IMG/VR virus record: IMGVR_UViG_3300012954_000007
DNA from: a virus
Length of the DNA: 64,000 nt
Reading direction: 5' to 3' (one strand)
Part shown: piece after piece, positions 1-64,000 of the stretch
Position numbering within the stretch: position 1 is the first letter of the stretch
How the letters are laid out: each line of letters opens with the position of its first letter
Made by a program: the position numbers and the translations under genes
Notes under the pieces: model-generated
Seen by the model: the letters and a program-made list of their open reading frames with translations, nothing else
The model's database searches: none
Told to the model about the DNA's origin: nothing

Positions 1-1
1 A

Positions 2-2293
2 GATACTGGTGGTACGGGTGAAGGTGTAAATGGTGTTGGTTTGAATGAAACAGGGGTAATTGGTAGTAGTTCAGCAGTTGGTACCGCTGATGCAAATAAC
101 GATGGTCAACCAGATAATACCGATGCTGTATATTCAGCTCCTGCTGCGGGATGTAGATATGTTGTAATCGACGCAATAGAGTACGAAGACATACCCCAAC
201 CAGAACCAGAACCTGAACCAAAACCCCCAATAGAAAGAAAAAGAATTAGACCTATACAACAACAAGAACAACTTAATATAGAAAAAGATAAAAATACTAG
301 AAGAGAAATAGCAAATAAAGTGTTGATGAAAATGGTTACAGAATGTGATTATTTTGATATGATTCAAGAAGAAAATGAATTTATATACGATTCCTTAAAA
401 CAAAAATTTAAGTTTTTTCACCCAGCTTTTCATGCTATAACACCAGAAGGGTTAAATAGTAGACTTACTTTTTTAAATCAATGTGTTAGACCAGGAGCTA
501 CTATACCAACCGTAACTAAAGAAGGTTCTTTAAATAGAGCTGTTGACGCTAAAAATACTTCCTTTGGTGCTCCTCCGATATGTGTTCTAAGATTTGGTGA
601 TTTTTATAATACTAAAATTGCAATTGATAATGTTGCTTTTTCTTACGACGAAAATTTATTAGATTTAAATCCAGAAGGTATAGGTGTACAACCTATGATA
701 GCTAGTGTAACAATGAGTTTTAAATTTATTGGAGCTCAAGGATTAAAAGAACCAGTTAATCAATTACAAAATGCACTATCATTTAATTTCTTTGCTAATA
801 CTGAAATGTACGATGATAGAGCGGTATTAACTGTAACAGATGATGACCCAGATGAACAAGCTTGGATTGCTGAAAATTCAGACTTAATTAAAAATGTTGG
901 TTTAGAAAACCCTGAAGGTACAGCTGATGAAACAGATGAAAGAGATACATCCGCAAATGATGGAATAACTATTGGTGATAGAACTAATTCATATGGTGGA
1001 ACAACTGGACAAACGGGAACAATTAATTATAAAAATAATTGGAATGATTTAAGTAATGCAGCTTACGAATATATTACTAGTACTAACAACGATTTATTCA
1101 ATTATGTTAGAAATCAAAACTACGCTGGATTACAAATATTCTTTGACGAAAAAGAAATGTTTGAGGGTGAGTATACAGTCGCTACATCAACAGGACCGAC
1201 AGGTACTTTTGGAAATTTAATAGGTAAATCAAAAGGTTGGGAAATTAGATTAAAGAAACTAGAAGACGCGTATAAAGTTAAAATTGAAAATGGTACCACA
1301 TACATCCAGAGTTTAGCTATAGACCTAACACCAACCCAAGAAGACGATTTAAAAACATACTTGTTAGAACAACTAGACTATAATATTACAGATTATGAAA
1401 TTGAGTTTACTCAATTAGATTTAGATTTAAAAGCAAGTACTTTAAAATATGTAAAAAATATAAACTCTTTAAACATTATTAATAGTGGTTTTGACGGTTA
1501 TGGTGAAAACGGTAAATGGACAGTATTACAATTGTCTGGAGGTTCCGAAACGTATCCAGTAGCTAACGGTGTGACAGCACCAACAGATACACTAGAAGAA
1601 TTAGGCAACGACTACAATTACTTAACCAACCTAATAACGTGTTATAGTCAAATTTATAATGGAGACGATAATGGATTATCCGTAGGTAATGTCCTTAATG
1701 ACGTTATAAGTGCCAAACTTACTGGTCCTGGTAAATTTACAATAACAGCACCACCACTAGTTGGAGTAAGTAATGACTTTAACTCCCCATCAGCGTCAAA
1801 TTTAACCCCGTTTATTATGGAGTATTACTTATTTGGTATGGACTTAATGGACCAATCTGCAATAGACTCTTTAGTTACTACTAATATTCAACCACTAAAA
1901 GATAATAATAGAAATTATACTGGACCAGCACTTTTTATAGATGATATGGTTAATGTACTTTATCCTCCACCATTTACAGTCCCTAATTGGGTAAGTACTT
2001 TTAGAAATGAAGTATCTCAGTACATAGCACTTAATGAAGATTTTTATATGAGAAAATTATTAGACATTAAAGAAGAATTTGTAGATAAAATGACACCACA
2101 AGGCAAGAGTACATTATCACAGGGTCTAACTAACCTAGTGTACCCAACAAATCTAACCGATTTAAAAGATGATAAAAAACGTGAAATGACATACGAACAA
2201 GTCACAGACCAAACTATAGAGGCTGAACTAAGAAACTATGCTAGTAAAACAAATCAAGGTGCGGACAGTAGTTTTAATTTAAAATTTAATTAA
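2..2293 (+). CDS. Putative baseplate/tail-tube-initiator-like structural protein (5' truncated by window edge)
   Basis: Frame 2 is open from base 2, so the TTG at 41 is probably not the true start. The block FHPAFHAITPEGLNSRLTFLNQC...PPICVLRFGDFYNTKI...PMIASVTMSFKFIG resembles tube-fold baseplate proteins. Directly upstream of LysM and hub genes. Confidence 0.55.
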   Translation, partial: DTGGTGEGVNGVGLNETGVIGSSSAVGTADANNDGQPDNTDAVYSAPAAGCRYVVIDAIEYEDIPQPEPEPEPKPPIERKRIRPIQQQEQLNIEKDKNTRREIANKVLMKMVTECDYFDMIQEENEFIYDSLKQKFKFFHPAFHAITPEGLNSRLTFLNQCVRPGATIPTVTKEGSLNRAVDAKNTSFGAPPICVLRFGDFYNTKIAIDNVAFSYDENLLDLNPEGIGVQPMIASVTMSFKFIGAQGLKEPVNQLQNALSFNFFANTEMYDDRAVLTVTDDDPDEQAWIAENSDLIKNVGLENPEGTADETDERDTSANDGITIGDRTNSYGGTTGQTGTINYKNNWNDLSNAAYEYITSTNNDLFNYVRNQNYAGLQIFFDEKEMFEGEYTVATSTGPTGTFGNLIGKSKGWEIRLKKLEDAYKVKIENGTTYIQSLAIDLTPTQEDDLKTYLLEQLDYNITDYEIEFTQLDLDLKASTLKYVKNINSLNIINSGFDGYGENGKWTVLQLSGGSETYPVANGVTAPTDTLEELGNDYNYLTNLITCYSQIYNGDDNGLSVGNVLNDVISAKLTGPGKFTITAPPLVGVSNDFNSPSASNLTPFIMEYYLFGMDLMDQSAIDSLVTTNIQPLKDNNRNYTGPALFIDDMVNVLYPPPFTVPNWVSTFRNEVSQYIALNEDFYMRKLLDIKEEFVDKMTPQGKSTLSQGLTNLVYPTNLTDLKDDKKREMTYEQVTDQTIEAELRNYASKTNQGADSSFNLKFN

Positions 2294-2295
2294 TT

Positions 2296-2787
2296 ATGGC
2301 TAGATATTATAATAGATATGGAGACTTTAATATAAACGGTGAAAACCTCACGGTACCTTTTATTAAACTACCATCATTATCTTCAGATAAAAAAATAATT
2401 TATAAAGTTAATGCGTCAAGATTAGATAAGATTAGTCAACAATATTATGGTAGTCCCTACTTTGGCTGGTTAATTTTACAAGCAAATCCTCAAGTTGGAG
2501 GGTTAGAATGGAATATTAAAGACGGACAAGTATTGATTGTTCCGTTTCCTTTAGTAGCTTCTTTGCAAAATTATAAACAAGCAGTGGACGACTATTTCTT
2601 TTTCTATGGTAAAAATTTACCTATGAATACATATACAGTACCTAATATTACATCTACTCCAATAACTTATGTGGCACCTGTAAGTGACAATACAACTGGA
2701 ACCCAAGGAACCATAAATACTAGTCCTAATACGTCTAGTGGTGGAGGAACAAGTTCAGGTGGTGGTTCTTATTCGTCTTCTTATTAA
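2296..2787 (+). CDS. LysM-like baseplate protein (P2 gpX / T4 gp53-like)
   Basis: RLDKISQQYYGSPYFGWLILQANP...GQVLIVP is the LysM-type tail-X pattern. Followed by a Ser/Gly/Thr-rich tail. Confidence 0.75.
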   Translation: MARYYNRYGDFNINGENLTVPFIKLPSLSSDKKIIYKVNASRLDKISQQYYGSPYFGWLILQANPQVGGLEWNIKDGQVLIVPFPLVASLQNYKQAVDDYFFFYGKNLPMNTYTVPNITSTPITYVAPVSDNTTGTQGTINTSPNTSSGGGTSSGGGSYSSSY

Positions 2788-2801
2788 TTTAAAAGTTAAA
2801 C

Positions 2802-5800
2802 ATGGCAAATGAAATTAGTAACGGGGATAATATATTAGTAGAATTTTCCGAAAATAATATTTTATTGGTTGACCCTAGTAGGGTTTTTGAAGGAGGTAGA
2901 GTAAAAGATAGATTAGTTGACGCTGAAAATCTTGTTATATATGCTAGTCTAAAAGCTAGGGTAGTACCACGTAGTAAATTAATTGCGGGTGCCGGTGTAG
3001 ATAATCAAACACCAGAAGCTTTTGTTGATGTTTTTGAAGGTGAAATTAATTTTCTAAAACCAGAAGGTAAAGATTTTTACACTAGTGATTGGACTGACAC
3101 ACAAACAGGTAAAGGATTCGCTACAGCGGGAGGTGCATTAAATCAAAGAGTACAAAATACAATAACAGACCCTGTTACGGGACAAGTTAGTATTACTGAA
3201 GAAATTAAAAATAGACTAGATTCCGAAGGTTTTGGAATCAATAACATTTCTGTTACCTTAAATAGAGCGTTTACTCCCATAGTAAACATAACTTTTACAG
3301 ACGTTAGAGGACAAACACTTTTTGAACAAGGACCTAACTCACCATATGCAGCTTTTTTCCAATTACCTTATCCACTATTCAAGTTAAAATTAAAAGGGTA
3401 TTACGGTAAAGCGGTAGAATACCAGTTGATGTTAGAAAAATTTAATGCTAGTTTTGATTCTAGCAGTGGAAACTACAATGTAACATGTAATTTTAAAGGG
3501 AGAGTTACAGCTTTATTAGCTGATATAACTTTACAAGAAATGAGAGTAGCTCCTTACATGTTTGCTAAATCATATGAAATAGAAACTGGTGAAGACGAAA
3601 AATCTTCTTTTTTTAGTAGTAGAGGTAGACAAACTTTAAGTCAAGTATATGAAGCTTATAAAGCAAAAGGACTAGTTAATAACAGTTTACCTGATTTAAC
3701 TATTGATGATTTAATAGACCGAGTAACAGAATTAGAAACAGATATAGAAAAAAAACTTAAATCATATAATCTAAACGCTTTAGATGATATAGAAACTTAC
3801 GATAGGTATAGTACAGCTTATAGAAATAAAATATTAGCTTCTGGTGGTTGGAGAGCAGTATATATAGATACAGATATAAATTCCGTTACTGGGCCAACAG
3901 TGGATGAAAAAACTGACAAGGTTTATTATGTGTTTAAAAAAGTTTATAGAGATAATCCAGTTAAACGAAAAGAGGCATTTGAAAATCTTAGAAAAAAAAT
4001 AAAAGAAGGTAATGAAGGTTTACTTAGAAATAAAACATTTGGAGATGGTGGAGAACAGTCTATACCTGTAGATATTAAATTAGAAGATTTTGAAGTTGCA
4101 CCCCCATTTGGATTCGAAGAAACGACCAACAGTTGGTTTACTTTTGAGACCTTTGAAGAAAAAATAGGTAAAATAATTACCGTATTTAACACTAAAAGAA
4201 CAGAAATAGAAAAAAATTTAACAAACGTAGTAAACTCAGTTGTTATAGAATCATTAGGTTTTAACCCCACAGTTAGAAATATATTTGCAATTTTTATAGC
4301 ACACGCGGATACTTTTCTAAGATTAATGGATGAAACACATACTCAAGCTTTTGCAGTTAGAGAAGAAACTGACAGACTAAATGCTGTTAGAGGTCCAGGT
4401 AACCCTAGTAGTACTGATGAGATAGTTATGATATATCCTTGGCCACACTACTATATTCAAGAAACTGATGAAAACGGACCCCAATACGTTAGTACCTATC
4501 CAGGGTCTGTTAAGGTTTTAGGTGAGACAAAAGCCTACGATTCTACTCTTTGGCCAGAGGTAAACTTTGTAGAGGAATTTTTTAAAGCACAAGTAATAAG
4601 TAATTCTGATAGTAAACCAGAGTTTTCGGTAAACACAGTGGGTGGTAACTGGATACCCATAACCTCTTTTGAGTTAGGGGAGGAACAAGTTTACATTAAT
4701 AAATCTGTTGTACCATTTAATTATGAAATTTGGGACCGTTCTACAATATTTTCTTGTTTTTCGGGACTGTCAACCAGACTAAAAACAAACGTATCACAAA
4801 ACACTTTTTACGAATTATCCAAAATAGAAGCAGCTAACATAAAAGAATATCTAACTGGTTTATTAGATTTAAATGAATTACTTAAAAATCAAAATTTTAA
4901 TTACAATACGTATCTAGATTATTTACAACAAATTTCACCTTTAAATAATTATCCTCTTCTTATACGAGACCAATTTAACACACCATATGTGAGGGTAAAA
5001 GTAAACGACTCTAGGTTTACAGTAACACCATTTAACGAATTTAAAAATTTAACATACCAACTCAACGATGGGAAAATAGAAAGTTCCTTATCCACCCTGG
5101 ATTCAGTTTTAGCTTCTGGTAATGTAAAAGAAAATAATATAATAGAAACTTTCCCGTTTTCTCATTTTGTTACGGCAGCACCAGGTACATCATGGACTGT
5201 TAACAACTTAGCGGGAGGGGTACAAATATCAAGTTATCAAAGTCTTAATAGTATACAACAAAGTGTAAGTTACCAAGCAGACCAAAAAGTATTTGCTTCT
5301 ATAATTCCCGATAATACCACCTCATCAGTAATAGAAAACATACAATTTTATACAGATGCAGATTGGGCAGCTAAAACAGCAATAACAGATTTAGCTACAA
5401 AAATTGATACAAGATTTATTAATAATCAAAACACTAAAAATTCTTGGGAGGTATTTTTCGGCACTGTACAATTCCAACCAGGCACAACCTATGTATGTAA
5501 TCAAAATCTAGTAACTACTGAAGGTAATTTAAATTATGGTGAAGATTATGATGGTAAAATATCTTCTAAACAAATAACTTCTTTATTGAATACCCCATAT
5601 TTTATTAATAGTATGGTAGAGGGTGTAAGTAATGAAATTAATGGTGTGGATAACCCATATAAGTCAGCAGCTTACTTATTTTTAAATTCGTTACCATTAC
5701 CCACACTTAGAGAAAAAACCTTACTATCCAACCAATCTACATACAATATTTATGGTGACTATATAGGTAAAACACTAAATCAAGTCTCAGCTGTTCATCC

Positions 5801-8800
5801 ATTACCTAGTGCATGGATTTTAAAATACGGTTCTATATGGCACAGATATAAACAATTTACTGAAAACGGTACTGATTTTTTAACTAATGTCTGGAATAAT
5901 TTTGACGCCAACACTTATTTTAATAACTCTAATGGGTTAGGATATACATATGATTTAAATGTAGGTGGAAGTGGTGCTACATTAACAAGTTTTGGTGGAC
6001 AGTGGAACCCTAACCCAACAACAGACCAACTAAATCTAGGATTTTATCCAGAATTAAATAATTATATTTATTATTTTGTTACCGGAGAATTATTATATGA
6101 CGGTTTAAATATTAGTGGTTTCCCTATTACAGATAACCAGATAAATCAATTATTGATACAAGAGGCTTTATACCTTAAAAAGGCGGAAGAATTAACAATA
6201 ACTTCCTTATCTACCGACCCCATACAAACTAAGGCTAATCTTTGGTTTAATTATTATGACTTAACTAGAGAATCTTATCTAAGTGGATATACCACACAAC
6301 AATATCTTTTATTCCCTTGTGAAGGAGGTATGAAAAAATCACAACTTGAATTTGAAGTGGACACACCTTACAATTTAAGTAATAATACAAATGTAACTAA
6401 CGGAGCAGCAAGATTAGTTTGGGCTTTATCTAATTATGGATATTTTGAACACAACCAAAATACGTTCCCACAACCAGACCAGTACCTTAAAAAAATAATG
6501 TCAGACCAAGAAGAACAACTTTCTTTTGATATTGTTAATAATGAAGATTACACGTCTATAGAAGAATTATTCGACATTTTTAGTCCTGAAATATTAGACA
6601 CGTTTGAAGAATATTTTTTAAACTTTACTAAAAAATTCGAACCAGACCCTCCGATATTTTATGAAAAAGAAAATATCATGAGTTTAAATTTTCAAAAAAC
6701 CCTTAGAGAGTTTTTAAAAATAGACCAAAATAAAGTTAATCCCACACAAAGTAACACTCAATTAAGTTATAATTTAGGACAAACACAGTTAAATAAAATT
6801 AATGTTACTCTAAGAGATTTCTTATCTCACCAAACAGCTTTTAACTTTTATAACCCAAAAGACGTAAACATTAGAGTATTTAAAAGTATAGCACCAACTT
6901 CAGGGGCTACTACATCCATTTCTTTTGGTAATTATCAAGGGAATTTACCACCAGACATTTCTTTAAACGACTCTACCACGTTATACGTAGATGAATGGAA
7001 AGAATTAAGAAAACAAGTTGGTTTTTATACAGATTCTTTATCTTCAGCTTATACACTAAATTTACTTTACAATGATAGTGGAAATTATGTTACAGAATTT
7101 TTCCGTGAATTAAATATAGAATTTAATGTTCCTAATATAAAATTATTGAGAAAAATAATTAGAATGTATGTAACAGCTAGAATTGAAGCTGGAGCCACAC
7201 AAAATATAAATAATTTAGAATTCTTACAAAGAATAAAAAATGAAGTAATTGATTCTTGGGAGTTTGGCCAATTTGATTTCTTAAATCAATTGTTCATACA
7301 ACTTAAAAAAGTTCTTCCACAAACAGCGGAAACACAAATAGACGATTTTTCTCAAAAATCAACATATGAAACAGATGAAAATAAATTAGAACAATATCAG
7401 GTATTTAAAACCTTGAACGATAAATGGATTGGGGGTGAAGAATTTAGTAATAAATACTTATTTGAAGATTTTTTATTTTATGATGTAGCTAATAGAGATA
7501 TTGGAGACAAAGCAATAATAACCACAGACGCTATTAAAAACTTTGGTAGTGTTAATAACGCTAATAAAAGTTTATTAACTATAATAGGTTCTTTATTACA
7601 AGGGAATTATTTTAATTTTATGGGAATGCCAAGTTATATTAACTTTTATGGTATGACCTCACAAGGAGACACACCGATACCTAAATTAAGTACACAAGAA
7701 GAAGCTGATGCTATATTCGGTACCCATCTTGAGGTAAATACACTGGACTCTGGACCCAAGTTTTTATGTCAATATGTAGGACCACCATCTACACAATTAG
7801 GTGGTGAGTTTACTAAAAAAAGTAAATTCCAAAATGATTCATTTAAATTAGGTAGAACAATACAAAACCCTTTATTATCTAATGATTATGACCCACAAAA
7901 AAATAATAAAGTAGTGGCATTTGCGGTAGACTTTGGAATACAAAGTCAAGGGATTTTTAAGGGGATAAGTTTAGACCAGAGTCAATTTAAAAACACATCA
8001 GAGTCATTTGCTGTTACTGAGGCTATGGCACAATCGGCTAACGATAAGAGTATACTAACGCAAGGTTTAAGTTTGTTTAACATTTATAAAAGTCGTTCAT
8101 ACACTTGTAAAATAGAAGCTATGGGTAATGTATGTATACAACCCACAATGTATTTTGAATTACGTCACGTACCCATGTTTAGTGGTCCATACCTTATATT
8201 AGACGTAGAACACAGTATTCAACCCAATACTATGACAACTAGTTTTACTGGAGTTAGAGTACCGTTCCATAAGATGCCTGAAGTAAGCCAATTAGTAGCT
8301 AAAGTAAATCAAAGTTTTTTAAATAAAGTAAGGAAAAAAGTTAAACAGGAAAAACAAATTGCAAGACAAGGAGGATTTGAAGCTGAAAGTACAACAGAAA
8401 GTGAATCAGTAAAAACAGGAAATAATAACTTTAGGGGAAGAAATGATGGTAAATTAGATTATATTGTTATTCACGTTACTGCGGGTGTAGATTATGGACC
8501 TAACCCAGTAAGTAATATTAACCAACAACACATTAATCGTGGTTTTGCTGGTATTGGATATCACTACTTAATATCAAGAGGGACTGAAGGTAGTAAACCA
8601 GACGGAACATTATATGGAGGAAGACCATATAATAAAGTAGGTGCACACGTATTAGGACATAATAGTAGGTCATTAGGTATAAGTATGATAGCAAATTGTG
8701 CAAAAATGGGAACATACACATCTACACCCACATCTACTAATGAATACCCTACAGATAATCAAAAAAATACTTTAGAATGGACCTTACTTTATCTTTTATT

Positions 8801-9221
8801 TAAAAGTGGGTTATTTAAAATAGACTACCAAATTAGTGGTACACACAAACTAATAGTTAAAACTGGTTCAGAAGACGTAACTGTAAATGACCCAACCAAC
8901 ACCACTGACCCAAATAAAGGAGTTGTTCCTAATTTATGGAAAAATGTATTAAAAGGACATAACCAATTTTCAAACAAACGATGTCCGTGTTTTAGAGTAG
9001 AAAGAGCGTTAGAAGGAAGGTTTGGTGTTAATCTAAGAAAAAAATTAGCAATAGTAATAAATGAACTAGGTAGTCAAGGACCAATAAGTCAAACAACCGC
9101 ACAAGAAAAAATGTTAGAAATTATAGGTTTAGGTAAAAGAGGAAGTGGGAGTGGATACGTACCTAGCCCATGGGCAACATCTAAATCCCCATTCGGAGGA
9201 AGAGATTTAGCGGGTAACTAA
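2802..9221 (+). CDS. Large baseplate hub-like protein with C-terminal N-acetylmuramoyl-L-alanine amidase (Amidase_2, T7 lysozyme-like)
   Basis: Zn-amidase motifs YIVIHVTAG, GIGYHYLI, GAHVLGHN and KGHNQFSNKRCPCF at ~8460-8993. Preceded by the hub-like motif SYTCKIEAMGN..IQPTMYF...SGPYLILDVEHSI....MTTSFTGVR. Confidence 0.8.
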   Translation: MANEISNGDNILVEFSENNILLVDPSRVFEGGRVKDRLVDAENLVIYASLKARVVPRSKLIAGAGVDNQTPEAFVDVFEGEINFLKPEGKDFYTSDWTDTQTGKGFATAGGALNQRVQNTITDPVTGQVSITEEIKNRLDSEGFGINNISVTLNRAFTPIVNITFTDVRGQTLFEQGPNSPYAAFFQLPYPLFKLKLKGYYGKAVEYQLMLEKFNASFDSSSGNYNVTCNFKGRVTALLADITLQEMRVAPYMFAKSYEIETGEDEKSSFFSSRGRQTLSQVYEAYKAKGLVNNSLPDLTIDDLIDRVTELETDIEKKLKSYNLNALDDIETYDRYSTAYRNKILASGGWRAVYIDTDINSVTGPTVDEKTDKVYYVFKKVYRDNPVKRKEAFENLRKKIKEGNEGLLRNKTFGDGGEQSIPVDIKLEDFEVAPPFGFEETTNSWFTFETFEEKIGKIITVFNTKRTEIEKNLTNVVNSVVIESLGFNPTVRNIFAIFIAHADTFLRLMDETHTQAFAVREETDRLNAVRGPGNPSSTDEIVMIYPWPHYYIQETDENGPQYVSTYPGSVKVLGETKAYDSTLWPEVNFVEEFFKAQVISNSDSKPEFSVNTVGGNWIPITSFELGEEQVYINKSVVPFNYEIWDRSTIFSCFSGLSTRLKTNVSQNTFYELSKIEAANIKEYLTGLLDLNELLKNQNFNYNTYLDYLQQISPLNNYPLLIRDQFNTPYVRVKVNDSRFTVTPFNEFKNLTYQLNDGKIESSLSTLDSVLASGNVKENNIIETFPFSHFVTAAPGTSWTVNNLAGGVQISSYQSLNSIQQSVSYQADQKVFASIIPDNTTSSVIENIQFYTDADWAAKTAITDLATKIDTRFINNQNTKNSWEVFFGTVQFQPGTTYVCNQNLVTTEGNLNYGEDYDGKISSKQITSLLNTPYFINSMVEGVSNEINGVDNPYKSAAYLFLNSLPLPTLREKTLLSNQSTYNIYGDYIGKTLNQVSAVHPLPSAWILKYGSIWHRYKQFTENGTDFLTNVWNNFDANTYFNNSNGLGYTYDLNVGGSGATLTSFGGQWNPNPTTDQLNLGFYPELNNYIYYFVTGELLYDGLNISGFPITDNQINQLLIQEALYLKKAEELTITSLSTDPIQTKANLWFNYYDLTRESYLSGYTTQQYLLFPCEGGMKKSQLEFEVDTPYNLSNNTNVTNGAARLVWALSNYGYFEHNQNTFPQPDQYLKKIMSDQEEQLSFDIVNNEDYTSIEELFDIFSPEILDTFEEYFLNFTKKFEPDPPIFYEKENIMSLNFQKTLREFLKIDQNKVNPTQSNTQLSYNLGQTQLNKINVTLRDFLSHQTAFNFYNPKDVNIRVFKSIAPTSGATTSISFGNYQGNLPPDISLNDSTTLYVDEWKELRKQVGFYTDSLSSAYTLNLLYNDSGNYVTEFFRELNIEFNVPNIKLLRKIIRMYVTARIEAGATQNINNLEFLQRIKNEVIDSWEFGQFDFLNQLFIQLKKVLPQTAETQIDDFSQKSTYETDENKLEQYQVFKTLNDKWIGGEEFSNKYLFEDFLFYDVANRDIGDKAIITTDAIKNFGSVNNANKSLLTIIGSLLQGNYFNFMGMPSYINFYGMTSQGDTPIPKLSTQEEADAIFGTHLEVNTLDSGPKFLCQYVGPPSTQLGGEFTKKSKFQNDSFKLGRTIQNPLLSNDYDPQKNNKVVAFAVDFGIQSQGIFKGISLDQSQFKNTSESFAVTEAMAQSANDKSILTQGLSLFNIYKSRSYTCKIEAMGNVCIQPTMYFELRHVPMFSGPYLILDVEHSIQPNTMTTSFTGVRVPFHKMPEVSQLVAKVNQSFLNKVRKKVKQEKQIARQGGFEAESTTESESVKTGNNNFRGRNDGKLDYIVIHVTAGVDYGPNPVSNINQQHINRGFAGIGYHYLISRGTEGSKPDGTLYGGRPYNKVGAHVLGHNSRSLGISMIANCAKMGTYTSTPTSTNEYPTDNQKNTLEWTLLYLLFKSGLFKIDYQISGTHKLIVKTGSEDVTVNDPTNTTDPNKGVVPNLWKNVLKGHNQFSNKRCPCFRVERALEGRFGVNLRKKLAIVINELGSQGPISQTTAQEKMLEIIGLGKRGSGSGYVPSPWATSKSPFGGRDLAGN

Positions 9222-9245
9222 ATTAGAGATTTACTGACCTTGTAA

Positions 9246-9253
9246 TATTTATA
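9246..9253 (+). promoter_or_regulatory. TATTTATA motif, putative phage late promoter
   Basis: 17 nt upstream of ATG 9271. The same motif recurs in most intergenic gaps. Confidence 0.55.
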
Positions 9254-9270
9254 TATAAAATAACATTATT

Positions 9271-9477
9271 ATGAAAAATATAGAAAAAAATTTAGACAAC
9301 TTTCTAGGTAACAAAAGTCAAACCAACAAAAACGTAAAAGTAGAGGAGGAAGGATTTGAAGAAGTTTGTGACAGAGAAACTGGAGAATGTAAAACCATCA
9401 AGTCAAAAGATGGACTTATTGAAAGAGTTAATAAAAGAGTAATCACTGAAGACGGTAGAAGTCTTTTAATGGGGTAA
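9271..9477 (+). CDS. Small hypothetical protein
   Basis: 68-aa ORF with an A-rich leader and an upstream TATTTATA. Contains CDRETGEC. Confidence 0.75.
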   Translation: MKNIEKNLDNFLGNKSQTNKNVKVEEEGFEEVCDRETGECKTIKSKDGLIERVNKRVITEDGRSLLMG

Positions 9478-9489
9478 AAAAAAATTAAA

Positions 9490-10215
9490 ATGAGTCGTAG
9501 AAAACAAATTGAAAATATTTTATCTGAAGAGTTAAATAGATTTAATCAGATAGGTGGGTATGTAGAAAACTTACACGAACAATTTTTAGGTTTTGCTGGA
9601 AATACGAGAGCTGAATTAGGTGAACAAGAAGGTGAAGATGAATTAGGTTTGGAAGATACTGCTACTGATGACACCGCTACTGATGATACTGCTACTGATG
9701 ATTTAGGTATTGATGACACCGCTACTGATGAGGTTGGTACGGATGATTCACTAGAAGACGATTTAGGTGGAGACATCGAAGATACAACAGGAGAAAGTGG
9801 TACGGAAGAGATTGATGTCACTGACATAGTAACTATGACTAAAGAAACTGGTGAAAAAGCAGAAGAATTAGAAGGTACTATTGGTAAACAAAAAGATAGT
9901 ATAGATTCTCTAATATCTAAACTAGATGACTTGGAAGGAAAGCTAAATAGCATGGATAAAGTAATGGCATCTATTAATCATCTAGAAGATAAAATAGAGG
10001 AATATAGACCCCAAACACCTGAAGAAAAATTAGAACTTCGTTATTTGGATAGTGGACCTTTTAATCAGTCCCCTAAAAAATATTGGGAAGGCAAAAAGGG
10101 AGAACTTAAAAAACAAAAAGACAAACACGAATATGTTTTAACTGCCGATGATATAGAAAATGTTAACGACAATGATGTTAAAAATAGTTGGGTCTACAGT
10201 CCAGAAGACGAATAA
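9490..10215 (+). CDS. Acidic coiled-coil protein (possible head scaffold/internal protein)
   Basis: Very D/E-rich with DTATD repeats and a heptad-like region. N-terminal ILSEELNRFNQ motif. Followed by a terminator. Confidence 0.6.
   Translation: MSRRKQIENILSEELNRFNQIGGYVENLHEQFLGFAGNTRAELGEQEGEDELGLEDTATDDTATDDTATDDLGIDDTATDEVGTDDSLEDDLGGDIEDTTGESGTEEIDVTDIVTMTKETGEKAEELEGTIGKQKDSIDSLISKLDDLEGKLNSMDKVMASINHLEDKIEEYRPQTPEEKLELRYLDSGPFNQSPKKYWEGKKGELKKQKDKHEYVLTADDIENVNDNDVKNSWVYSPEDE
9655..9729 (+). repeat. 15-bp coding tandem repeat (GAYACYGCTACTGAT, DTATD)
   Basis: Units at 9655, 9670, 9685 and 9715, with one divergent 15-mer at 9700. Confidence 0.9.
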
Positions 10216-10243
10216 AATTAATTATAGATTATTAAATAAATTT

Positions 10244-10272
10244 AGGGGAAGGTCATTGACTTCCCCTTTTTT
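10244..10272 (+). terminator. Intrinsic terminator
   Basis: AGGGGAAG-gtcattga-CTTCCCCT hairpin followed by a T run, downstream of ORF 9490-10215. Confidence 0.85.
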
Positions 10273-10284
10273 ATGTGTTATATT
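10256..10284 (+). promoter_or_regulatory. Sigma70-like promoter for the ssb-uvsX replication block
   Basis: TTGACT (10256-61), 17-nt spacer, TATATT (10279-84) with an extended TG. Overlaps the terminator hairpin. Confidence 0.6.
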
Positions 10285-10327
10285 TTCCCATATAAACATT
10301 TTAATTAATTAAAAAAAGAAATAACAA

Positions 10328-11206
10328 ATGAGTAGTTTAGACGCAGTTTTAAAACAGTATGAACAAGGACAAGTTCAAAACAATAGTCCAAAAAGTAATA
10401 TTAGTAGAGAAGATAGACTTAAAAAATACTTCGCTACTTATCTACCACAAGGTGAAAAAGAAGGTGAAGCTAATATTAGAATTTTACCTACAAGTGATGG
10501 AAGTTCTCCATTTAAAGAAGTTTTTTTTCACGAAATACAAGTGGATGGTAAATGGGTTAAATTAATGGACCCAGGAAAAAATGGTGACGGTTCATCTACA
10601 GGTGAGAGAAGTCCTTTAAATGAAGTTGAGGAAGCCCTTAAACTAACTGGAAATCAAAAAGATAAAGAAATTGCTAGACAGTATCGTTCTAAGAAATTTT
10701 ATATTGTAAAAGTAATTGACCGTGACGCTGAAGATGACGGTGTAAAATTTTGGAGATTCAAATGGAACTATAAAGGTGACGGAGTAATGGACAAAATTAT
10801 TCCAATCTTTCAAAAAAGAGGGGACGTTACAGACACTAAAGAAGGTAGAGATTTAACCTTAATGTTAAAATCAGTTCCATTACCTAATGGTAAAGGAAAT
10901 TATACTGTAGTTTCTATGGTATTAGCAGAAGACCCATCACCACTATCAAGTGATGAGGGTAAAGCAAAGGAGTGGTTAGGTAACTCAGAAACTTACAAAG
11001 ACGTTTATTCACAAAAACCTGTAGAATATTTAGAAGCTGTTTCTAGAGGAGAAACACCAGTTTGGGATACAGACCTTAAAAAATATGTTTACGGTGATAC
11101 TGAAGAAACTATAAACATGGGAGGGACTTCTAACTCTACTACAACAAATACATCACCAGTAGACCCACAAGCGGGTCAAGAAAGTGATTCAGATTTACCA
11201 TTCTAA
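10328..11206 (+). CDS. ssb: Single-stranded DNA-binding protein (T4 gp32-like)
   Basis: IRILP....PF.E...H, YIVKVIDR, GRDL.L pattern. Acidic C-terminus DSDLPF. Upstream of the recombinase. Confidence 0.8.
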   Translation: MSSLDAVLKQYEQGQVQNNSPKSNISREDRLKKYFATYLPQGEKEGEANIRILPTSDGSSPFKEVFFHEIQVDGKWVKLMDPGKNGDGSSTGERSPLNEVEEALKLTGNQKDKEIARQYRSKKFYIVKVIDRDAEDDGVKFWRFKWNYKGDGVMDKIIPIFQKRGDVTDTKEGRDLTLMLKSVPLPNGKGNYTVVSMVLAEDPSPLSSDEGKAKEWLGNSETYKDVYSQKPVEYLEAVSRGETPVWDTDLKKYVYGDTEETINMGGTSNSTTTNTSPVDPQAGQESDSDLPF

Positions 11207-11218
11207 TAAAATAAAAAA

Positions 11219-12214
11219 ATGGCAATAAAGAAAAAAAGTTTTAAAGATATTAAAAGTAAGTTCTCTAAAAAAGCTTCCTTCAAACCAGACAGATTTTTTG
11301 ATTTGGGGGAAGCGTTTCTAGACGCTACAGGATTACCAGGACCAGCTATGGGACATATTAATATGCTTTTAGGACATAGTGATACTGGTAAAACTACCGC
11401 TTTAGTTAAAACAGCTGTAGACGCACAGAAAAAAGGAATTTTACCAGTGTTTATTATTACAGAACAAAAATGGGATTTTGACCATGCTAAACTTATGGGT
11501 TTAGAATGTGAAAAAGATAAAGATGGTGACTGGGACGGATTTTTCTTATTTAACAACGGATTTGAGTATATAGAACAAATTACAGACTATATTAATGAAT
11601 TGTTAGACGCACAAGAAAAAGGTGAACTAGAATACGATTTAGTACTTTTATGGGATTCAGTAGGTTCTGTTCCATGTAAAATGACTTTTGATGGTAAAGG
11701 AGGTAAACAACATAACGCTAGTGTCTTATCAGATAAAATAGGTATGGGAATTAACCAAAGAATCACGGGTTCTAGAAATACTAATTCTAAATATTTAAAC
11801 ACACTAGTTACTGTGAACCAACCTTGGGTTGAGTTACCAGACAATCCTTTTTCACAACCAAAAATTAAAGCTAAAGGAGGAGAATCGTTATGGTTAAATT
11901 CTACCATTGTATTCTTATTTGGTAATCAGAAGAATGCTGGTACTTCTAAAATAACAGCAACAAAAGATAAAAGAAAAGTAAAATTTGCAACTCGTACCAA
12001 AATCTCAATTATGAAAAACCATGTTAATGGTCTGGGATATGAGGACGGCAAAATATTAGTAACACCTCATGGTTTCCTTAAAGGAAAGGACGCTGGAGAA
12101 GAAAAAAAATCAATAGAAGGTTATAAGTCTGAAAATTCTGAATATTGGAAAGATATTATAGGTTCTGATGGTGATTATAACTTAGCAGTCGAAGAGACTG
12201 GTGAAATATTTTAA
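11219..12214 (+). CDS. uvsX: RecA/UvsX-like recombinase
   Basis: Walker A GHSDTGKTT, Walker B LLWDSVGS, VNQ and KAKGGES motifs, KNHV near the C-terminus. Confidence 0.88.
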   Translation: MAIKKKSFKDIKSKFSKKASFKPDRFFDLGEAFLDATGLPGPAMGHINMLLGHSDTGKTTALVKTAVDAQKKGILPVFIITEQKWDFDHAKLMGLECEKDKDGDWDGFFLFNNGFEYIEQITDYINELLDAQEKGELEYDLVLLWDSVGSVPCKMTFDGKGGKQHNASVLSDKIGMGINQRITGSRNTNSKYLNTLVTVNQPWVELPDNPFSQPKIKAKGGESLWLNSTIVFLFGNQKNAGTSKITATKDKRKVKFATRTKISIMKNHVNGLGYEDGKILVTPHGFLKGKDAGEEKKSIEGYKSENSEYWKDIIGSDGDYNLAVEETGEIF

Positions 12215-12225
12215 ATTAAAAAAAA

Positions 12226-12660
12226 ATGGCAAAAGTAGAAAAAGGTAGTAAAGTTAAAGTACATTATACAGGTACTAAAAATGATGGTAGTAAATTTGAT
12301 AGTTCTCACGATAGAGGGCAAGTCTTAGAATTCGAAGTGGGTTCTGGTCAAATGATAAAAGGATTTGATGAAGGTGTTGTTGGTATGGAAGTAGGTGAAA
12401 CTAAAGACCTACACTTAAAACCAGAAGACGCATATGGTTTAAGAAAAGAAGAAGCTCAAACCGAGGTACCTAAAGAGGCACTTCCACCAGATTTTAACCC
12501 AGAAGTTGGTGAAACTGTACAAGGTCAAACAATAGACGGAAGACCAATTTTAGCAAAAGTTAAAGAATTACAAGAAAATAAAGTAATTTTAGACTTGAAC
12601 CACCCATTAGCGGGTGAAGAACTTAATTTTAAAGTTGAGTTAGTAGAGATAGAAAAGTAG
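12226..12660 (+). CDS. slyD: FKBP-type peptidyl-prolyl isomerase (SlyD/SlpA-like, no His/Cys-rich tail)
   Basis: VKVHYTG...FDSS...GSGQMIKGFDEGVVGM..GE....L.PEDAYG, insert-in-flap region, and LDLNHPLAGEELNFKVELV. Confidence 0.92.
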   Translation: MAKVEKGSKVKVHYTGTKNDGSKFDSSHDRGQVLEFEVGSGQMIKGFDEGVVGMEVGETKDLHLKPEDAYGLRKEEAQTEVPKEALPPDFNPEVGETVQGQTIDGRPILAKVKELQENKVILDLNHPLAGEELNFKVELVEIEK

Positions 12661-12684
12661 TGTTTAATTTTATAATAAAACAAA

Positions 12685-13701
12685 ATGTTAAAGACATTAA
12701 TTGTCGATGGTAATAGTATATTACAAACAGGGTTTCACGGAGTAAAAGATTTTTACCATAATGATAAACATTTTGGAGCTATTTTTTATTTTCTTAATAC
12801 CCTTAAGAGAAATTTAGAAAAAGAATCCTACGATAGAGTAGTAGTTTTTTGGGATGGTAAAAAAAATTATAAATATCGTAGGGATTTATATTCCCCCTAC
12901 AAAGTAAATCGAAAGAAAAGGTTAGATAAAGAAAAAATTGATGACATGTTTCGTCAAAAAAATAGGATATCTCAGTATCTAGAAGAATTTTTTATTAGAC
13001 AGGGAGGTTACAGTAATTGTGAAGCTGATGACTGTATAGCTTATTATTGTCAGATGTCCCCCGATGAAACAAAAGTTATCTTAACTAATGATAAAGACTT
13101 ATTACAATTAGTTAATGAACAAGTAAAAGTACTATTAACTAGAACTGATACTTTAGTGACTCACACTGACCATATTAAAATGGGTAAACTACCCATACAC
13201 GTCCCACCACAAAATATTCCTCTTTTTAAAATTTTATTAGGTGATAGAAGTGACAATATCAAAGGAATTAAGTATTTTGGTGAAAAGTCTTTAATTAAAC
13301 ATTTTCCAGAAATAGAAAAAAATAAATTATCTATAGAAGAAATAATAAATAAAGCTAGAAGTAAATTAACTGACGGTAGTAAAGACAGGGGTCTTAAAAA
13401 TTTATCAGAAGGTATTTCAGCTGATGGTAGAAAAGGAAAAGAATTCTTTGAAATAAATCAAAAAATAATAGATTTAAGTCATCCTTTTTTAACTAAAAAA
13501 GCTAAAGAAGAAATAACAGAACTAATAAATGAATCTCTAGACCCAGAAGGTAGAGAAAACAAAAATGTAGTACAGATGATGAAAGAAGACGGGTTGTTTA
13601 CTGTACTACCTAAAAAAGATGATAGTTGGACATCGTTCATACAACCACTAACCCAACTAAGAAAAAAAGAAATTAAATATTTTAAACTACAAAAAAATTA
13701 A
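12685..13701 (+). CDS. 5'-3' exonuclease / flap endonuclease (PolA N-domain, T4 RNase H-like)
   Basis: LIVDGNS, VVFWDG, YKVNR, EADD, TNDKDLLQL and the H3TH motif GDRSDNIKGI..FGEK. Confidence 0.92.
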   Translation: MLKTLIVDGNSILQTGFHGVKDFYHNDKHFGAIFYFLNTLKRNLEKESYDRVVVFWDGKKNYKYRRDLYSPYKVNRKKRLDKEKIDDMFRQKNRISQYLEEFFIRQGGYSNCEADDCIAYYCQMSPDETKVILTNDKDLLQLVNEQVKVLLTRTDTLVTHTDHIKMGKLPIHVPPQNIPLFKILLGDRSDNIKGIKYFGEKSLIKHFPEIEKNKLSIEEIINKARSKLTDGSKDRGLKNLSEGISADGRKGKEFFEINQKIIDLSHPFLTKKAKEEITELINESLDPEGRENKNVVQMMKEDGLFTVLPKKDDSWTSFIQPLTQLRKKEIKYFKLQKN

Positions 13702-13703
13702 AA

Positions 13704-14153
13704 ATGGAAGACAAAAAAATAACAAAGTTTGAATTCTTACTAACACTAGAAGACCACATTATCTGTCAAAGATTTTTTAACGTAAGAGGGTATAAACCTA
13801 GAAACATAAAATCTCTAGATTTGTATGAAACAGTAAAATACATGCAAGATGATATAAATGAATCATTAAAAATGAAAGCTACTGATTATTTGACCTCCCT
13901 CTACAACACTTATACACACACTGTCAATCTGTCAGAACAAGACCGTGAACAACCGCCTCGTGAACATTTCAATATATACATAAAATTAAACAATGAGATA
14001 GTCACACACCGAATTTTTCCAGCTTGGATATACCCAGGAAAAATAAGATATACAGTAGATATTCGACCTTTTATTGGTGGATTTTTGAGAGACTTGAGTG
14101 ACGTATTGTCAGCTGAAAAAGTTGAGCGAAAATATCTAGAAACGACACTTTAA
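13704..14153 (+). CDS. Hypothetical protein
   Basis: 149-aa ORF tightly packed between the exonuclease and the helicase. Confidence 0.7.
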   Translation: MEDKKITKFEFLLTLEDHIICQRFFNVRGYKPRNIKSLDLYETVKYMQDDINESLKMKATDYLTSLYNTYTHTVNLSEQDREQPPREHFNIYIKLNNEIVTHRIFPAWIYPGKIRYTVDIRPFIGGFLRDLSDVLSAEKVERKYLETTL

Positions 14154-14189
14154 TAGTATTTATTAATTACCCTAAAAGATTTAAGATAG

Positions 14190-15566
14190 ATGAAAGAAAG
14201 TAAAAGTTTTGGTTACCTAGGTCACACGTTTCAAGTCAAACTTATTAACCAAATAATAACCGACAAAAAATTTGCAAATAACATAATTGAGGTCATCGAC
14301 CCCAAGTATTTTGATAACCAGTATTTTAAACTGATTAGTCAAATGGCAAAGGAGTATTTCGAAAAATATAACACCCCACCTACCTTCGATGTTTTAGACC
14401 AAACTACCAGATTAGAAGTTTCATCTGACATGGCCAGAACTAACATATTTGACATGTTAGTAGAAATAAGAGAATGTAGTGTAGAGGACCATTTATGGAT
14501 ACAAGAAAAAGCTCTTAAATTCTGTAAACAACAAGAATTAAAAAAAGCTATAACTAAAGTTAATAAGATAATTGAAAAGGGTGACTTTGAATCTTACGAT
14601 AAGTGTGAAGAATTTATAAGACAAGCAACACAAATAGGTGAAGTCACTGACGGAGCTATGGACGTTTTCCAAGACCTAGAGGACGCTCTAATAGACGATT
14701 TTAGAGACCCTATACCATTAGGTATAAACGGAATAGATAATGTATTAGATGGTGGATTAGCAAAAGGTGAGATAGGTGTTTTTCTTGCACCTACAGGTGT
14801 TGGTAAAACTACGGTTCTAACAAAAGTAGCTAATACTGCTTATAATATGGGATTCAGTGTTTTACAGATATTTTTTGAAGACAACCCTAAAGTTATACAA
14901 AGAAAACACATAACGTGTTGGTCTGGTATTCCAGCTCAGGAACAATCTTCCAGACGTGAAGAAGTTTTAGAAAAGATAGCACCATATAAAAAAGGTAGGG
15001 GTAATTTAATTATAGAAAAATTACCTTCAGACAGAATAACTATAGCTTCTATAAAAAATAGAATAAGAAAATTAGTAGCAGAAGGTAATAAATTTGATAT
15101 GATTGTTTTAGATTATATTGATTGTGTACTTCCAGATAAACATTTTAATGAAGTTTGGCAAGGAGAAGGTTTAGTTATGAGACAATTTGAAAGTATGTGT
15201 AATGAATTAGATGTTGCGGGGTGGACCGCGGCACAAGGTAATAGGACTTCTATAAGTTCTGAAGTAGTAACTACCGACATGATGGGTGGTTCTATCAAAA
15301 AAGCACAAGTTGGACACGTCATCATTACTTTAGCTAAATCACTACAACAAAAAGAAATGGGATTAGCTACTATAGCAATTACAAAATCAAGGGTAGGACA
15401 AGACGGTATAGTGTTTGAAAATTGTAAATTTGATAACGCTACTTTAGAAATCGACACAGAACAATCCCAAACCCTTTTAGGATTAGAACAAGAAAGAGAA
15501 AGAAGAACTGCTGATAGGGTTAGAGCAGCTTTAGATAGAAGAAATCAACAAATAAACCAACAATAA
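14190..15566 (+). CDS. dnaB: Replicative DNA helicase (DnaB / T4 gp41-like)
   Basis: Walker A APTGVGKT, Walker B IVLDYID, WTAAQGNR and KSR motifs. Confidence 0.92.
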   Translation: MKESKSFGYLGHTFQVKLINQIITDKKFANNIIEVIDPKYFDNQYFKLISQMAKEYFEKYNTPPTFDVLDQTTRLEVSSDMARTNIFDMLVEIRECSVEDHLWIQEKALKFCKQQELKKAITKVNKIIEKGDFESYDKCEEFIRQATQIGEVTDGAMDVFQDLEDALIDDFRDPIPLGINGIDNVLDGGLAKGEIGVFLAPTGVGKTTVLTKVANTAYNMGFSVLQIFFEDNPKVIQRKHITCWSGIPAQEQSSRREEVLEKIAPYKKGRGNLIIEKLPSDRITIASIKNRIRKLVAEGNKFDMIVLDYIDCVLPDKHFNEVWQGEGLVMRQFESMCNELDVAGWTAAQGNRTSISSEVVTTDMMGGSIKKAQVGHVIITLAKSLQQKEMGLATIAITKSRVGQDGIVFENCKFDNATLEIDTEQSQTLLGLEQERERRTADRVRAALDRRNQQINQQ

Positions 15567-15577
15567 AAATATATAAA

Positions 15578-16588
15578 ATGAGTAATAGTAAAAATTTATT
15601 TACAGAGAGAGTGGCATACAAACCTTTTGAATATCCAGAATATTATACAGAAGGGTGGTTAAAACAAGCACAGGCATTTTGGTTACATACTGAAATTTCT
15701 ATGCAGGGAGATGTAAAAGATTGGAAGGAAAATCTTAACGAATCAGAAAAAAACTTAGTGGGTAATATCCTTTTAGGTTTCGCACAAACTGAATGTGCAG
15801 TATCAGATTATTGGACCAATATGGTAACTGACTGGTTCCCTAAACATGAGATTAGACAAATGGCGATGATGTTTGGTAGCCAAGAAACAATACATGCAGT
15901 CGCATACTCATACTTGAATGAGACTTTAGGTCTTGAAGATTTTGAAGCATTTTTACATGAAGAGGCTACTTCAGAAAAATTTGAATTATTGATGAATACT
16001 AAAGCAGATTACATTCACCATGATTTAGAAGATGACCCAGAAGCTAGAAAAGATGTAGCTAGGAGTTTAGCTATATTTAGTGCATTTGCCGAAGGAGTTT
16101 CTTTATATTCATCATTCGCTGTACTCTATAGTTTCCAACTAAGAAACTTACTTAAAGGTATTGGACAACAAATGAAATGGAGTGTGAGAGACGAATCATT
16201 ACATTCAAGAATGGGATGTAGATTATTTAATCACATGTGTGAAGAATATCCTGAATTAAGAGAAGAAAGTAAAAAAGACATTTACGATGCAGCTAAACTA
16301 ATTGTAGAATTAGAAGAGAAATTTATCGATAAAATGTTTGAAATGGGAGATTTAGAAAATTTAAAGTCTAGTGACTTAAAAGAGTTCATCAAACAAAGAA
16401 CAAATGACAAATTAAAAGAGTTGGGTTACGAAGAAATATTTGTCGTTAATCAAGAAAAATCCAGTAAATTAGACTGGTTCTATCACCTTACAGGTGGAGT
16501 AACCCATACTGACTTTTTTGCAATCAGACCTACTGATTACAGTAAAGCTGGTGAGGATGATGATTGGGACGAAGATTCCCTTTTTTAA
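15578..16588 (+). CDS. nrdB: Ribonucleotide reductase class I, beta subunit
   Basis: YKPFEYP, FW..EI, ETIHAVAY (iron ligands plus radical Tyr), AEGVSLYSSF, RDESLH, DFF..RPTDY. Confidence 0.96.
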   Translation: MSNSKNLFTERVAYKPFEYPEYYTEGWLKQAQAFWLHTEISMQGDVKDWKENLNESEKNLVGNILLGFAQTECAVSDYWTNMVTDWFPKHEIRQMAMMFGSQETIHAVAYSYLNETLGLEDFEAFLHEEATSEKFELLMNTKADYIHHDLEDDPEARKDVARSLAIFSAFAEGVSLYSSFAVLYSFQLRNLLKGIGQQMKWSVRDESLHSRMGCRLFNHMCEEYPELREESKKDIYDAAKLIVELEEKFIDKMFEMGDLENLKSSDLKEFIKQRTNDKLKELGYEEIFVVNQEKSSKLDWFYHLTGGVTHTDFFAIRPTDYSKAGEDDDWDEDSLF

Positions 16589-16610
16589 ATAATAAAATTT
16601 AATAGGAAAT

Positions 16611-18383
16611 ATGAAAAATTACGCAGAACATTTGGGCTGGGAGGTAGACGTGGACTTCCCAAGTTGGGCAAACACACACGTTTATATACAAACAATTTCT
16701 AATGGTTATTTACTACCAGGAGAGAAACCAAAAGATGCTTATTGGAGGGTATGTACTACAGTGGCAAAAAGATTAGGCAAACCACAACTGGCTACTAAAT
16801 TCTTTGATTACATTTGGAAAGGTTGGCTTTGTTTAGCAAGTCCAGTATTAAGTAATACTGGAACCGAAAGAGGTTTACCTATTAGTTGCTTTGGTATCGA
16901 TGTCGCAGATTCAATTCAAGATATTGGTCAAAAGAATTTAGAAATGATGTTACTCGCTAAACATGGTGGTGGAGTAGGTATAGGTATAAATCAGATTAGA
17001 CCAGCAGGAGCTTCTATTACGGATAATGGAACTTCCGACGGGGTTGTACCATTTTGTAAAATATACGATTCAACAATACTAGCTACTAATCAAGGAGCTG
17101 TTAGAAGAGGAGCTGCCTCAGTTAATCTTAACATAGAACATAAAGATTTTATGGATTGGCTTGAAATAAGAGAACCTAAAGGAGACGTTAATAGACAATC
17201 ACTTAATTTACATCAATGTGCTGTAGTTGGAGATAAATTCATGAGAAAATTAGAAGCTGGTGATAAAGAGTCACGTCAGAAATGGGCTTCATTAATTAAA
17301 AAACGTAGACAAACAGGAGAACCTTATATAATGTATCGGGGTAATGTAAATAAACAAAATCCAGAATCTTATAAGAAGAATGGTTTAAAAGTTTATATGA
17401 CTAATATATGTTCAGAAATTGTTTTACATACAGATGAAAATCATTCATTCGTTTGTTGTTTAAGTTCACTTAATCTCGCAAGATATGATGAGTGGAAAGA
17501 CACGGATTTAATATATACAGCGACTTGGTTTTTGGATGGTGTCCTTGAAGAATTTATTCAAAAAGCAAAGTATAGAAAAGGATTTGAAAACGCTGTCAGA
17601 AGTGCAGAAAAAGGTAGAGCTTTAGGTTTGGGAGTTTTAGGATGGCACACATTTTTACAACAAAGAGGAATACCATTTGAAGGTCTTCCAGCACAATTTG
17701 AAACACGTAGAATTTTTGGTCAAATTAAAACAGAATCAGAACAAGCTTCTAGAGATTTAGCTACAGAATACGGTGAACCACTATGGTGTGTGGGTAGTGG
17801 ATTTAGAAATACTCACTTAAGAGCTGTCGCACCAACCGTATCAAACTCTAAATTAGCTGGTGGTGTATCCAGTGGAATTGAACCATTACCAGCAAACGTA
17901 TATACTGACCAGAGTGCAAAAGGAACATTTATTAGAAAAAATAAAGAGTTAGAAAAAGTATTTAGAAAAATAGGTATAAATAACAAAGACACTTGGGATA
18001 AGATTCTTGCGGATGGAGGTAGTGTACAAGACATTAAAGAATTAGATAGTTGGGGTTATATGAACGGAAAAATAACTAATCTAGAAGAAAAAGAAAATAC
18101 ACATACAGACTTTATACCAGTTAAAGAAGTTTTCAAAACATTTAAAGAAGTAAATCAATTAGAATTGGTTAGACAAGCTGGTGTAAGACAACAATTTGTT
18201 GACCAAGCTGTATCTTTAAATTTAGCTTTCCCTAAAGAAGCAACACCAAAATGGATAAACCAAGTTCACCTTGAAGCGTGGAGACAAGGTGTGAAGACTC
18301 TTTATTATGTTAGAACAGAAAGTGTTTTGAGAGGAGATATTGCTGCAAAAGCAATGGAAGAGTGTGTTAGTTGTGAAGGTTAG
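16611..18383 (+). CDS. nrdA: Ribonucleotide reductase class I, alpha subunit (short, no obvious ATP cone)
   Basis: ASPVLSN, PISCF, GGGVG, TNICSEI, VCCLSSLNL, RALGLG, APTVS, KTLYY and a C-terminal CVSCEG. Confidence 0.96.
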   Translation: MKNYAEHLGWEVDVDFPSWANTHVYIQTISNGYLLPGEKPKDAYWRVCTTVAKRLGKPQLATKFFDYIWKGWLCLASPVLSNTGTERGLPISCFGIDVADSIQDIGQKNLEMMLLAKHGGGVGIGINQIRPAGASITDNGTSDGVVPFCKIYDSTILATNQGAVRRGAASVNLNIEHKDFMDWLEIREPKGDVNRQSLNLHQCAVVGDKFMRKLEAGDKESRQKWASLIKKRRQTGEPYIMYRGNVNKQNPESYKKNGLKVYMTNICSEIVLHTDENHSFVCCLSSLNLARYDEWKDTDLIYTATWFLDGVLEEFIQKAKYRKGFENAVRSAEKGRALGLGVLGWHTFLQQRGIPFEGLPAQFETRRIFGQIKTESEQASRDLATEYGEPLWCVGSGFRNTHLRAVAPTVSNSKLAGGVSSGIEPLPANVYTDQSAKGTFIRKNKELEKVFRKIGINNKDTWDKILADGGSVQDIKELDSWGYMNGKITNLEEKENTHTDFIPVKEVFKTFKEVNQLELVRQAGVRQQFVDQAVSLNLAFPKEATPKWINQVHLEAWRQGVKTLYYVRTESVLRGDIAAKAMEECVSCEG

Positions 18384-18394
18384 TATTTATTATT

Positions 18395-18586
18395 ATGTGT
18401 TTAAAATTTGAAAAAGAAGATTTTTATTTAGACGATAATAATAAAATGGTATTAACAGAAAAGTACCATATAAAAAAAGGTTCTTGTTGTGGTGGCAAAT
18501 GTAAGCATTGTCCTTATTGGCCACCATATCAAAAATCTAATAAAGAATTAAGGGAAGATGTACACACTGGACCTACACGGTTATAA
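18395..18586 (+). CDS. Small Cys-rich protein (DUF5522-like)
   Basis: DFY......VLTEKYH.KKG.CCG..CKHCPY pattern. Confidence 0.7.
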   Translation: MCLKFEKEDFYLDDNNKMVLTEKYHIKKGSCCGGKCKHCPYWPPYQKSNKELREDVHTGPTRL

Positions 18587-18776
18587 AATTAATGAAACTT
18601 ACGATGTTGTAGATAGTTTTTTATTTGACCACAAATTATACGATACTAAAAAAATAGAAATAATAACTGGAGACAGTAAAGTTATTAAATCGGTAGTTAG
18701 TGAAGTTGCAGAAAATTACGGATTTTCATGTAAACCTCACATATATAATAAAGAAGTTCTAACACTATCAGTTTAG
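18558..18776 (+). CDS. Stand-alone Smr (MutS2 C-terminal-like) domain protein
   Basis: TLDLHG near the N-terminus and IEIITG. 72 aa. Confidence 0.75.
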   Translation: MYTLDLHGYKINETYDVVDSFLFDHKLYDTKKIEIITGDSKVIKSVVSEVAENYGFSCKPHIYNKEVLTLSV

Positions 18777-18791
18777 AATTATAAAACTGAA

Positions 18792-18799
18792 TATTTATA
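18792..18799 (+). promoter_or_regulatory. TATTTATA motif, putative late promoter of the baseplate operon
   Basis: 10 nt upstream of the gp25-like ATG at 18810. Confidence 0.55.
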
Positions 18800-18809
18800 A
18801 ATAAAACTC

Positions 18810-19268
18810 ATGGCAGAAAGACAAACGTTTGGTATTGATTTTCCCTTTCAAGATAGTGTATATGGTGACTATTTAAAAATGACGGAAACCCCTGAAGATG
18901 AAATCAAAGCTAATCTTATACATTTGTTATTAACCAGAAAAGGTAGTAGATATTTTTTACCCGATTTTGGAACCTCTCTTTATGAGTATATTTTTGAACC
19001 CTTAGATTCTCCTACTTTTGCATCCATAGAAGCAGAAATTAGGGAACAAGTAATTAAATACATACCTAACCTTAAGATTACCAATATAGAAGTAACACCC
19101 GCTTTAGAAGCTGAAGAACTTCCAGGAACTGTGGTAGCAGATAATGACCCTAGAGTTTATAGGGTAGCAGGTCAAGGAACTAAAGAACATACAGCTAAAG
19201 TAAGAATTGACTTTACAATAACAAGTGATGCTTTTGAAACCCGAGACTTCGTACTAATTAATATTTAA
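18810..19268 (+). CDS. Baseplate wedge protein gp25-like (sheath initiator)
   Basis: GIDFPF, IKANLIHLLLTRKGSRYFLPDFGTSLYEYIFEP and YIPNLKITNIEV match the GPW/gp25 pattern. Confidence 0.9.
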   Translation: MAERQTFGIDFPFQDSVYGDYLKMTETPEDEIKANLIHLLLTRKGSRYFLPDFGTSLYEYIFEPLDSPTFASIEAEIREQVIKYIPNLKITNIEVTPALEAEELPGTVVADNDPRVYRVAGQGTKEHTAKVRIDFTITSDAFETRDFVLINI

Positions 19269-19270
19269 TA

Positions 19271-21124
19271 ATGGCAAACAATAAAATATCATATTCGGAA
19301 AGAGACTTTGTTGGTTTAAGGGGTGAACTTTTAAACTATGTTAATGACCAGTATCCAGATTTAATACAAAACGCTAATGACGCTTCTCTATTTTCTGTTT
19401 TTTTAGATTTAAACGCAGCGATAGGAGATAATTTACATTACCATATAGATAGAAGTTTACAAGAAACTGTTTTACAATACGCTAACCAGAGGTCTTCACT
19501 TTATAATATTGCTAGAACTTATGGTTTAAAAATACCAGGTACTAGACCTTCAGTTTCAGTTTGTGATTTTAGTATTACCGTACCAGTATTACAAACTTCG
19601 GGAGGGGGTGACAAAGAAGATTTTAGATATTTAGGAACTTTAAGAAGAGGTTCACAAGTGAAAGGTGCTGGGCAAGTATTTGAAAATATTCATGACATAG
19701 ATTTTTCAGTACCATTCGACTCAACAGGATTCCCAAATAGAACTAAGACACCTAATTTTAATAATAACGGTACTATTGTAAGTTACACTATAACTAAAAG
19801 AGAAGTTGTTATAAATGGAATCACTAAAGTATTTAAAAGAGTTATTAATAGTACAGACATTTTACCTTTTTTAAAAGTTTATTTACCCGAAAAAAATGTA
19901 TTAGGTGTTACAGGAGTAATTCAAAAAGACGGTACTAACATTCAAGCTGTACCTAAAGCTACTGAGTTTTTAACTTCACAAAATAAATGGTATGAAGTAG
20001 ACGCGTTAGCTCAAGACAAAGTTTTTATAGTTGATAGTAGTAAACCATCAGATTTACCTGGTGTTAAAGTGGGTAAATGGCAAAATGTAAACCAAAGGTT
20101 TATTACAGAGTATACCCCTGAAGGTTTTTTCTATTTAACTTTGGGTGGGGGAACCAGTAGTGCACAAGACAGTTTAGATGATTTTACTAGTCAAGAATTT
20201 ACTATGGATTTGAGTAAATATATGAATAATTTATCTCTAGGTTCATCACCTAAAGCAAATACAACTTTATTCATACAATATAGAGTGGGTGGGGGACAAT
20301 CTACAAATATAGGACCTAATACTTTAAATAGTTTTGGAACAATTGATTTTGTATTGAATGGACCTAACATTAATCTTAATAGGTCAGTTAATGAGTCTTT
20401 AACAGTTAACAATGTGACAGCCGCTATAGGTGGGTCAAATCAACCCACAGTAGAAGAAATTAGAAATTACATAGGATTTAATTTTTCATCACAAAAAAGA
20501 GCGGTTACTTTATCAGACTATAAAGTATTAATAGAAACAATGCCTTCGGTATTTGGTGCACCAGCTAAATGTGGTTTAATGGAAGTAGAAAATAAAGTAA
20601 TGATTAAATTACTTTCATATAACACTGATGGTTCTTTAACCTCTAATGTTAGTACTACTTTAATGAATAACATTAGTGAATATCTATCCGATTACAGAAT
20701 GTTAAATGATTACATTAGTATAGAACCCGCAGAAGTTATAGACCTATCTTTAGAAATCGACCTACTAATAGACCCTTCTTTTAATAGTGGAGTAATAATA
20801 ACCAACGTTATTAATACAACAAATGACTTTTTCGCACCTAAAAATAGAGAAATGGGTACTGATATTTTTGTTGGTGAACTAATCAAAAATCTAGCGTCTC
20901 AAGACGGTGTTAAAAATTTAATAGATTTAAGAATATATAACAAAGTAGGGGGTGAGTACTCCAGTAACGAAGTTTCCCAAAGATACCTAGACGACGCTAC
21001 AAAACAAATAGAATTAATTGACGGAGTTATTTTTTCACAACCTACACAATCATTTCAAGTCAAATACCCAACCAAAGACGTTATAGTTAGAGTTAAGTCT
21101 ACAAATCAAACAACAGTATCTTAA
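19271..21124 (+). CDS. Baseplate wedge subunit (T4 gp6 / Baseplate J-like)
   Basis: YSERDF..LR..L, A.QRSSLYNIARTYG, YRVGGG...N, AIGG....TVEEIR and QKRAVTLSDY. Follows gp25. Confidence 0.88.
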   Translation: MANNKISYSERDFVGLRGELLNYVNDQYPDLIQNANDASLFSVFLDLNAAIGDNLHYHIDRSLQETVLQYANQRSSLYNIARTYGLKIPGTRPSVSVCDFSITVPVLQTSGGGDKEDFRYLGTLRRGSQVKGAGQVFENIHDIDFSVPFDSTGFPNRTKTPNFNNNGTIVSYTITKREVVINGITKVFKRVINSTDILPFLKVYLPEKNVLGVTGVIQKDGTNIQAVPKATEFLTSQNKWYEVDALAQDKVFIVDSSKPSDLPGVKVGKWQNVNQRFITEYTPEGFFYLTLGGGTSSAQDSLDDFTSQEFTMDLSKYMNNLSLGSSPKANTTLFIQYRVGGGQSTNIGPNTLNSFGTIDFVLNGPNINLNRSVNESLTVNNVTAAIGGSNQPTVEEIRNYIGFNFSSQKRAVTLSDYKVLIETMPSVFGAPAKCGLMEVENKVMIKLLSYNTDGSLTSNVSTTLMNNISEYLSDYRMLNDYISIEPAEVIDLSLEIDLLIDPSFNSGVIITNVINTTNDFFAPKNREMGTDIFVGELIKNLASQDGVKNLIDLRIYNKVGGEYSSNEVSQRYLDDATKQIELIDGVIFSQPTQSFQVKYPTKDVIVRVKSTNQTTVS

Positions 21125-21198
21125 TTAGTTTACATATTTCAGTCTACCATTAAATTTGATTTTGAGTAAATAACTATTTATTTTATAAAGAATCAAGT

Positions 21199-24100
21199 AT
21201 GCCTAAATCATATAGGATTAAAGCCCAACCTAACGAAGACAAAAATATTTTTGTTAACTTAGAACAAGACTTTGACCAACTAGAAATATTAAGTTTAAAG
21301 ATAGTCAAGTCAGATGTCTATTCTAGAACCTGTGCTGATTACGGGGTTGTAGTTGGTCGTGCACAAGCAAATGGGGGTTTTGGGATACCTAACGCTAAAG
21401 TATCTATTTTTATACCTATAACAGAAGAAGATGAAGAGGACGAAGTTATATCTCAATTATACCCTTTTAAAAAAGTAACTGACAAAAATGAAGAAGGTTA
21501 TAGGTATAATTTATTACCTAAAGAATCAGAAAGTTGTAATCATGTAGCCACTGGTAATTTTTTTACTCCTGAAGAAGTAATTAATAATCCAGTAATCTTA
21601 GAAGTTTTTGAAAAATATTATAAATTTACCACTAAAACTAATGAAAGTGGTGATTATATGTTGTGGGGTGTACCGTTAGGTAATCAAACTATTCACACTA
21701 GTATTGATGTTAGTGATATTGGATGTTATTCTATGAGACCCTACCAGTTTATTCGACAAGGTGAAAGTGAATCTAAATTTGAAAGTTCCTTAGAGTTTAA
21801 AACTTCTGAAAACTTAGACACACTACCCCAAATAGTTATACAAAATAAAGCGATTCAAGTAGTTCCATTTTGGGGTGATGAAAGTTTATGTGGTGTTGGG
21901 ATAAGTAGGGTAGATTTTGACCTTAGAGATTCTGGTGTTGAAATAGAACCGAGTGCTACATTTATGGGTTCTATTATTACAGATGATGATAATAATTATG
22001 TTTCTATAGAAGGAATGCCTGCTAAAGAACAAGGACAGTTATGTAATTTAACTACTGGTACTGGAACTATAGAAGCTATTAGACATACAATTTTAAAAGA
22101 AGAAGATGGATGTACACCCAAACTAGAAAAATTCAATTTAGATAATGGTGGTAAAGTAATTGATGGAAATGGAGCATGGGTAACACAATTACCCATGAAC
22201 TTAGATTTTGTAGTTACTAACGAGTATGGTCAACAAGTAGTTTCTGATGACCCTAAGGTAGGTATTGCTACTAAAGCAAAATATAGATTTAGAGTTTCTT
22301 TTGATGGTGCAGGAGGTGAGGTAAGAAGTGGTAGGTACTTAGTACCAAACATTAGAGAATATGACGGAACTACCAATAAAGATAAATCCTATTCTTTTTC
22401 AGACAAATTAGAAGACTATCCAGAAGTAACCCTACCAGAAGATATATACGGTTCTCCGGCAAATCAATGTACAGATTATTTTTATGAATTTCTGCCAAAC
22501 CGAGTATATAGTGTCGCTAATTTTATAGACAATTATAGACAAAATGTTAATTCTGGGGGGAATAGAAGAGGTAATAGTAGATGGAGATTTTTGGGTATTA
22601 AATCTATAAATCCTCCAGCAGAAAGTAGATGTACCGATATAACTAAAGAATTTCCAGTTAACGATGCGTTTAGAGGTGGTAGTACTAGATTTTCTACAGC
22701 ACAAATAACTAGACTTTTACAAGTCATAACATTAACAATCGCAGCATCCCTTATAAGTTACCAATTAGTAGCATTATTAGTTCAATTTGGACAACTGTGT
22801 TTAAAATCTGCTGGTACAGCTTCATTAGTTACAGTAGGTACTGTAGCTTCAGCTTCTGTAATAGATTTACCTGTAGGAGCTGCTTTATTAACTAATTTTT
22901 TAGGTGATATGATTGCTGGATTTATAGCAATACCTATTTTAGGTATAGTTTTCTTTGTACCCATAGCTTGGGGACTAGTAAAAAACTTTTTTGTAGTTAG
23001 AAAGTTATACAATTATCCCAACTGTGAACCCTGTTTTTGTGGGTCAACATTTAGTTTTAATGTGTACGTACTTATAAGTTTATTTATTAATGAAGAAGAT
23101 AAAGTATTACAGGAAACCATAGCGGATGACCCAGACAGTATAAACGATTGTAACCAAGAGAGGTATATGTTAGGATTTGCTGGTGACAATGCGTTTTATT
23201 GGAGGGGAAAACAAGACACTTATCCTAAAGGTTGTTATGTTTTACAATTTAGAGATTCTGTTTTTATTACATTTACAAGTTCTATAGTAGCTTTATCGAT
23301 ACTTTTATATATACCCGTAGCAGGTACTATTGGTATATATATCGCGTTAGGTGCAACATTAATTACATTACTGGTTTTTTGTTTAGAAAGTGTATATAAA
23401 ATGTATAGAAGTCTTAATCAGTGGAGAGTGTTAGCAAACATATATACAGCATTATGTGAAGGAGTATTTAATATGAAATTTAGTAATAATTGGGTTAATG
23501 GTACATTATATTTTCCTAAGTTTTTAACTAAAAAATTAAAAATAAATCAAACAACTGGTGAATCTATACCAGAAAGTTCACAAGTTACCGAATACACAAC
23601 CAGATTAGTAAGGGAAATTAATGAAGAAGATAACACCTATTTTTATTATAGGAGTTGTCCTTACGCACCAGGACTAGGATTCAAAGACCAAAATTTTCCA
23701 GAAGACCAATCTATCGGTCAAATAGCTGCTCATCACGGAATTAATTACCCTACAACTATTGTGGATTTAGGACCATTAGACCCATGTATTAATGATTTAT
23801 GTCGTGACGAAAAAACAGAAGATAGTTGTTTATTTGTTGATAAATTAAAACCTAGTAGTTTTCAACCAACGACAGAGTTATTAGGGATGTTGATAGAAAG
23901 AAAAATTACTACTATAAGTTTAAATGGTAATGGTTATAATTCATTTGTATGGTCTGGTGTAAATAAATGGTTTGGGGCAGACGCTAAACCAGGAGCTTCT
24001 TACGATAGAAACGTTGGTAATAGAAGATTTGGTAGTGATGGTACTGCAGCTAATCCAGGACCTTATCGTAATAGACCTATAGATGGTGACATAGCACAAC

Positions 24101-24666
24101 TACTAGCGACTAATAACCAACTAGGAGTCTCCGTTTTTAGTACAGATTCTAGTGACCCATATTATGGTAGTGGGACCCCCTGGTTTAATCAAAACGGTGG
24201 GCCAATTCCGTATAATTCAGAACCTGTAATTGGGCCAACCAATACCCCATTTGGATTAGTTCCTCGTAGTGTGGACTTAATAAATTGCATTCAAGGAGGA
24301 AGTTTTGGGATACCACAAACACAAGTTGTTCCTTATTATGATTGGGCGTCAAGTGGGTTTGGTAACTTTGATAATGATTATGATTGGAGTGGTATAGCGA
24401 TAAAAGGATACCAACAAGGACTTTCATATACACTTCCTGGTTCAAATCAAATAAATTGGGTTACCCCACCTTATTACGATGGTAGTCCACAACCACCATT
24501 AGGGTTTTTTAATACAATACCTAGTAACAATATAAGTTCACCTACAGGAAGTTTCCGTTTAGGGACAGGAATGTTTTTTTATTTTGGACTTCGTCAAGGA
24601 GCTTCCGCTTATGAAAGATTCATAAACGAATATTTACCACCTAAAGATGATGCAGGAGAACTATAA
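21199..24666 (+). CDS. Large virion-associated protein with N-terminal beta-sandwich region and several central hydrophobic (TM-like) segments
   Basis: GVVVGR....GFGIPNAKVSIF...TTKTNESGDYMLWGVPLGNQTI resembles a carboxypeptidase-regulatory-like fold. Long apolar stretches at ~22714-22980 and ~23257-23385. Confidence 0.6.
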   Translation: MPKSYRIKAQPNEDKNIFVNLEQDFDQLEILSLKIVKSDVYSRTCADYGVVVGRAQANGGFGIPNAKVSIFIPITEEDEEDEVISQLYPFKKVTDKNEEGYRYNLLPKESESCNHVATGNFFTPEEVINNPVILEVFEKYYKFTTKTNESGDYMLWGVPLGNQTIHTSIDVSDIGCYSMRPYQFIRQGESESKFESSLEFKTSENLDTLPQIVIQNKAIQVVPFWGDESLCGVGISRVDFDLRDSGVEIEPSATFMGSIITDDDNNYVSIEGMPAKEQGQLCNLTTGTGTIEAIRHTILKEEDGCTPKLEKFNLDNGGKVIDGNGAWVTQLPMNLDFVVTNEYGQQVVSDDPKVGIATKAKYRFRVSFDGAGGEVRSGRYLVPNIREYDGTTNKDKSYSFSDKLEDYPEVTLPEDIYGSPANQCTDYFYEFLPNRVYSVANFIDNYRQNVNSGGNRRGNSRWRFLGIKSINPPAESRCTDITKEFPVNDAFRGGSTRFSTAQITRLLQVITLTIAASLISYQLVALLVQFGQLCLKSAGTASLVTVGTVASASVIDLPVGAALLTNFLGDMIAGFIAIPILGIVFFVPIAWGLVKNFFVVRKLYNYPNCEPCFCGSTFSFNVYVLISLFINEEDKVLQETIADDPDSINDCNQERYMLGFAGDNAFYWRGKQDTYPKGCYVLQFRDSVFITFTSSIVALSILLYIPVAGTIGIYIALGATLITLLVFCLESVYKMYRSLNQWRVLANIYTALCEGVFNMKFSNNWVNGTLYFPKFLTKKLKINQTTGESIPESSQVTEYTTRLVREINEEDNTYFYYRSCPYAPGLGFKDQNFPEDQSIGQIAAHHGINYPTTIVDLGPLDPCINDLCRDEKTEDSCLFVDKLKPSSFQPTTELLGMLIERKITTISLNGNGYNSFVWSGVNKWFGADAKPGASYDRNVGNRRFGSDGTAANPGPYRNRPIDGDIAQLLATNNQLGVSVFSTDSSDPYYGSGTPWFNQNGGPIPYNSEPVIGPTNTPFGLVPRSVDLINCIQGGSFGIPQTQVVPYYDWASSGFGNFDNDYDWSGIAIKGYQQGLSYTLPGSNQINWVTPPYYDGSPQPPLGFFNTIPSNNISSPTGSFRLGTGMFFYFGLRQGASAYERFINEYLPPKDDAGEL

Positions 24667-26368
24667 ACTAATTCCACCCAATAAACAATATAAAGGAGCT
24701 CCCTTAGTTGACACCATTTTAAATGTAAATTTAGAAGACACTAGTAAACATTTAATTGAAGGTGACATTACGGTACCGTTAAATTTGGCTGAAAGATTCA
24801 ACGATGAAAGACAAAATTTTTCACTATATAGAATTTATGGCAAACTCCAACCCTATATTGAAAATGCGTACTCAGGTAGAGCCGACCAAACAGTATCAAA
24901 TTTAATTTATAATATGTATTTAACCACTAATTATTTTAGTGCTAATACTACAACTAATAGTGTTAATTTTATAGGTTATCCTGACTTTTCAGAATTTGAT
25001 TTTGTTAGAGATGATGTGGATGAGTCGGTTAATGATGAGACTAATTGGAATTTATATGTAACAATACCAACAACCTGTAATGAGTTACAGGAGATGACAT
25101 ATACAGCAGTAGAAGGAGGTAATAGTATGAGTTTTACTGCTTTTGAAGGTATTCCGTACTACATAACAAATAAAAAAGTGGGTGGAAAGAATCTCTTAGA
25201 GTTTACATGTCCAGTACCTCACGGGTTAAAAAAAGGTAATTATGTCAGATTAGACATTAAAGTGCCAAATTATACTTTTGCAAATGGAGTTAATACCTAT
25301 CCTGTATTTAGTTTAGGTAATGGTAAAAGAAAATCAGACAAGTTTGTTTTTAACTTATATATACCCCAAGTAGACATAGGACCCAACCCAATAAATGACG
25401 GAACCCTAGGAGTTTTTAGAAGACAACTAATTAAAAATGATATTAGTAGTTTATCTAATTATTACGTTTTAGTACATGAAATAGTTACTAATGTAGAAGA
25501 TTATCAAATCACTAAATGTGCTTTTGCTGAAGGAGTTTTTAAAAAAGTAGAAAAATTTCAAAGTAAAGAAGAGTCTCCGAACGCGGAGGATAAAATAGTT
25601 ACAAAACAAGCTTATCCTACTTACGTATATACATTCACAAAAGATATAAATGTTAAAAAATATTTAGACAATTTAAAAAGACCAATAACAACTTTGTATG
25701 TTACTGCTTTACTTAGAAACAATTTAGGTTATTTCGATTATCCACCACAATATGGGTGGGGGTGGAACTTCCCATATTCATTTAATGATGGTAATATTGG
25801 TACACAAATAGTCAAAGGAAACCCTAATGACCCACAACCCGTAACAGGAATAATATATACCTACCCAGGAGGTTCACCAGGACCACTTAAATCTGGTTTA
25901 CCTTTAGTTCCTGGTGATAAACTTAGAGGTGCGTTTACCGAGTATAATATGCATGAACTTAAAGAACGTACCATTTCAGATATTAAACATAATTTTAATT
26001 TTAACCCACAAGTCTTTAATGGAGCTGAAGGTTATACCTATAAGCCCCACTACCCAGTTAAAATTAAAGTGTATTCCGATTACATTGAATCAGGAGACCC
26101 CAATAAAATAGCAAACGTGCCAAGTTACTCTACTTATTTTGAAACAGAAAAAACTTGGAAATGGAGAGATATTTATGAGATTGGTTTTGTGGAAGGTACT
26201 AATGGTGTAGATTATCCTTTTCTAAATGCTGCTCACTATCCCAAAACAGATATTAATTTTTTTACTTCTCGTACTGTTAGAAGTAGTGCATTTAATGAAA
26301 ATGCTTCTATAACTTTAAGTGGGGCTAATAATACAATAGAAAACTTTACTGTAGATGGCTGTGAATAA
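24647..26368 (+). CDS. Putative tail/baseplate structural protein
   Basis: 573-aa ORF overlapping both neighbours within the structural operon. No recognisable catalytic motif. Confidence 0.55.
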   Translation: MMQENYKLIPPNKQYKGAPLVDTILNVNLEDTSKHLIEGDITVPLNLAERFNDERQNFSLYRIYGKLQPYIENAYSGRADQTVSNLIYNMYLTTNYFSANTTTNSVNFIGYPDFSEFDFVRDDVDESVNDETNWNLYVTIPTTCNELQEMTYTAVEGGNSMSFTAFEGIPYYITNKKVGGKNLLEFTCPVPHGLKKGNYVRLDIKVPNYTFANGVNTYPVFSLGNGKRKSDKFVFNLYIPQVDIGPNPINDGTLGVFRRQLIKNDISSLSNYYVLVHEIVTNVEDYQITKCAFAEGVFKKVEKFQSKEESPNAEDKIVTKQAYPTYVYTFTKDINVKKYLDNLKRPITTLYVTALLRNNLGYFDYPPQYGWGWNFPYSFNDGNIGTQIVKGNPNDPQPVTGIIYTYPGGSPGPLKSGLPLVPGDKLRGAFTEYNMHELKERTISDIKHNFNFNPQVFNGAEGYTYKPHYPVKIKVYSDYIESGDPNKIANVPSYSTYFETEKTWKWRDIYEIGFVEGTNGVDYPFLNAAHYPKTDINFFTSRTVRSSAFNENASITLSGANNTIENFTVDGCE

Positions 26369-27389
26369 ATTAAAAATAAGAGCAAATCAAATAAAAGATG
26401 GTGTTTATGACCGTCAAATGGTTTTTCCTATGGGTCAAACTTTTGATGAGGTCGGTAGAGAAGATTTAATTCAAACCTACGAAGATGAAACCATAGATAA
26501 ATTAATTGGGATTAAAAAAGATTACGAAGTAGTCAGATATACACAATCCCCACAAGAAAACGGTGACCCTAGTCCTAATTTATTTTATAATTTTAATTTA
26601 GGTGCCATGATAGATTCTAATCTTAGTACTTTTACAACATTATTTCCATCAGAACCTAATTTATCACTTTCACCAGGTCCCCCTTTTGGGTGGGATACTA
26701 ATAACGACCCTTGTCCAGATAAGTTACCTAATTATTATCCAGATAATTCCACCAATACCATTTATTTACCCTATGACCCAAATTTCGTTGGTACCTGGTA
26801 TGGGTATGATTTTCAAAACTTTACACCAGAAGAAACTTACAAAAATAATAAATCTTTTACGAAAAGTTTTTTTAAATTAGATTTATATAATAGTAGAGAT
26901 AGAAAACAACAAAAACTTTTTATTAGTATAATTATTAATCCTATAAACGGTAAAAAAATACTAAGACCAACCCTGAGTGTACAGTGTCCTAGTGAAACTT
27001 TAGATGGGAGATGGAATTGTAGACCAGAAGGAGAACAATTTTGTCCTACACCTAGTTTTGAGTTAGACCCAGTAAATAATAATGAGGGGTACTATATTTA
27101 CTGGTTAAAAGAAAAAACATTTTTAGATTTAGATGTTTTTTATATGAGTTGTAAATTTTACAATGCAAAAACAGGTGAAGTAACACAATTAATTAACACC
27201 CCACAGTCTGATATAAATTTACAAACTAACCAACCATTTAGTATATCTAAAGAAGATTATTATTATTATAGGGTAGTATTAAATCAAGATAGATTTAATT
27301 ATACTATTTATAAAACTAGTGATGGAACTCGTGTAGGTGACGAAGAAAACAATCCTATAAACTTTTACCAGTATTTTAACGCACCATAA
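26355..27389 (+). CDS. Putative structural protein
   Basis: 344 aa, translationally coupled to its neighbours. Contains FTKSFFKLDLY and FYNAKTG blocks. Confidence 0.55.
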   Translation: MAVNKLKIRANQIKDGVYDRQMVFPMGQTFDEVGREDLIQTYEDETIDKLIGIKKDYEVVRYTQSPQENGDPSPNLFYNFNLGAMIDSNLSTFTTLFPSEPNLSLSPGPPFGWDTNNDPCPDKLPNYYPDNSTNTIYLPYDPNFVGTWYGYDFQNFTPEETYKNNKSFTKSFFKLDLYNSRDRKQQKLFISIIINPINGKKILRPTLSVQCPSETLDGRWNCRPEGEQFCPTPSFELDPVNNNEGYYIYWLKEKTFLDLDVFYMSCKFYNAKTGEVTQLINTPQSDINLQTNQPFSISKEDYYYYRVVLNQDRFNYTIYKTSDGTRVGDEENNPINFYQYFNAP

Positions 27390-28993
27390 TGGAGGAATAT
27401 AAATTCACAATAAAAAGAAGATTTTATCCTGGTGGTGAAGAAGTAATGCCACCTAGTTTACCTAAAGGTTACGTACATCAAACCTCACCTACTGTCCCAC
27501 AAGGTCAAAATTGTTTGAATTGTTATTTTTATAATAATAATTTATGTGATTATTGGAATGCTGAGGTAAAAAATGATTATTGGTGTAAAAAGTGGTCAGA
27601 CCCACAAAGTTTAATACAAGATTTACCTGAACCCGCTCCATGTATAACAGGTTTTACTGTCCCTATTACTATAGTAGAAGATTTTAATGATATTGGTGTT
27701 TATACACCATGGGACGGTCTTGTATTACAGAGAGATGTTATCAATAATTTTTTATATACGGGTACTGGATTGTCAGTTACGGTAACTAACACTTCTGATG
27801 TTGATTTTAAAAGATTTTTAACTTTTGCTAATTATACTATTGAATGGGGAGACGGTAACCAAAGTTTTCTAACACTAGACCAACCTTCTAGTACACACGC
27901 TTATTCTTCTGCGGGGGAATATAAATTAACTTTAAAACAAATTAATCCTTGGGGTACCACTCGAATTAATAAAATTATACAATTACCATACGATAGTAAT
28001 GTAAATATAGTTAATCCGTATGGTACCGTAGAAATACAACCCCCTAATTTCGGTGACCCTATAGGGTGTGATGTTGTTTTACAAGATTATATTTTTAGTG
28101 GGGATAGTAATCCGGATGTTTATGATTTTTTTACCTTTAATTATATAGATGTTCCATTTGAAGTAACTGGGTACACCACAACTAGTAACCTAAATTTATT
28201 TTTAGAGTATGGGTCAAACGGATTACCTTCTACAGGTACTAGTATAAATTTAACATCTGACTTAACTGGTGAAATACTTGAGGTTACTCCAGATTACACA
28301 GCTTACACTATAAATGATATAGTATATACTGATTTTAGTGGGGGTACTACGTTATTTAATGCTTTAAGTACTGGAATAAATCCTGATAATGTTGAATGGG
28401 AATGTTGTGATGAAACATTAAGTGACCCTTGTCCCTGTAAAGAAAAAGGTAATACCATACCTAAAGGGGATTATGACCCGAATATAGTTTACATGCAAGG
28501 AGCTACTGTTTCATATGATGAATGTTGTTGGTACTGTAATCCCGAATCATCAGGTGTCTATGAATGTGATGCACCACCCACTTATGGAGATAAAATATGG
28601 GAACCATGTTTACCTTGTTCAGAAAAACAATCTGTACCAAAATCTACAAATAAGGTATTGGAGATAGATGAATATAACCCTTCTTTTACATATAAGATGG
28701 GTCAACAAGTTTCATTTTACGGTGAAATTTATTCTTTTGAAGGTACAAGAATAATAAATGATAGTGGGACTACTGAAGATGTACAAGGGACATCAGGGTG
28801 GATTGAGTTAACTTATAACACCACTTATATAAATGAAGATAACATATCAATAACAGAGACAGTACCATATCAAGATTTAAAAGAAAGATTATGGATTGGT
28901 GGTTATACCACAAACCCTGAATTTGATATTTTAGATTGGGAAGGAAAATCAAAACAACAATTAATTAAATCTACAATTTGGAACAAGTTATGA
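27389..28993 (+). CDS. Structural protein with HiPIP-like Cys motif, PKD domain and CBM5/12-like modules
   Basis: GQNCLNC..C......V...YWCKKW near the N-terminus. PKD pattern YTIEWGDG...HAYSSAGEYKLTL. Y.P...Y..G..V.Y modules in the C-terminal part. Confidence 0.65.
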   Translation: MEEYKFTIKRRFYPGGEEVMPPSLPKGYVHQTSPTVPQGQNCLNCYFYNNNLCDYWNAEVKNDYWCKKWSDPQSLIQDLPEPAPCITGFTVPITIVEDFNDIGVYTPWDGLVLQRDVINNFLYTGTGLSVTVTNTSDVDFKRFLTFANYTIEWGDGNQSFLTLDQPSSTHAYSSAGEYKLTLKQINPWGTTRINKIIQLPYDSNVNIVNPYGTVEIQPPNFGDPIGCDVVLQDYIFSGDSNPDVYDFFTFNYIDVPFEVTGYTTTSNLNLFLEYGSNGLPSTGTSINLTSDLTGEILEVTPDYTAYTINDIVYTDFSGGTTLFNALSTGINPDNVEWECCDETLSDPCPCKEKGNTIPKGDYDPNIVYMQGATVSYDECCWYCNPESSGVYECDAPPTYGDKIWEPCLPCSEKQSVPKSTNKVLEIDEYNPSFTYKMGQQVSFYGEIYSFEGTRIINDSGTTEDVQGTSGWIELTYNTTYINEDNISITETVPYQDLKERLWIGGYTTNPEFDILDWEGKSKQQLIKSTIWNKL

Positions 28994-29029
28994 TATATTA
29001 TAATAAATTAATTCACAAAATAAGTATAA

Positions 29030-31744
29030 ATGGCTAGATATGAAGATTTTGGTGGAGGGGGTAATAATCCCTGTGGAGCATACTACCCTAGAAGTGGTCC
29101 TTTAAATATGGCTTCTGAAAGTGCTTGTGTACCTCAAAATTATGGGTCTCAACCAGCTGATGGGGCTAATTTTAATTTTTGGGGACCAGAAGCGGGAACT
29201 ACAAGAGGAAAAGGGTTGTGTTGTGATGTATTTAAAAGAATAGGTCCACAATCTTACGTTTGGGAACCAACTACATATTACCCTATTTTTAGTACAGTTG
29301 CGGGTACTGGTGAAGAATGTCCAGGATGTTTCTACCACGCAAGACGGAACCATACTTCAAGTAACGATAGTAGTGGGGTCGCGTGGAGTGATGACAAACC
29401 TTGTGAACATAAATTGGCATGGTTTGTGAATTCTGTTAATGATTATGTTGAAAAATGGTCAGGTTGTAAAGCATTAATAGATGAAGGAATGCCTGGTAAC
29501 TGTACAATGCACCATTCTTTTGGTTTAATCATGGATACAACAACAAACATATCACATATGGGGTCACCTAACGGGTCATGTCAAAGTAACTGTATGCAAT
29601 TGAATATTAATTACTTTGAACAATATGTCGCGGGTCAATATTTAACTTACGCTCAATACCCACCTAATAATTTTGATGATAAAACAGCTTATGATTGTGA
29701 AACTAAAAAAACAGACTTTCAAGGAAATAATGGTCCCACAGGTTCGAAACTTATTTGGGCGGGATTTGCACCAAATCAATGGAACCCAAGTAATTCATCA
29801 CCTAATAACTCTCCAGGGTTAGGTAACCAGTCTAAAAACTTTGGGCCCACAAACCCAGTCCCTGGTTATACAACAGCTACTGTTATAAACTGGGACCCAA
29901 CACTAGGAAACTCACCTTCAAATCAAACTTATGCTGTAAGACAAAATTTGAATGGTGTAATGTATCAGGGGTACTTACCTGAAAATTCAAATGAAAATAA
30001 CGCGTGGGGATTACTCTCTCCTTCGTTAGGTGGAACCCCATCACAAGAAGACTCCCATCTTTGGGCTCGTAAAAGTGTATGGAGGGTAAGTGATGCGGGA
30101 GAGGACGCTTACCCAACATCTATAGATGATGCATTTGCATGTTGTACTTATGTAAGTTTTGGTTGTACAGACCCGTCTTTTGGAAATTATGACCCTAACG
30201 CTTTTTTAGATTGCGATGGTATACCTAAAACAAATAGGGAATTAGTCACCGTAGACGACAATGGCGTTGAAACAATCACTTGTGATGATATAAATGGAAA
30301 TCCTGGTGTGTGTTGGGATAGTAATGGATTACAATGTTCAGAATGTATAGATAATACGGGAAGTCCTAACGCGGCACTTAACGGGTTACCTAACCCTAAT
30401 TATAATCCTAATTACGGTGAATACTTTAATGCCCCAAATGGTAACTGTACACAACAGATTTTAGATTCTTGTGGTTCAGGTGGGCAGTTAAGTGTCAACG
30501 CTTGGACAGATATGTTTAACATGAGACCTACATCTTCACTATATGGTGGAGGAGCAACATATTTAGGGAATCCAAATAAAGGTGACGGTAGAGCAAAATT
30601 TTGGGATAAAGATGGGGTAGATGTGACTAACCCTAATGTAAGACCTAGATGTCAGTGTAATAATTCTGGATGTTTACTTCCAGGTGCGGACACTTATTCC
30701 TCACTTAACACAACAGATTGTTCTAATCAACCAGCTTCAGTTAGTTTTCTGGGTATGTTAGTGGGTGATGTAACTTGTTGTAGTTACACTAAATACGGTT
30801 GTACTGATGAAACTAAAATTACTCCACCACTAAATAATTATTTTTGTTCTATAGATATTAATGGGGATGGTACACCAGATAACCAGATGTTTTGTATGGA
30901 CCCTACTACAGGAATACCTTGTAATATGGGACCTTGTCCCGCGAATGGTGGGGTACCTTTAGGTCCAGGAAGTGGTACTCCAGGGTTCAATAATCCTACA
31001 GTTAATCTTATAGATGATGGAAGTTGTGATTTAATTTTAATACCTGGTTGTAAAGACGACGGTGGAAATTTAGCGGGTGGTAGTTGGCCTAGTCCAGTCT
31101 ATCCTGGATACGCAGCAATGAATTATGATGCATCCGCTACAGTTCATATACAAAATTTATGTGAGTATGTATTTGGATGTCCCGACCCACTAGCAGATAA
31201 TGCCTTAACACCAGTATGTCCTTCCTCTACTTTAACTGGTAGTATATCTAATTGTGCTACTGTTTACGGAGTAACCAATCAATTTGTAGAAGACAACCTT
31301 ATTCCAAACATAGAATGTTGTGATTATAATATACCTGGAACAGGACCTGGATGTACAGACCCTAACGCATTAAACTTTAATCCATTAGCGGACACAGATG
31401 ACGGAAGTTGTATTTACAACATTGAAGGATGTACAGACCCTAACGCGTTAAATTTTAACCCTGCAGCTACTTTAGATGACTCCTCTTGTTTGTACCCAGG
31501 TGACTATCCGATAGAGGGAGATAACTTCTTAGACGGTAGTCCAATAGAAATATGTAGAGAACCTTTAACAAAAGAAGAGGTATTAATGAATGTTTGTCAA
31601 CCAACAGAAATACAATCAGAAGTATTTATTGAAAGAGGAAAACAATCTGTGTTTGAACCTAACCAAAGATTAGATGAGGTAAGAACAATAGGAGGTTTAA
31701 AAATATACGGTTACGGGTTTTATAACATAAAAGAACAAATATAA
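29030..31744 (+). CDS. Cys/Gly/Asn/Pro-rich repeat protein (putative fibre/adhesin)
   Basis: Multiple GCTDP.A.N[YF]NP.A..DDGSC-type repeats. C-terminal QSEVFIERGKQS...GYGFY block. Confidence 0.65.
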   Translation: MARYEDFGGGGNNPCGAYYPRSGPLNMASESACVPQNYGSQPADGANFNFWGPEAGTTRGKGLCCDVFKRIGPQSYVWEPTTYYPIFSTVAGTGEECPGCFYHARRNHTSSNDSSGVAWSDDKPCEHKLAWFVNSVNDYVEKWSGCKALIDEGMPGNCTMHHSFGLIMDTTTNISHMGSPNGSCQSNCMQLNINYFEQYVAGQYLTYAQYPPNNFDDKTAYDCETKKTDFQGNNGPTGSKLIWAGFAPNQWNPSNSSPNNSPGLGNQSKNFGPTNPVPGYTTATVINWDPTLGNSPSNQTYAVRQNLNGVMYQGYLPENSNENNAWGLLSPSLGGTPSQEDSHLWARKSVWRVSDAGEDAYPTSIDDAFACCTYVSFGCTDPSFGNYDPNAFLDCDGIPKTNRELVTVDDNGVETITCDDINGNPGVCWDSNGLQCSECIDNTGSPNAALNGLPNPNYNPNYGEYFNAPNGNCTQQILDSCGSGGQLSVNAWTDMFNMRPTSSLYGGGATYLGNPNKGDGRAKFWDKDGVDVTNPNVRPRCQCNNSGCLLPGADTYSSLNTTDCSNQPASVSFLGMLVGDVTCCSYTKYGCTDETKITPPLNNYFCSIDINGDGTPDNQMFCMDPTTGIPCNMGPCPANGGVPLGPGSGTPGFNNPTVNLIDDGSCDLILIPGCKDDGGNLAGGSWPSPVYPGYAAMNYDASATVHIQNLCEYVFGCPDPLADNALTPVCPSSTLTGSISNCATVYGVTNQFVEDNLIPNIECCDYNIPGTGPGCTDPNALNFNPLADTDDGSCIYNIEGCTDPNALNFNPAATLDDSSCLYPGDYPIEGDNFLDGSPIEICREPLTKEEVLMNVCQPTEIQSEVFIERGKQSVFEPNQRLDEVRTIGGLKIYGYGFYNIKEQI
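31349..31497 (+). repeat. Coding tandem repeat GCTDPNALNFNP...DD.SC (78-bp period)
   Basis: GGATGTACAGACCCTAACGC at 31349 and 31427. Degenerate copies occur earlier in the ORF. Confidence 0.85.
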
Positions 31745-31750
31745 TATAAG

Positions 31751-32662
31751 ATGGCATTAGGAACATACGGAATAAAAAGATTATCAGACGTTTCTCCAGA
31801 AAATGTGGAGATAATTTCTTTATATACACCTAGTAGGGAATCGACAGCTGATACTATCATTACAAAATTAAATACAAAAAGTATTTTAACCCCTTATTAT
31901 CATAATACAGAAACTGGGGGTACTCCTGACGTGGAATTACTAGGTGGTGTATATAATTTAAAATTACCTTATAATGATTTTAAAGATAAAGGTATATATA
32001 ATTTAATTATAAGACCATTAGAAATTAGGACATCTATTACTGATTGTGGTGTTTTGTCCTCTTTACCTACTGTAAAAGGATTAGTATTTGATTTAAATAA
32101 TGTCCCTACGGAGTCTAGAAATAAATTTGTAAATAATGGTTTAGTAGGATATAGAGTAGAATATTTAAATAGTGATGGTACTAAAATTCCTAATTTTTAT
32201 AGAATTGTAACATCATCTTTTTTCTGTGAACCAGTAACTCAAAACTTAACAAATAGTAATCAAAAAGCTATTAGATATAGGTACATTAATGGCGGTAGTA
32301 ATTTATTATTTTGTACTTTAACTCCTACTTCAGCACCTTCTAATAAACCTACAGCTTTACCTTACATTGGCCAACCAGCACAAAATGTTATTATAACTAA
32401 CACACATTTTAATCCAATACACATTGAAATTGAAATGGTAGATTATGATGTGGATAGTTTAGGTATAGCACTTTACGGTAACCAAACCAAATCTCTTAGT
32501 GATGGAATTTATACCATTTATGACACTAGTGATAACATTTACAAACAATATAATTTATACGAAACTAGAGACCAATTTGGAGAACCACTATACGAGGTTA
32601 GACAAGATAGAGGTAATAACATAGACTTTACAAAAGCATTTAATAATATTGCACAACAGTAA
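31751..32662 (+). CDS. Putative baseplate/tail structural protein
   Basis: 303 aa, coupled (TAATG overlap) to the 2816-aa giant. Confidence 0.55.
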   Translation: MALGTYGIKRLSDVSPENVEIISLYTPSRESTADTIITKLNTKSILTPYYHNTETGGTPDVELLGGVYNLKLPYNDFKDKGIYNLIIRPLEIRTSITDCGVLSSLPTVKGLVFDLNNVPTESRNKFVNNGLVGYRVEYLNSDGTKIPNFYRIVTSSFFCEPVTQNLTNSNQKAIRYRYINGGSNLLFCTLTPTSAPSNKPTALPYIGQPAQNVIITNTHFNPIHIEIEMVDYDVDSLGIALYGNQTKSLSDGIYTIYDTSDNIYKQYNLYETRDQFGEPLYEVRQDRGNNIDFTKAFNNIAQQ

Positions 32663-35600
32663 TGGCTGGAATTTATAATAATAGTAATAGTCCTATACCA
32701 GGTAATGGAGCTGACTTTTTTGGTGACAAATTAGTGGGAAATCAATTTGTTGATGGAGTCTCTCAGTTTACTCTAGGTAATTTTGAAATAAAAAGTAATA
32801 TATCACAAAAAGACTCTAGGGATTTTAGTCTAGGTAATTTTTCTGAACCTATATCTTTAGAGACTCTTAATATTAAAACTTCGGAAGAAGCTAAAATACT
32901 AGCATCAAATAGATTAGAGGTTTTTATAAACTACAATAGAAATAAAATTACTAATTTTACTCTTTATGGTTCCTTAAGGGAAAGGTTGAGAGTGGCTGTT
33001 ACGAATATTATAAAAACTTTCCCAGCGGCAGTAGTATTTAAAGAAATACGAACTTGGTTAGATTATTTAAGTGGTGAAACAGCCACAAACATTATCTATG
33101 ACCCGAATCTAGATACAACAAAATTAAATCTAAACGTACCCAACGCGTATAACCCATTTAATATAGAATATAGTACAAATGGAAATACCTATACTGACCC
33201 CAATGTTTCACCTTTAAGAAATTTAACTTTAGAGTTTAAAAAATATTCTTTATATTATAAAAATATAGAATACCCAATTACGTTTTTAAAACCTACAACT
33301 GGTACAACTAATACTGGAATTATTAATTTAGTTGTTAAAGGAAATCCTTTTAGTGGTTTAACTAACACTAGTGAAACTTTTTATCTTAAACCAAATACTC
33401 TCACAACAGAAGAAGTATTTGATAAGATGGAAGATGTTGAAAAATTCTTAGTAGAAAGAAAAAGTAAACCTCTATATACCGCTACTTTTGACCAACCAAA
33501 AGAAACTAGTACTGGTAAAATTATGAAGTCAAGTGTGTCAGTTACTTGGCCCGCATCAGATAATTGGAATTTAATTATAAAAGGTAGTACGTTCCTAAGT
33601 TATTTAGACCAACTGTATGATATTGCTGATACTTACGATTCGTATAAAACAAATTTAATTTCTAGATTTTTAACAACCGCTGCTTTAAAAGAATTTGACA
33701 CTTACGATGAAAAAGTAGATAAGATACTAAAAATTTATGGTAGAAGTTTTGACCAGATTAAAAAATATATCGATGGTCTCGCTTATATGGCAAATGTAAC
33801 CTATGACGGATTAGATAATATCCCAAATGAGTTACTTAAAAATTTCGCAACCACTTTGGGTTGGAGAACCCCTTCCGCTATTAAAAATGAAGGATTTTTA
33901 GATACCATATTTAAAAGAAATACAACTGTTGAGTATGAAGGTTTAGACCAAAACCCAACACCAGCTGAACTTGACCATGAATTGTATAGAAGACTTTTAG
34001 CTAACACAGCTTATCTATTTAAATCTAAAGGAACTAGAAGAGGTATTGAATTTATGTTAAGATTTGTGGGTGCACCAGAAGCTTTAATAGAATTTAATGA
34101 ACATGTTTATGTTGCAGGACAACCCCTCAACATGAGAGAGTTTAAAGACTATGAACTAAAAATTTCTGGAGGAACTTACACTGAAGAAGTACCAGTAATG
34201 GATTCTTATTTTTCCGCTGCTACTAATACATTCCCACCTATAGTTATTACAGGTTATACATTCGGTTATGAAACTGTAACTAAAACTACAAATATAATAC
34301 CAGAAGTTTTACCTGTAGATAAAGATGGGTATCCTACTATACCTAGGTATGGTGCTGACTCATATTATCAGTCAGGAGCAGGATGGTTTGAAGAAACCAC
34401 AGAACACCAAGGGAAAAAAGTTATAGATTATGAAACCTCAGTTTTTACTGGTAATACCCCTTTTGTACGTACGAAATTAAATCAATTTTCTTATGGAGAA
34501 CCTTATTTAGAATTGTACAGAAAATTCCCAGATTCAAAATTAGGGTTTCCGATAGTCAGAACAGTTGATAATAAAAAATCATGGATAAAGAAAGACTCTT
34601 ACCAACAAAGATATCTAAACCTACCAGATAGAGGTACAAATTACCAAACAGAAAATGATAAATTAGTTATTAATGTTAAAAACGTTGATATATTCCTTAA
34701 TATTGGACAAGGATTAGAATGGGATGTTTGGAATTTTTCTAAAAAATATAGTTGTCCTTTTGGTCCTAATGCTTTAGGTTCACCTTATCCTGGGGTAGGT
34801 GGTCCTGACTGGACAGAAATTGTAGCAGATGCATCTAAGTTGTCATTTTTTGAATTTGCTCAAAAATTCTGGACTGTTTTAATTAATGTTAAAAATAGAC
34901 AAACTATAGATGATGGACACGGTGGTGGGTATCCAACATTATTGAGTATATATTTAGACTACCTTAAGAGTGACCAAACTTGTGGTATACCTAGTAACAA
35001 GTATACATATGAAAAAATGATTGCCTATGTAGAAAACATGGGAGATTATTGGGTAAGATTATTAGAACAATTAGTTCCTTCTACCACAATTTGGCAGGGA
35101 GGTATTAAATATGAAAACTCCATATTCCATCGATACAAATACGCTTATAAACACGAACCTCTTTGTGATGATTTAGAGTGTTTTGGGTCTTTTGTACATT
35201 GTTGTTATCCCATAACTCATGATATTCTAGTGGACGCTACTTTAGAATGTGGTGGATTGGCCTTTTCAGGTGCTACTTGGCAAAATAAAATTACTTTAGG
35301 TGGAACTGTATACACAGGTAACACATATTATAGTAGTACTACAATTACTGACATTCCGAGTACCGACATTTGGTTAGATGATATGGTTAATATTCTTAGT
35401 GGTATTACAGCTGACGTTAGTGACCCTAATAGTGTATTAAACTATTATTTAATAAACGATAATAATACACCTACAGGAATTAGTATAGAACAACCTAATT
35501 GTATTGTAATACAAGGACCTTGTAGTGGTGGTACAGACGCTTGGAATTTTAATAGTGGTTCAGACCCCCATTGTTTTAAATCGGAAATTTGCCTCACTAT

Positions 35601-38600
35601 GGAAACCAATCAAATAAATCCAGGAGTAGCTAGTGATACGGATGTATGGGCATTTTATGACACCACATCAATGGGTACTGCAGCAGCAAACGCAGCAAAA
35701 GTTTCTTTAAACAATTGGGTTAGTAGTTTAGGTCCTTCTTTTGCGGGTAATGTTTATCACACAGCAGTAGGTGGTGAAAGATGGTTAGATTGGGCATCCA
35801 TACCTATAAGTGGTGGAAGTCCCTCATCTGGAAGTATAACAAATGGTGGAAATTGGGCCGGATTCAATGTTCTCCCCCCAAACATGATTAATGCTAATAC
35901 ATTCCCGTCAGGAATTAGTCCAAATGCTTTAGTTATAAATTTTATTGATGAAAGTTCTTCAGTATACTACACACCGGTTAACACCTATACTTGTACCTTA
36001 AATAATGGTAATACTAATTATCACGCTCCCGCAGGACAAGCTAGTGACTGGAACAATCAACCCACAGGTTCATATACCACTGACTTTAATCAGTTTATGT
36101 CAGCATTTAATGCTTACGACAACTTTCAATCATTTATATACCCTATCGTTAAGACCGCAAGCAGCGTTGTATTGCAATTTCCATTACATGTTTACGGAGC
36201 ATTAGAAACCTCCACTGTCTCACCTAGTGATTTAGAGGTGAATCCTTCTATTTTAGTTGCTGGTGGTTCATTATCCGCAATTACAATAACTAACCCATAT
36301 ACTGGTTTAACAGGGACTAATAATGCTACTGCTTATACGGGACCAGGATTGGAAAATTTCGGTTTTGGAGCTAATTATACTTTAGGTACTGACTGTAATG
36401 GTCTAGTTTGTGGGGACCCAGGATTAACAAATCTTAATTGTTTAAATATTAATGGTGAAGCATACAACCAATTTTTTAGAACAAGATTTCCACAAGACTT
36501 GTTCCAGTTCTTACAAGGGACGACTGCAACCACATCTTTAAAAACTTGTGAAATATGTATACCAATATGTTATAATGATTCACAAGGAGACCTTTCCTCA
36601 CCATATGATTCATCTTTATCTTACAATTATGGAGATATAGTTTTATGGGCTGGAAATATATATGTTTGGTTAGGTGTTAATAATAGTTATACTGATATTC
36701 CAGACGTAGACGCTAATTGGTCTTTATTGGGTACCGCAGATTGTATACCTTTCTTAGGAGGTAATAATTTTAGACCACATGATGATTGTGATGATTTTAC
36801 TGTAATACCTGAAAATCCAGAAGTTACTGGTACCACAATTACAACAAATCCAGAAATATTTAAAGACGCTATATTCAATGTGGGAGGACAAGACTGTTTC
36901 GACTCAACATATAATCCTTGTGAAGAATTAACTGACCCTTGTGGTTGTATAGCAACTTTTGGAGAATTTAACGTAGGTACTACACTTTTCAATGAGGGTG
37001 ACGTGGTTTGTTGTCCTGAACTAGGTACAAAATGGATTGCTAGTCCATTAACAAACAACGGAATGGCATATAACCCTAATTGTTTCCCTGGTTTATTTCA
37101 AGGTGATTTATGTACGACCTTACCATCCGCTTCAAAATGTTGGGTTGAATGTAATTCTGAAAACGCAGGTATTGGAGCAACAAGTGGTGGAATAAAAGGT
37201 GAAAGTAAAGAAATGGTAAGAAGAAAAACACCTTCTATCATATCCAACTCACCTATAGACCCATGTGACCCAACTTATGAAAGTCCTAGTGACCCTTGTG
37301 CGTGTGAAGGAATAGGATTTAGAAATGTGGATTTAGATTTTTATTTATTAAGTGACTTAACTGAGGTACCAATTCCAATATTTCAATTTTATATGGATGA
37401 GGATGCAATCGACCCAGGTAATTGGACGACACCGATATCTAATATTACAAAAAATCCACAAGTTTATAAAGCTAAAATAAATGCGTGTTGTCTAGGGGAT
37501 AAGTTTACCCATTATTTTAGAGTATACCATAGAACTGGTAATATACCTTTTGACCCTTCACAGATAAGTTATGGTACATATGAAATTGATTTAGATGTAA
37601 ATCAAAATTGTAATATAGAATTTTATCATGTCACTGCTGGTGACACTGTAAAAGTTTTCATGCATGTACCACAAGATACTATTACTAATAATGCCACTAT
37701 TAATATAATTGATAATCCACTATTAGGGGTTCCCTTCCTAACTCAAAATCTGGGAGCTAGTAGCTACTTCAATAATACTAATGGTGATGGATTAGAAAGT
37801 TTAACTTTTCAAATAGGAAAAATAGACACAACTTCAAATATCCATCAATTTTTCAAAGTAGATGATAGTAACTATTTAACAGATAATGGTACAAACTCAA
37901 CTAATGAAGAAACTAATGATATTTTTGATAGATATTGGGCTTTAGACCCATTTATAGGTGAACAACCATTATACGGTGCTTTAAGAAATATAGAATTACT
38001 AAATGTAACAGGAAATCAAGGTGCAAGTATATCTTTCCTTGGTATACGTGATTACAGATTCAACTGGGAAATGGAGTTATCTTGTCAAGGACAACAAACT
38101 TTAGAACTTTCATTTACTCTTAATAATTTTAGTTCTTTACCTGGTAGTGGTAAAAATCCTGGTTCTGGAGGCGTATCAGAAGATAAAAAACCAGGAACAA
38201 TTATAGGTACCCCACTTCAACCAGGTGTTGGGGGCAGTTCAAAATATGAAACAAGACGGAATGTGGGTAATCTAAGAGATGAATCACTTTTAGAAGAAGC
38301 CGCTCAAATTAATCGTATACCTGGTCCATCTAAATTACCAGAACCTCCCCCAAAACCTACTATAGATGTACCTTTCACTGAAGTATGTGGAACCAATATG
38401 TCTTCACCTATAATTAATCAAAATGAAAGTGCATCAGGTAAAGTATCGTCAATTTCTAATATTCAAAATAGTGGTAACTTAACGGACGTTGCTGTTAGAA
38501 AAGCTATTTTAGATGTTAATGACGATATAGATATTAGAAACTACAAAGTAGTTAAGAGTGAAATGTTTATAGTAAGCAATACCAATCCACTTCAAAGTAG

Positions 38601-41112
38601 TAGAGTGGTAGAGTACAATTTACCTAAACTTGCAAGAAACTTAAATGATGGTTTAACTTATGAAACATTTACAGATAATAATAGAAAACTTGCAAAATTA
38701 CAATGGTTAGACAATTTAACTAAAGGAGGAAACACAAAAATAAATATAGAATTTGTAAGTGATGAAAATAAAAAGAGATTTGAACAAGATTTAAAATTAA
38801 AAAATGTAGGCCAAGGTGTGGAATACCTACCTGGTTACGGTGAATCTAATACAGAATATTCTTCTACTGTTGGGAAAACTACTTTTATAGATTTAAGAGA
38901 TTGGGCTTCTAGAAGTTTGGGTAACGTTAAAGACTTTTCTAATTCAAGAATAACATTTGGGAAAGATAACTTAGTAAAAGGATTTGAAATAGGTCCTACC
39001 TATACCACAGAAATAGCTAATTCACAATATAAAATAGGGATTACACCTATTGGAGACCCATCCACCGAATTTATAATTTCTACTATGGGACCTTTAGATG
39101 AATTTTTAAATTATCAAACAGGAACTACGAGTAGTGCAATTACTCTAACCTTAAGTGGGTTGAGTAGTTTATATTCAGGATACACTAATTTAAGTGGTTA
39201 TACAGATAATGAAGGATTAAATTTAAGTCCAGATTTTGTGTTTGATATATGTTTACTAGACGATAAAATGTCTTTGGAAAGTGGTATCGCTTTTTCCGAC
39301 CCTACTTTTTCAGAAAAAAAGAAAGTGTCTAATATAATAACACAAGACTTTAAATTAATAGGTGATGAGAGAAGACTCAGACCAGTAATACCGCCTAAAA
39401 CATTAAGTGAAGATAATAAATTATTTTTTATACCTAGAGAAGAAGTTTCCACTACAGGTGATTATTTTTATTATAAAGTACCTAAAACCCAAAACTATAG
39501 ACTACAATATAAAAGTTGTGTTTATTTTGAGTATTTTGATGAAGGGTGGTGCACATATTTGGACACTTATCGTACACAAAGTAATAATTTATTCCCAGTT
39601 AATGATTATGATTTTAAACAATTAATTAATTCTAGTATTATATACGCTGGAGGTGACATAACTGCGGACCCTATCTACAATGAAGGTAATGTGGTGAATG
39701 ACCGTTATGCGGAACTAGGGGTAACTAATAATATAGCACCAGTATTCGGTTATAATTCAGGTAATGGGATACAAGACTTCAGTGTAAACGTATATATAGA
39801 AAGACAACTATCTGGAACTACCGCTACTACAATTATAGGCAATTATAAAATAGCTAATAACCCAACCCAACACCCTGACGCTAATGAACACTTATTCTTA
39901 CCTCTCAATGGTTCAGATAAATACACTAATCTATATGAGTGTTCTGGATTAACAGCAACTACTAAAATTTTCGAGAAAAAGTTTACACCATATATTGATA
40001 CTGGTTGTATAACTTTAAATAAGGATGATGAAATTAGATTAAGAATAAAAATAGATTGGGAAAATACCACAAAAAACAATAGTACTTCTTTAGGTACTAG
40101 TGGTCTAACTGCATCTACAATATCTTTAAAAGTAGGAAGTGATTACAAATCTGAAGTACAAGAAAGACCTTGGTTTAGAGTAATAAATAAAGAATGTAAT
40201 GTTCCTAACACAACAACTTATTTATATTGGCAAGCTAATGAAATAGGACCAGTAGGTACTAACCTATATTCTAAAGGTAAGTCAGTACAAGCCACACAAG
40301 GTAGTGAAATAGGTAAATTAATATTTACAGAAACTAAAGATAATTTAGACTATTCTCTACCAAATATTAGAGTTAATAATTTACAGAATTTAACTTACCT
40401 AGATACTCCAGATGTTAAAGACTATGTGGGGGACCTTAAATTAATTCCTACAAATAAAAAAACCAATAGATGGGTAGAAAGATTAGAAAGTAATAAAATA
40501 GAAGATTTTAAAATAACAGCTCCTAAAGTTATTGAAATAGGAAAAGACGTGGATGTTAAGTGGAATGTACCTGTTTCAGTAAAGGACAATATAGAAAGTA
40601 TTAGTCTAGATGACCCTAAATATACATTTATGGTAGAATCTACAGTTCAAGTTAAAGGAACTTTAAATACATTTACAATACTTAATACTTATAAACCAGA
40701 TTTTAAATCTGATACTGTAAAAGACATCAAAGTGGATGTTGAAAGTCTAATCACACCGAGTAATATTACCTACACATCTTCTAGACCTTTAGAAGAAAGA
40801 ACTATAGGCTTTGATGACAATAGAACTATAATTAGAGATAAGATAGTAGCGGTAGAAAGTGCGATATATGATAAAAATACACCTACAGCTGATAAAGGAA
40901 GGACACAATACTGTAAGTGTGGTCAATCATCTTATGTCTCAGTTCCAACTGATAGTACTATAGGGTGTGACCAGTGGTGTTGTACTAATAGTTATAATGA
41001 CTCTACATACTATCCATGTAGAGAAAAAACAATAAAAGAATGGTCAGAAGGACTTAACCTAAGTAGGGCAGTTTATTCTAAACCTACAAACGGAATAATA
41101 AGAGGATTATAA
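32662..41112 (+). CDS. Giant baseplate wedge/tail protein (P2 gpI / T4 gp7-like N-terminal region) with vWA-like, CBM-like and Cys-rich modules
   Basis: LLKNFATTLGW...ELYRRLLANTAYLFKSKGTRRGIEFMLRFVG is a gpI-like pattern. A module at 35641-36369 is paralogous to ORF 47450. Also contains a YDSSLSYNYGDIVLWAGNIYVW...P....W module. Confidence 0.65.
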   Translation: MAGIYNNSNSPIPGNGADFFGDKLVGNQFVDGVSQFTLGNFEIKSNISQKDSRDFSLGNFSEPISLETLNIKTSEEAKILASNRLEVFINYNRNKITNFTLYGSLRERLRVAVTNIIKTFPAAVVFKEIRTWLDYLSGETATNIIYDPNLDTTKLNLNVPNAYNPFNIEYSTNGNTYTDPNVSPLRNLTLEFKKYSLYYKNIEYPITFLKPTTGTTNTGIINLVVKGNPFSGLTNTSETFYLKPNTLTTEEVFDKMEDVEKFLVERKSKPLYTATFDQPKETSTGKIMKSSVSVTWPASDNWNLIIKGSTFLSYLDQLYDIADTYDSYKTNLISRFLTTAALKEFDTYDEKVDKILKIYGRSFDQIKKYIDGLAYMANVTYDGLDNIPNELLKNFATTLGWRTPSAIKNEGFLDTIFKRNTTVEYEGLDQNPTPAELDHELYRRLLANTAYLFKSKGTRRGIEFMLRFVGAPEALIEFNEHVYVAGQPLNMREFKDYELKISGGTYTEEVPVMDSYFSAATNTFPPIVITGYTFGYETVTKTTNIIPEVLPVDKDGYPTIPRYGADSYYQSGAGWFEETTEHQGKKVIDYETSVFTGNTPFVRTKLNQFSYGEPYLELYRKFPDSKLGFPIVRTVDNKKSWIKKDSYQQRYLNLPDRGTNYQTENDKLVINVKNVDIFLNIGQGLEWDVWNFSKKYSCPFGPNALGSPYPGVGGPDWTEIVADASKLSFFEFAQKFWTVLINVKNRQTIDDGHGGGYPTLLSIYLDYLKSDQTCGIPSNKYTYEKMIAYVENMGDYWVRLLEQLVPSTTIWQGGIKYENSIFHRYKYAYKHEPLCDDLECFGSFVHCCYPITHDILVDATLECGGLAFSGATWQNKITLGGTVYTGNTYYSSTTITDIPSTDIWLDDMVNILSGITADVSDPNSVLNYYLINDNNTPTGISIEQPNCIVIQGPCSGGTDAWNFNSGSDPHCFKSEICLTMETNQINPGVASDTDVWAFYDTTSMGTAAANAAKVSLNNWVSSLGPSFAGNVYHTAVGGERWLDWASIPISGGSPSSGSITNGGNWAGFNVLPPNMINANTFPSGISPNALVINFIDESSSVYYTPVNTYTCTLNNGNTNYHAPAGQASDWNNQPTGSYTTDFNQFMSAFNAYDNFQSFIYPIVKTASSVVLQFPLHVYGALETSTVSPSDLEVNPSILVAGGSLSAITITNPYTGLTGTNNATAYTGPGLENFGFGANYTLGTDCNGLVCGDPGLTNLNCLNINGEAYNQFFRTRFPQDLFQFLQGTTATTSLKTCEICIPICYNDSQGDLSSPYDSSLSYNYGDIVLWAGNIYVWLGVNNSYTDIPDVDANWSLLGTADCIPFLGGNNFRPHDDCDDFTVIPENPEVTGTTITTNPEIFKDAIFNVGGQDCFDSTYNPCEELTDPCGCIATFGEFNVGTTLFNEGDVVCCPELGTKWIASPLTNNGMAYNPNCFPGLFQGDLCTTLPSASKCWVECNSENAGIGATSGGIKGESKEMVRRKTPSIISNSPIDPCDPTYESPSDPCACEGIGFRNVDLDFYLLSDLTEVPIPIFQFYMDEDAIDPGNWTTPISNITKNPQVYKAKINACCLGDKFTHYFRVYHRTGNIPFDPSQISYGTYEIDLDVNQNCNIEFYHVTAGDTVKVFMHVPQDTITNNATINIIDNPLLGVPFLTQNLGASSYFNNTNGDGLESLTFQIGKIDTTSNIHQFFKVDDSNYLTDNGTNSTNEETNDIFDRYWALDPFIGEQPLYGALRNIELLNVTGNQGASISFLGIRDYRFNWEMELSCQGQQTLELSFTLNNFSSLPGSGKNPGSGGVSEDKKPGTIIGTPLQPGVGGSSKYETRRNVGNLRDESLLEEAAQINRIPGPSKLPEPPPKPTIDVPFTEVCGTNMSSPIINQNESASGKVSSISNIQNSGNLTDVAVRKAILDVNDDIDIRNYKVVKSEMFIVSNTNPLQSSRVVEYNLPKLARNLNDGLTYETFTDNNRKLAKLQWLDNLTKGGNTKINIEFVSDENKKRFEQDLKLKNVGQGVEYLPGYGESNTEYSSTVGKTTFIDLRDWASRSLGNVKDFSNSRITFGKDNLVKGFEIGPTYTTEIANSQYKIGITPIGDPSTEFIISTMGPLDEFLNYQTGTTSSAITLTLSGLSSLYSGYTNLSGYTDNEGLNLSPDFVFDICLLDDKMSLESGIAFSDPTFSEKKKVSNIITQDFKLIGDERRLRPVIPPKTLSEDNKLFFIPREEVSTTGDYFYYKVPKTQNYRLQYKSCVYFEYFDEGWCTYLDTYRTQSNNLFPVNDYDFKQLINSSIIYAGGDITADPIYNEGNVVNDRYAELGVTNNIAPVFGYNSGNGIQDFSVNVYIERQLSGTTATTIIGNYKIANNPTQHPDANEHLFLPLNGSDKYTNLYECSGLTATTKIFEKKFTPYIDTGCITLNKDDEIRLRIKIDWENTTKNNSTSLGTSGLTASTISLKVGSDYKSEVQERPWFRVINKECNVPNTTTYLYWQANEIGPVGTNLYSKGKSVQATQGSEIGKLIFTETKDNLDYSLPNIRVNNLQNLTYLDTPDVKDYVGDLKLIPTNKKTNRWVERLESNKIEDFKITAPKVIEIGKDVDVKWNVPVSVKDNIESISLDDPKYTFMVESTVQVKGTLNTFTILNTYKPDFKSDTVKDIKVDVESLITPSNITYTSSRPLEERTIGFDDNRTIIRDKIVAVESAIYDKNTPTADKGRTQYCKCGQSSYVSVPTDSTIGCDQWCCTNSYNDSTYYPCREKTIKEWSEGLNLSRAVYSKPTNGIIRGL

Positions 41113-41113
41113 A

Positions 41114-44100
41114 ATGAGTACTTATTTTACTGATAATTTTGAATTAAATAAATGTGGTAGTTCCGCAAACCCTTTTTTGGTTAGTTGGGACCAAAGTAAT
41201 TCAGTTGAAAATGCTGTTTCCACTTGTAGTGGTTCTATAACTAACTTGACTTTTTCTGGTGGAACACCACCATACAATTTTTCATTGACATATCCAGATG
41301 GTAGTGTTACCGCGAGTACTACTAACTTTACAAATTTGTGTCCGGGACAATATACGGCTGTAACTAGTGACTCCCTATTTTCTTCAACTACAAGTTTTAT
41401 AACTATTTTACCTTTAACTGCAGGTACACTAACCGCAGGTATAGTAGAAAACGGGTGTGTAACCAATATTAATGAATTTTGTTCTTTGGAAGTAAGTGGA
41501 TTTAGTCACTCTTCCAGTAATTTTACTTACCTATTGTATAAAGACAATAATCTTCACGATGTGTACCAGGGAGTTACAGGTGAAGAAAATCATACATTTG
41601 GAGGACTAGAACATGGTAATTACACTTTAAGTGCTTATGATGGTAGTAGTGCACTTTATAAAAGTCAAAAAACAGAATTATGTAATTGTTTAGATGGATA
41701 CACCCTAGACTCCTCCCAAGTTTTTGGAAACGTGGGAATTACTTTTACAGGATTATCAGCAAACAATATAGTCCAAGATTGGAGAAGGTATAATTTATTC
41801 AATAGGTATTTTATTGTTTTTGCTGCTACAGGTTCTTGGGGACCACATGGTTTTCCGCCATTTACCGCGAACCCAAACAATATAGTATTCGATACGGGTC
41901 TACAACCAGACGGTTCAGTAAAGGTGGATGACCCATATGTTTGGCTTTACACGGGAGAAACATCTACTAGAAAAACTGAAAATACATTTGATTGGTATCT
42001 GGGTACCTATAATTTAGATATGGTAGACGGTGATAATGTGGGACCTGCGGGATACGCAACCGCAGGAGAGATAGGAGTTTTTTATTATAATACTGTGATA
42101 AATAAATTTGTAGTTAGATGGAGAGTTACTGGAACAAATGTTTGGCTCACTATAAACCCGACAGTCAATCGAGGACAAAATGTGTACCCCATTTCTACTG
42201 TAGGTCAAGGACCATTGATAACTGGTTCATCAGTATATAGAACCTTAACTGTGCCTAATAGTAATGTAGGTTATACTGTAACTGGAACAACAAATGATGT
42301 AGTACAATGGAATAATATTGCTACAGGAACTGATGCTGTTGTTTTAGACTCAAATAGTGGCGTACCAATTTTATTAGCGAGTACTTGTAAATATCTAAAC
42401 TACGTTCACCAGTTAAGTTTAGGTTCTACAGATAGTGATGACGATACTATTGGAATAATATTAGCTACTTTTATAGATAAAGACGGTTTATATGGACCTA
42501 AAGGGAACCCCCAACAACTAACATTACATTTTAATAACGCTAGTTTATTTGGTGATAATGTTACTGTTAATTATAATTCACAAGGTAATTCAGCTTATGC
42601 GTTTTCCGTAGATAATAGACAAACTGTAAATTGTGGATATGAAACAATTAGTGGTTGTAGTTCACTAAATGGTCTTACTCCTATAACAGGAATTAGTACC
42701 ACCGTTATTAGTAATAATATTGATAAATCTCCATTTAATTTAGGTGATTATAACAATTCAGGAACTACATTTGTAAGAATAGAACGTTCTGGAAATTTGG
42801 GTGAAAAATTTAATATAAAAATGACTGATTTAATGGTAGCTGGAGATGTGGGCACACAAAAACCATTTAACAGCGATTATGAAATTAATTTTAATTTATT
42901 AGATAAAAACACTTGGGTAGGTAACAATAGAGCTGCTGAGTATTATGCGAAACAACAAGACCTTTATAAATTTTTAGGTTCACAAAGTATAGGGTATCAC
43001 CAAACTTCACAAGAAGTAAGTTACTTTTACAATATTGGGTTTACTGGTACACAAAGTAATTATTTATTCTCAACTTTAGAGTATGGTGGTAGTCAAACCT
43101 TACAATTTGAGTTAGGTAATCCCGCTTTTCAAGGAGTCCAAACTTCAACTAATAAGATAATTAATTATTATAATTCTTTAGGAAGTGGAGGACAAATAGG
43201 TAACCCTACAATACCAAGGGTAAGGCCTAGACCTAGTGTTAGTATGCAAACTACACAAATACCTATAATGGAAACTACTGGAGGTACTAAAATTAGTGCT
43301 TCTACTGAAAGTTATGTACTATATAAACCATTAGATATTGAACCAGATGTTGAAGAACCTTGTGTTGAGTTTAATTTTACTTGGACTAAAAACACAACGG
43401 ACCTTCTTAATGGAAATATGGTACCATATTACTCTTTACACCCTTACATTCCCCAGGAAAGAGCATTTTCAAAATCACCATCATTAACAAGATTATTTGA
43501 TAACCCACAAGGACGAACTTTAATACAAACCCCTAATAATCAAGTAATAGGGGAAGGTTTAGAAGCTAGTGATTGTATAAAACTTAGTCAAATAGGTGCC
43601 GGTTCAGAATTTTTAATAAAACCAAATTATGTATTTAAAGACAAATTAAAAAATTTAAAATCTACACCTTGTTATTGTGATGGTGAATCTTTAACAGGAA
43701 CTACAACAGGTATTACAAAAACAGAAAAATGGTATGATACCTTCGACCCAAACCCAGATTTAAAGATTGTGGGTAATAATGATTCTACTGGAATATTTAG
43801 TTGGGATAGTGACGGTCAAATAAATACTAGAGAATATGGTTTGTATGATAGTACAACAGATTTTTATTTTTTACGTACTCCAGAAATCGTACCACCTAAT
43901 TTAGAAACTAATGATATATTATATGGTATAACAGAAACCTGTGGAAAATTAGCCACTCAACAAGTAGAAGTCTCACCGATTTCTGGAACGACTGGAACCA
44001 CTTCAGTACCATTTGTTGTATCTGGTACACCATTTACAATCACCTTAGATTTTCCAGCTTCGGGACCACTACAAGTTACTTTAAATGGTTTAACTTTATT

Positions 44101-44929
44101 TGCTTCACAAGAATCTGATTTATCTGATGGGGGAGATTACTATTTTGACGGTACTTCACAGATAAAATTTAGAGTTGACATAATACAACCGTATGATTTA
44201 ATAAACATTATATATGTTCCAGGAACTTTTGCGAGGTCATATTATTATGATAATTATGTTGTTCCTGCTACGATACCTAACACTAGTGGAGGAACAAGTG
44301 TTACAGGTAATACCTTATATACTAATGGATTTTATTATTATTTTAAAACTACACACACCCCTATAGGAGCTGTGGGAATAACTTTAAATGGTACAGTTTT
44401 ATCACCAGATAGTGACTATACATTAACTCAAAATAATATAATACAATTTACGGGGATACAATATCCTGATGGTTTAACTGAAAATGATGTTATTGGACAA
44501 TTTTATTTCACTAAATTTAATTTGTTAGGTGCTGCAGGAGTTAAAAACCCACAAATAAATGTTATAGTGCCAATATCACAATATTACACAAATGAATTAA
44601 TGTTAGTAGTTAGAGATAATAGTGGAACTATAGTTTATACAGAAACTCAAATATGTGAACCAAACAGTGCTCCAACAATATTTGACACAATCAATCCAGA
44701 CGTGGGAGATAGGCAGACAGGTGTGGAAAAAACCTTTACAGTAGAAGTACCAACCCCTGGTGAATTTAGTTATAATATATTTACAACTAGTATTTATACC
44801 TTAATTAATGGAGATACCATTAGTGATACAATTACTTCAGAAACATATAATTTTTCTATTAGTGCAGCTATATTTTATGATGAAAGTAACGATACAACAA
44901 TAAACACAACAACAAGTAGTGGATATTAA
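41114..44929 (+). CDS. Large tail-fibre/adhesin-like protein with SprB-repeat-like N-terminus
   Basis: GSITNLTFSGGTPPYNFS...TNLCPGQYTAVTSDS resembles an SprB repeat. Two V.LNG..L....DY......I.F repeats near the C-terminus. Confidence 0.6.
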   Translation: MSTYFTDNFELNKCGSSANPFLVSWDQSNSVENAVSTCSGSITNLTFSGGTPPYNFSLTYPDGSVTASTTNFTNLCPGQYTAVTSDSLFSSTTSFITILPLTAGTLTAGIVENGCVTNINEFCSLEVSGFSHSSSNFTYLLYKDNNLHDVYQGVTGEENHTFGGLEHGNYTLSAYDGSSALYKSQKTELCNCLDGYTLDSSQVFGNVGITFTGLSANNIVQDWRRYNLFNRYFIVFAATGSWGPHGFPPFTANPNNIVFDTGLQPDGSVKVDDPYVWLYTGETSTRKTENTFDWYLGTYNLDMVDGDNVGPAGYATAGEIGVFYYNTVINKFVVRWRVTGTNVWLTINPTVNRGQNVYPISTVGQGPLITGSSVYRTLTVPNSNVGYTVTGTTNDVVQWNNIATGTDAVVLDSNSGVPILLASTCKYLNYVHQLSLGSTDSDDDTIGIILATFIDKDGLYGPKGNPQQLTLHFNNASLFGDNVTVNYNSQGNSAYAFSVDNRQTVNCGYETISGCSSLNGLTPITGISTTVISNNIDKSPFNLGDYNNSGTTFVRIERSGNLGEKFNIKMTDLMVAGDVGTQKPFNSDYEINFNLLDKNTWVGNNRAAEYYAKQQDLYKFLGSQSIGYHQTSQEVSYFYNIGFTGTQSNYLFSTLEYGGSQTLQFELGNPAFQGVQTSTNKIINYYNSLGSGGQIGNPTIPRVRPRPSVSMQTTQIPIMETTGGTKISASTESYVLYKPLDIEPDVEEPCVEFNFTWTKNTTDLLNGNMVPYYSLHPYIPQERAFSKSPSLTRLFDNPQGRTLIQTPNNQVIGEGLEASDCIKLSQIGAGSEFLIKPNYVFKDKLKNLKSTPCYCDGESLTGTTTGITKTEKWYDTFDPNPDLKIVGNNDSTGIFSWDSDGQINTREYGLYDSTTDFYFLRTPEIVPPNLETNDILYGITETCGKLATQQVEVSPISGTTGTTSVPFVVSGTPFTITLDFPASGPLQVTLNGLTLFASQESDLSDGGDYYFDGTSQIKFRVDIIQPYDLINIIYVPGTFARSYYYDNYVVPATIPNTSGGTSVTGNTLYTNGFYYYFKTTHTPIGAVGITLNGTVLSPDSDYTLTQNNIIQFTGIQYPDGLTENDVIGQFYFTKFNLLGAAGVKNPQINVIVPISQYYTNELMLVVRDNSGTIVYTETQICEPNSAPTIFDTINPDVGDRQTGVEKTFTVEVPTPGEFSYNIFTTSIYTLINGDTISDTITSETYNFSISAAIFYDESNDTTINTTTSSGY

Positions 44930-44950
44930 CATTAAAACCACTAACATTAA

Positions 44951-44958
44951 TATTTATA
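44951..44958 (+). promoter_or_regulatory. TATTTATA motif, putative late promoter
   Basis: 13 nt upstream of ATG 44972. Confidence 0.55.
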
Positions 44959-44971
44959 AATAAAAAAAACA

Positions 44972-47437
44972 ATGGGAACAGGATACATATCAAAAACAGG
45001 GAGTAGTGGTCTAATATCGGTAAGACTAACTGACGCTGGAAGAAAAAAATTATCACAAGGTCAACTATCATTGACCAAATTCCAATTAGGGGATAGTGAA
45101 TTTTGTTATAATTGTTATACACAAGTACTAACACAATCTAACGGAATTTTTATTATAGAACCTAAATGGAATTCACAAAACATTTCTAATATATCATATG
45201 AATTAAATAAAATGAATGTTAAATATCCGATTCCTTTATCGGATGTTAGTTCAGCACAAACTTATGGTGTTCTACAACCACAACCAACCGAAAATCCTGT
45301 TTTTAATACTGCTAGACCTAGAGGTTTTTTCTCAGGTGATACTAGTACATCCTACTCAGCTATAACCACATCTGACTATATTTATGGTTCTAACTGGTGT
45401 ATACCATTTAGTGGATTGACAGGAGGTAGTCAAATGTTATTAGTGAGTGGTGCGTGTAACTCTATTAGTTATACACCCACTGTTGGTGATTTAGTTATGG
45501 TACAATATTTTGGTCCTTACCAAGACACAGTAGCAGATTGTAATAGTGAATTTTTAAACATACCACAAAATAACCCAGTACCTTATCTCTTTTATAATGT
45601 TGTTTCCGCTACTACCGATAGTGGGGGTATTCCTGTAATTACTAGTGCTAATACTGGTACTACCGTGTTTGTCAGTGTAGATAGAGATATTCCTGATTTT
45701 ACAATGTATAGTGACACTGGATTATGTGCTAAAATAATAATTTATCCTAAGGGTAATATGTTGAATTTTTATGGAGCTGATACACCAATTCCTTATTGGT
45801 CACCAGGTTCATTATCTTTTGATAATAATTGTGATGTTTCTGTAAAAGATGTGAATGTTTGGAATATGAACATTAACTGGACTCAGTATTACGATAATAC
45901 ATTAAACTGGGCAACTGTAGCAGGAACTAATAATACCGTGTATGAAGATGTGAACGAATATGGTTCTAGTGGTTATTGTGGAACTAAAGAGTACTTAGGT
46001 TATAACAACTTCGAAGGTCAATTTGATAGTACTAATATGCCAGACTACTACGGTTCCATTCCCGCTTTAGGTTATACTCCTCAGTTTTCTGGAACTTATG
46101 TGAGAGATTCTTTTGGTAATATACGTAGTATTGTACCAGAAGACCAAAGGTGTATAGCAGTTTTACATTACACTAATGAAACTATTTCTAATTTTTATGG
46201 AGAAAAATTTGCTTTAATGAAAACTGGAGAAGGGGGAGCTAATGGTGTTGGAGAAATGCAAAACTTTAAAATTCATATGCCTACTTTAATGTGGCATAAG
46301 AAAAAAGGAGGAAATAGTGGTTCTGGTATCGGTACTGGAATGGGAGACGAATGTACTATAGGTCAAACATTCTATGTTCAACCTCCAGGTTATGCTGATG
46401 TTGCACAAGTACAATACATCGCTTCTACTGTCAATCCTGATATGAATGAACCAGGAATTAGATATTATCATTTATGGGATGATAACTTAGCTGCCACATC
46501 AGGGACAACAGCGGTACCTAATAGAGTGGGTAAAGTTTTCCCAGATTTACAAATGATAACTATTGATGACCAAGAATTGGTAGCTTCCATGAGTTACAAA
46601 TCTAATAGGAATTGGACACTCCCTATGCCTAAATTAGAATTGGTAGCAGAAAATACTAATATATGTGCTACACCACCATCTTGTAGTGGTGGATTCTTTA
46701 GTAGTGGAGGTGGAGTCTCCTTACCTAACAGTGAACAAGTGTGGGTAAGTTATCTATTAGAAAGTACTTCTGGTTATACTACAGGATTACATTGTAATTA
46801 TTATCCATACATTATTGGAGATACCACAACAGGAGCTAAAGACGTGTCTATACAATTTGGAAGTGAGTTCCCATTCTTAAGAGAATACGATAATGAGTTA
46901 TGTGTTCCTTTCTCAGGTTCAGGTGTTCAAGCAGATAAATTTCACGTACTCTACCAAAAAACAGCTTTAGGTGTTCCACCAGACCCTGCTTTTTGGTCTA
47001 AAATTGATATGACTTCAGAAATTGTTGGCCACAGTGTTGGAAATCCTATCCAAGCTACAGGACTAACATCCTCTATTTTCTATTTAACTTGTGATACTTT
47101 ACTAAGTGCAACCACATATAATGTTCATGATTATATTAACATACCACTTAATAATGGACAAGAACCAAATAGCTTACAGTTTGGGGATGAGTATTTCTTT
47201 TATGGAAATTTAGAAAGTGATATCATGGCAACTATTTACGAGATGAGATATGGAATTACATTGGCTCCTGGTCAATTTAGTACTTCGTTAAACCCAAGTT
47301 GGGACGTTAATAATTTAGTAAGGATAACAGAAATTGGTCTATATGACAATACCAGTGATTTAATGGCAATCGCAAAACTTAAAAATCCAACTTTAAGAAC
47401 AGGTGCTCAAACATTCCAGATAAAAATAGATTTTTAA
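44972..47437 (+). CDS. Tail-collar/fibre-attachment-like protein (DUF3751-like termini with a large insertion)
   Basis: N-terminal RLTDAGRKKLSQG.L.LTKFQLGDSE. C-terminal RITEIGLYD...DLMAIAKLKNP...IKIDF. Confidence 0.6.
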   Translation: MGTGYISKTGSSGLISVRLTDAGRKKLSQGQLSLTKFQLGDSEFCYNCYTQVLTQSNGIFIIEPKWNSQNISNISYELNKMNVKYPIPLSDVSSAQTYGVLQPQPTENPVFNTARPRGFFSGDTSTSYSAITTSDYIYGSNWCIPFSGLTGGSQMLLVSGACNSISYTPTVGDLVMVQYFGPYQDTVADCNSEFLNIPQNNPVPYLFYNVVSATTDSGGIPVITSANTGTTVFVSVDRDIPDFTMYSDTGLCAKIIIYPKGNMLNFYGADTPIPYWSPGSLSFDNNCDVSVKDVNVWNMNINWTQYYDNTLNWATVAGTNNTVYEDVNEYGSSGYCGTKEYLGYNNFEGQFDSTNMPDYYGSIPALGYTPQFSGTYVRDSFGNIRSIVPEDQRCIAVLHYTNETISNFYGEKFALMKTGEGGANGVGEMQNFKIHMPTLMWHKKKGGNSGSGIGTGMGDECTIGQTFYVQPPGYADVAQVQYIASTVNPDMNEPGIRYYHLWDDNLAATSGTTAVPNRVGKVFPDLQMITIDDQELVASMSYKSNRNWTLPMPKLELVAENTNICATPPSCSGGFFSSGGGVSLPNSEQVWVSYLLESTSGYTTGLHCNYYPYIIGDTTTGAKDVSIQFGSEFPFLREYDNELCVPFSGSGVQADKFHVLYQKTALGVPPDPAFWSKIDMTSEIVGHSVGNPIQATGLTSSIFYLTCDTLLSATTYNVHDYINIPLNNGQEPNSLQFGDEYFFYGNLESDIMATIYEMRYGITLAPGQFSTSLNPSWDVNNLVRITEIGLYDNTSDLMAIAKLKNPTLRTGAQTFQIKIDF

Positions 47438-47449
47438 AAAATATAATTG

Positions 47450-50400
47450 ATGGGGTTTTTAGGAAATCTAGATAAAATAAATACTCTTGAAATGTTCCTT
47501 ACTGATAAGGGTAAGGAACTCATGCTAAAAGAAAATGGTTTAGGTCTTTTTGACTTAATAACTAGATTTAGTTTAGATGATGAGGATTACGACTATAGGA
47601 GAACCAGTGAGGTATGGGTAGATGGGATATCTCCTGTCCCAGATGGTAGTTTACTTCCTTTTGGTACAACACAAGGACTCACTAATAATACTGGTGGACC
47701 AGTTTGGTTTGATAATTTAAGTGTTAATAACCCTTGTAGGTCTTGTGATGGAACCGATTGTGCTCCCCTTTCGGGAGACTGTTGGTATGATATGCCAGAT
47801 GTAAGAGGTGATAGGGGTACTAAAATAATTAGTTGTTTTTCAGAGACTGGTCAAACACAAGGAGTTAAAGCGTGTACTAATATATATGCATTTTATGATG
47901 TTACTTCAGTATCTAGAACTGATGCGGATGCGGCCAAAATAGGTTTAGAAAGTTGGTTTAGTACAGTAACGGCGACCACCTCTAATTACACAGGTAAACT
48001 ATTTCATATTGCTGTTTTTGGTGAAAGATGGATAAATACAAGTTGGTATCCATGGAATGGAAAATTAGATACTTGGGAATGGACACCATGTGGTAATGGT
48101 TATGCGGGGTCAAGTTTAGGTTATTCTTGTGGTAGCAATAGTTCTACATTTTTAGGCCCAGTCACTGGACCGACAAACCCGGCTGGGTCACCCTACTATC
48201 GAAACCCCACAACTGGTTTATATTTACAAGCAGATAATGGTACTGTTTCTGGTGTTGGTACTGGAAATTGGACAGGGTTTAATGAATTACCTCCTAATGC
48301 TAGTGTTAGTAATTACGGTAATGGTACTGGTGGTATAGCTGAATTCTGGACTACTGGATGTACTCTAGTAAGTGCAAAAAATAAGTCCGCGTATGATTAT
48401 AATCCTACATTTTCTGGTACTATACTAGGTATACCTGTTACCGCATACAGTAGTACTAATATCGTTTTTGCTACTACAGCTTTTACTGGGACTATATTTA
48501 GTGGATACACACCAAATGATTTTACAATCAGTACAACTTCTGGAATACCCGCTGCTGGGACTAGTTTAAATCTTTTTGGTACTTTACCGATAAATTTATG
48601 TGAGGATAATTGTTGTCCTGATAGAGATTATAACGGACCTGGACTTTTTGGATGTCAAGAATGTAACCCTTTTGACAATAGAATCACTAGTGGAAAAATC
48701 TATAAATATGAAAATAAAGGAACCCAGTGGACAAGTATAGTTACGGGTTCCACACCTTATACTGCAGGTACAATGGATTTTAATTTAATACAAAGTGTAG
48801 CTGACTGTGTAAAATATAGGGGGATGGACCGTAATGTACTAGTTGTTGATATTTTTGACGAAACTCAAGGTGGAGAAGACCAAGATAATTCTAGTGCAAG
48901 AGCGGGTGGTATTTTACCTTTAGGAATTAAATCCTACTATAATGGTGATTCCGGAAACCCAGCATCTTTAAATACGACAATCTTAGGAGACTCAGGTGGT
49001 GAACTAGACCCCAACTGGGGTGTAAATGACAATACTGGATATCACGGAAAATTAGTGGTTGGGGGTGTACAACAACCACCAGATTTAACTAACAACTGGG
49101 GAATTTATACTCCAGGTAATCAAATCCAAGCTAGACAACAACAACCTACAGAAGATTACAGGTACTCACAAGACCTTTTCTTAAAGACTCATGGGTTATA
49201 TGAAAATTTCCAAGGATTCATATATCCAGTAGTTCCTTTAGATAGTGGTGTTTCTGGTAACGCTACTAGTGCTAAAATGGTTTTTCCTCTTCACTTATAT
49301 GGTGCTTTATATGGAGACATTGTACCCGTATCAGAATTTCAAGACAACCCTACTGTTGTTGCTGTTGGAGGGACATTATCCGCATGTACAATTACAAATG
49401 ATTATGATGTATTAATACCAGTCACATACGACCCTAGTGGTGTGGTAGTAAGTTCACCTACTTTATACAATACAAATCCATTAAATCTACATAATTGGGA
49501 ACCTTTTGATTCTTCACAATTTACATCTGCTAATGCGATAACACCTCTATTCCCTTACACTAAAGGAATGAAAAACTTCGGGTGGGACTTTAACCCAACA
49601 GTAGGTTGTACAGGATTCCCTTGTAATGTAGGTAATATATTTAGTGGGGGAACTTTTGAAAATGACCTCAATGGTTTCATTACAGGTTCAAGTTTCTTTA
49701 TTACAACTACTTTAACAGCTTGTACCGAATGTCAATGTTTACCCGCTGTTTTCATTAATAAAAAAGGACCTATAGAAGTAATTGATGATGGTTGTCCTTG
49801 TCCAGACGGTACAATTAGTCAAGAATGTTGTGAAGGAGACCCAGACCCAGACCCAGATAATCCCATAACACAAGGTATATGTGGGCCCTTACCTGCTTCT
49901 CCTACAAATGGAGGTGGAAATTCTCAGATAATAGGACAATCGGGTGTAAGTACAAATCCACCTGAAGAACCAACGAATGATTTATACCTTCCTAAATCAT
50001 ATACTAATTTTAGAAGTGGTATAAATGATAAAGATACAGGGATAGGAGCTGATTTACCTCCTTTAAAAACAACTTCTAATTTCCATAACTATAGTTCTTT
50101 CTATACGGTAGATTTTGATATTAATTTACAACAGTATTATGAAAATAATAGTTTAAAATGGGATGTAGAATTTGTAAGTACATCTAGATATGGTGAACAT
50201 ATAATACAAGAAGGTGACGGTTCTACTTTTTACTGGTTAATAAGTTCTGGATATAAAAGTTCTAAACTAAATCCGAAAGAAACAAAAGCTTGTGTAAGTC
50301 CTACTATAGACACCATTAATTTAAATAAAAGAAATTCTAAAGGTATAAACATAGCTTACTTAAAAGGTTACTGGAATGAAAGTGAAACTGAAAAATTTAG

Positions 50401-50731
50401 TAGTATTGATAACAAATATTCATATACAATTAAAAAAGAATCTAGTGGTGGAGAAATAAAATCAGATTTATTTACAAACGGTGGTGAATATTTATTAAAT
50501 GGTCAAAATTATGTTGGTTCATATCATGTTCACCCAGATAAGGGACCGATGGTAGGTGCTTTTCATGTTTCACAACCACATGAATATTTAACACCAGTTA
50601 GTGACCCTATAGTAAAATATGAATTTTGTGTTACTATGGTTTACACATATAAAAGTAAATTATTGAAAAAAACAAAACGTTTTAGTGTAATAGGAAATAG
50701 CTACGGTTATAAATTAAATGTCAAGTCATAA
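47450..50731 (+). CDS. Tail-fibre-like protein with collar-like N-terminus, vWA-like module and His-rich C-terminal motif
   Basis: FLTDKGKELM...ITRFSLDDEDYDY at the N-terminus, AFYDVTSVS module, and YVGSYHVH...GAFH....H motif. ATG at 47450 preferred over TTG at 47447. Confidence 0.6.
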   Translation: MGFLGNLDKINTLEMFLTDKGKELMLKENGLGLFDLITRFSLDDEDYDYRRTSEVWVDGISPVPDGSLLPFGTTQGLTNNTGGPVWFDNLSVNNPCRSCDGTDCAPLSGDCWYDMPDVRGDRGTKIISCFSETGQTQGVKACTNIYAFYDVTSVSRTDADAAKIGLESWFSTVTATTSNYTGKLFHIAVFGERWINTSWYPWNGKLDTWEWTPCGNGYAGSSLGYSCGSNSSTFLGPVTGPTNPAGSPYYRNPTTGLYLQADNGTVSGVGTGNWTGFNELPPNASVSNYGNGTGGIAEFWTTGCTLVSAKNKSAYDYNPTFSGTILGIPVTAYSSTNIVFATTAFTGTIFSGYTPNDFTISTTSGIPAAGTSLNLFGTLPINLCEDNCCPDRDYNGPGLFGCQECNPFDNRITSGKIYKYENKGTQWTSIVTGSTPYTAGTMDFNLIQSVADCVKYRGMDRNVLVVDIFDETQGGEDQDNSSARAGGILPLGIKSYYNGDSGNPASLNTTILGDSGGELDPNWGVNDNTGYHGKLVVGGVQQPPDLTNNWGIYTPGNQIQARQQQPTEDYRYSQDLFLKTHGLYENFQGFIYPVVPLDSGVSGNATSAKMVFPLHLYGALYGDIVPVSEFQDNPTVVAVGGTLSACTITNDYDVLIPVTYDPSGVVVSSPTLYNTNPLNLHNWEPFDSSQFTSANAITPLFPYTKGMKNFGWDFNPTVGCTGFPCNVGNIFSGGTFENDLNGFITGSSFFITTTLTACTECQCLPAVFINKKGPIEVIDDGCPCPDGTISQECCEGDPDPDPDNPITQGICGPLPASPTNGGGNSQIIGQSGVSTNPPEEPTNDLYLPKSYTNFRSGINDKDTGIGADLPPLKTTSNFHNYSSFYTVDFDINLQQYYENNSLKWDVEFVSTSRYGEHIIQEGDGSTFYWLISSGYKSSKLNPKETKACVSPTIDTINLNKRNSKGINIAYLKGYWNESETEKFSSIDNKYSYTIKKESSGGEIKSDLFTNGGEYLLNGQNYVGSYHVHPDKGPMVGAFHVSQPHEYLTPVSDPIVKYEFCVTMVYTYKSKLLKKTKRFSVIGNSYGYKLNVKS

Positions 50732-50786
50732 TGGTTTACATTCAGGAAATAAAAATTAAGATAATTATATAATAAGAAACAATAAA

Positions 50787-52460
50787 ATGGGATATATAAC
50801 AAGTGCAACTACACAATATTTAGACCTTCACATGACGGAGAGAGGTAGGAAATTTCTATTACAAGGAAGTTTAGCGGACCAGATAGTTAAATTTGCGTTA
50901 GGTGATACAGATAAAGATTATCGTAATAGTCTAAATCTAGATTCTGGATTTGTTCCAGATGTAACAGGTAACCATAATAATTGTATTTTTGGTGTTAATG
51001 ATGGTTATGATATAAGGGACAAAATCACATACGTTGAGGGTGGTACATCCTTAAGTAACCAACAACTAATGTCTAAAATGATGGTTGGGTATACAGACCC
51101 TACGACTAACACACCAGTATGGGGTAGTAGAGTAACTACTAACTTATATATCCATGATTGGTTTACAGCACTAAGAGTAGCTGCTTTTTCTGAAATAGGA
51201 AACCATTCTTGGGCAAATCTGACACAAACTGATTTCACAGGATATTTCAATACCATATTTCAACCGTCAGGTAAAGCATGGTCTTTAAATATAGGTGGTC
51301 TTTTTGACGCGATGGAAGATAAAGGAAGAGGTGTAGGTTTATCTATAGCTAAGAAATTCTTCACACAAGAAAAAAATTCTTATGTTCCATCAAATAATCA
51401 AATTAAATTGGTTGGAGAAACAGCTTCACTATTTCCTATATTTTTTGGTGGAGCTTATGTTACCTCTCAAAATCAAGAAGTAACTTTAAAAGGCCCACAA
51501 AGAGGACTTAGAAGAAAAGCTACAACAATTTCTTCACCATTTGCTCTTACTAACAATACCTTTAAAAATATAAAAAACCAAGCTTTTGTAGGTGCTGGTG
51601 ACATGAGTTTAAGTTTAGGGTCCTACTTAGATTATGGTTATATGTTTGGTCAATTAGTAGAAAACATAACCTACTATCCATCTTATGGGTTTTATAACGA
51701 AATAGGTGGTATGTACAGTATTTTTGATGTACAAAACCCTAGTTTCAATAGCAGATTTACTCAAGGAAAAGGTAAAGATTTAAATACATTAGTACCGATG
51801 GGTAGAGCGATATTACCATTTAACCCTACTAGTAACGCATATTTCCCATTACAAACAAATCAAATTAATAGTAATAATACTACTAATTTTAAATCGGAGT
51901 CTGGTACTGCTGTAGGAATGAATTTAGCAGATAGTACAGCTCCTCTAAATACTCTAAGTAAATTTTTATCAGGAACCGCTTTATACACTATAAATAATGA
52001 AGTAAGAGGTTATGATAATGTATTTACACCTAGTAAACCTTCTGGAGAATTACGTGAACCTAGGACTGGATTAGAACTATTAATAGAACACACCATAGAT
52101 TTCTTTGATGCGTTAACTGTTGATTCTAAAACTACTAATTTTATAACTACTACAGGAGAAGGTTTAGAAAAAGAATACAACATTCCTTTCACTTTTGAGA
52201 TATGTAATAGTGAAAATTCAGCAGTGTCGGCAGCAGTATTAACCGTAAATATAAACTTTAGTTTAAAAGCTTTATTTGAAAACTTTACCTATTTAGACCC
52301 TACACCTACTAGTCCTAGAAGAATTTTAGTTTGGGATAATAGTAAAAAAGAAAATAGATTTTATGGAGCAGGTGCAGCAGCAGGAGATTATACCATAAAC
52401 CCATTAGCTTCTACCACCACAGGTGGATACGCTATATTTAATAGTAGCTCAATAACTTAA
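50787..52460 (+). CDS. Tail structural protein with collar-like N-terminus
   Basis: MTERGRKFLLQG....IVKFALGDTDKDY is paralogous to the N-termini of ORFs 44972 and 47450. Confidence 0.6.
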   Translation: MGYITSATTQYLDLHMTERGRKFLLQGSLADQIVKFALGDTDKDYRNSLNLDSGFVPDVTGNHNNCIFGVNDGYDIRDKITYVEGGTSLSNQQLMSKMMVGYTDPTTNTPVWGSRVTTNLYIHDWFTALRVAAFSEIGNHSWANLTQTDFTGYFNTIFQPSGKAWSLNIGGLFDAMEDKGRGVGLSIAKKFFTQEKNSYVPSNNQIKLVGETASLFPIFFGGAYVTSQNQEVTLKGPQRGLRRKATTISSPFALTNNTFKNIKNQAFVGAGDMSLSLGSYLDYGYMFGQLVENITYYPSYGFYNEIGGMYSIFDVQNPSFNSRFTQGKGKDLNTLVPMGRAILPFNPTSNAYFPLQTNQINSNNTTNFKSESGTAVGMNLADSTAPLNTLSKFLSGTALYTINNEVRGYDNVFTPSKPSGELREPRTGLELLIEHTIDFFDALTVDSKTTNFITTTGEGLEKEYNIPFTFEICNSENSAVSAAVLTVNINFSLKALFENFTYLDPTPTSPRRILVWDNSKKENRFYGAGAAAGDYTINPLASTTTGGYAIFNSSSIT

Positions 52461-52463
52461 GAT

Positions 52464-52949
52464 ATGTCAAACAAAACTAAAACAGTAATAGATACTTTTA
52501 TAAGTCAATTTGGAAACACCCCTAATGGTGTTACACCAGTAAAATACGGTGCGGGAACTAGTTATACCGATGCATCGGCAAGTCAAACTGGTCAAGTACC
52601 AAGTAATAACTTACATACAACAGGAGAATTAGAAGGTTCTAATTATGTAAGAACTCTATTTATTTCTGTAGAAAATGAAATTGGTGATGAAGAAAAGGAC
52701 GGAGTTAATTTACTAACATACACTCCGGCGGTAACTTATCAGAGTAATGTTAACGGAATTACTGACCCTAGATTAGTCCACAAATTACATTTCCAAGGGG
52801 CACAGTTTTTAACTTTATCGTCCGACGGAAAAAGTTTAACACCCTTAAGAAATCGAAATGTGACCACTATGGGTATAACACCAAGGTCTACAAACAGTGG
52901 TGGAATGACAGGTGGTGGTTCTACAAGCTCTGGAGGTGGAGGATATTAA
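52464..52949 (+). CDS. Hypothetical protein in the tail operon (Gly/Ser-rich C-terminus)
   Basis: 161-aa ORF ending GGGSTSSGGGGY, similar in style to the tail of ORF 2296. Confidence 0.6.
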   Translation: MSNKTKTVIDTFISQFGNTPNGVTPVKYGAGTSYTDASASQTGQVPSNNLHTTGELEGSNYVRTLFISVENEIGDEEKDGVNLLTYTPAVTYQSNVNGITDPRLVHKLHFQGAQFLTLSSDGKSLTPLRNRNVTTMGITPRSTNSGGMTGGGSTSSGGGGY

Positions 52950-52978
52950 TATAAAAATTAAAAAATAAATAAATAAAA

Positions 52979-54073
52979 ATGGATTTTAAACCCGTATCAA
53001 GTAAAACAGTAGAAAGTGAAATAGTACCATTTGGTACCTTAAACCCAGCTTTTAATGGATATAATGAAGTGCTTGGAAATAGTCTAAAAATGACAGTAGC
53101 ACAAAGAGACCCTAACAATGGGAGACCGTTTTCTAATTTGTACTCCTCATTCAATCTACCAGCAGCTAATTTTGTAGTTAACTCTTGGGATATTGAGTGG
53201 AGTTCTAACGCTTTACAACAAATTGAAAATGATGATAATGTTGTAGTAATAGAAATACCTAAAAATAGTTATGGTGAATTAATAGATGGTAGAACAATAA
53301 AACTAACTTTACCTTACATTACTGGTGGTACTTTTGATTGTTATAGTTCTTATTATTTAGCTTATAACGCCTCTAGTGACCCTAGTCAAGAAGCTGAATA
53401 TTTTGGACATACTTCAGCTTTAAATTTAGGGTATAGTAATCCAGATGTGGAAACACCTAGTACAAATGTGGCTTTTTTATTTTCTGATAAATTTCGTGAA
53501 CCAGCTGGTGGAGGAAGTTGGTCAGATGGTTATACCACATCTTCACCTCCTGCAGGTTATCCTGACGCTACCACGTTTTTTAGTTTTAGTCAGGATAAAA
53601 AAGTGGCTCTTAGTTCATCTGGAGCAACAACAGGTCTAGACGAACCGATAGGTATATGTTATTTAGACAAAGGATTTATCGTTATAACTGATTCTGGGGT
53701 TACTCAAAGTATTAACTGGTCAGCTTCAACTATGGGTACTGGATATACATACAGTGCGTTAACCCAAGTTAGTTTCGCTTCTGACGCCTCTCTTACTTTC
53801 TATAGTTTTGAAAAACAATGGGTTTTAAATGTATTATGTGAAGCAAATCCACAAGAGTTTGGAGTTACAAAAAATCCTACTGCAGCAGATTTAAATCCTA
53901 CCGTTAATGCAAATGGTGAATACGAGTTATTTTCTGTTAACAAACCTGTTTACATTAGTGAAGTTGGGTTGTATGATACTGATGGGAATATGTTAGCAAT
54001 AGCTAAACCCGATAAACCAGTAGAAAAGTATTATAACAATCCATCCTACTTTAATTTGAAATTTAGATTTTAA
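52979..54073 (+). CDS. Tail-collar-like protein (C-terminal half motif)
   Basis: C-terminal PVYISEVGLYDTDGNMLAIAKPDKP...LKFRF is paralogous to the C-terminus of ORF 44972. Confidence 0.6.
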   Translation: MDFKPVSSKTVESEIVPFGTLNPAFNGYNEVLGNSLKMTVAQRDPNNGRPFSNLYSSFNLPAANFVVNSWDIEWSSNALQQIENDDNVVVIEIPKNSYGELIDGRTIKLTLPYITGGTFDCYSSYYLAYNASSDPSQEAEYFGHTSALNLGYSNPDVETPSTNVAFLFSDKFREPAGGGSWSDGYTTSSPPAGYPDATTFFSFSQDKKVALSSSGATTGLDEPIGICYLDKGFIVITDSGVTQSINWSASTMGTGYTYSALTQVSFASDASLTFYSFEKQWVLNVLCEANPQEFGVTKNPTAADLNPTVNANGEYELFSVNKPVYISEVGLYDTDGNMLAIAKPDKPVEKYYNNPSYFNLKFRF

Positions 54074-54667
54074 ATGGCATTAAAAAAAGAACCTAAAATT
54101 TTAGGATTAGATGTCTCAACTAAAACAATTGGTTGGGCATTATTTGGTATTAATTCACAAAATTTACTTGAATTAACACATTTTTCTCCCAGAGTAAGTC
54201 CTAGACCTGAAGATAAAATAGAAGAGTTACTCAAAAAATCTGTTGCTTTTGAAGAAAAATTAAAAGAAGTAAAAGATTATAATATTATTAAAGTTGTAAT
54301 AGAAGAACCATTATTAACATCAAATAATATTTACACTGTTAGTTCTTTATTGAGGTATAATTCTATGATAGTTAAAACAGTTTATGATGTTTTAGGTATT
54401 GTACCTAACTTTATATCTACCTATAATTCTAGAAAATTTGCACATCCTTCCCTTTACAGTTACAATGATAAAGGTAAGAAAGTTTTATTTGGAGGTTTTC
54501 CTAAAGGGTGTGATAAAAAACATTTGGTGTGGGAGTTAGTTAAAAATGATGAACCACAGATAGTTTGGCCATATGCGAGAACAGGTAATCTTAAGAAAGA
54601 GTGTTACGATATGTCAGACGCTTATACTTGTGTTAAAGGTTACATGACTCAAAACGAAATCTGGTAA
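54074..54667 (+). CDS. ruvC: RuvC-like Holliday junction resolvase
   Basis: ILGLDVSTKTIGWA, VVIEEP and DMSDAY acidic motifs. 197 aa. Confidence 0.82.
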   Translation: MALKKEPKILGLDVSTKTIGWALFGINSQNLLELTHFSPRVSPRPEDKIEELLKKSVAFEEKLKEVKDYNIIKVVIEEPLLTSNNIYTVSSLLRYNSMIVKTVYDVLGIVPNFISTYNSRKFAHPSLYSYNDKGKKVLFGGFPKGCDKKHLVWELVKNDEPQIVWPYARTGNLKKECYDMSDAYTCVKGYMTQNEIW

Positions 54668-54695
54668 TTGACATTTCATTTGTAAATGTTATATT
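54668..54695 (+). promoter_or_regulatory. Sigma70-like promoter for the primase block
   Basis: TTGACA (54668-73), 16-nt spacer, TATATT (54690-95) with an extended TG. ATG follows at 54702. Confidence 0.6.
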
Positions 54696-54701
54696 TAACA
54701 G

Positions 54702-55625
54702 ATGGAAGACTACAATCTCATAATTGAAATATTAGAAGACATTTTAGGTGATTCACAAAGACATCACCCAGGAAAAGGACAAATTGCTTTTGATTGTCCC
54801 GTATGTTCGTATGATATAAAAGGACTAGATTGTGGAGACGGCAAATCTAACCTAGAAGTGAACTATCACATGGGGGTATATAAATGTTGGTCCTGTGCTG
54901 AAACCCACTACACCAAGGGTAGATTAGGTAAGTTAATTAAAAAATGGGGTACCCCCACACACCTAAGAGATTTTGAATTATTAAGTCCAGAAGATTTCCA
55001 TTATAAAAACACCAAATACAATAGTAAATTAAAATTACCTATAGGTTACTCACCACTTACTGATGTTTCACCACACGATTTAAATGCTAAACAAGTTTGG
55101 AACTATCTTAGAAAAAGAAATATTAGTAAACAAATTGTAGAAAAATATAAGATTGGATTTACTACAGAAGGTGAGTATAAATTTAGAGTAATCGTCCCTT
55201 CTTATAATATTAAAGACGAACTACAATTTTTTATAGCTAGAAGTTATGTTAATAGTAAATTAAAATATAAAAATCCTGAACAAGAAAAAAGTAACTTAAT
55301 ATTTAATGAAGGACATATTGATTGGTGTAAAGACATTTATTTAGTTGAAGGTGTATTTGATATGTTTTTTGTTGAAAATAGTATACCATTATTAGGTAAA
55401 GTGGTTTCCGACAATCTATGGCAAAGATTATATGAAGAGTCTAAAGCAAATATTATAATTTGTTTGGATGGTGACGCTTGGGATGATGCGGTAAAACTTT
55501 ACGAAAAAATAAACGGAGGAAAACTCAGAGGTAGAATAAAAATAGTTAAACTACCAGATAATAGGGATATAGCCGATTTAAAAGGGGAAATAAATCCTGA
55601 TAATATATTAGAATTACATAAATAA
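54702..55625 (+). CDS. dnaG: DNA primase (Zn finger + TOPRIM)
   Basis: CPVC...KCWSC, YLRKRNI, YKIGF, ARSY, KYKNP, LVEGVFD, CLDGDA. Confidence 0.9.
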   Translation: MEDYNLIIEILEDILGDSQRHHPGKGQIAFDCPVCSYDIKGLDCGDGKSNLEVNYHMGVYKCWSCAETHYTKGRLGKLIKKWGTPTHLRDFELLSPEDFHYKNTKYNSKLKLPIGYSPLTDVSPHDLNAKQVWNYLRKRNISKQIVEKYKIGFTTEGEYKFRVIVPSYNIKDELQFFIARSYVNSKLKYKNPEQEKSNLIFNEGHIDWCKDIYLVEGVFDMFFVENSIPLLGKVVSDNLWQRLYEESKANIIICLDGDAWDDAVKLYEKINGGKLRGRIKIVKLPDNRDIADLKGEINPDNILELHK

Positions 55626-55626
55626 T

Positions 55627-56403
55627 ATGGATATAAGTGTAGAATTAAGTGTGTTTAATAACATAAAATATTTTGACGAACCACACAAATATTATATAGA
55701 TGGGGAGGAAATGAATTCTGTGACAAGAGTCATAGGAATGTTTAAACAAAAATTTGACAGTGACTATTGGTCAGAAAAAAAAGCAAAAGAAAGAGGTATA
55801 GCTAAAGATGAAATCTTAGCTGAATGGAAATATAAGGCAGATTATTCCTGTGAAAAAGGTACTTTATTTCACGAATATGCAGAAAATTATTTAAACAATA
55901 AAGTATTCCCATACGATAACACACGTATTAAAAAATTATTAGGGGAAGGAGAAACAGACGTTAAAAAAGATTTTGATAAAATCAAAGACATGTTCCATAA
56001 GTTTTATGAAGACTGTTATGGGAAACTCATACCGATTAAATCAGAAGTTATTGTTGGAGACGAAGGATTTAAAATATGTGGGATGGTCGACCAGTTATTC
56101 TGGAATAATAAAGCTGACGAATTACAAATTTGGGATTGGAAAACTAATAAAGAGATTAAGAGGAATAATAGATGGCAACAATTTAAAGAACCAATATCAC
56201 ATTTAGATGTCTGTGAATTTAACACTTATTCACTACAATTATCCTTATACAAATATTTGATAGAAAAAAATACTAATCTAAAACTAGGGGATTCCTATAT
56301 AGTATGGTTTAATGAAAAAAATGAAACATACGAACCGATAAAGTGTAGAGATTATAGAGAAGAAGTTGTATCATTAATAGAAGAATTTAACAAAACATTA
56401 TGA
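55627..56403 (+). CDS. PD-(D/E)XK family exonuclease (RecB/Cas4-like fold, no Fe-S Cys set)
   Basis: SVT, GTLFHEYAE, SE....., GMVD, WDWKT and YSLQLSLY motifs. Confidence 0.82.
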   Translation: MDISVELSVFNNIKYFDEPHKYYIDGEEMNSVTRVIGMFKQKFDSDYWSEKKAKERGIAKDEILAEWKYKADYSCEKGTLFHEYAENYLNNKVFPYDNTRIKKLLGEGETDVKKDFDKIKDMFHKFYEDCYGKLIPIKSEVIVGDEGFKICGMVDQLFWNNKADELQIWDWKTNKEIKRNNRWQQFKEPISHLDVCEFNTYSLQLSLYKYLIEKNTNLKLGDSYIVWFNEKNETYEPIKCRDYREEVVSLIEEFNKTL

Positions 56404-57182
56404 TTGAAAAAATAATACATTTTTCTGACTTACACATAAAGTTATATAAAGACCACCAACAGTATCAAGAGATACTATCTCACTGCTTTAAAGAGTGGGC
56501 AGATTTAAAACCTGACCGTATAGTTTTTACAGGAGATTTAGTACACTCTAAAAATCAAATGACCCCAGAGTTAATTAATATGGTTACCTGGGTTCTTTCT
56601 CAATGTAGTGTCATTTGCCCCACGATAATATTGATAGGAAATCACGATTTTCTTGAAAATAATTTAGATAGGGTAGACGCTATTTCACCTATTATTAACA
56701 CTATGGATAATCCAGATATTATGTATTTTAAGTCACCAGGGGTAGAAGAAGATGAGAATATAAATTGGATTGTATACTCCCTTATGGACCACAACAAAAG
56801 ACCTGATTTTAATCCAGACCCAGATAAAGTAAATATAGGTTTATTTCATGGACCTATACAAGGATTAGTCACTGATATGGGATTTGCTTTTGATGATGGC
56901 TATAACACTAACGAATTTAGAGGTTGTGACCTAGTACTAGCGGGTGATATACACAAACACCAAGTGTTGGATATCCCCAACGGTAAAAAAGCATATATGG
57001 TTGGGTCCTTAATCCAACAAAATTTCGGAGAAAACGTACGCAAACACGGATATGGAATTTATGACGTTAAAGAAGATGAATATAAATTCATTGAAGTAAG
57101 TAACTCCTCACCCTATTTAAATTTTAAAATAAAAGATATAACTGACATTGAGAATGGAAAAGAAAAACTCACCAACTTCTAA
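56400..57182 (+). CDS. sbcD: SbcD/Mre11-like metallophosphoesterase nuclease (T4 gp47-like), nuclease domain only
   Basis: SDLH, TGDLVH, GNHD, FHG, GDIHK and GSL.QQNFGE motifs. Confidence 0.9.
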   Translation: MIEKIIHFSDLHIKLYKDHQQYQEILSHCFKEWADLKPDRIVFTGDLVHSKNQMTPELINMVTWVLSQCSVICPTIILIGNHDFLENNLDRVDAISPIINTMDNPDIMYFKSPGVEEDENINWIVYSLMDHNKRPDFNPDPDKVNIGLFHGPIQGLVTDMGFAFDDGYNTNEFRGCDLVLAGDIHKHQVLDIPNGKKAYMVGSLIQQNFGENVRKHGYGIYDVKEDEYKFIEVSNSSPYLNFKIKDITDIENGKEKLTNF

Positions 57183-57708
57183 TATCCCTAAAGACTTATT
57201 AAAAGAAATAGAAATGTTTTGTGTTCTAAACAAAATAAATAACCCTAATGAATTTTTACTTGGGTGTTTAAAAGGGGGTTTCGCGATTGAAAAATTTGGG
57301 AGGACACCTATAAAAGCAGGTAAAGAAATTGTAGAAAAAAAAGTGGAAAAAGAAGTGATTAAAGAGGTCGAAAAAATAATAGAGGTAGAAAAAGAAGTAA
57401 TTAAGGAAGTACCAGTAGAAGTGGAAAAAATAGTAACTAAAACTGAGTATATTACTGATGACACTGAAATTAAGAATCTTCTTAGTAAGATAAGAAAATT
57501 AGAAGAGGAGTTAAAAATAAAACCTAAAGAGGTTACAATAAAAGTAGAAGACAAAACTCAAATAAACACTTTACAAAAAGAAATAAAAACCTTAAAAGAT
57601 AAGGTAGAAGAATACGAGGATGTGTTAAATCATTTTAGACGATTTAGTGGTAGTAAAGCCACTCATCTTAAATCTTCTAGATTAGACGATAACTTATATA
57701 AAGATTAA
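57154..57708 (+). CDS. Coiled-coil protein with VEKEVIKEV repeats
   Basis: EIVEKKVEKEVIKEVEKIIEVEKEVIKEVPVEVEKIV low-complexity tract. The start codon (ATG 57154) is uncertain. Confidence 0.65.
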   Translation: MEKKNSPTSNIPKDLLKEIEMFCVLNKINNPNEFLLGCLKGGFAIEKFGRTPIKAGKEIVEKKVEKEVIKEVEKIIEVEKEVIKEVPVEVEKIVTKTEYITDDTEIKNLLSKIRKLEEELKIKPKEVTIKVEDKTQINTLQKEIKTLKDKVEEYEDVLNHFRRFSGSKATHLKSSRLDDNLYKD

Positions 57709-57712
57709 AAAA

Positions 57713-58030
57713 ATGGAATTATTAATTTGGCTATTAGCAGCGTACGGAATGTCTCAGATATTAGTATATGGGAGTATTTTTGACACACCAAGAGATTGGA
57801 TAACAAAAAAATCTAAATTTTTTGGAGACTTACTAGGATGTATGATGTGTACATCTACTTGGGTAGGGTTCTTCTTCTCTTTAGTACTTTGGTCACCAAC
57901 ACTACAGTTTGATTTGTGTTTACCTTATACTAACATATTCTTTGATGGGATGTTAGCTAGTGGAGGTGTTTGGGCAATCAACGCTATAGTAGAATGGTTT
58001 GAACAAAATCGTCCAGAAAAAGAAGACTAG
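57713..58030 (+). CDS. Small membrane protein with CxxC motif (DUF1360-like)
   Basis: Three hydrophobic segments and IFD..R.W......F..LLGCMMCTSTWVG. Confidence 0.7.
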   Translation: MELLIWLLAAYGMSQILVYGSIFDTPRDWITKKSKFFGDLLGCMMCTSTWVGFFFSLVLWSPTLQFDLCLPYTNIFFDGMLASGGVWAINAIVEWFEQNRPEKED

Positions 58031-58034
58031 TATT

Positions 58035-60356
58035 ATGGTAAATAAAAACGAGTTAGTTAATCCTTTTATAAAGGTAATATGGGAGGATACCCCAGAAAAT
58101 TTTACCCAAGAAAAAATTAAAAGACTCAAGAGTTACTTTAAGAAAAAGTACAATTCTGAGAGAGTCAATGTTCTAACTAGGGTAACAGGTATAAATGCAC
58201 CTAATAGTCCCCAGGAAGTCACCGAAAACGTCATAGACAAAGAGTACCAAAAGAAATTAGTAAAAGAATTCTTAAAAGAACAAGATGTTACCATTGATTG
58301 GGATAAATTTGTTAGACTTGACAATAGAGTGGAGTCAAATATTCAAGAAGAAGATAATACAGCTAATAAAAAATGGTTTGTAAAATGGATTGAGTTCAGT
58401 AATTTTTTATCTTTCGGTGAAGATAATAAAATAGATTTTACTAAGTATCCTGGTATTACAGCAATTGATTCTAACCCAGCTAATTTTGGTGGTAAAACTA
58501 CTTTAACCGTTGACCTCCTATTATTTTTATTTTTTAATGTTACTACTAAATCTTCAAAAGCTATTGAAGTTTTTAATAGGTTTACTGATAAAAATAGAGT
58601 CTTAGTTTGTGGAGAAGTAGAAATTGATGGTGATAGTTTTATTATAGAGAGAGGAGTAATACGTAGACAAACAAAAAAAGGTGACTGGTCAGTAAGGACA
58701 GAATTAAATCTAAGTAAAAGATTAAGTGATGGTTCTCTACAAAACCTACAAGGAGAACAAAGAAGAGAAACAGAAGAGTTTTTAAAAAATTCAATAGGTA
58801 CTATGGACGATTTTCTACTTACTATTTTAACTACCGCTAATAATCTTGAAAATTTACTAGAAGCCAAACCAACTCAAAGAGGACAAATACTCACTAGATT
58901 TATTGGTTTAGAAAAATTAAAAAAGAAAGAACAAAACTGTAAAGAAATTTATACTGAATGGAGTAAAAAAATTATTTCCAATCACTATAATATTAATGAT
59001 TTAACCACAGATATTGAAAATTTAAAAGAAGAGATTGTAGAGTTAAAAAATAATAATCACACATCAAATAAAGAAATAGAAACTTTAGAAGAAAGAAACA
59101 AAGCAGGTATTGAATACAAAGAGAAATTAATATCTTCACAACACAACGACATTAACCCTGACCTTGTTAAGGTTAATCCAGAAACCTTAAGAGAAGAAAT
59201 AGAAAAAGTAATAGAAGAAGGTGATGTATTAAAAGACAAATTAAACTTAATTACTTTGGTAAAACCTGAAACACCGTATGAGGAAGAAGAACATAAAACT
59301 TTAATTAAAGAAAACAAAACTTTAACTAGTGATGATTTAGAAATTAAATCAGAAATAAAAAATATAACTAAATTAATTAAGAATTTAGAAGAAGGTGAGA
59401 CATGTTCTTTATGTAAACAACCTTTAAAGGATGTTGATAATACCCAAGAAATCAAACATAACCAACAAAAACTTAAAGACTTTAATCAAAAACTAAGTGA
59501 ACTGACTGAAAAACTAACAGAGAGTGAAAAGGTTATTGATGAACATGAAAATATTAAAAGTAGTTGGTCCGAGTATGATAAAGAGTCTTTAAAAAAGATA
59601 AAAGTAGAATTAGATATTAAAGAGAATAACATATCCCAAAAAGAAAAAACAATTCTACTTAAAGAATGGGAAACCAATAAAAATAAATTGGAAGAAAATA
59701 GGGAGATAGAAAAGAAGTTAGTTTCAGCAAGAACTCTAATAGAAACTATAACTGCGGAAAGAGACCAACTTAAAAGCCAAATAACTTCCAACACTTCTAC
59801 TATTAAACAGAAAGAAGAAGAAATAGTTGATAAGACTACTAAGATTACTGAAATTAAAAAAGAAGAAGAAGTAGATAAAATATTTAAATCCTATCTAATA
59901 GCTTATGGTAAGAATGGCATATCTAAATTAATTTTAAAGAATACTATACCATATCTTAACAGTGAGTTAAATAGATTATTATCCGATAGTTGTGAGTTTA
60001 CATTACAACTTAGAATTAATGATAAAAATGAACTAGAGTTTTGGATGGTGGACAATGGAACTGGAGTAGAAAAGTTAATGTCTACAGGGAGTGGATATGA
60101 AAAGACTATAGCTTCACTAGCATTACGTGCTGTATTATCTAAAGTATGTGCGTTACCTAAACCTAATATAGTTTGTTTTGACGAAGCGTTTGGTAAGGTA
60201 AGTGACGAGAACTTAGAACTAGTTGGTAGGTTCTTTACAAAGATTAAAGATTACTTTGAAAGAATATTTGTAATCTCTCATAATCCACTAGTCAAAGAAT
60301 GGTGTGACCAGACAATTACAGTGAAAAAAGATAACAATGTTTCCAAGATAACATAA
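58035..60356 (+). CDS. sbcC: SbcC/Rad50-like ATPase (T4 gp46-like) with ~113-aa N-terminal extension
   Basis: IEFSNFLSFG, Walker A NFGGKTT, coiled coil with Zn-hook CSLC, signature SGYEK, Walker B CFDEAFG, H-loop ISHN. ATG 58035 follows the stop at 58030. Confidence 0.92.
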   Translation: MVNKNELVNPFIKVIWEDTPENFTQEKIKRLKSYFKKKYNSERVNVLTRVTGINAPNSPQEVTENVIDKEYQKKLVKEFLKEQDVTIDWDKFVRLDNRVESNIQEEDNTANKKWFVKWIEFSNFLSFGEDNKIDFTKYPGITAIDSNPANFGGKTTLTVDLLLFLFFNVTTKSSKAIEVFNRFTDKNRVLVCGEVEIDGDSFIIERGVIRRQTKKGDWSVRTELNLSKRLSDGSLQNLQGEQRRETEEFLKNSIGTMDDFLLTILTTANNLENLLEAKPTQRGQILTRFIGLEKLKKKEQNCKEIYTEWSKKIISNHYNINDLTTDIENLKEEIVELKNNNHTSNKEIETLEERNKAGIEYKEKLISSQHNDINPDLVKVNPETLREEIEKVIEEGDVLKDKLNLITLVKPETPYEEEEHKTLIKENKTLTSDDLEIKSEIKNITKLIKNLEEGETCSLCKQPLKDVDNTQEIKHNQQKLKDFNQKLSELTEKLTESEKVIDEHENIKSSWSEYDKESLKKIKVELDIKENNISQKEKTILLKEWETNKNKLEENREIEKKLVSARTLIETITAERDQLKSQITSNTSTIKQKEEEIVDKTTKITEIKKEEEVDKIFKSYLIAYGKNGISKLILKNTIPYLNSELNRLLSDSCEFTLQLRINDKNELEFWMVDNGTGVEKLMSTGSGYEKTIASLALRAVLSKVCALPKPNIVCFDEAFGKVSDENLELVGRFFTKIKDYFERIFVISHNPLVKEWCDQTITVKKDNNVSKIT

Positions 60357-60363
60357 AATTAAT

Positions 60364-60394
60364 TTTGTAGTTTCAATAATATTCCTTATATTTG
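60364..60394 (+). promoter_or_regulatory. Bacteroidota primary-sigma promoter (-33/-7)
   Basis: TTTG (60364-67), 19 nt, TATATTTG (60387-94) fits the TTTG-N19-21-TAnnTTTG consensus. Confidence 0.75.
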
Positions 60395-60414
60395 TAGTAT
60401 ACAAAAAGAGAAAT

Positions 60415-60954
60415 ATGAACATCATCGAAACTACAACACAAAAAGATTATTACGGAAACGACATCACTAAAAAGAAAATCAAAGATGGTTTCTTTAAAGA
60501 CTCATATGTCATTTCAACATCACAAAGTGAGTTAGCAAAATCAGAAAAAAATGATTGTGTGGTAAGAGCATTCATGATGGCTTTAGATTTACCATACGAC
60601 AAAGCACATAAGTTTGTTGAAACTAAACTTAAACGTCAACCACGTAAAGGAACTTACACTCGTAGTTACATTAAAAACATTTTGGGTAGACAAAAGAATG
60701 GTTACAAAATGAGACTGATGGGTTTCCACCCTAAGTACCAACGAATGGGTGAGAAAAAATTAGTTAATCCTAAGTATAAGAAAGAGACTGGTTATACTGT
60801 AAAGTCATTTATGGAACAACACCCTACAGGTCGTTACTTTATGATTGTCAGAGGACATGCAGTAGCTTTGGTAGACGGAGTTCTTTATGGAAATTCTTGT
60901 GAACAATATGACGGATTTCGTCGACCAGTAAGATATGTTATTGAGTGTAAATAA
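60415..60954 (+). CDS. Hypothetical early protein with Cys/His motif (possible papain/C39-like fold)
   Basis: NDCVVRA...GRYFMIVRGHAVALVDGVLY. Has its own host-type promoter. Confidence 0.6.
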   Translation: MNIIETTTQKDYYGNDITKKKIKDGFFKDSYVISTSQSELAKSEKNDCVVRAFMMALDLPYDKAHKFVETKLKRQPRKGTYTRSYIKNILGRQKNGYKMRLMGFHPKYQRMGEKKLVNPKYKKETGYTVKSFMEQHPTGRYFMIVRGHAVALVDGVLYGNSCEQYDGFRRPVRYVIECK

Positions 60955-61311
60955 TTAGAAGTCCATATTATCGAATGGTTCCATAAGATTACCACGATTC
61001 TTAAATCCTACACCACCCACATAAGTTTCCATGTTGTTCATTTTTCTTCTTTCGTAGTCTAGAACTGCTAAAGCTAACTTCCTATCATATTCCTTATCAT
61101 CTGTTTCAGGGACTACACCATCATAATAGATGGAACCTCTAAAACTTCTTCCAGGACCACGAAAATCCATTACCTCATCATAATCAGAATCAGACAATTC
61201 AAATTCAACATCATCTACAGGAAGTCTGTTATCCATTTCTTCCTCTTGTTCGTTAATTACTTTGTTTAACGCTTTCTTAATATCTCTTTCTGTAATTCTA
61301 ATTTTACTCAT
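60955..61311 (-). CDS. Acidic hypothetical protein (possible internal head protein)
   Basis: The likely start is ATG 61311 (MSKIRITERDIKKALNKVINEQ), 14 nt after a minus-strand TATTTATA (61326-33). The longer ORF call runs into a terminator. Confidence 0.7.
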   Translation of the reverse strand: MSKIRITERDIKKALNKVINEQEEEMDNRLPVDDVEFELSDSDYDEVMDFRGPGRSFRGSIYYDGVVPETDDKEYDRKLALAVLDYERRKMNNMETYVGGVGFKNRGNLMEPFDNMDF

Positions 61312-61348
61312 GGTATTCTTTTTAATATAAATATAAACAAGGTTAAAT

Positions 61349-61373
61349 AAAAAAAGGGAATCTTTCAATCCCC
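61349..61373 (-). terminator. Intrinsic terminator (minus strand)
   Basis: Minus strand reads GGGGATT-GAAA-GATTCCC-TTTTTTT. Confidence 0.85.
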
Positions 61374-61394
61374 TTTTAATTAATTATTTAGTTT

Positions 61395-61457
61395 TTAACA
61401 ATTGCAACAAGTACATTCACATTTGGTAGTACAGTTACATTTTTCACAATCACACAT
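61395..61457 (-). CDS. Metallothionein-like micro-protein MCDCEKCNCTTKCECTCCNC (20 aa, 9 Cys)
   Basis: Translated by hand from ATG 61457 to TAA 61395. A-rich leader, 15 nt after the upstream stop and ~21 nt before the terminator hairpin. CxC/CC pattern throughout. Confidence 0.75.
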   Translation of the reverse strand: MCDCEKCNCTTKCECTCCNC

Positions 61458-61472
61458 AATATTATTTTTTTT

Positions 61473-63341
61473 TTATTTACCTTTACAACCGAAGTTATTA
61501 GCGAAATTTGCCATTTTAACTACGGAAGCTGAGTATTTAGTTTTATTTTCTACTACTTCTTCAGCCGCTTTACAAACAGACTTACCTTTCATGTTTTTTT
61601 TTACCCACTTCGTAAATTTATCTTTGTTTTTAGGGTCAATCTCTATATCAGAATTTTTTTTTTCGTTAAGAACTCTGTCCACTATTTTGTAAAGGTCACC
61701 CTCACTAAGTTTGATTACGTTTTTATTAGATTTTCTTCTAGGGTTTCTAGATTCAGCTAATTCTTCTCTATCATCTTTTTCTAAATTTCCTATTAGTTTA
61801 AGTAGTTCTGCTTTACTCATATCTTTTACATCACCTCTAAATCCTCTAGAAAGGTCTTTTGAACTGGAAGCATATTTTCCAGTATCTGAACCTCCGAAAG
61901 GATTGTAAGCTTTTGTAGATGTACCAAATTTTAATCCACCTTTACTAAAACCTCTTCTCCCAAAAGAAGGTGCTTCATAAGAACCTCTTTTAGTTGAGGA
62001 TTTTCTACTTTGTACTGATTTTGTTGATGGAGAACTCTTGGGAGCACTTGCACCAAATCCTGTAGGTAATTCACCACCGTAGTTAAATAATACATATGTG
62101 CCCTCAACTCCAGAAGCTTCTAGTGCTTCGAATTTATATGTTGAAATTTCTGGTTTAGGGTCTGTAAATGAATCCTTTAAAGATTTTTCAAATGCTTTAG
62201 CTTCCTTTACTCCTTTAAGTAAAGCTAATTCATATTTTCCAGACTTTACTATTTGGTATTGGATTGATTTACCATCTATGTCAGCTTCTTTAATACTTGA
62301 AGGTTTTAAGTTGTAGTTAGTTTTACCTATTGTAATATTTAAATCTGTACTAAAACCAGTTTCTGAGTCAAATGAATGAGGACCTAGTTCAGGAGAGTCA
62401 GATAAAGTTGTTTCTGCAGTAAATTGTCCTTTTTCTGGTGGGGTTTCTTTTCCACCTTTTTCTTTTTCACCTTTTTCTTTTTCACCGCCTTTTTCTTCTG
62501 ATGGGTCTCCTTCTCCGCCTTTTTCTTTTTCTCCGCCTTTTTCTTTTTCACCGCCTTTTTCTTCACCTCCGCCTTTTTCTTCACCACCGGATTCTTCACC
62601 ACCGGATTCTTCACCTCCGCCTTCTTTTCCGCCTCCTTCTTTTCCGCCGCCTTCGCCGCCTCCTTCACCACCTTCTCCTTTTTCTTGTTCGGTGAGTAGT
62701 TTAACGTCGTTGTAAGACATTCCTTCTTCAAACAGAATCATCTGTTTGATTCGGTCTATTTGTTCTTGAATAGTAGATTCCATAGTATTTTCATTTTCTT
62801 TATAAATATGTTTATATTCTTCTTTTACAGTATAAATATCATTATTACTTGCAGTAGGTGCGGTATAGGTATTTAACTTAGGCCGTTCCTTACCTTTACC
62901 GACTAAATGACCTGAGTCATGTTTGTCGATATCCACATCACCAAATACATCATAATTATCACTATCGGTATTATTATTTTTAGTATGAGGTACCTTATCT
63001 TCAGGATGTGTTACCCCATGAATTTCAACATGGTCATCACCTTTATGTTCATCATCAGGATTTAAATAGTCTGGTTCTGGGTGTAAAGGTCGTTTATTAG
63101 TTTCACTATCATTAAAATTATTACTATCAAACCAAGCAGAACCTTCAAATGAAGGATTATCATTTTTTAATCTTGACGGTCCTTTATCTATTCCTTCTTC
63201 TGGCCATCCAGAGGAAGGGTCCATTTCAGGGGTATTTACAGGATGAATTCTATGTTTTGTAAAATCATTTTTTTTCACACCTTTTTTAATGGTCTTTTTA
63301 GAATCATCTAAAGCTTCGTTAAATCTATACGTAATTTTCAT
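61473..63341 (-). CDS. Low-complexity acidic/Gly-rich protein, probable internal head (cargo) protein; probable second in-frame start at 62783
   Basis: His/Asp-rich N-terminal part, GGE[EK]K repeats, IQEQIDRIKQ and LSEGDLYKIVDRVLNE motifs, basic C-terminal IDPKNKDKFT...KMANFA. Confidence 0.65.
   Translation of the reverse strand: MKITYRFNEALDDSKKTIKKGVKKNDFTKHRIHPVNTPEMDPSSGWPEEGIDKGPSRLKNDNPSFEGSAWFDSNNFNDSETNKRPLHPEPDYLNPDDEHKGDDHVEIHGVTHPEDKVPHTKNNNTDSDNYDVFGDVDIDKHDSGHLVGKGKERPKLNTYTAPTASNNDIYTVKEEYKHIYKENENTMESTIQEQIDRIKQMILFEEGMSYNDVKLLTEQEKGEGGEGGGEGGGKEGGGKEGGGEESGGEESGGEEKGGGEEKGGEKEKGGEKEKGGEGDPSEEKGGEKEKGEKEKGGKETPPEKGQFTAETTLSDSPELGPHSFDSETGFSTDLNITIGKTNYNLKPSSIKEADIDGKSIQYQIVKSGKYELALLKGVKEAKAFEKSLKDSFTDPKPEISTYKFEALEASGVEGTYVLFNYGGELPTGFGASAPKSSPSTKSVQSRKSSTKRGSYEAPSFGRRGFSKGGLKFGTSTKAYNPFGGSDTGKYASSSKDLSRGFRGDVKDMSKAELLKLIGNLEKDDREELAESRNPRRKSNKNVIKLSEGDLYKIVDRVLNEKKNSDIEIDPKNKDKFTKWVKKNMKGKSVCKAAEEVVENKTKYSASVVKMANFANNFGCKGK
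62445..62685 (-). repeat. Coding low-complexity repeat (GGEEK/GGEKEK/GGEES)
   Basis: Imperfect 15/18-bp units, e.g. TTCACCACCGGATTC x2 and repeated CCGCCTTTTTCTTTTTC. Local GC increase. Confidence 0.85.
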
Positions 63342-63348
63342 CGATTAT

Positions 63349-63379
63349 TTTGTTTATTAAATAAATATTACTATATTTG
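63349..63379 (+). promoter_or_regulatory. Bacteroidota primary-sigma promoter in a divergent intergenic region
   Basis: TTTG (63349-52), 19 nt, TATATTTG (63372-79). Overlaps a minus-strand TATTTATT (63360-67) and precedes a plus-strand TATTTATA (63390-97). Confidence 0.7.
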
Positions 63380-63400
63380 TTAAATAAAATATTTATAGTT

Positions 63401-63955
63401 ATGAAGAGAAAGAAAAATTATTTTTTGTTTATTGTGGGTAACTTTAGTAACCCTTCTACCGTAAATAGTAATGTTACAGACATTATACACACTTTAACAA
63501 TGTTACTAAATGAAAGTACTTTGAGATATATTCACCATGATAATTTAATGGTTTGTCATTTCCAGAGTTATGAAACCTTGGAAGAAATAGACTGGATGCT
63601 TACTAATACTTTTAATGAAGAGGTTATATCTTACTTTTTATTACCTAAACCAAGACAAATGGGGGTAAGATTAGATAAAGACTTGGAAAAACATTTAACT
63701 GACTTGAAATCAAAACCCAACTTAGACAAACCCGTTATAGATGAAAATGTAGGGGAAGGATTTAAACATATAGGTGAAATATTTGCTTCAATGAAAGAAG
63801 ATATGGAAATTATTTTTAAATTACCTGATAATAAATCAGAAATACCTTTAGTTACATATACTGTAGATAATATTTTAGACAAAATAAGTGAAACAGGAAT
63901 AGACTCCTTAACTTTAGAAGAAAAAAACTTTTTAGACCAAGAAAGTAAAAGATGA
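63401..63955 (+). CDS. Hypothetical protein with C-terminal DUF6576-like helical motif
   Basis: ATG 63401 preferred over TTG 63377. C-terminal VDNILDKISETGIDSLTLEEKNFL. Confidence 0.65.
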   Translation: MKRKKNYFLFIVGNFSNPSTVNSNVTDIIHTLTMLLNESTLRYIHHDNLMVCHFQSYETLEEIDWMLTNTFNEEVISYFLLPKPRQMGVRLDKDLEKHLTDLKSKPNLDKPVIDENVGEGFKHIGEIFASMKEDMEIIFKLPDNKSEIPLVTYTVDNILDKISETGIDSLTLEEKNFLDQESKR

Positions 63956-63995
63956 CAGGTTATCTGACAAAATGTCAGTAAAAATATCGTGGTAC
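63953..63995 (+). promoter_or_regulatory. Palindromic operator CTGACA-AAA-TGTCAG with an extra TGACA half-site and a possible sigma54 -24 element
   Basis: Perfect inverted repeat at 63964-63978, TGACA at 63953-57 and TGGTAC at 63990-95. The window ends before any -12 element. Confidence 0.5.
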
Positions 63996-64000
63996 ACAAA

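Follow-up and report, generated by a model that had tools for sequence, protein, structure and literature searches.

A stretch of viral DNA of 64,000 nucleotides (IMG/VR record IMGVR_UViG_3300012954_000007), termed here the window, carries on its minus strand a frame of only 20 codons in which almost half of the residues are cysteine. This raises two questions, namely whether so short a frame is a gene at all and, if it is, what a peptide of this composition might do. A preliminary description of the locus had proposed a phage metallothionein. The features of the locus, in the order in which they follow one another on the minus strand, are given below.

61473..63341 (-): upstream ORF of 622 aa, with its stop codon at 61473-61475; no family match
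61458..61472 (-): translation-initiation region of 15 nt, A-rich and without a Shine-Dalgarno (SD) word, assigned from sequence context
61395..61457 (-): micro-gene, consisting of ATG, 19 sense codons and TAA, encoding a 20-aa peptide with 9 Cys
61342..61377 (-): intrinsic-terminator-like hairpin and T-run, with 11 pairs and a GAAA loop; the hairpin itself spans 61377-61352
60955..61311 (-): downstream ORF of 118 aa, which starts 83 nt beyond the micro-gene, past the terminator

Re-reading of the sequence bears out the frame at 61457-61395 as it was first described, with its coordinates, length, Cys count, motifs and lack of aromatic residues all correct, and the same is true of its start 15 nt past the 622-aa gene behind an A-rich leader. 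Eight of the Cys codons are TGT and one is TGC. The cysteines, which make up 9/20 residues (45%), are spaced as CxC-xx-CxC-xxx-CxC-x-CC-x-C, and the remaining residues are confined to D, E, K, N and T, so that His is absent along with the aromatics. The gap between the stop of the 622-aa ORF and the ATG of the micro-gene is nearly all A/T and, because just 15 nt lie between them, the two are probably co-transcribed. About 20 nt past the micro-gene stop begins the hairpin, which with its T-run is the GAAA-loop terminator that the preliminary description had placed after the micro-gene. This terminator is predicted to close a two-gene unit of the 622-aa ORF and the micro-gene, with the 118-aa ORF as a separate unit.

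The baseline for chance was provided by the 446 ATG frames of 12–60 codons within the window. The runner-up among these small frames, a 36-codon frame on the strand opposite a long gene, has 7 Cys. When the window was simulated 300 times with a second-order Markov model, the top Cys count per small frame was 3–7, and 8 or 9 was never reached. The nine-Cys frame is not a chance product, and it is very probably a translated gene.

Ribosome profiling and reporters in Flavobacterium johnsoniae have established that A-3, A-6, A-12 and A-13 promote translation initiation, which is SD-less (PMC6847099). The micro-gene of the window has all four of these positive determinants, with A at -3, -5, -6 and -8 to -17, and this run of A extends into the stop codon of the 622-aa ORF. 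The same bias is found in 152 unique viral contexts of the family among the matches listed, in which A occupies -3 in 85%, -6 in 76%, -12 in 87%, -13 in 85% and -14 in 74%, and an SD-like word occurs in 2/152. The leader had also been likened to those of other genes here, rightly so, as the 33 long ORFs of the window are A-rich and SD-poor in the same manner (2/33 SD-like). Moreover, the micro-gene is tightly packed among its neighbours. Among the matches listed, it is co-directional with the upstream neighbour in 143/147 contexts and with the downstream neighbour in 135/146, and a median of 11 nt separates it from the stop upstream and 35 nt from the start that follows. Together, start context and packing predict translation in Bacteroidota-type cells.

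The neighbours themselves fall into at least 41 upstream and at least 42 downstream clusters, which occur in at least 75 combinations. In phages, they include a holin, a PD-(D/E)XK exonuclease, a kinase-like protein and many unknowns. Because these combinations are so varied, the micro-gene is taken to move between phage backgrounds in the manner of a moron.

The family to which the micro-gene belongs was collected from IMG/VR by its cysteine spacing. A first scan, which specified nine TGY codons in the window's spacing, yielded at least 120 matches, which comprised simple repeats together with small frames of the same skeleton that carried other spacer residues. A sharper pattern, in which spacer codons are not T-initial and a stop follows the last Cys, gave at least 120 matches. 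Among the matches listed, the skeleton frame is free of stops in 122/122 loci, and in 120 of these an ATG is found 1–4 codons before the first Cys. The pooled IMG/VR loci comprise at least 193 viral members with at least 129 distinct peptides and at least 144 distinct DNAs. The family skeleton is M-x(0-3)-CxCxxCxCxxxCxCxCCxC-stop, giving peptides of 20–23 residues, and the consensus is MK-C[ND]C-K[VEI]-C[NK]C-G-T-S-C[DE]C-T-CC-[ND]C. Both Cys codons are in use at every Cys position and the spacers are variable, with a conserved Gly and a conserved Ser in the CxC-xxx-CxC core.

Full patterns impose the cysteines that they find, and half-pattern collections were therefore made in which the other half of the skeleton was left unselected. 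In the N-terminal-half collection, family members account for 80/81 distinct DNAs among the matches listed, the remaining one being an unrelated long ORF. Of these 80 members, 73 have the full C-terminal skeleton and an immediate stop, six have the skeleton with 1–2 extra residues, and one has a change from Cys to His; overall, the stop directly follows the last Cys in 74/80 and comes after 1–2 more residues in 6/80. The five unselected C-terminal Cys codons are TGT or TGC in 80/80 members each, except at one position where this holds for 79/80, the exception being His (CAC). The TGC share at these five codons is 15–48%, which means that synonymous change has been frequent and non-synonymous change nearly absent. 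Conversely, the C-terminal-half collection has M-x(0-4)-CxCxxCxC upstream in 121/132 distinct DNAs among the matches listed, the remaining 11 being Cys-rich or stop-containing sequences unrelated to the family. This pattern of conservation indicates purifying selection on the nine Cys and fits a protein, not a DNA or RNA motif.

A few loci depart from the skeleton. In L342 (upstream of 6923), the middle spacer has two residues instead of three, and in L263 one Cys is replaced by His. L354 has an apparent 8-codon remnant (M-CxCxCxC), and one host locus (L233:4526) has ATA where ATG is expected.

The window has 32% G+C and codes for very large proteins (2139, 2816 and 1271 aa), in addition to amidase-domain, tail-fibre-like and SbcC-like proteins. 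IMG/VR has a single close relative of it, the contig L001, which is 194 kb long and rated 61% complete, and because of this size at this completeness, the window phage is probably a jumbo phage. The best explanation of its source is a large AT-rich phage with marine Bacteroidota as hosts. The micro-gene is retained in L001, where about 165 nt from just before the ATG onward are identical to the window except for two substitutions. These fall in adjacent micro-gene codons and amount to a swap of E-K to K-E, and the terminator is identical to that of the window. Loss or breakage of the frame in relatives, a point on which the preliminary proposal could have failed, was looked for, and the frame is kept in L001 and the Cys are preserved in the family.

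Just upstream of the micro-gene there is a recombination break (window 61476-61650 (-) versus L001:6130-6310). Over its last ~60 residues, the upstream protein of the window bears no relation to that of L001, the 3′ end of the gene having been replaced outright, and the upstream protein of L001 has a C-terminal segment with four Cys and one His that is common to L298 and L157. Boxes of the octamer TATTTATA (window 61326-61333 and 62801-62838 (-)) were considered as promoters and rejected, as the octamer is not enriched (17 occurrences versus 16.7 expected from shuffles).

For cultured phages, a 2.5-kb segment spanning the locus had no blastn match in INPHARED (50,697 GenBank phage records). 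A tblastn search with a family member likewise gave no match, the low-complexity filter probably masking the query, and short blastn searches gave chance matches only, the best of which was an unrelated 66-aa ORF of Maribacter phage Molly. These blastn and tblastn searches, which are weak for so short a query, found no cultured phage that carries the micro-gene.

A scan of 185,579 prokaryote species, represented by one genome each, returned 28 matches, all of them in marine Bacteroidota. The carriers are Cryomorphaceae MED-G11, Flavobacteriaceae, ‘Marisimplicoccus’, Marinoscillum and other Cytophagales. About 20 of the 28 cellular copies occupy one conserved chromosomal neighbourhood, which in one case lies on a 1.1-Mb contig. 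Its order is a purM-like gene, GlnII glutamine synthetase, a Ca/Na antiporter, a tRNA, often a 119-aa unknown, the micro-gene, a lipoprotein, pirin, DUF6174 and the methionine sulfoxide reductase MsrA. The remaining host copies are also found amid cellular genes, including those for gluconolactonase, glyoxalase, DUF5916, hydrolases and a PhoD-like protein. Judging from this gene context, the family is a cellular gene of the presumed hosts, marine Flavobacteriales and Cytophagales, that is also carried by phages. What the preliminary description had missed is that the gene is not confined to this phage, the same mobile family being present on host chromosomes of both orders.

The chromosomal micro-gene is directly followed by ~290 non-coding nt (L230:4040-4330 (+), with the equivalent stretch in ~20 host loci). 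Within this stretch are two boxes, a conserved AAAGTTATTAACAAT and a Bacteroidetes -7-like one, together with internal hairpins and a strong terminator, and it has no Rfam match. It may encode a small RNA.

Within the viral family, the window belongs to a subfamily of 11 contexts (the window, L001, L298, L052, L090, L129, L137, L152, L157, L167 and L177) that is marked by a Lys preceding the fifth Cys (‘TKC’). All 11 have a terminator behind the micro-gene, and in 7/11 the next gene is convergent. The upstream proteins of all 11 contexts contain MKKIxIKESELxxLIEKLVKEN or a copy of this motif. In the 622-aa protein, a ‘IKLSEGDLYKIVDRVL’-type motif is located near the C-terminus, and the 118-aa ORF has it at its N-terminus as well. 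The 622-aa protein has no Pfam or PHROG match, and the earlier suggestions that it is a putative head protein and that expression is late find no support.

The short form of this helical motif is I-x-[IL]-[ST]-E-x-[DE]-L-x2-[LI][IV]-x-[KR]-[VL]-[VL]-x-E. Its sites in the window are 61302 (-) in the 118-aa ORF and 61715 (-) in the 622-aa ORF, and it is also N-terminal in proteins that precede the micro-gene in nine other contigs, among them L298, L052, L090, L129, L137, L157, L167 and L177. The motif may be a targeting or processing signal.

With a gene and a family in hand, the remaining question is that of function. The reading favored here, with a probability of roughly 60%, is that the micro-protein has a metal-thiolate, metallothionein-like function. 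Metallothioneins are recognized by small size (below ~10 kDa), high Cys content in close motifs, and scarcity of aromatic residues and His. The window peptide has 20 residues and 2 kDa (20–23 residues in the family), and its cysteines are arranged as CxC, CxxC and CC. Aromatic residues are absent from the window peptide and from the pattern-free columns 5, 9, 10 and 11 of 85 distinct cores, which are limited to G, T, S, K, V, N, D and E-type residues. His occurs twice among the family members listed, once in place of Cys. This is the sole natural Cys replacement among the matches listed, and it requires two base changes and introduces another metal ligand.

Five members searched against Pfam at E values up to 10 matched no metallothionein model significantly, the one match being to PF01439 (plant metallothionein) at E 0.54 and 11.6 bits versus a cut-off of 23. 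A PDB profile search returned only 2KAK (wheat Ec-1) at a non-significant E of 5.2, and no PDB sequence matched significantly. No metal transporter, sensor or chaperone was found among the phage or host neighbours examined. The putative metallothionein of the preliminary description thus has every sequence-level feature of the class but no significant match to a curated Pfam metallothionein model.

To our knowledge, no nine-Cys domain is as short as 20 residues. A three-metal cluster in such a chain may need two chains or may favor Cu(I). In the proposed mechanism, the peptide would remain in the reducing cytoplasm because it has no signal sequence, and its nine thiolates would fold around a soft metal, either as a Zn(II)/Cd(II) cluster of the M3Cys9 type or with several Cu(I). 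Such a minimal metallothionein would buffer or store trace metal and incidentally scavenge oxidants, and the phage copy would be a host-derived auxiliary gene that keeps this function running during infection. The preliminary description had also considered a role in supplying the many Cys-rich proteins of the phage, for which there is little basis, as the ORFs of the window have just 1.4% Cys overall. The claim of many such proteins is only weakly true: one ORF of 904 aa (window 29030-31744 (+)) has 47 Cys (5.2%), far over the mean of the window.

Several known systems offer points of comparison. The nine-Cys, beta-type metallothionein domains of vertebrates and crustaceans, and the Zn3Cys9 part of wheat Ec-1 (2KAK), likewise have nine Cys in four close pairs plus one, and a CxC-xxx-CxC core with Gly, Ser, Thr and Lys between the pairs; they too lack aromatics and are cytoplasmic. 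However, these domains have ~30 residues, while the micro-protein has 20–23, is free-standing, occurs in Bacteroidota and their phages, and shows no significant sequence relationship to the domains (E 5.2). A nine-thiol ligand count corresponds to the ‘Zn3Cys9 cluster common in MT’ (PMC10612145). The same source links the SmtA/BmtA-type metallothioneins of marine cyanobacteria to zinc homeostasis. Like the SmtA/BmtA proteins of cyanobacteria and Pseudomonas, the micro-protein is prokaryotic, cytoplasmic and Cys-rich, and zinc buffering is a feature of that group (PMC10612145). In contrast, SmtA-type proteins have ~55 residues, use His as well as Cys as ligands, contain aromatic and hydrophobic residues and adopt a zinc-finger-like fold, and the micro-protein has no Pfam match there.

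In terms of size, the closest comparison is with fungi. The Cu(I)-thioneins of the Neurospora crassa type have ~25 residues and 7 Cys, and their specificity for Cu(I) has been demonstrated. They are similarly tiny, single-cluster and CxC-rich, and they show that a chain of such size can hold a metal-thiolate cluster. The micro-protein differs from them in having nine Cys rather than seven, in its spacing and in its non-eukaryotic origin.

The commonest downstream neighbour of the micro-gene is a FAD protein of ~430 aa, which is found in 44/152 contexts among the matches listed. For this protein (L143:856-2163 (+) and homologues), the Pfam match is the Rossmann motif only. The structure nearest to its AlphaFold model (pLDDT 80) is PDB 3NLC, the functionally uncharacterized flavoprotein VP0956 from Vibrio parahaemolyticus; the model also resembles GR2-type flavoenzymes, and a redox-active Cys pair is absent. 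The FAD protein was considered and rejected as a required partner of the micro-protein, given that it is usually found without the micro-gene and is found neither in the window nor in the 194-kb relative.

Before the FAD gene in marine viral contigs lies a conserved RNA-like element (L130:2613-2727 (+); other examples are L009:14104-14219, L097:3609-3722 and L343:1025-1074, with more than 160 further loci). When the element was collected by its own motif (at least 120 contigs), the FAD gene was downstream in 161/161 matches with enough room among the matches listed. By contrast, the canonical micro-gene was upstream in 0/105 newly sampled element loci, one of which has a spacing variant. Because of these two distributions, the element is assigned to the FAD gene and is predicted to work without the micro-gene.

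The element has a hairpin of 5 bp, in which four pairs covary and none is broken in 43 sequences, and which has an invariant 9-nt loop, ATTCATAGC. After this hairpin come an A-rich linker, a terminator hairpin that starts with an invariant CTGTGGC, and then a conserved CGTATATTA. The CAUAG of the loop can pair with CUGUG of the 5′ arm of the terminator. In the one variant, L323, the loop has changed in concert with both the 5′ and the 3′ arm, and because of this joint change the element suggests a terminator/antiterminator switch. The element has no Rfam match, and Rfam identified no family in or around the micro-gene locus.

The composition that points to a metallothionein would also suit a thiol/redox role or a zinc-stabilized binder. 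A cytoplasmic, thiol-rich peptide without a defined metal cluster could serve as a sacrificial buffer against oxidants and electrophiles or as a small cysteine or sulfur store. Nine free thiols in 20 residues would be well suited to this, and host copies are located near pirin and MsrA, with a glyoxalase in a second neighbourhood. However, these neighbourhood links are loose, such a buffer would not need an exact nine-Cys spacing across more than 140 distinct DNAs or a conserved Gly and Ser, and the variant in which His replaces Cys fits a ligand role better. This possibility is regarded as unlikely. In another view, metal would be structural rather than cargo, and the peptide would be a zinc-stabilized micro-protein that modulates a specific host or phage protein during takeover or anti-defence. 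Many phage micro-proteins bind and modulate specific proteins, and the movement of the micro-gene among many unrelated phage neighbourhoods, like a moron, would be expected of such a binder. Yet the conserved chromosomal copy points to housekeeping in the cell, the residues between the Cys are variable and offer little recognition surface, and no neighbour is conserved family-wide, so that a binder appears quite unlikely.

The outline of the window, with a Cys-rich short ORF followed by a terminator and a gene, also resembles a cysteine-sensing leader peptide, in which ribosome stalling at the nine Cys codons would control the terminator and the downstream gene. Mycobacterial polycysteine leader ORFs act as cysteine-responsive attenuators, and they too are very short and dense in Cys codons, as the micro-gene is, with a terminator sometimes behind it. 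In addition, the micro-gene lies 9–16 nt before the conserved hairpin-terminator element in the 44/152 contexts mentioned above. Against such attenuation, a downstream terminator is found in just 46/152 contexts among the matches listed, the next ORF elsewhere being 4–20 nt on, and where the next gene is convergent, as in most of the subfamily, there is nothing to regulate. The fold of the window contains no alternative antiterminator pairing that would compete with the terminator, the downstream genes are unrelated to one another, and the hairpin-terminator element is tied to the FAD gene independently of the micro-gene. Unlike the mycobacterial leaders, the micro-gene forms a family with fixed Cys spacing and several non-Cys residues, mostly without a terminator, and its host copies stand alone; for a leader, both the fixed spacing and the conserved Gly and Ser would be superfluous. 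The attenuator was rejected as very improbable. A precursor of a RiPP (a thioether- or thiazole-type natural product) is suggested by the short, Cys- and Thr/Ser-rich peptide with its C-terminal Cys, but is extremely improbable. A leader region is absent, with 0–3 residues before the first Cys, and no context examined has a radical-SAM, cyclodehydratase, lanthionine-synthetase or HFCD-type neighbour; the frequent flavoprotein neighbour resembles VP0956 and GR2-type flavoenzymes rather than an enzyme that modifies peptides, and is mostly found without the micro-gene, and host copies stand alone amid housekeeping genes. Finally, the frame is very short and is not called by gene finders, and none of the ten members looked up has an exact match among the 15 billion predicted proteins of one collection, as would be the case for a chance frame or an untranslated TGT-rich DNA motif. 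The probability of this is negligible, given that the frame exceeds every simulation, uses both Cys codons, has conserved start and stop positions and lies in a specific start context.

If the peptide binds metal, as the metallothionein-like reading would have it, metallothioneins would gain a new family of extremely small size, one that within the literature searched would be without precedent in Bacteroidota or in phages. It would also show that ocean viruses tamper with trace-metal handling, beyond the metabolism of carbon, nitrogen, phosphorus and sulfur. Full-text searches for phage or Bacteroidota metallothioneins returned nothing relevant, and the statement that no phage metallothionein of such a type has been characterized stands, in that no paper describing one was found. 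A bolder form of this reading is that the micro-protein is the smallest gene-encoded metal-thiolate cluster protein, with nine ligands in 20 residues, and that as a host-derived phage gene it controls the Zn/Cu/Cd economy of the infected cell, which would make it a new viral auxiliary class, one that every gene caller overlooks. This is put forward tentatively and appears doubtful at present. If it were true, such host takeover could carry weight in trace-metal cycling while algal blooms turn over.

Whatever its function, the micro-gene is widespread and strongly selected (at least 190 viral contigs), and standard annotation misses it completely because it has fewer than 30 codons. Elsewhere in the window, an ORF of 63 codons (18395-18586 (+)), flanked by two long ORFs in whose gap it lies, bears a CCGGKCKHCPYWP motif. 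It is likely a further small Cys-containing gene of the kind that a length threshold can miss.
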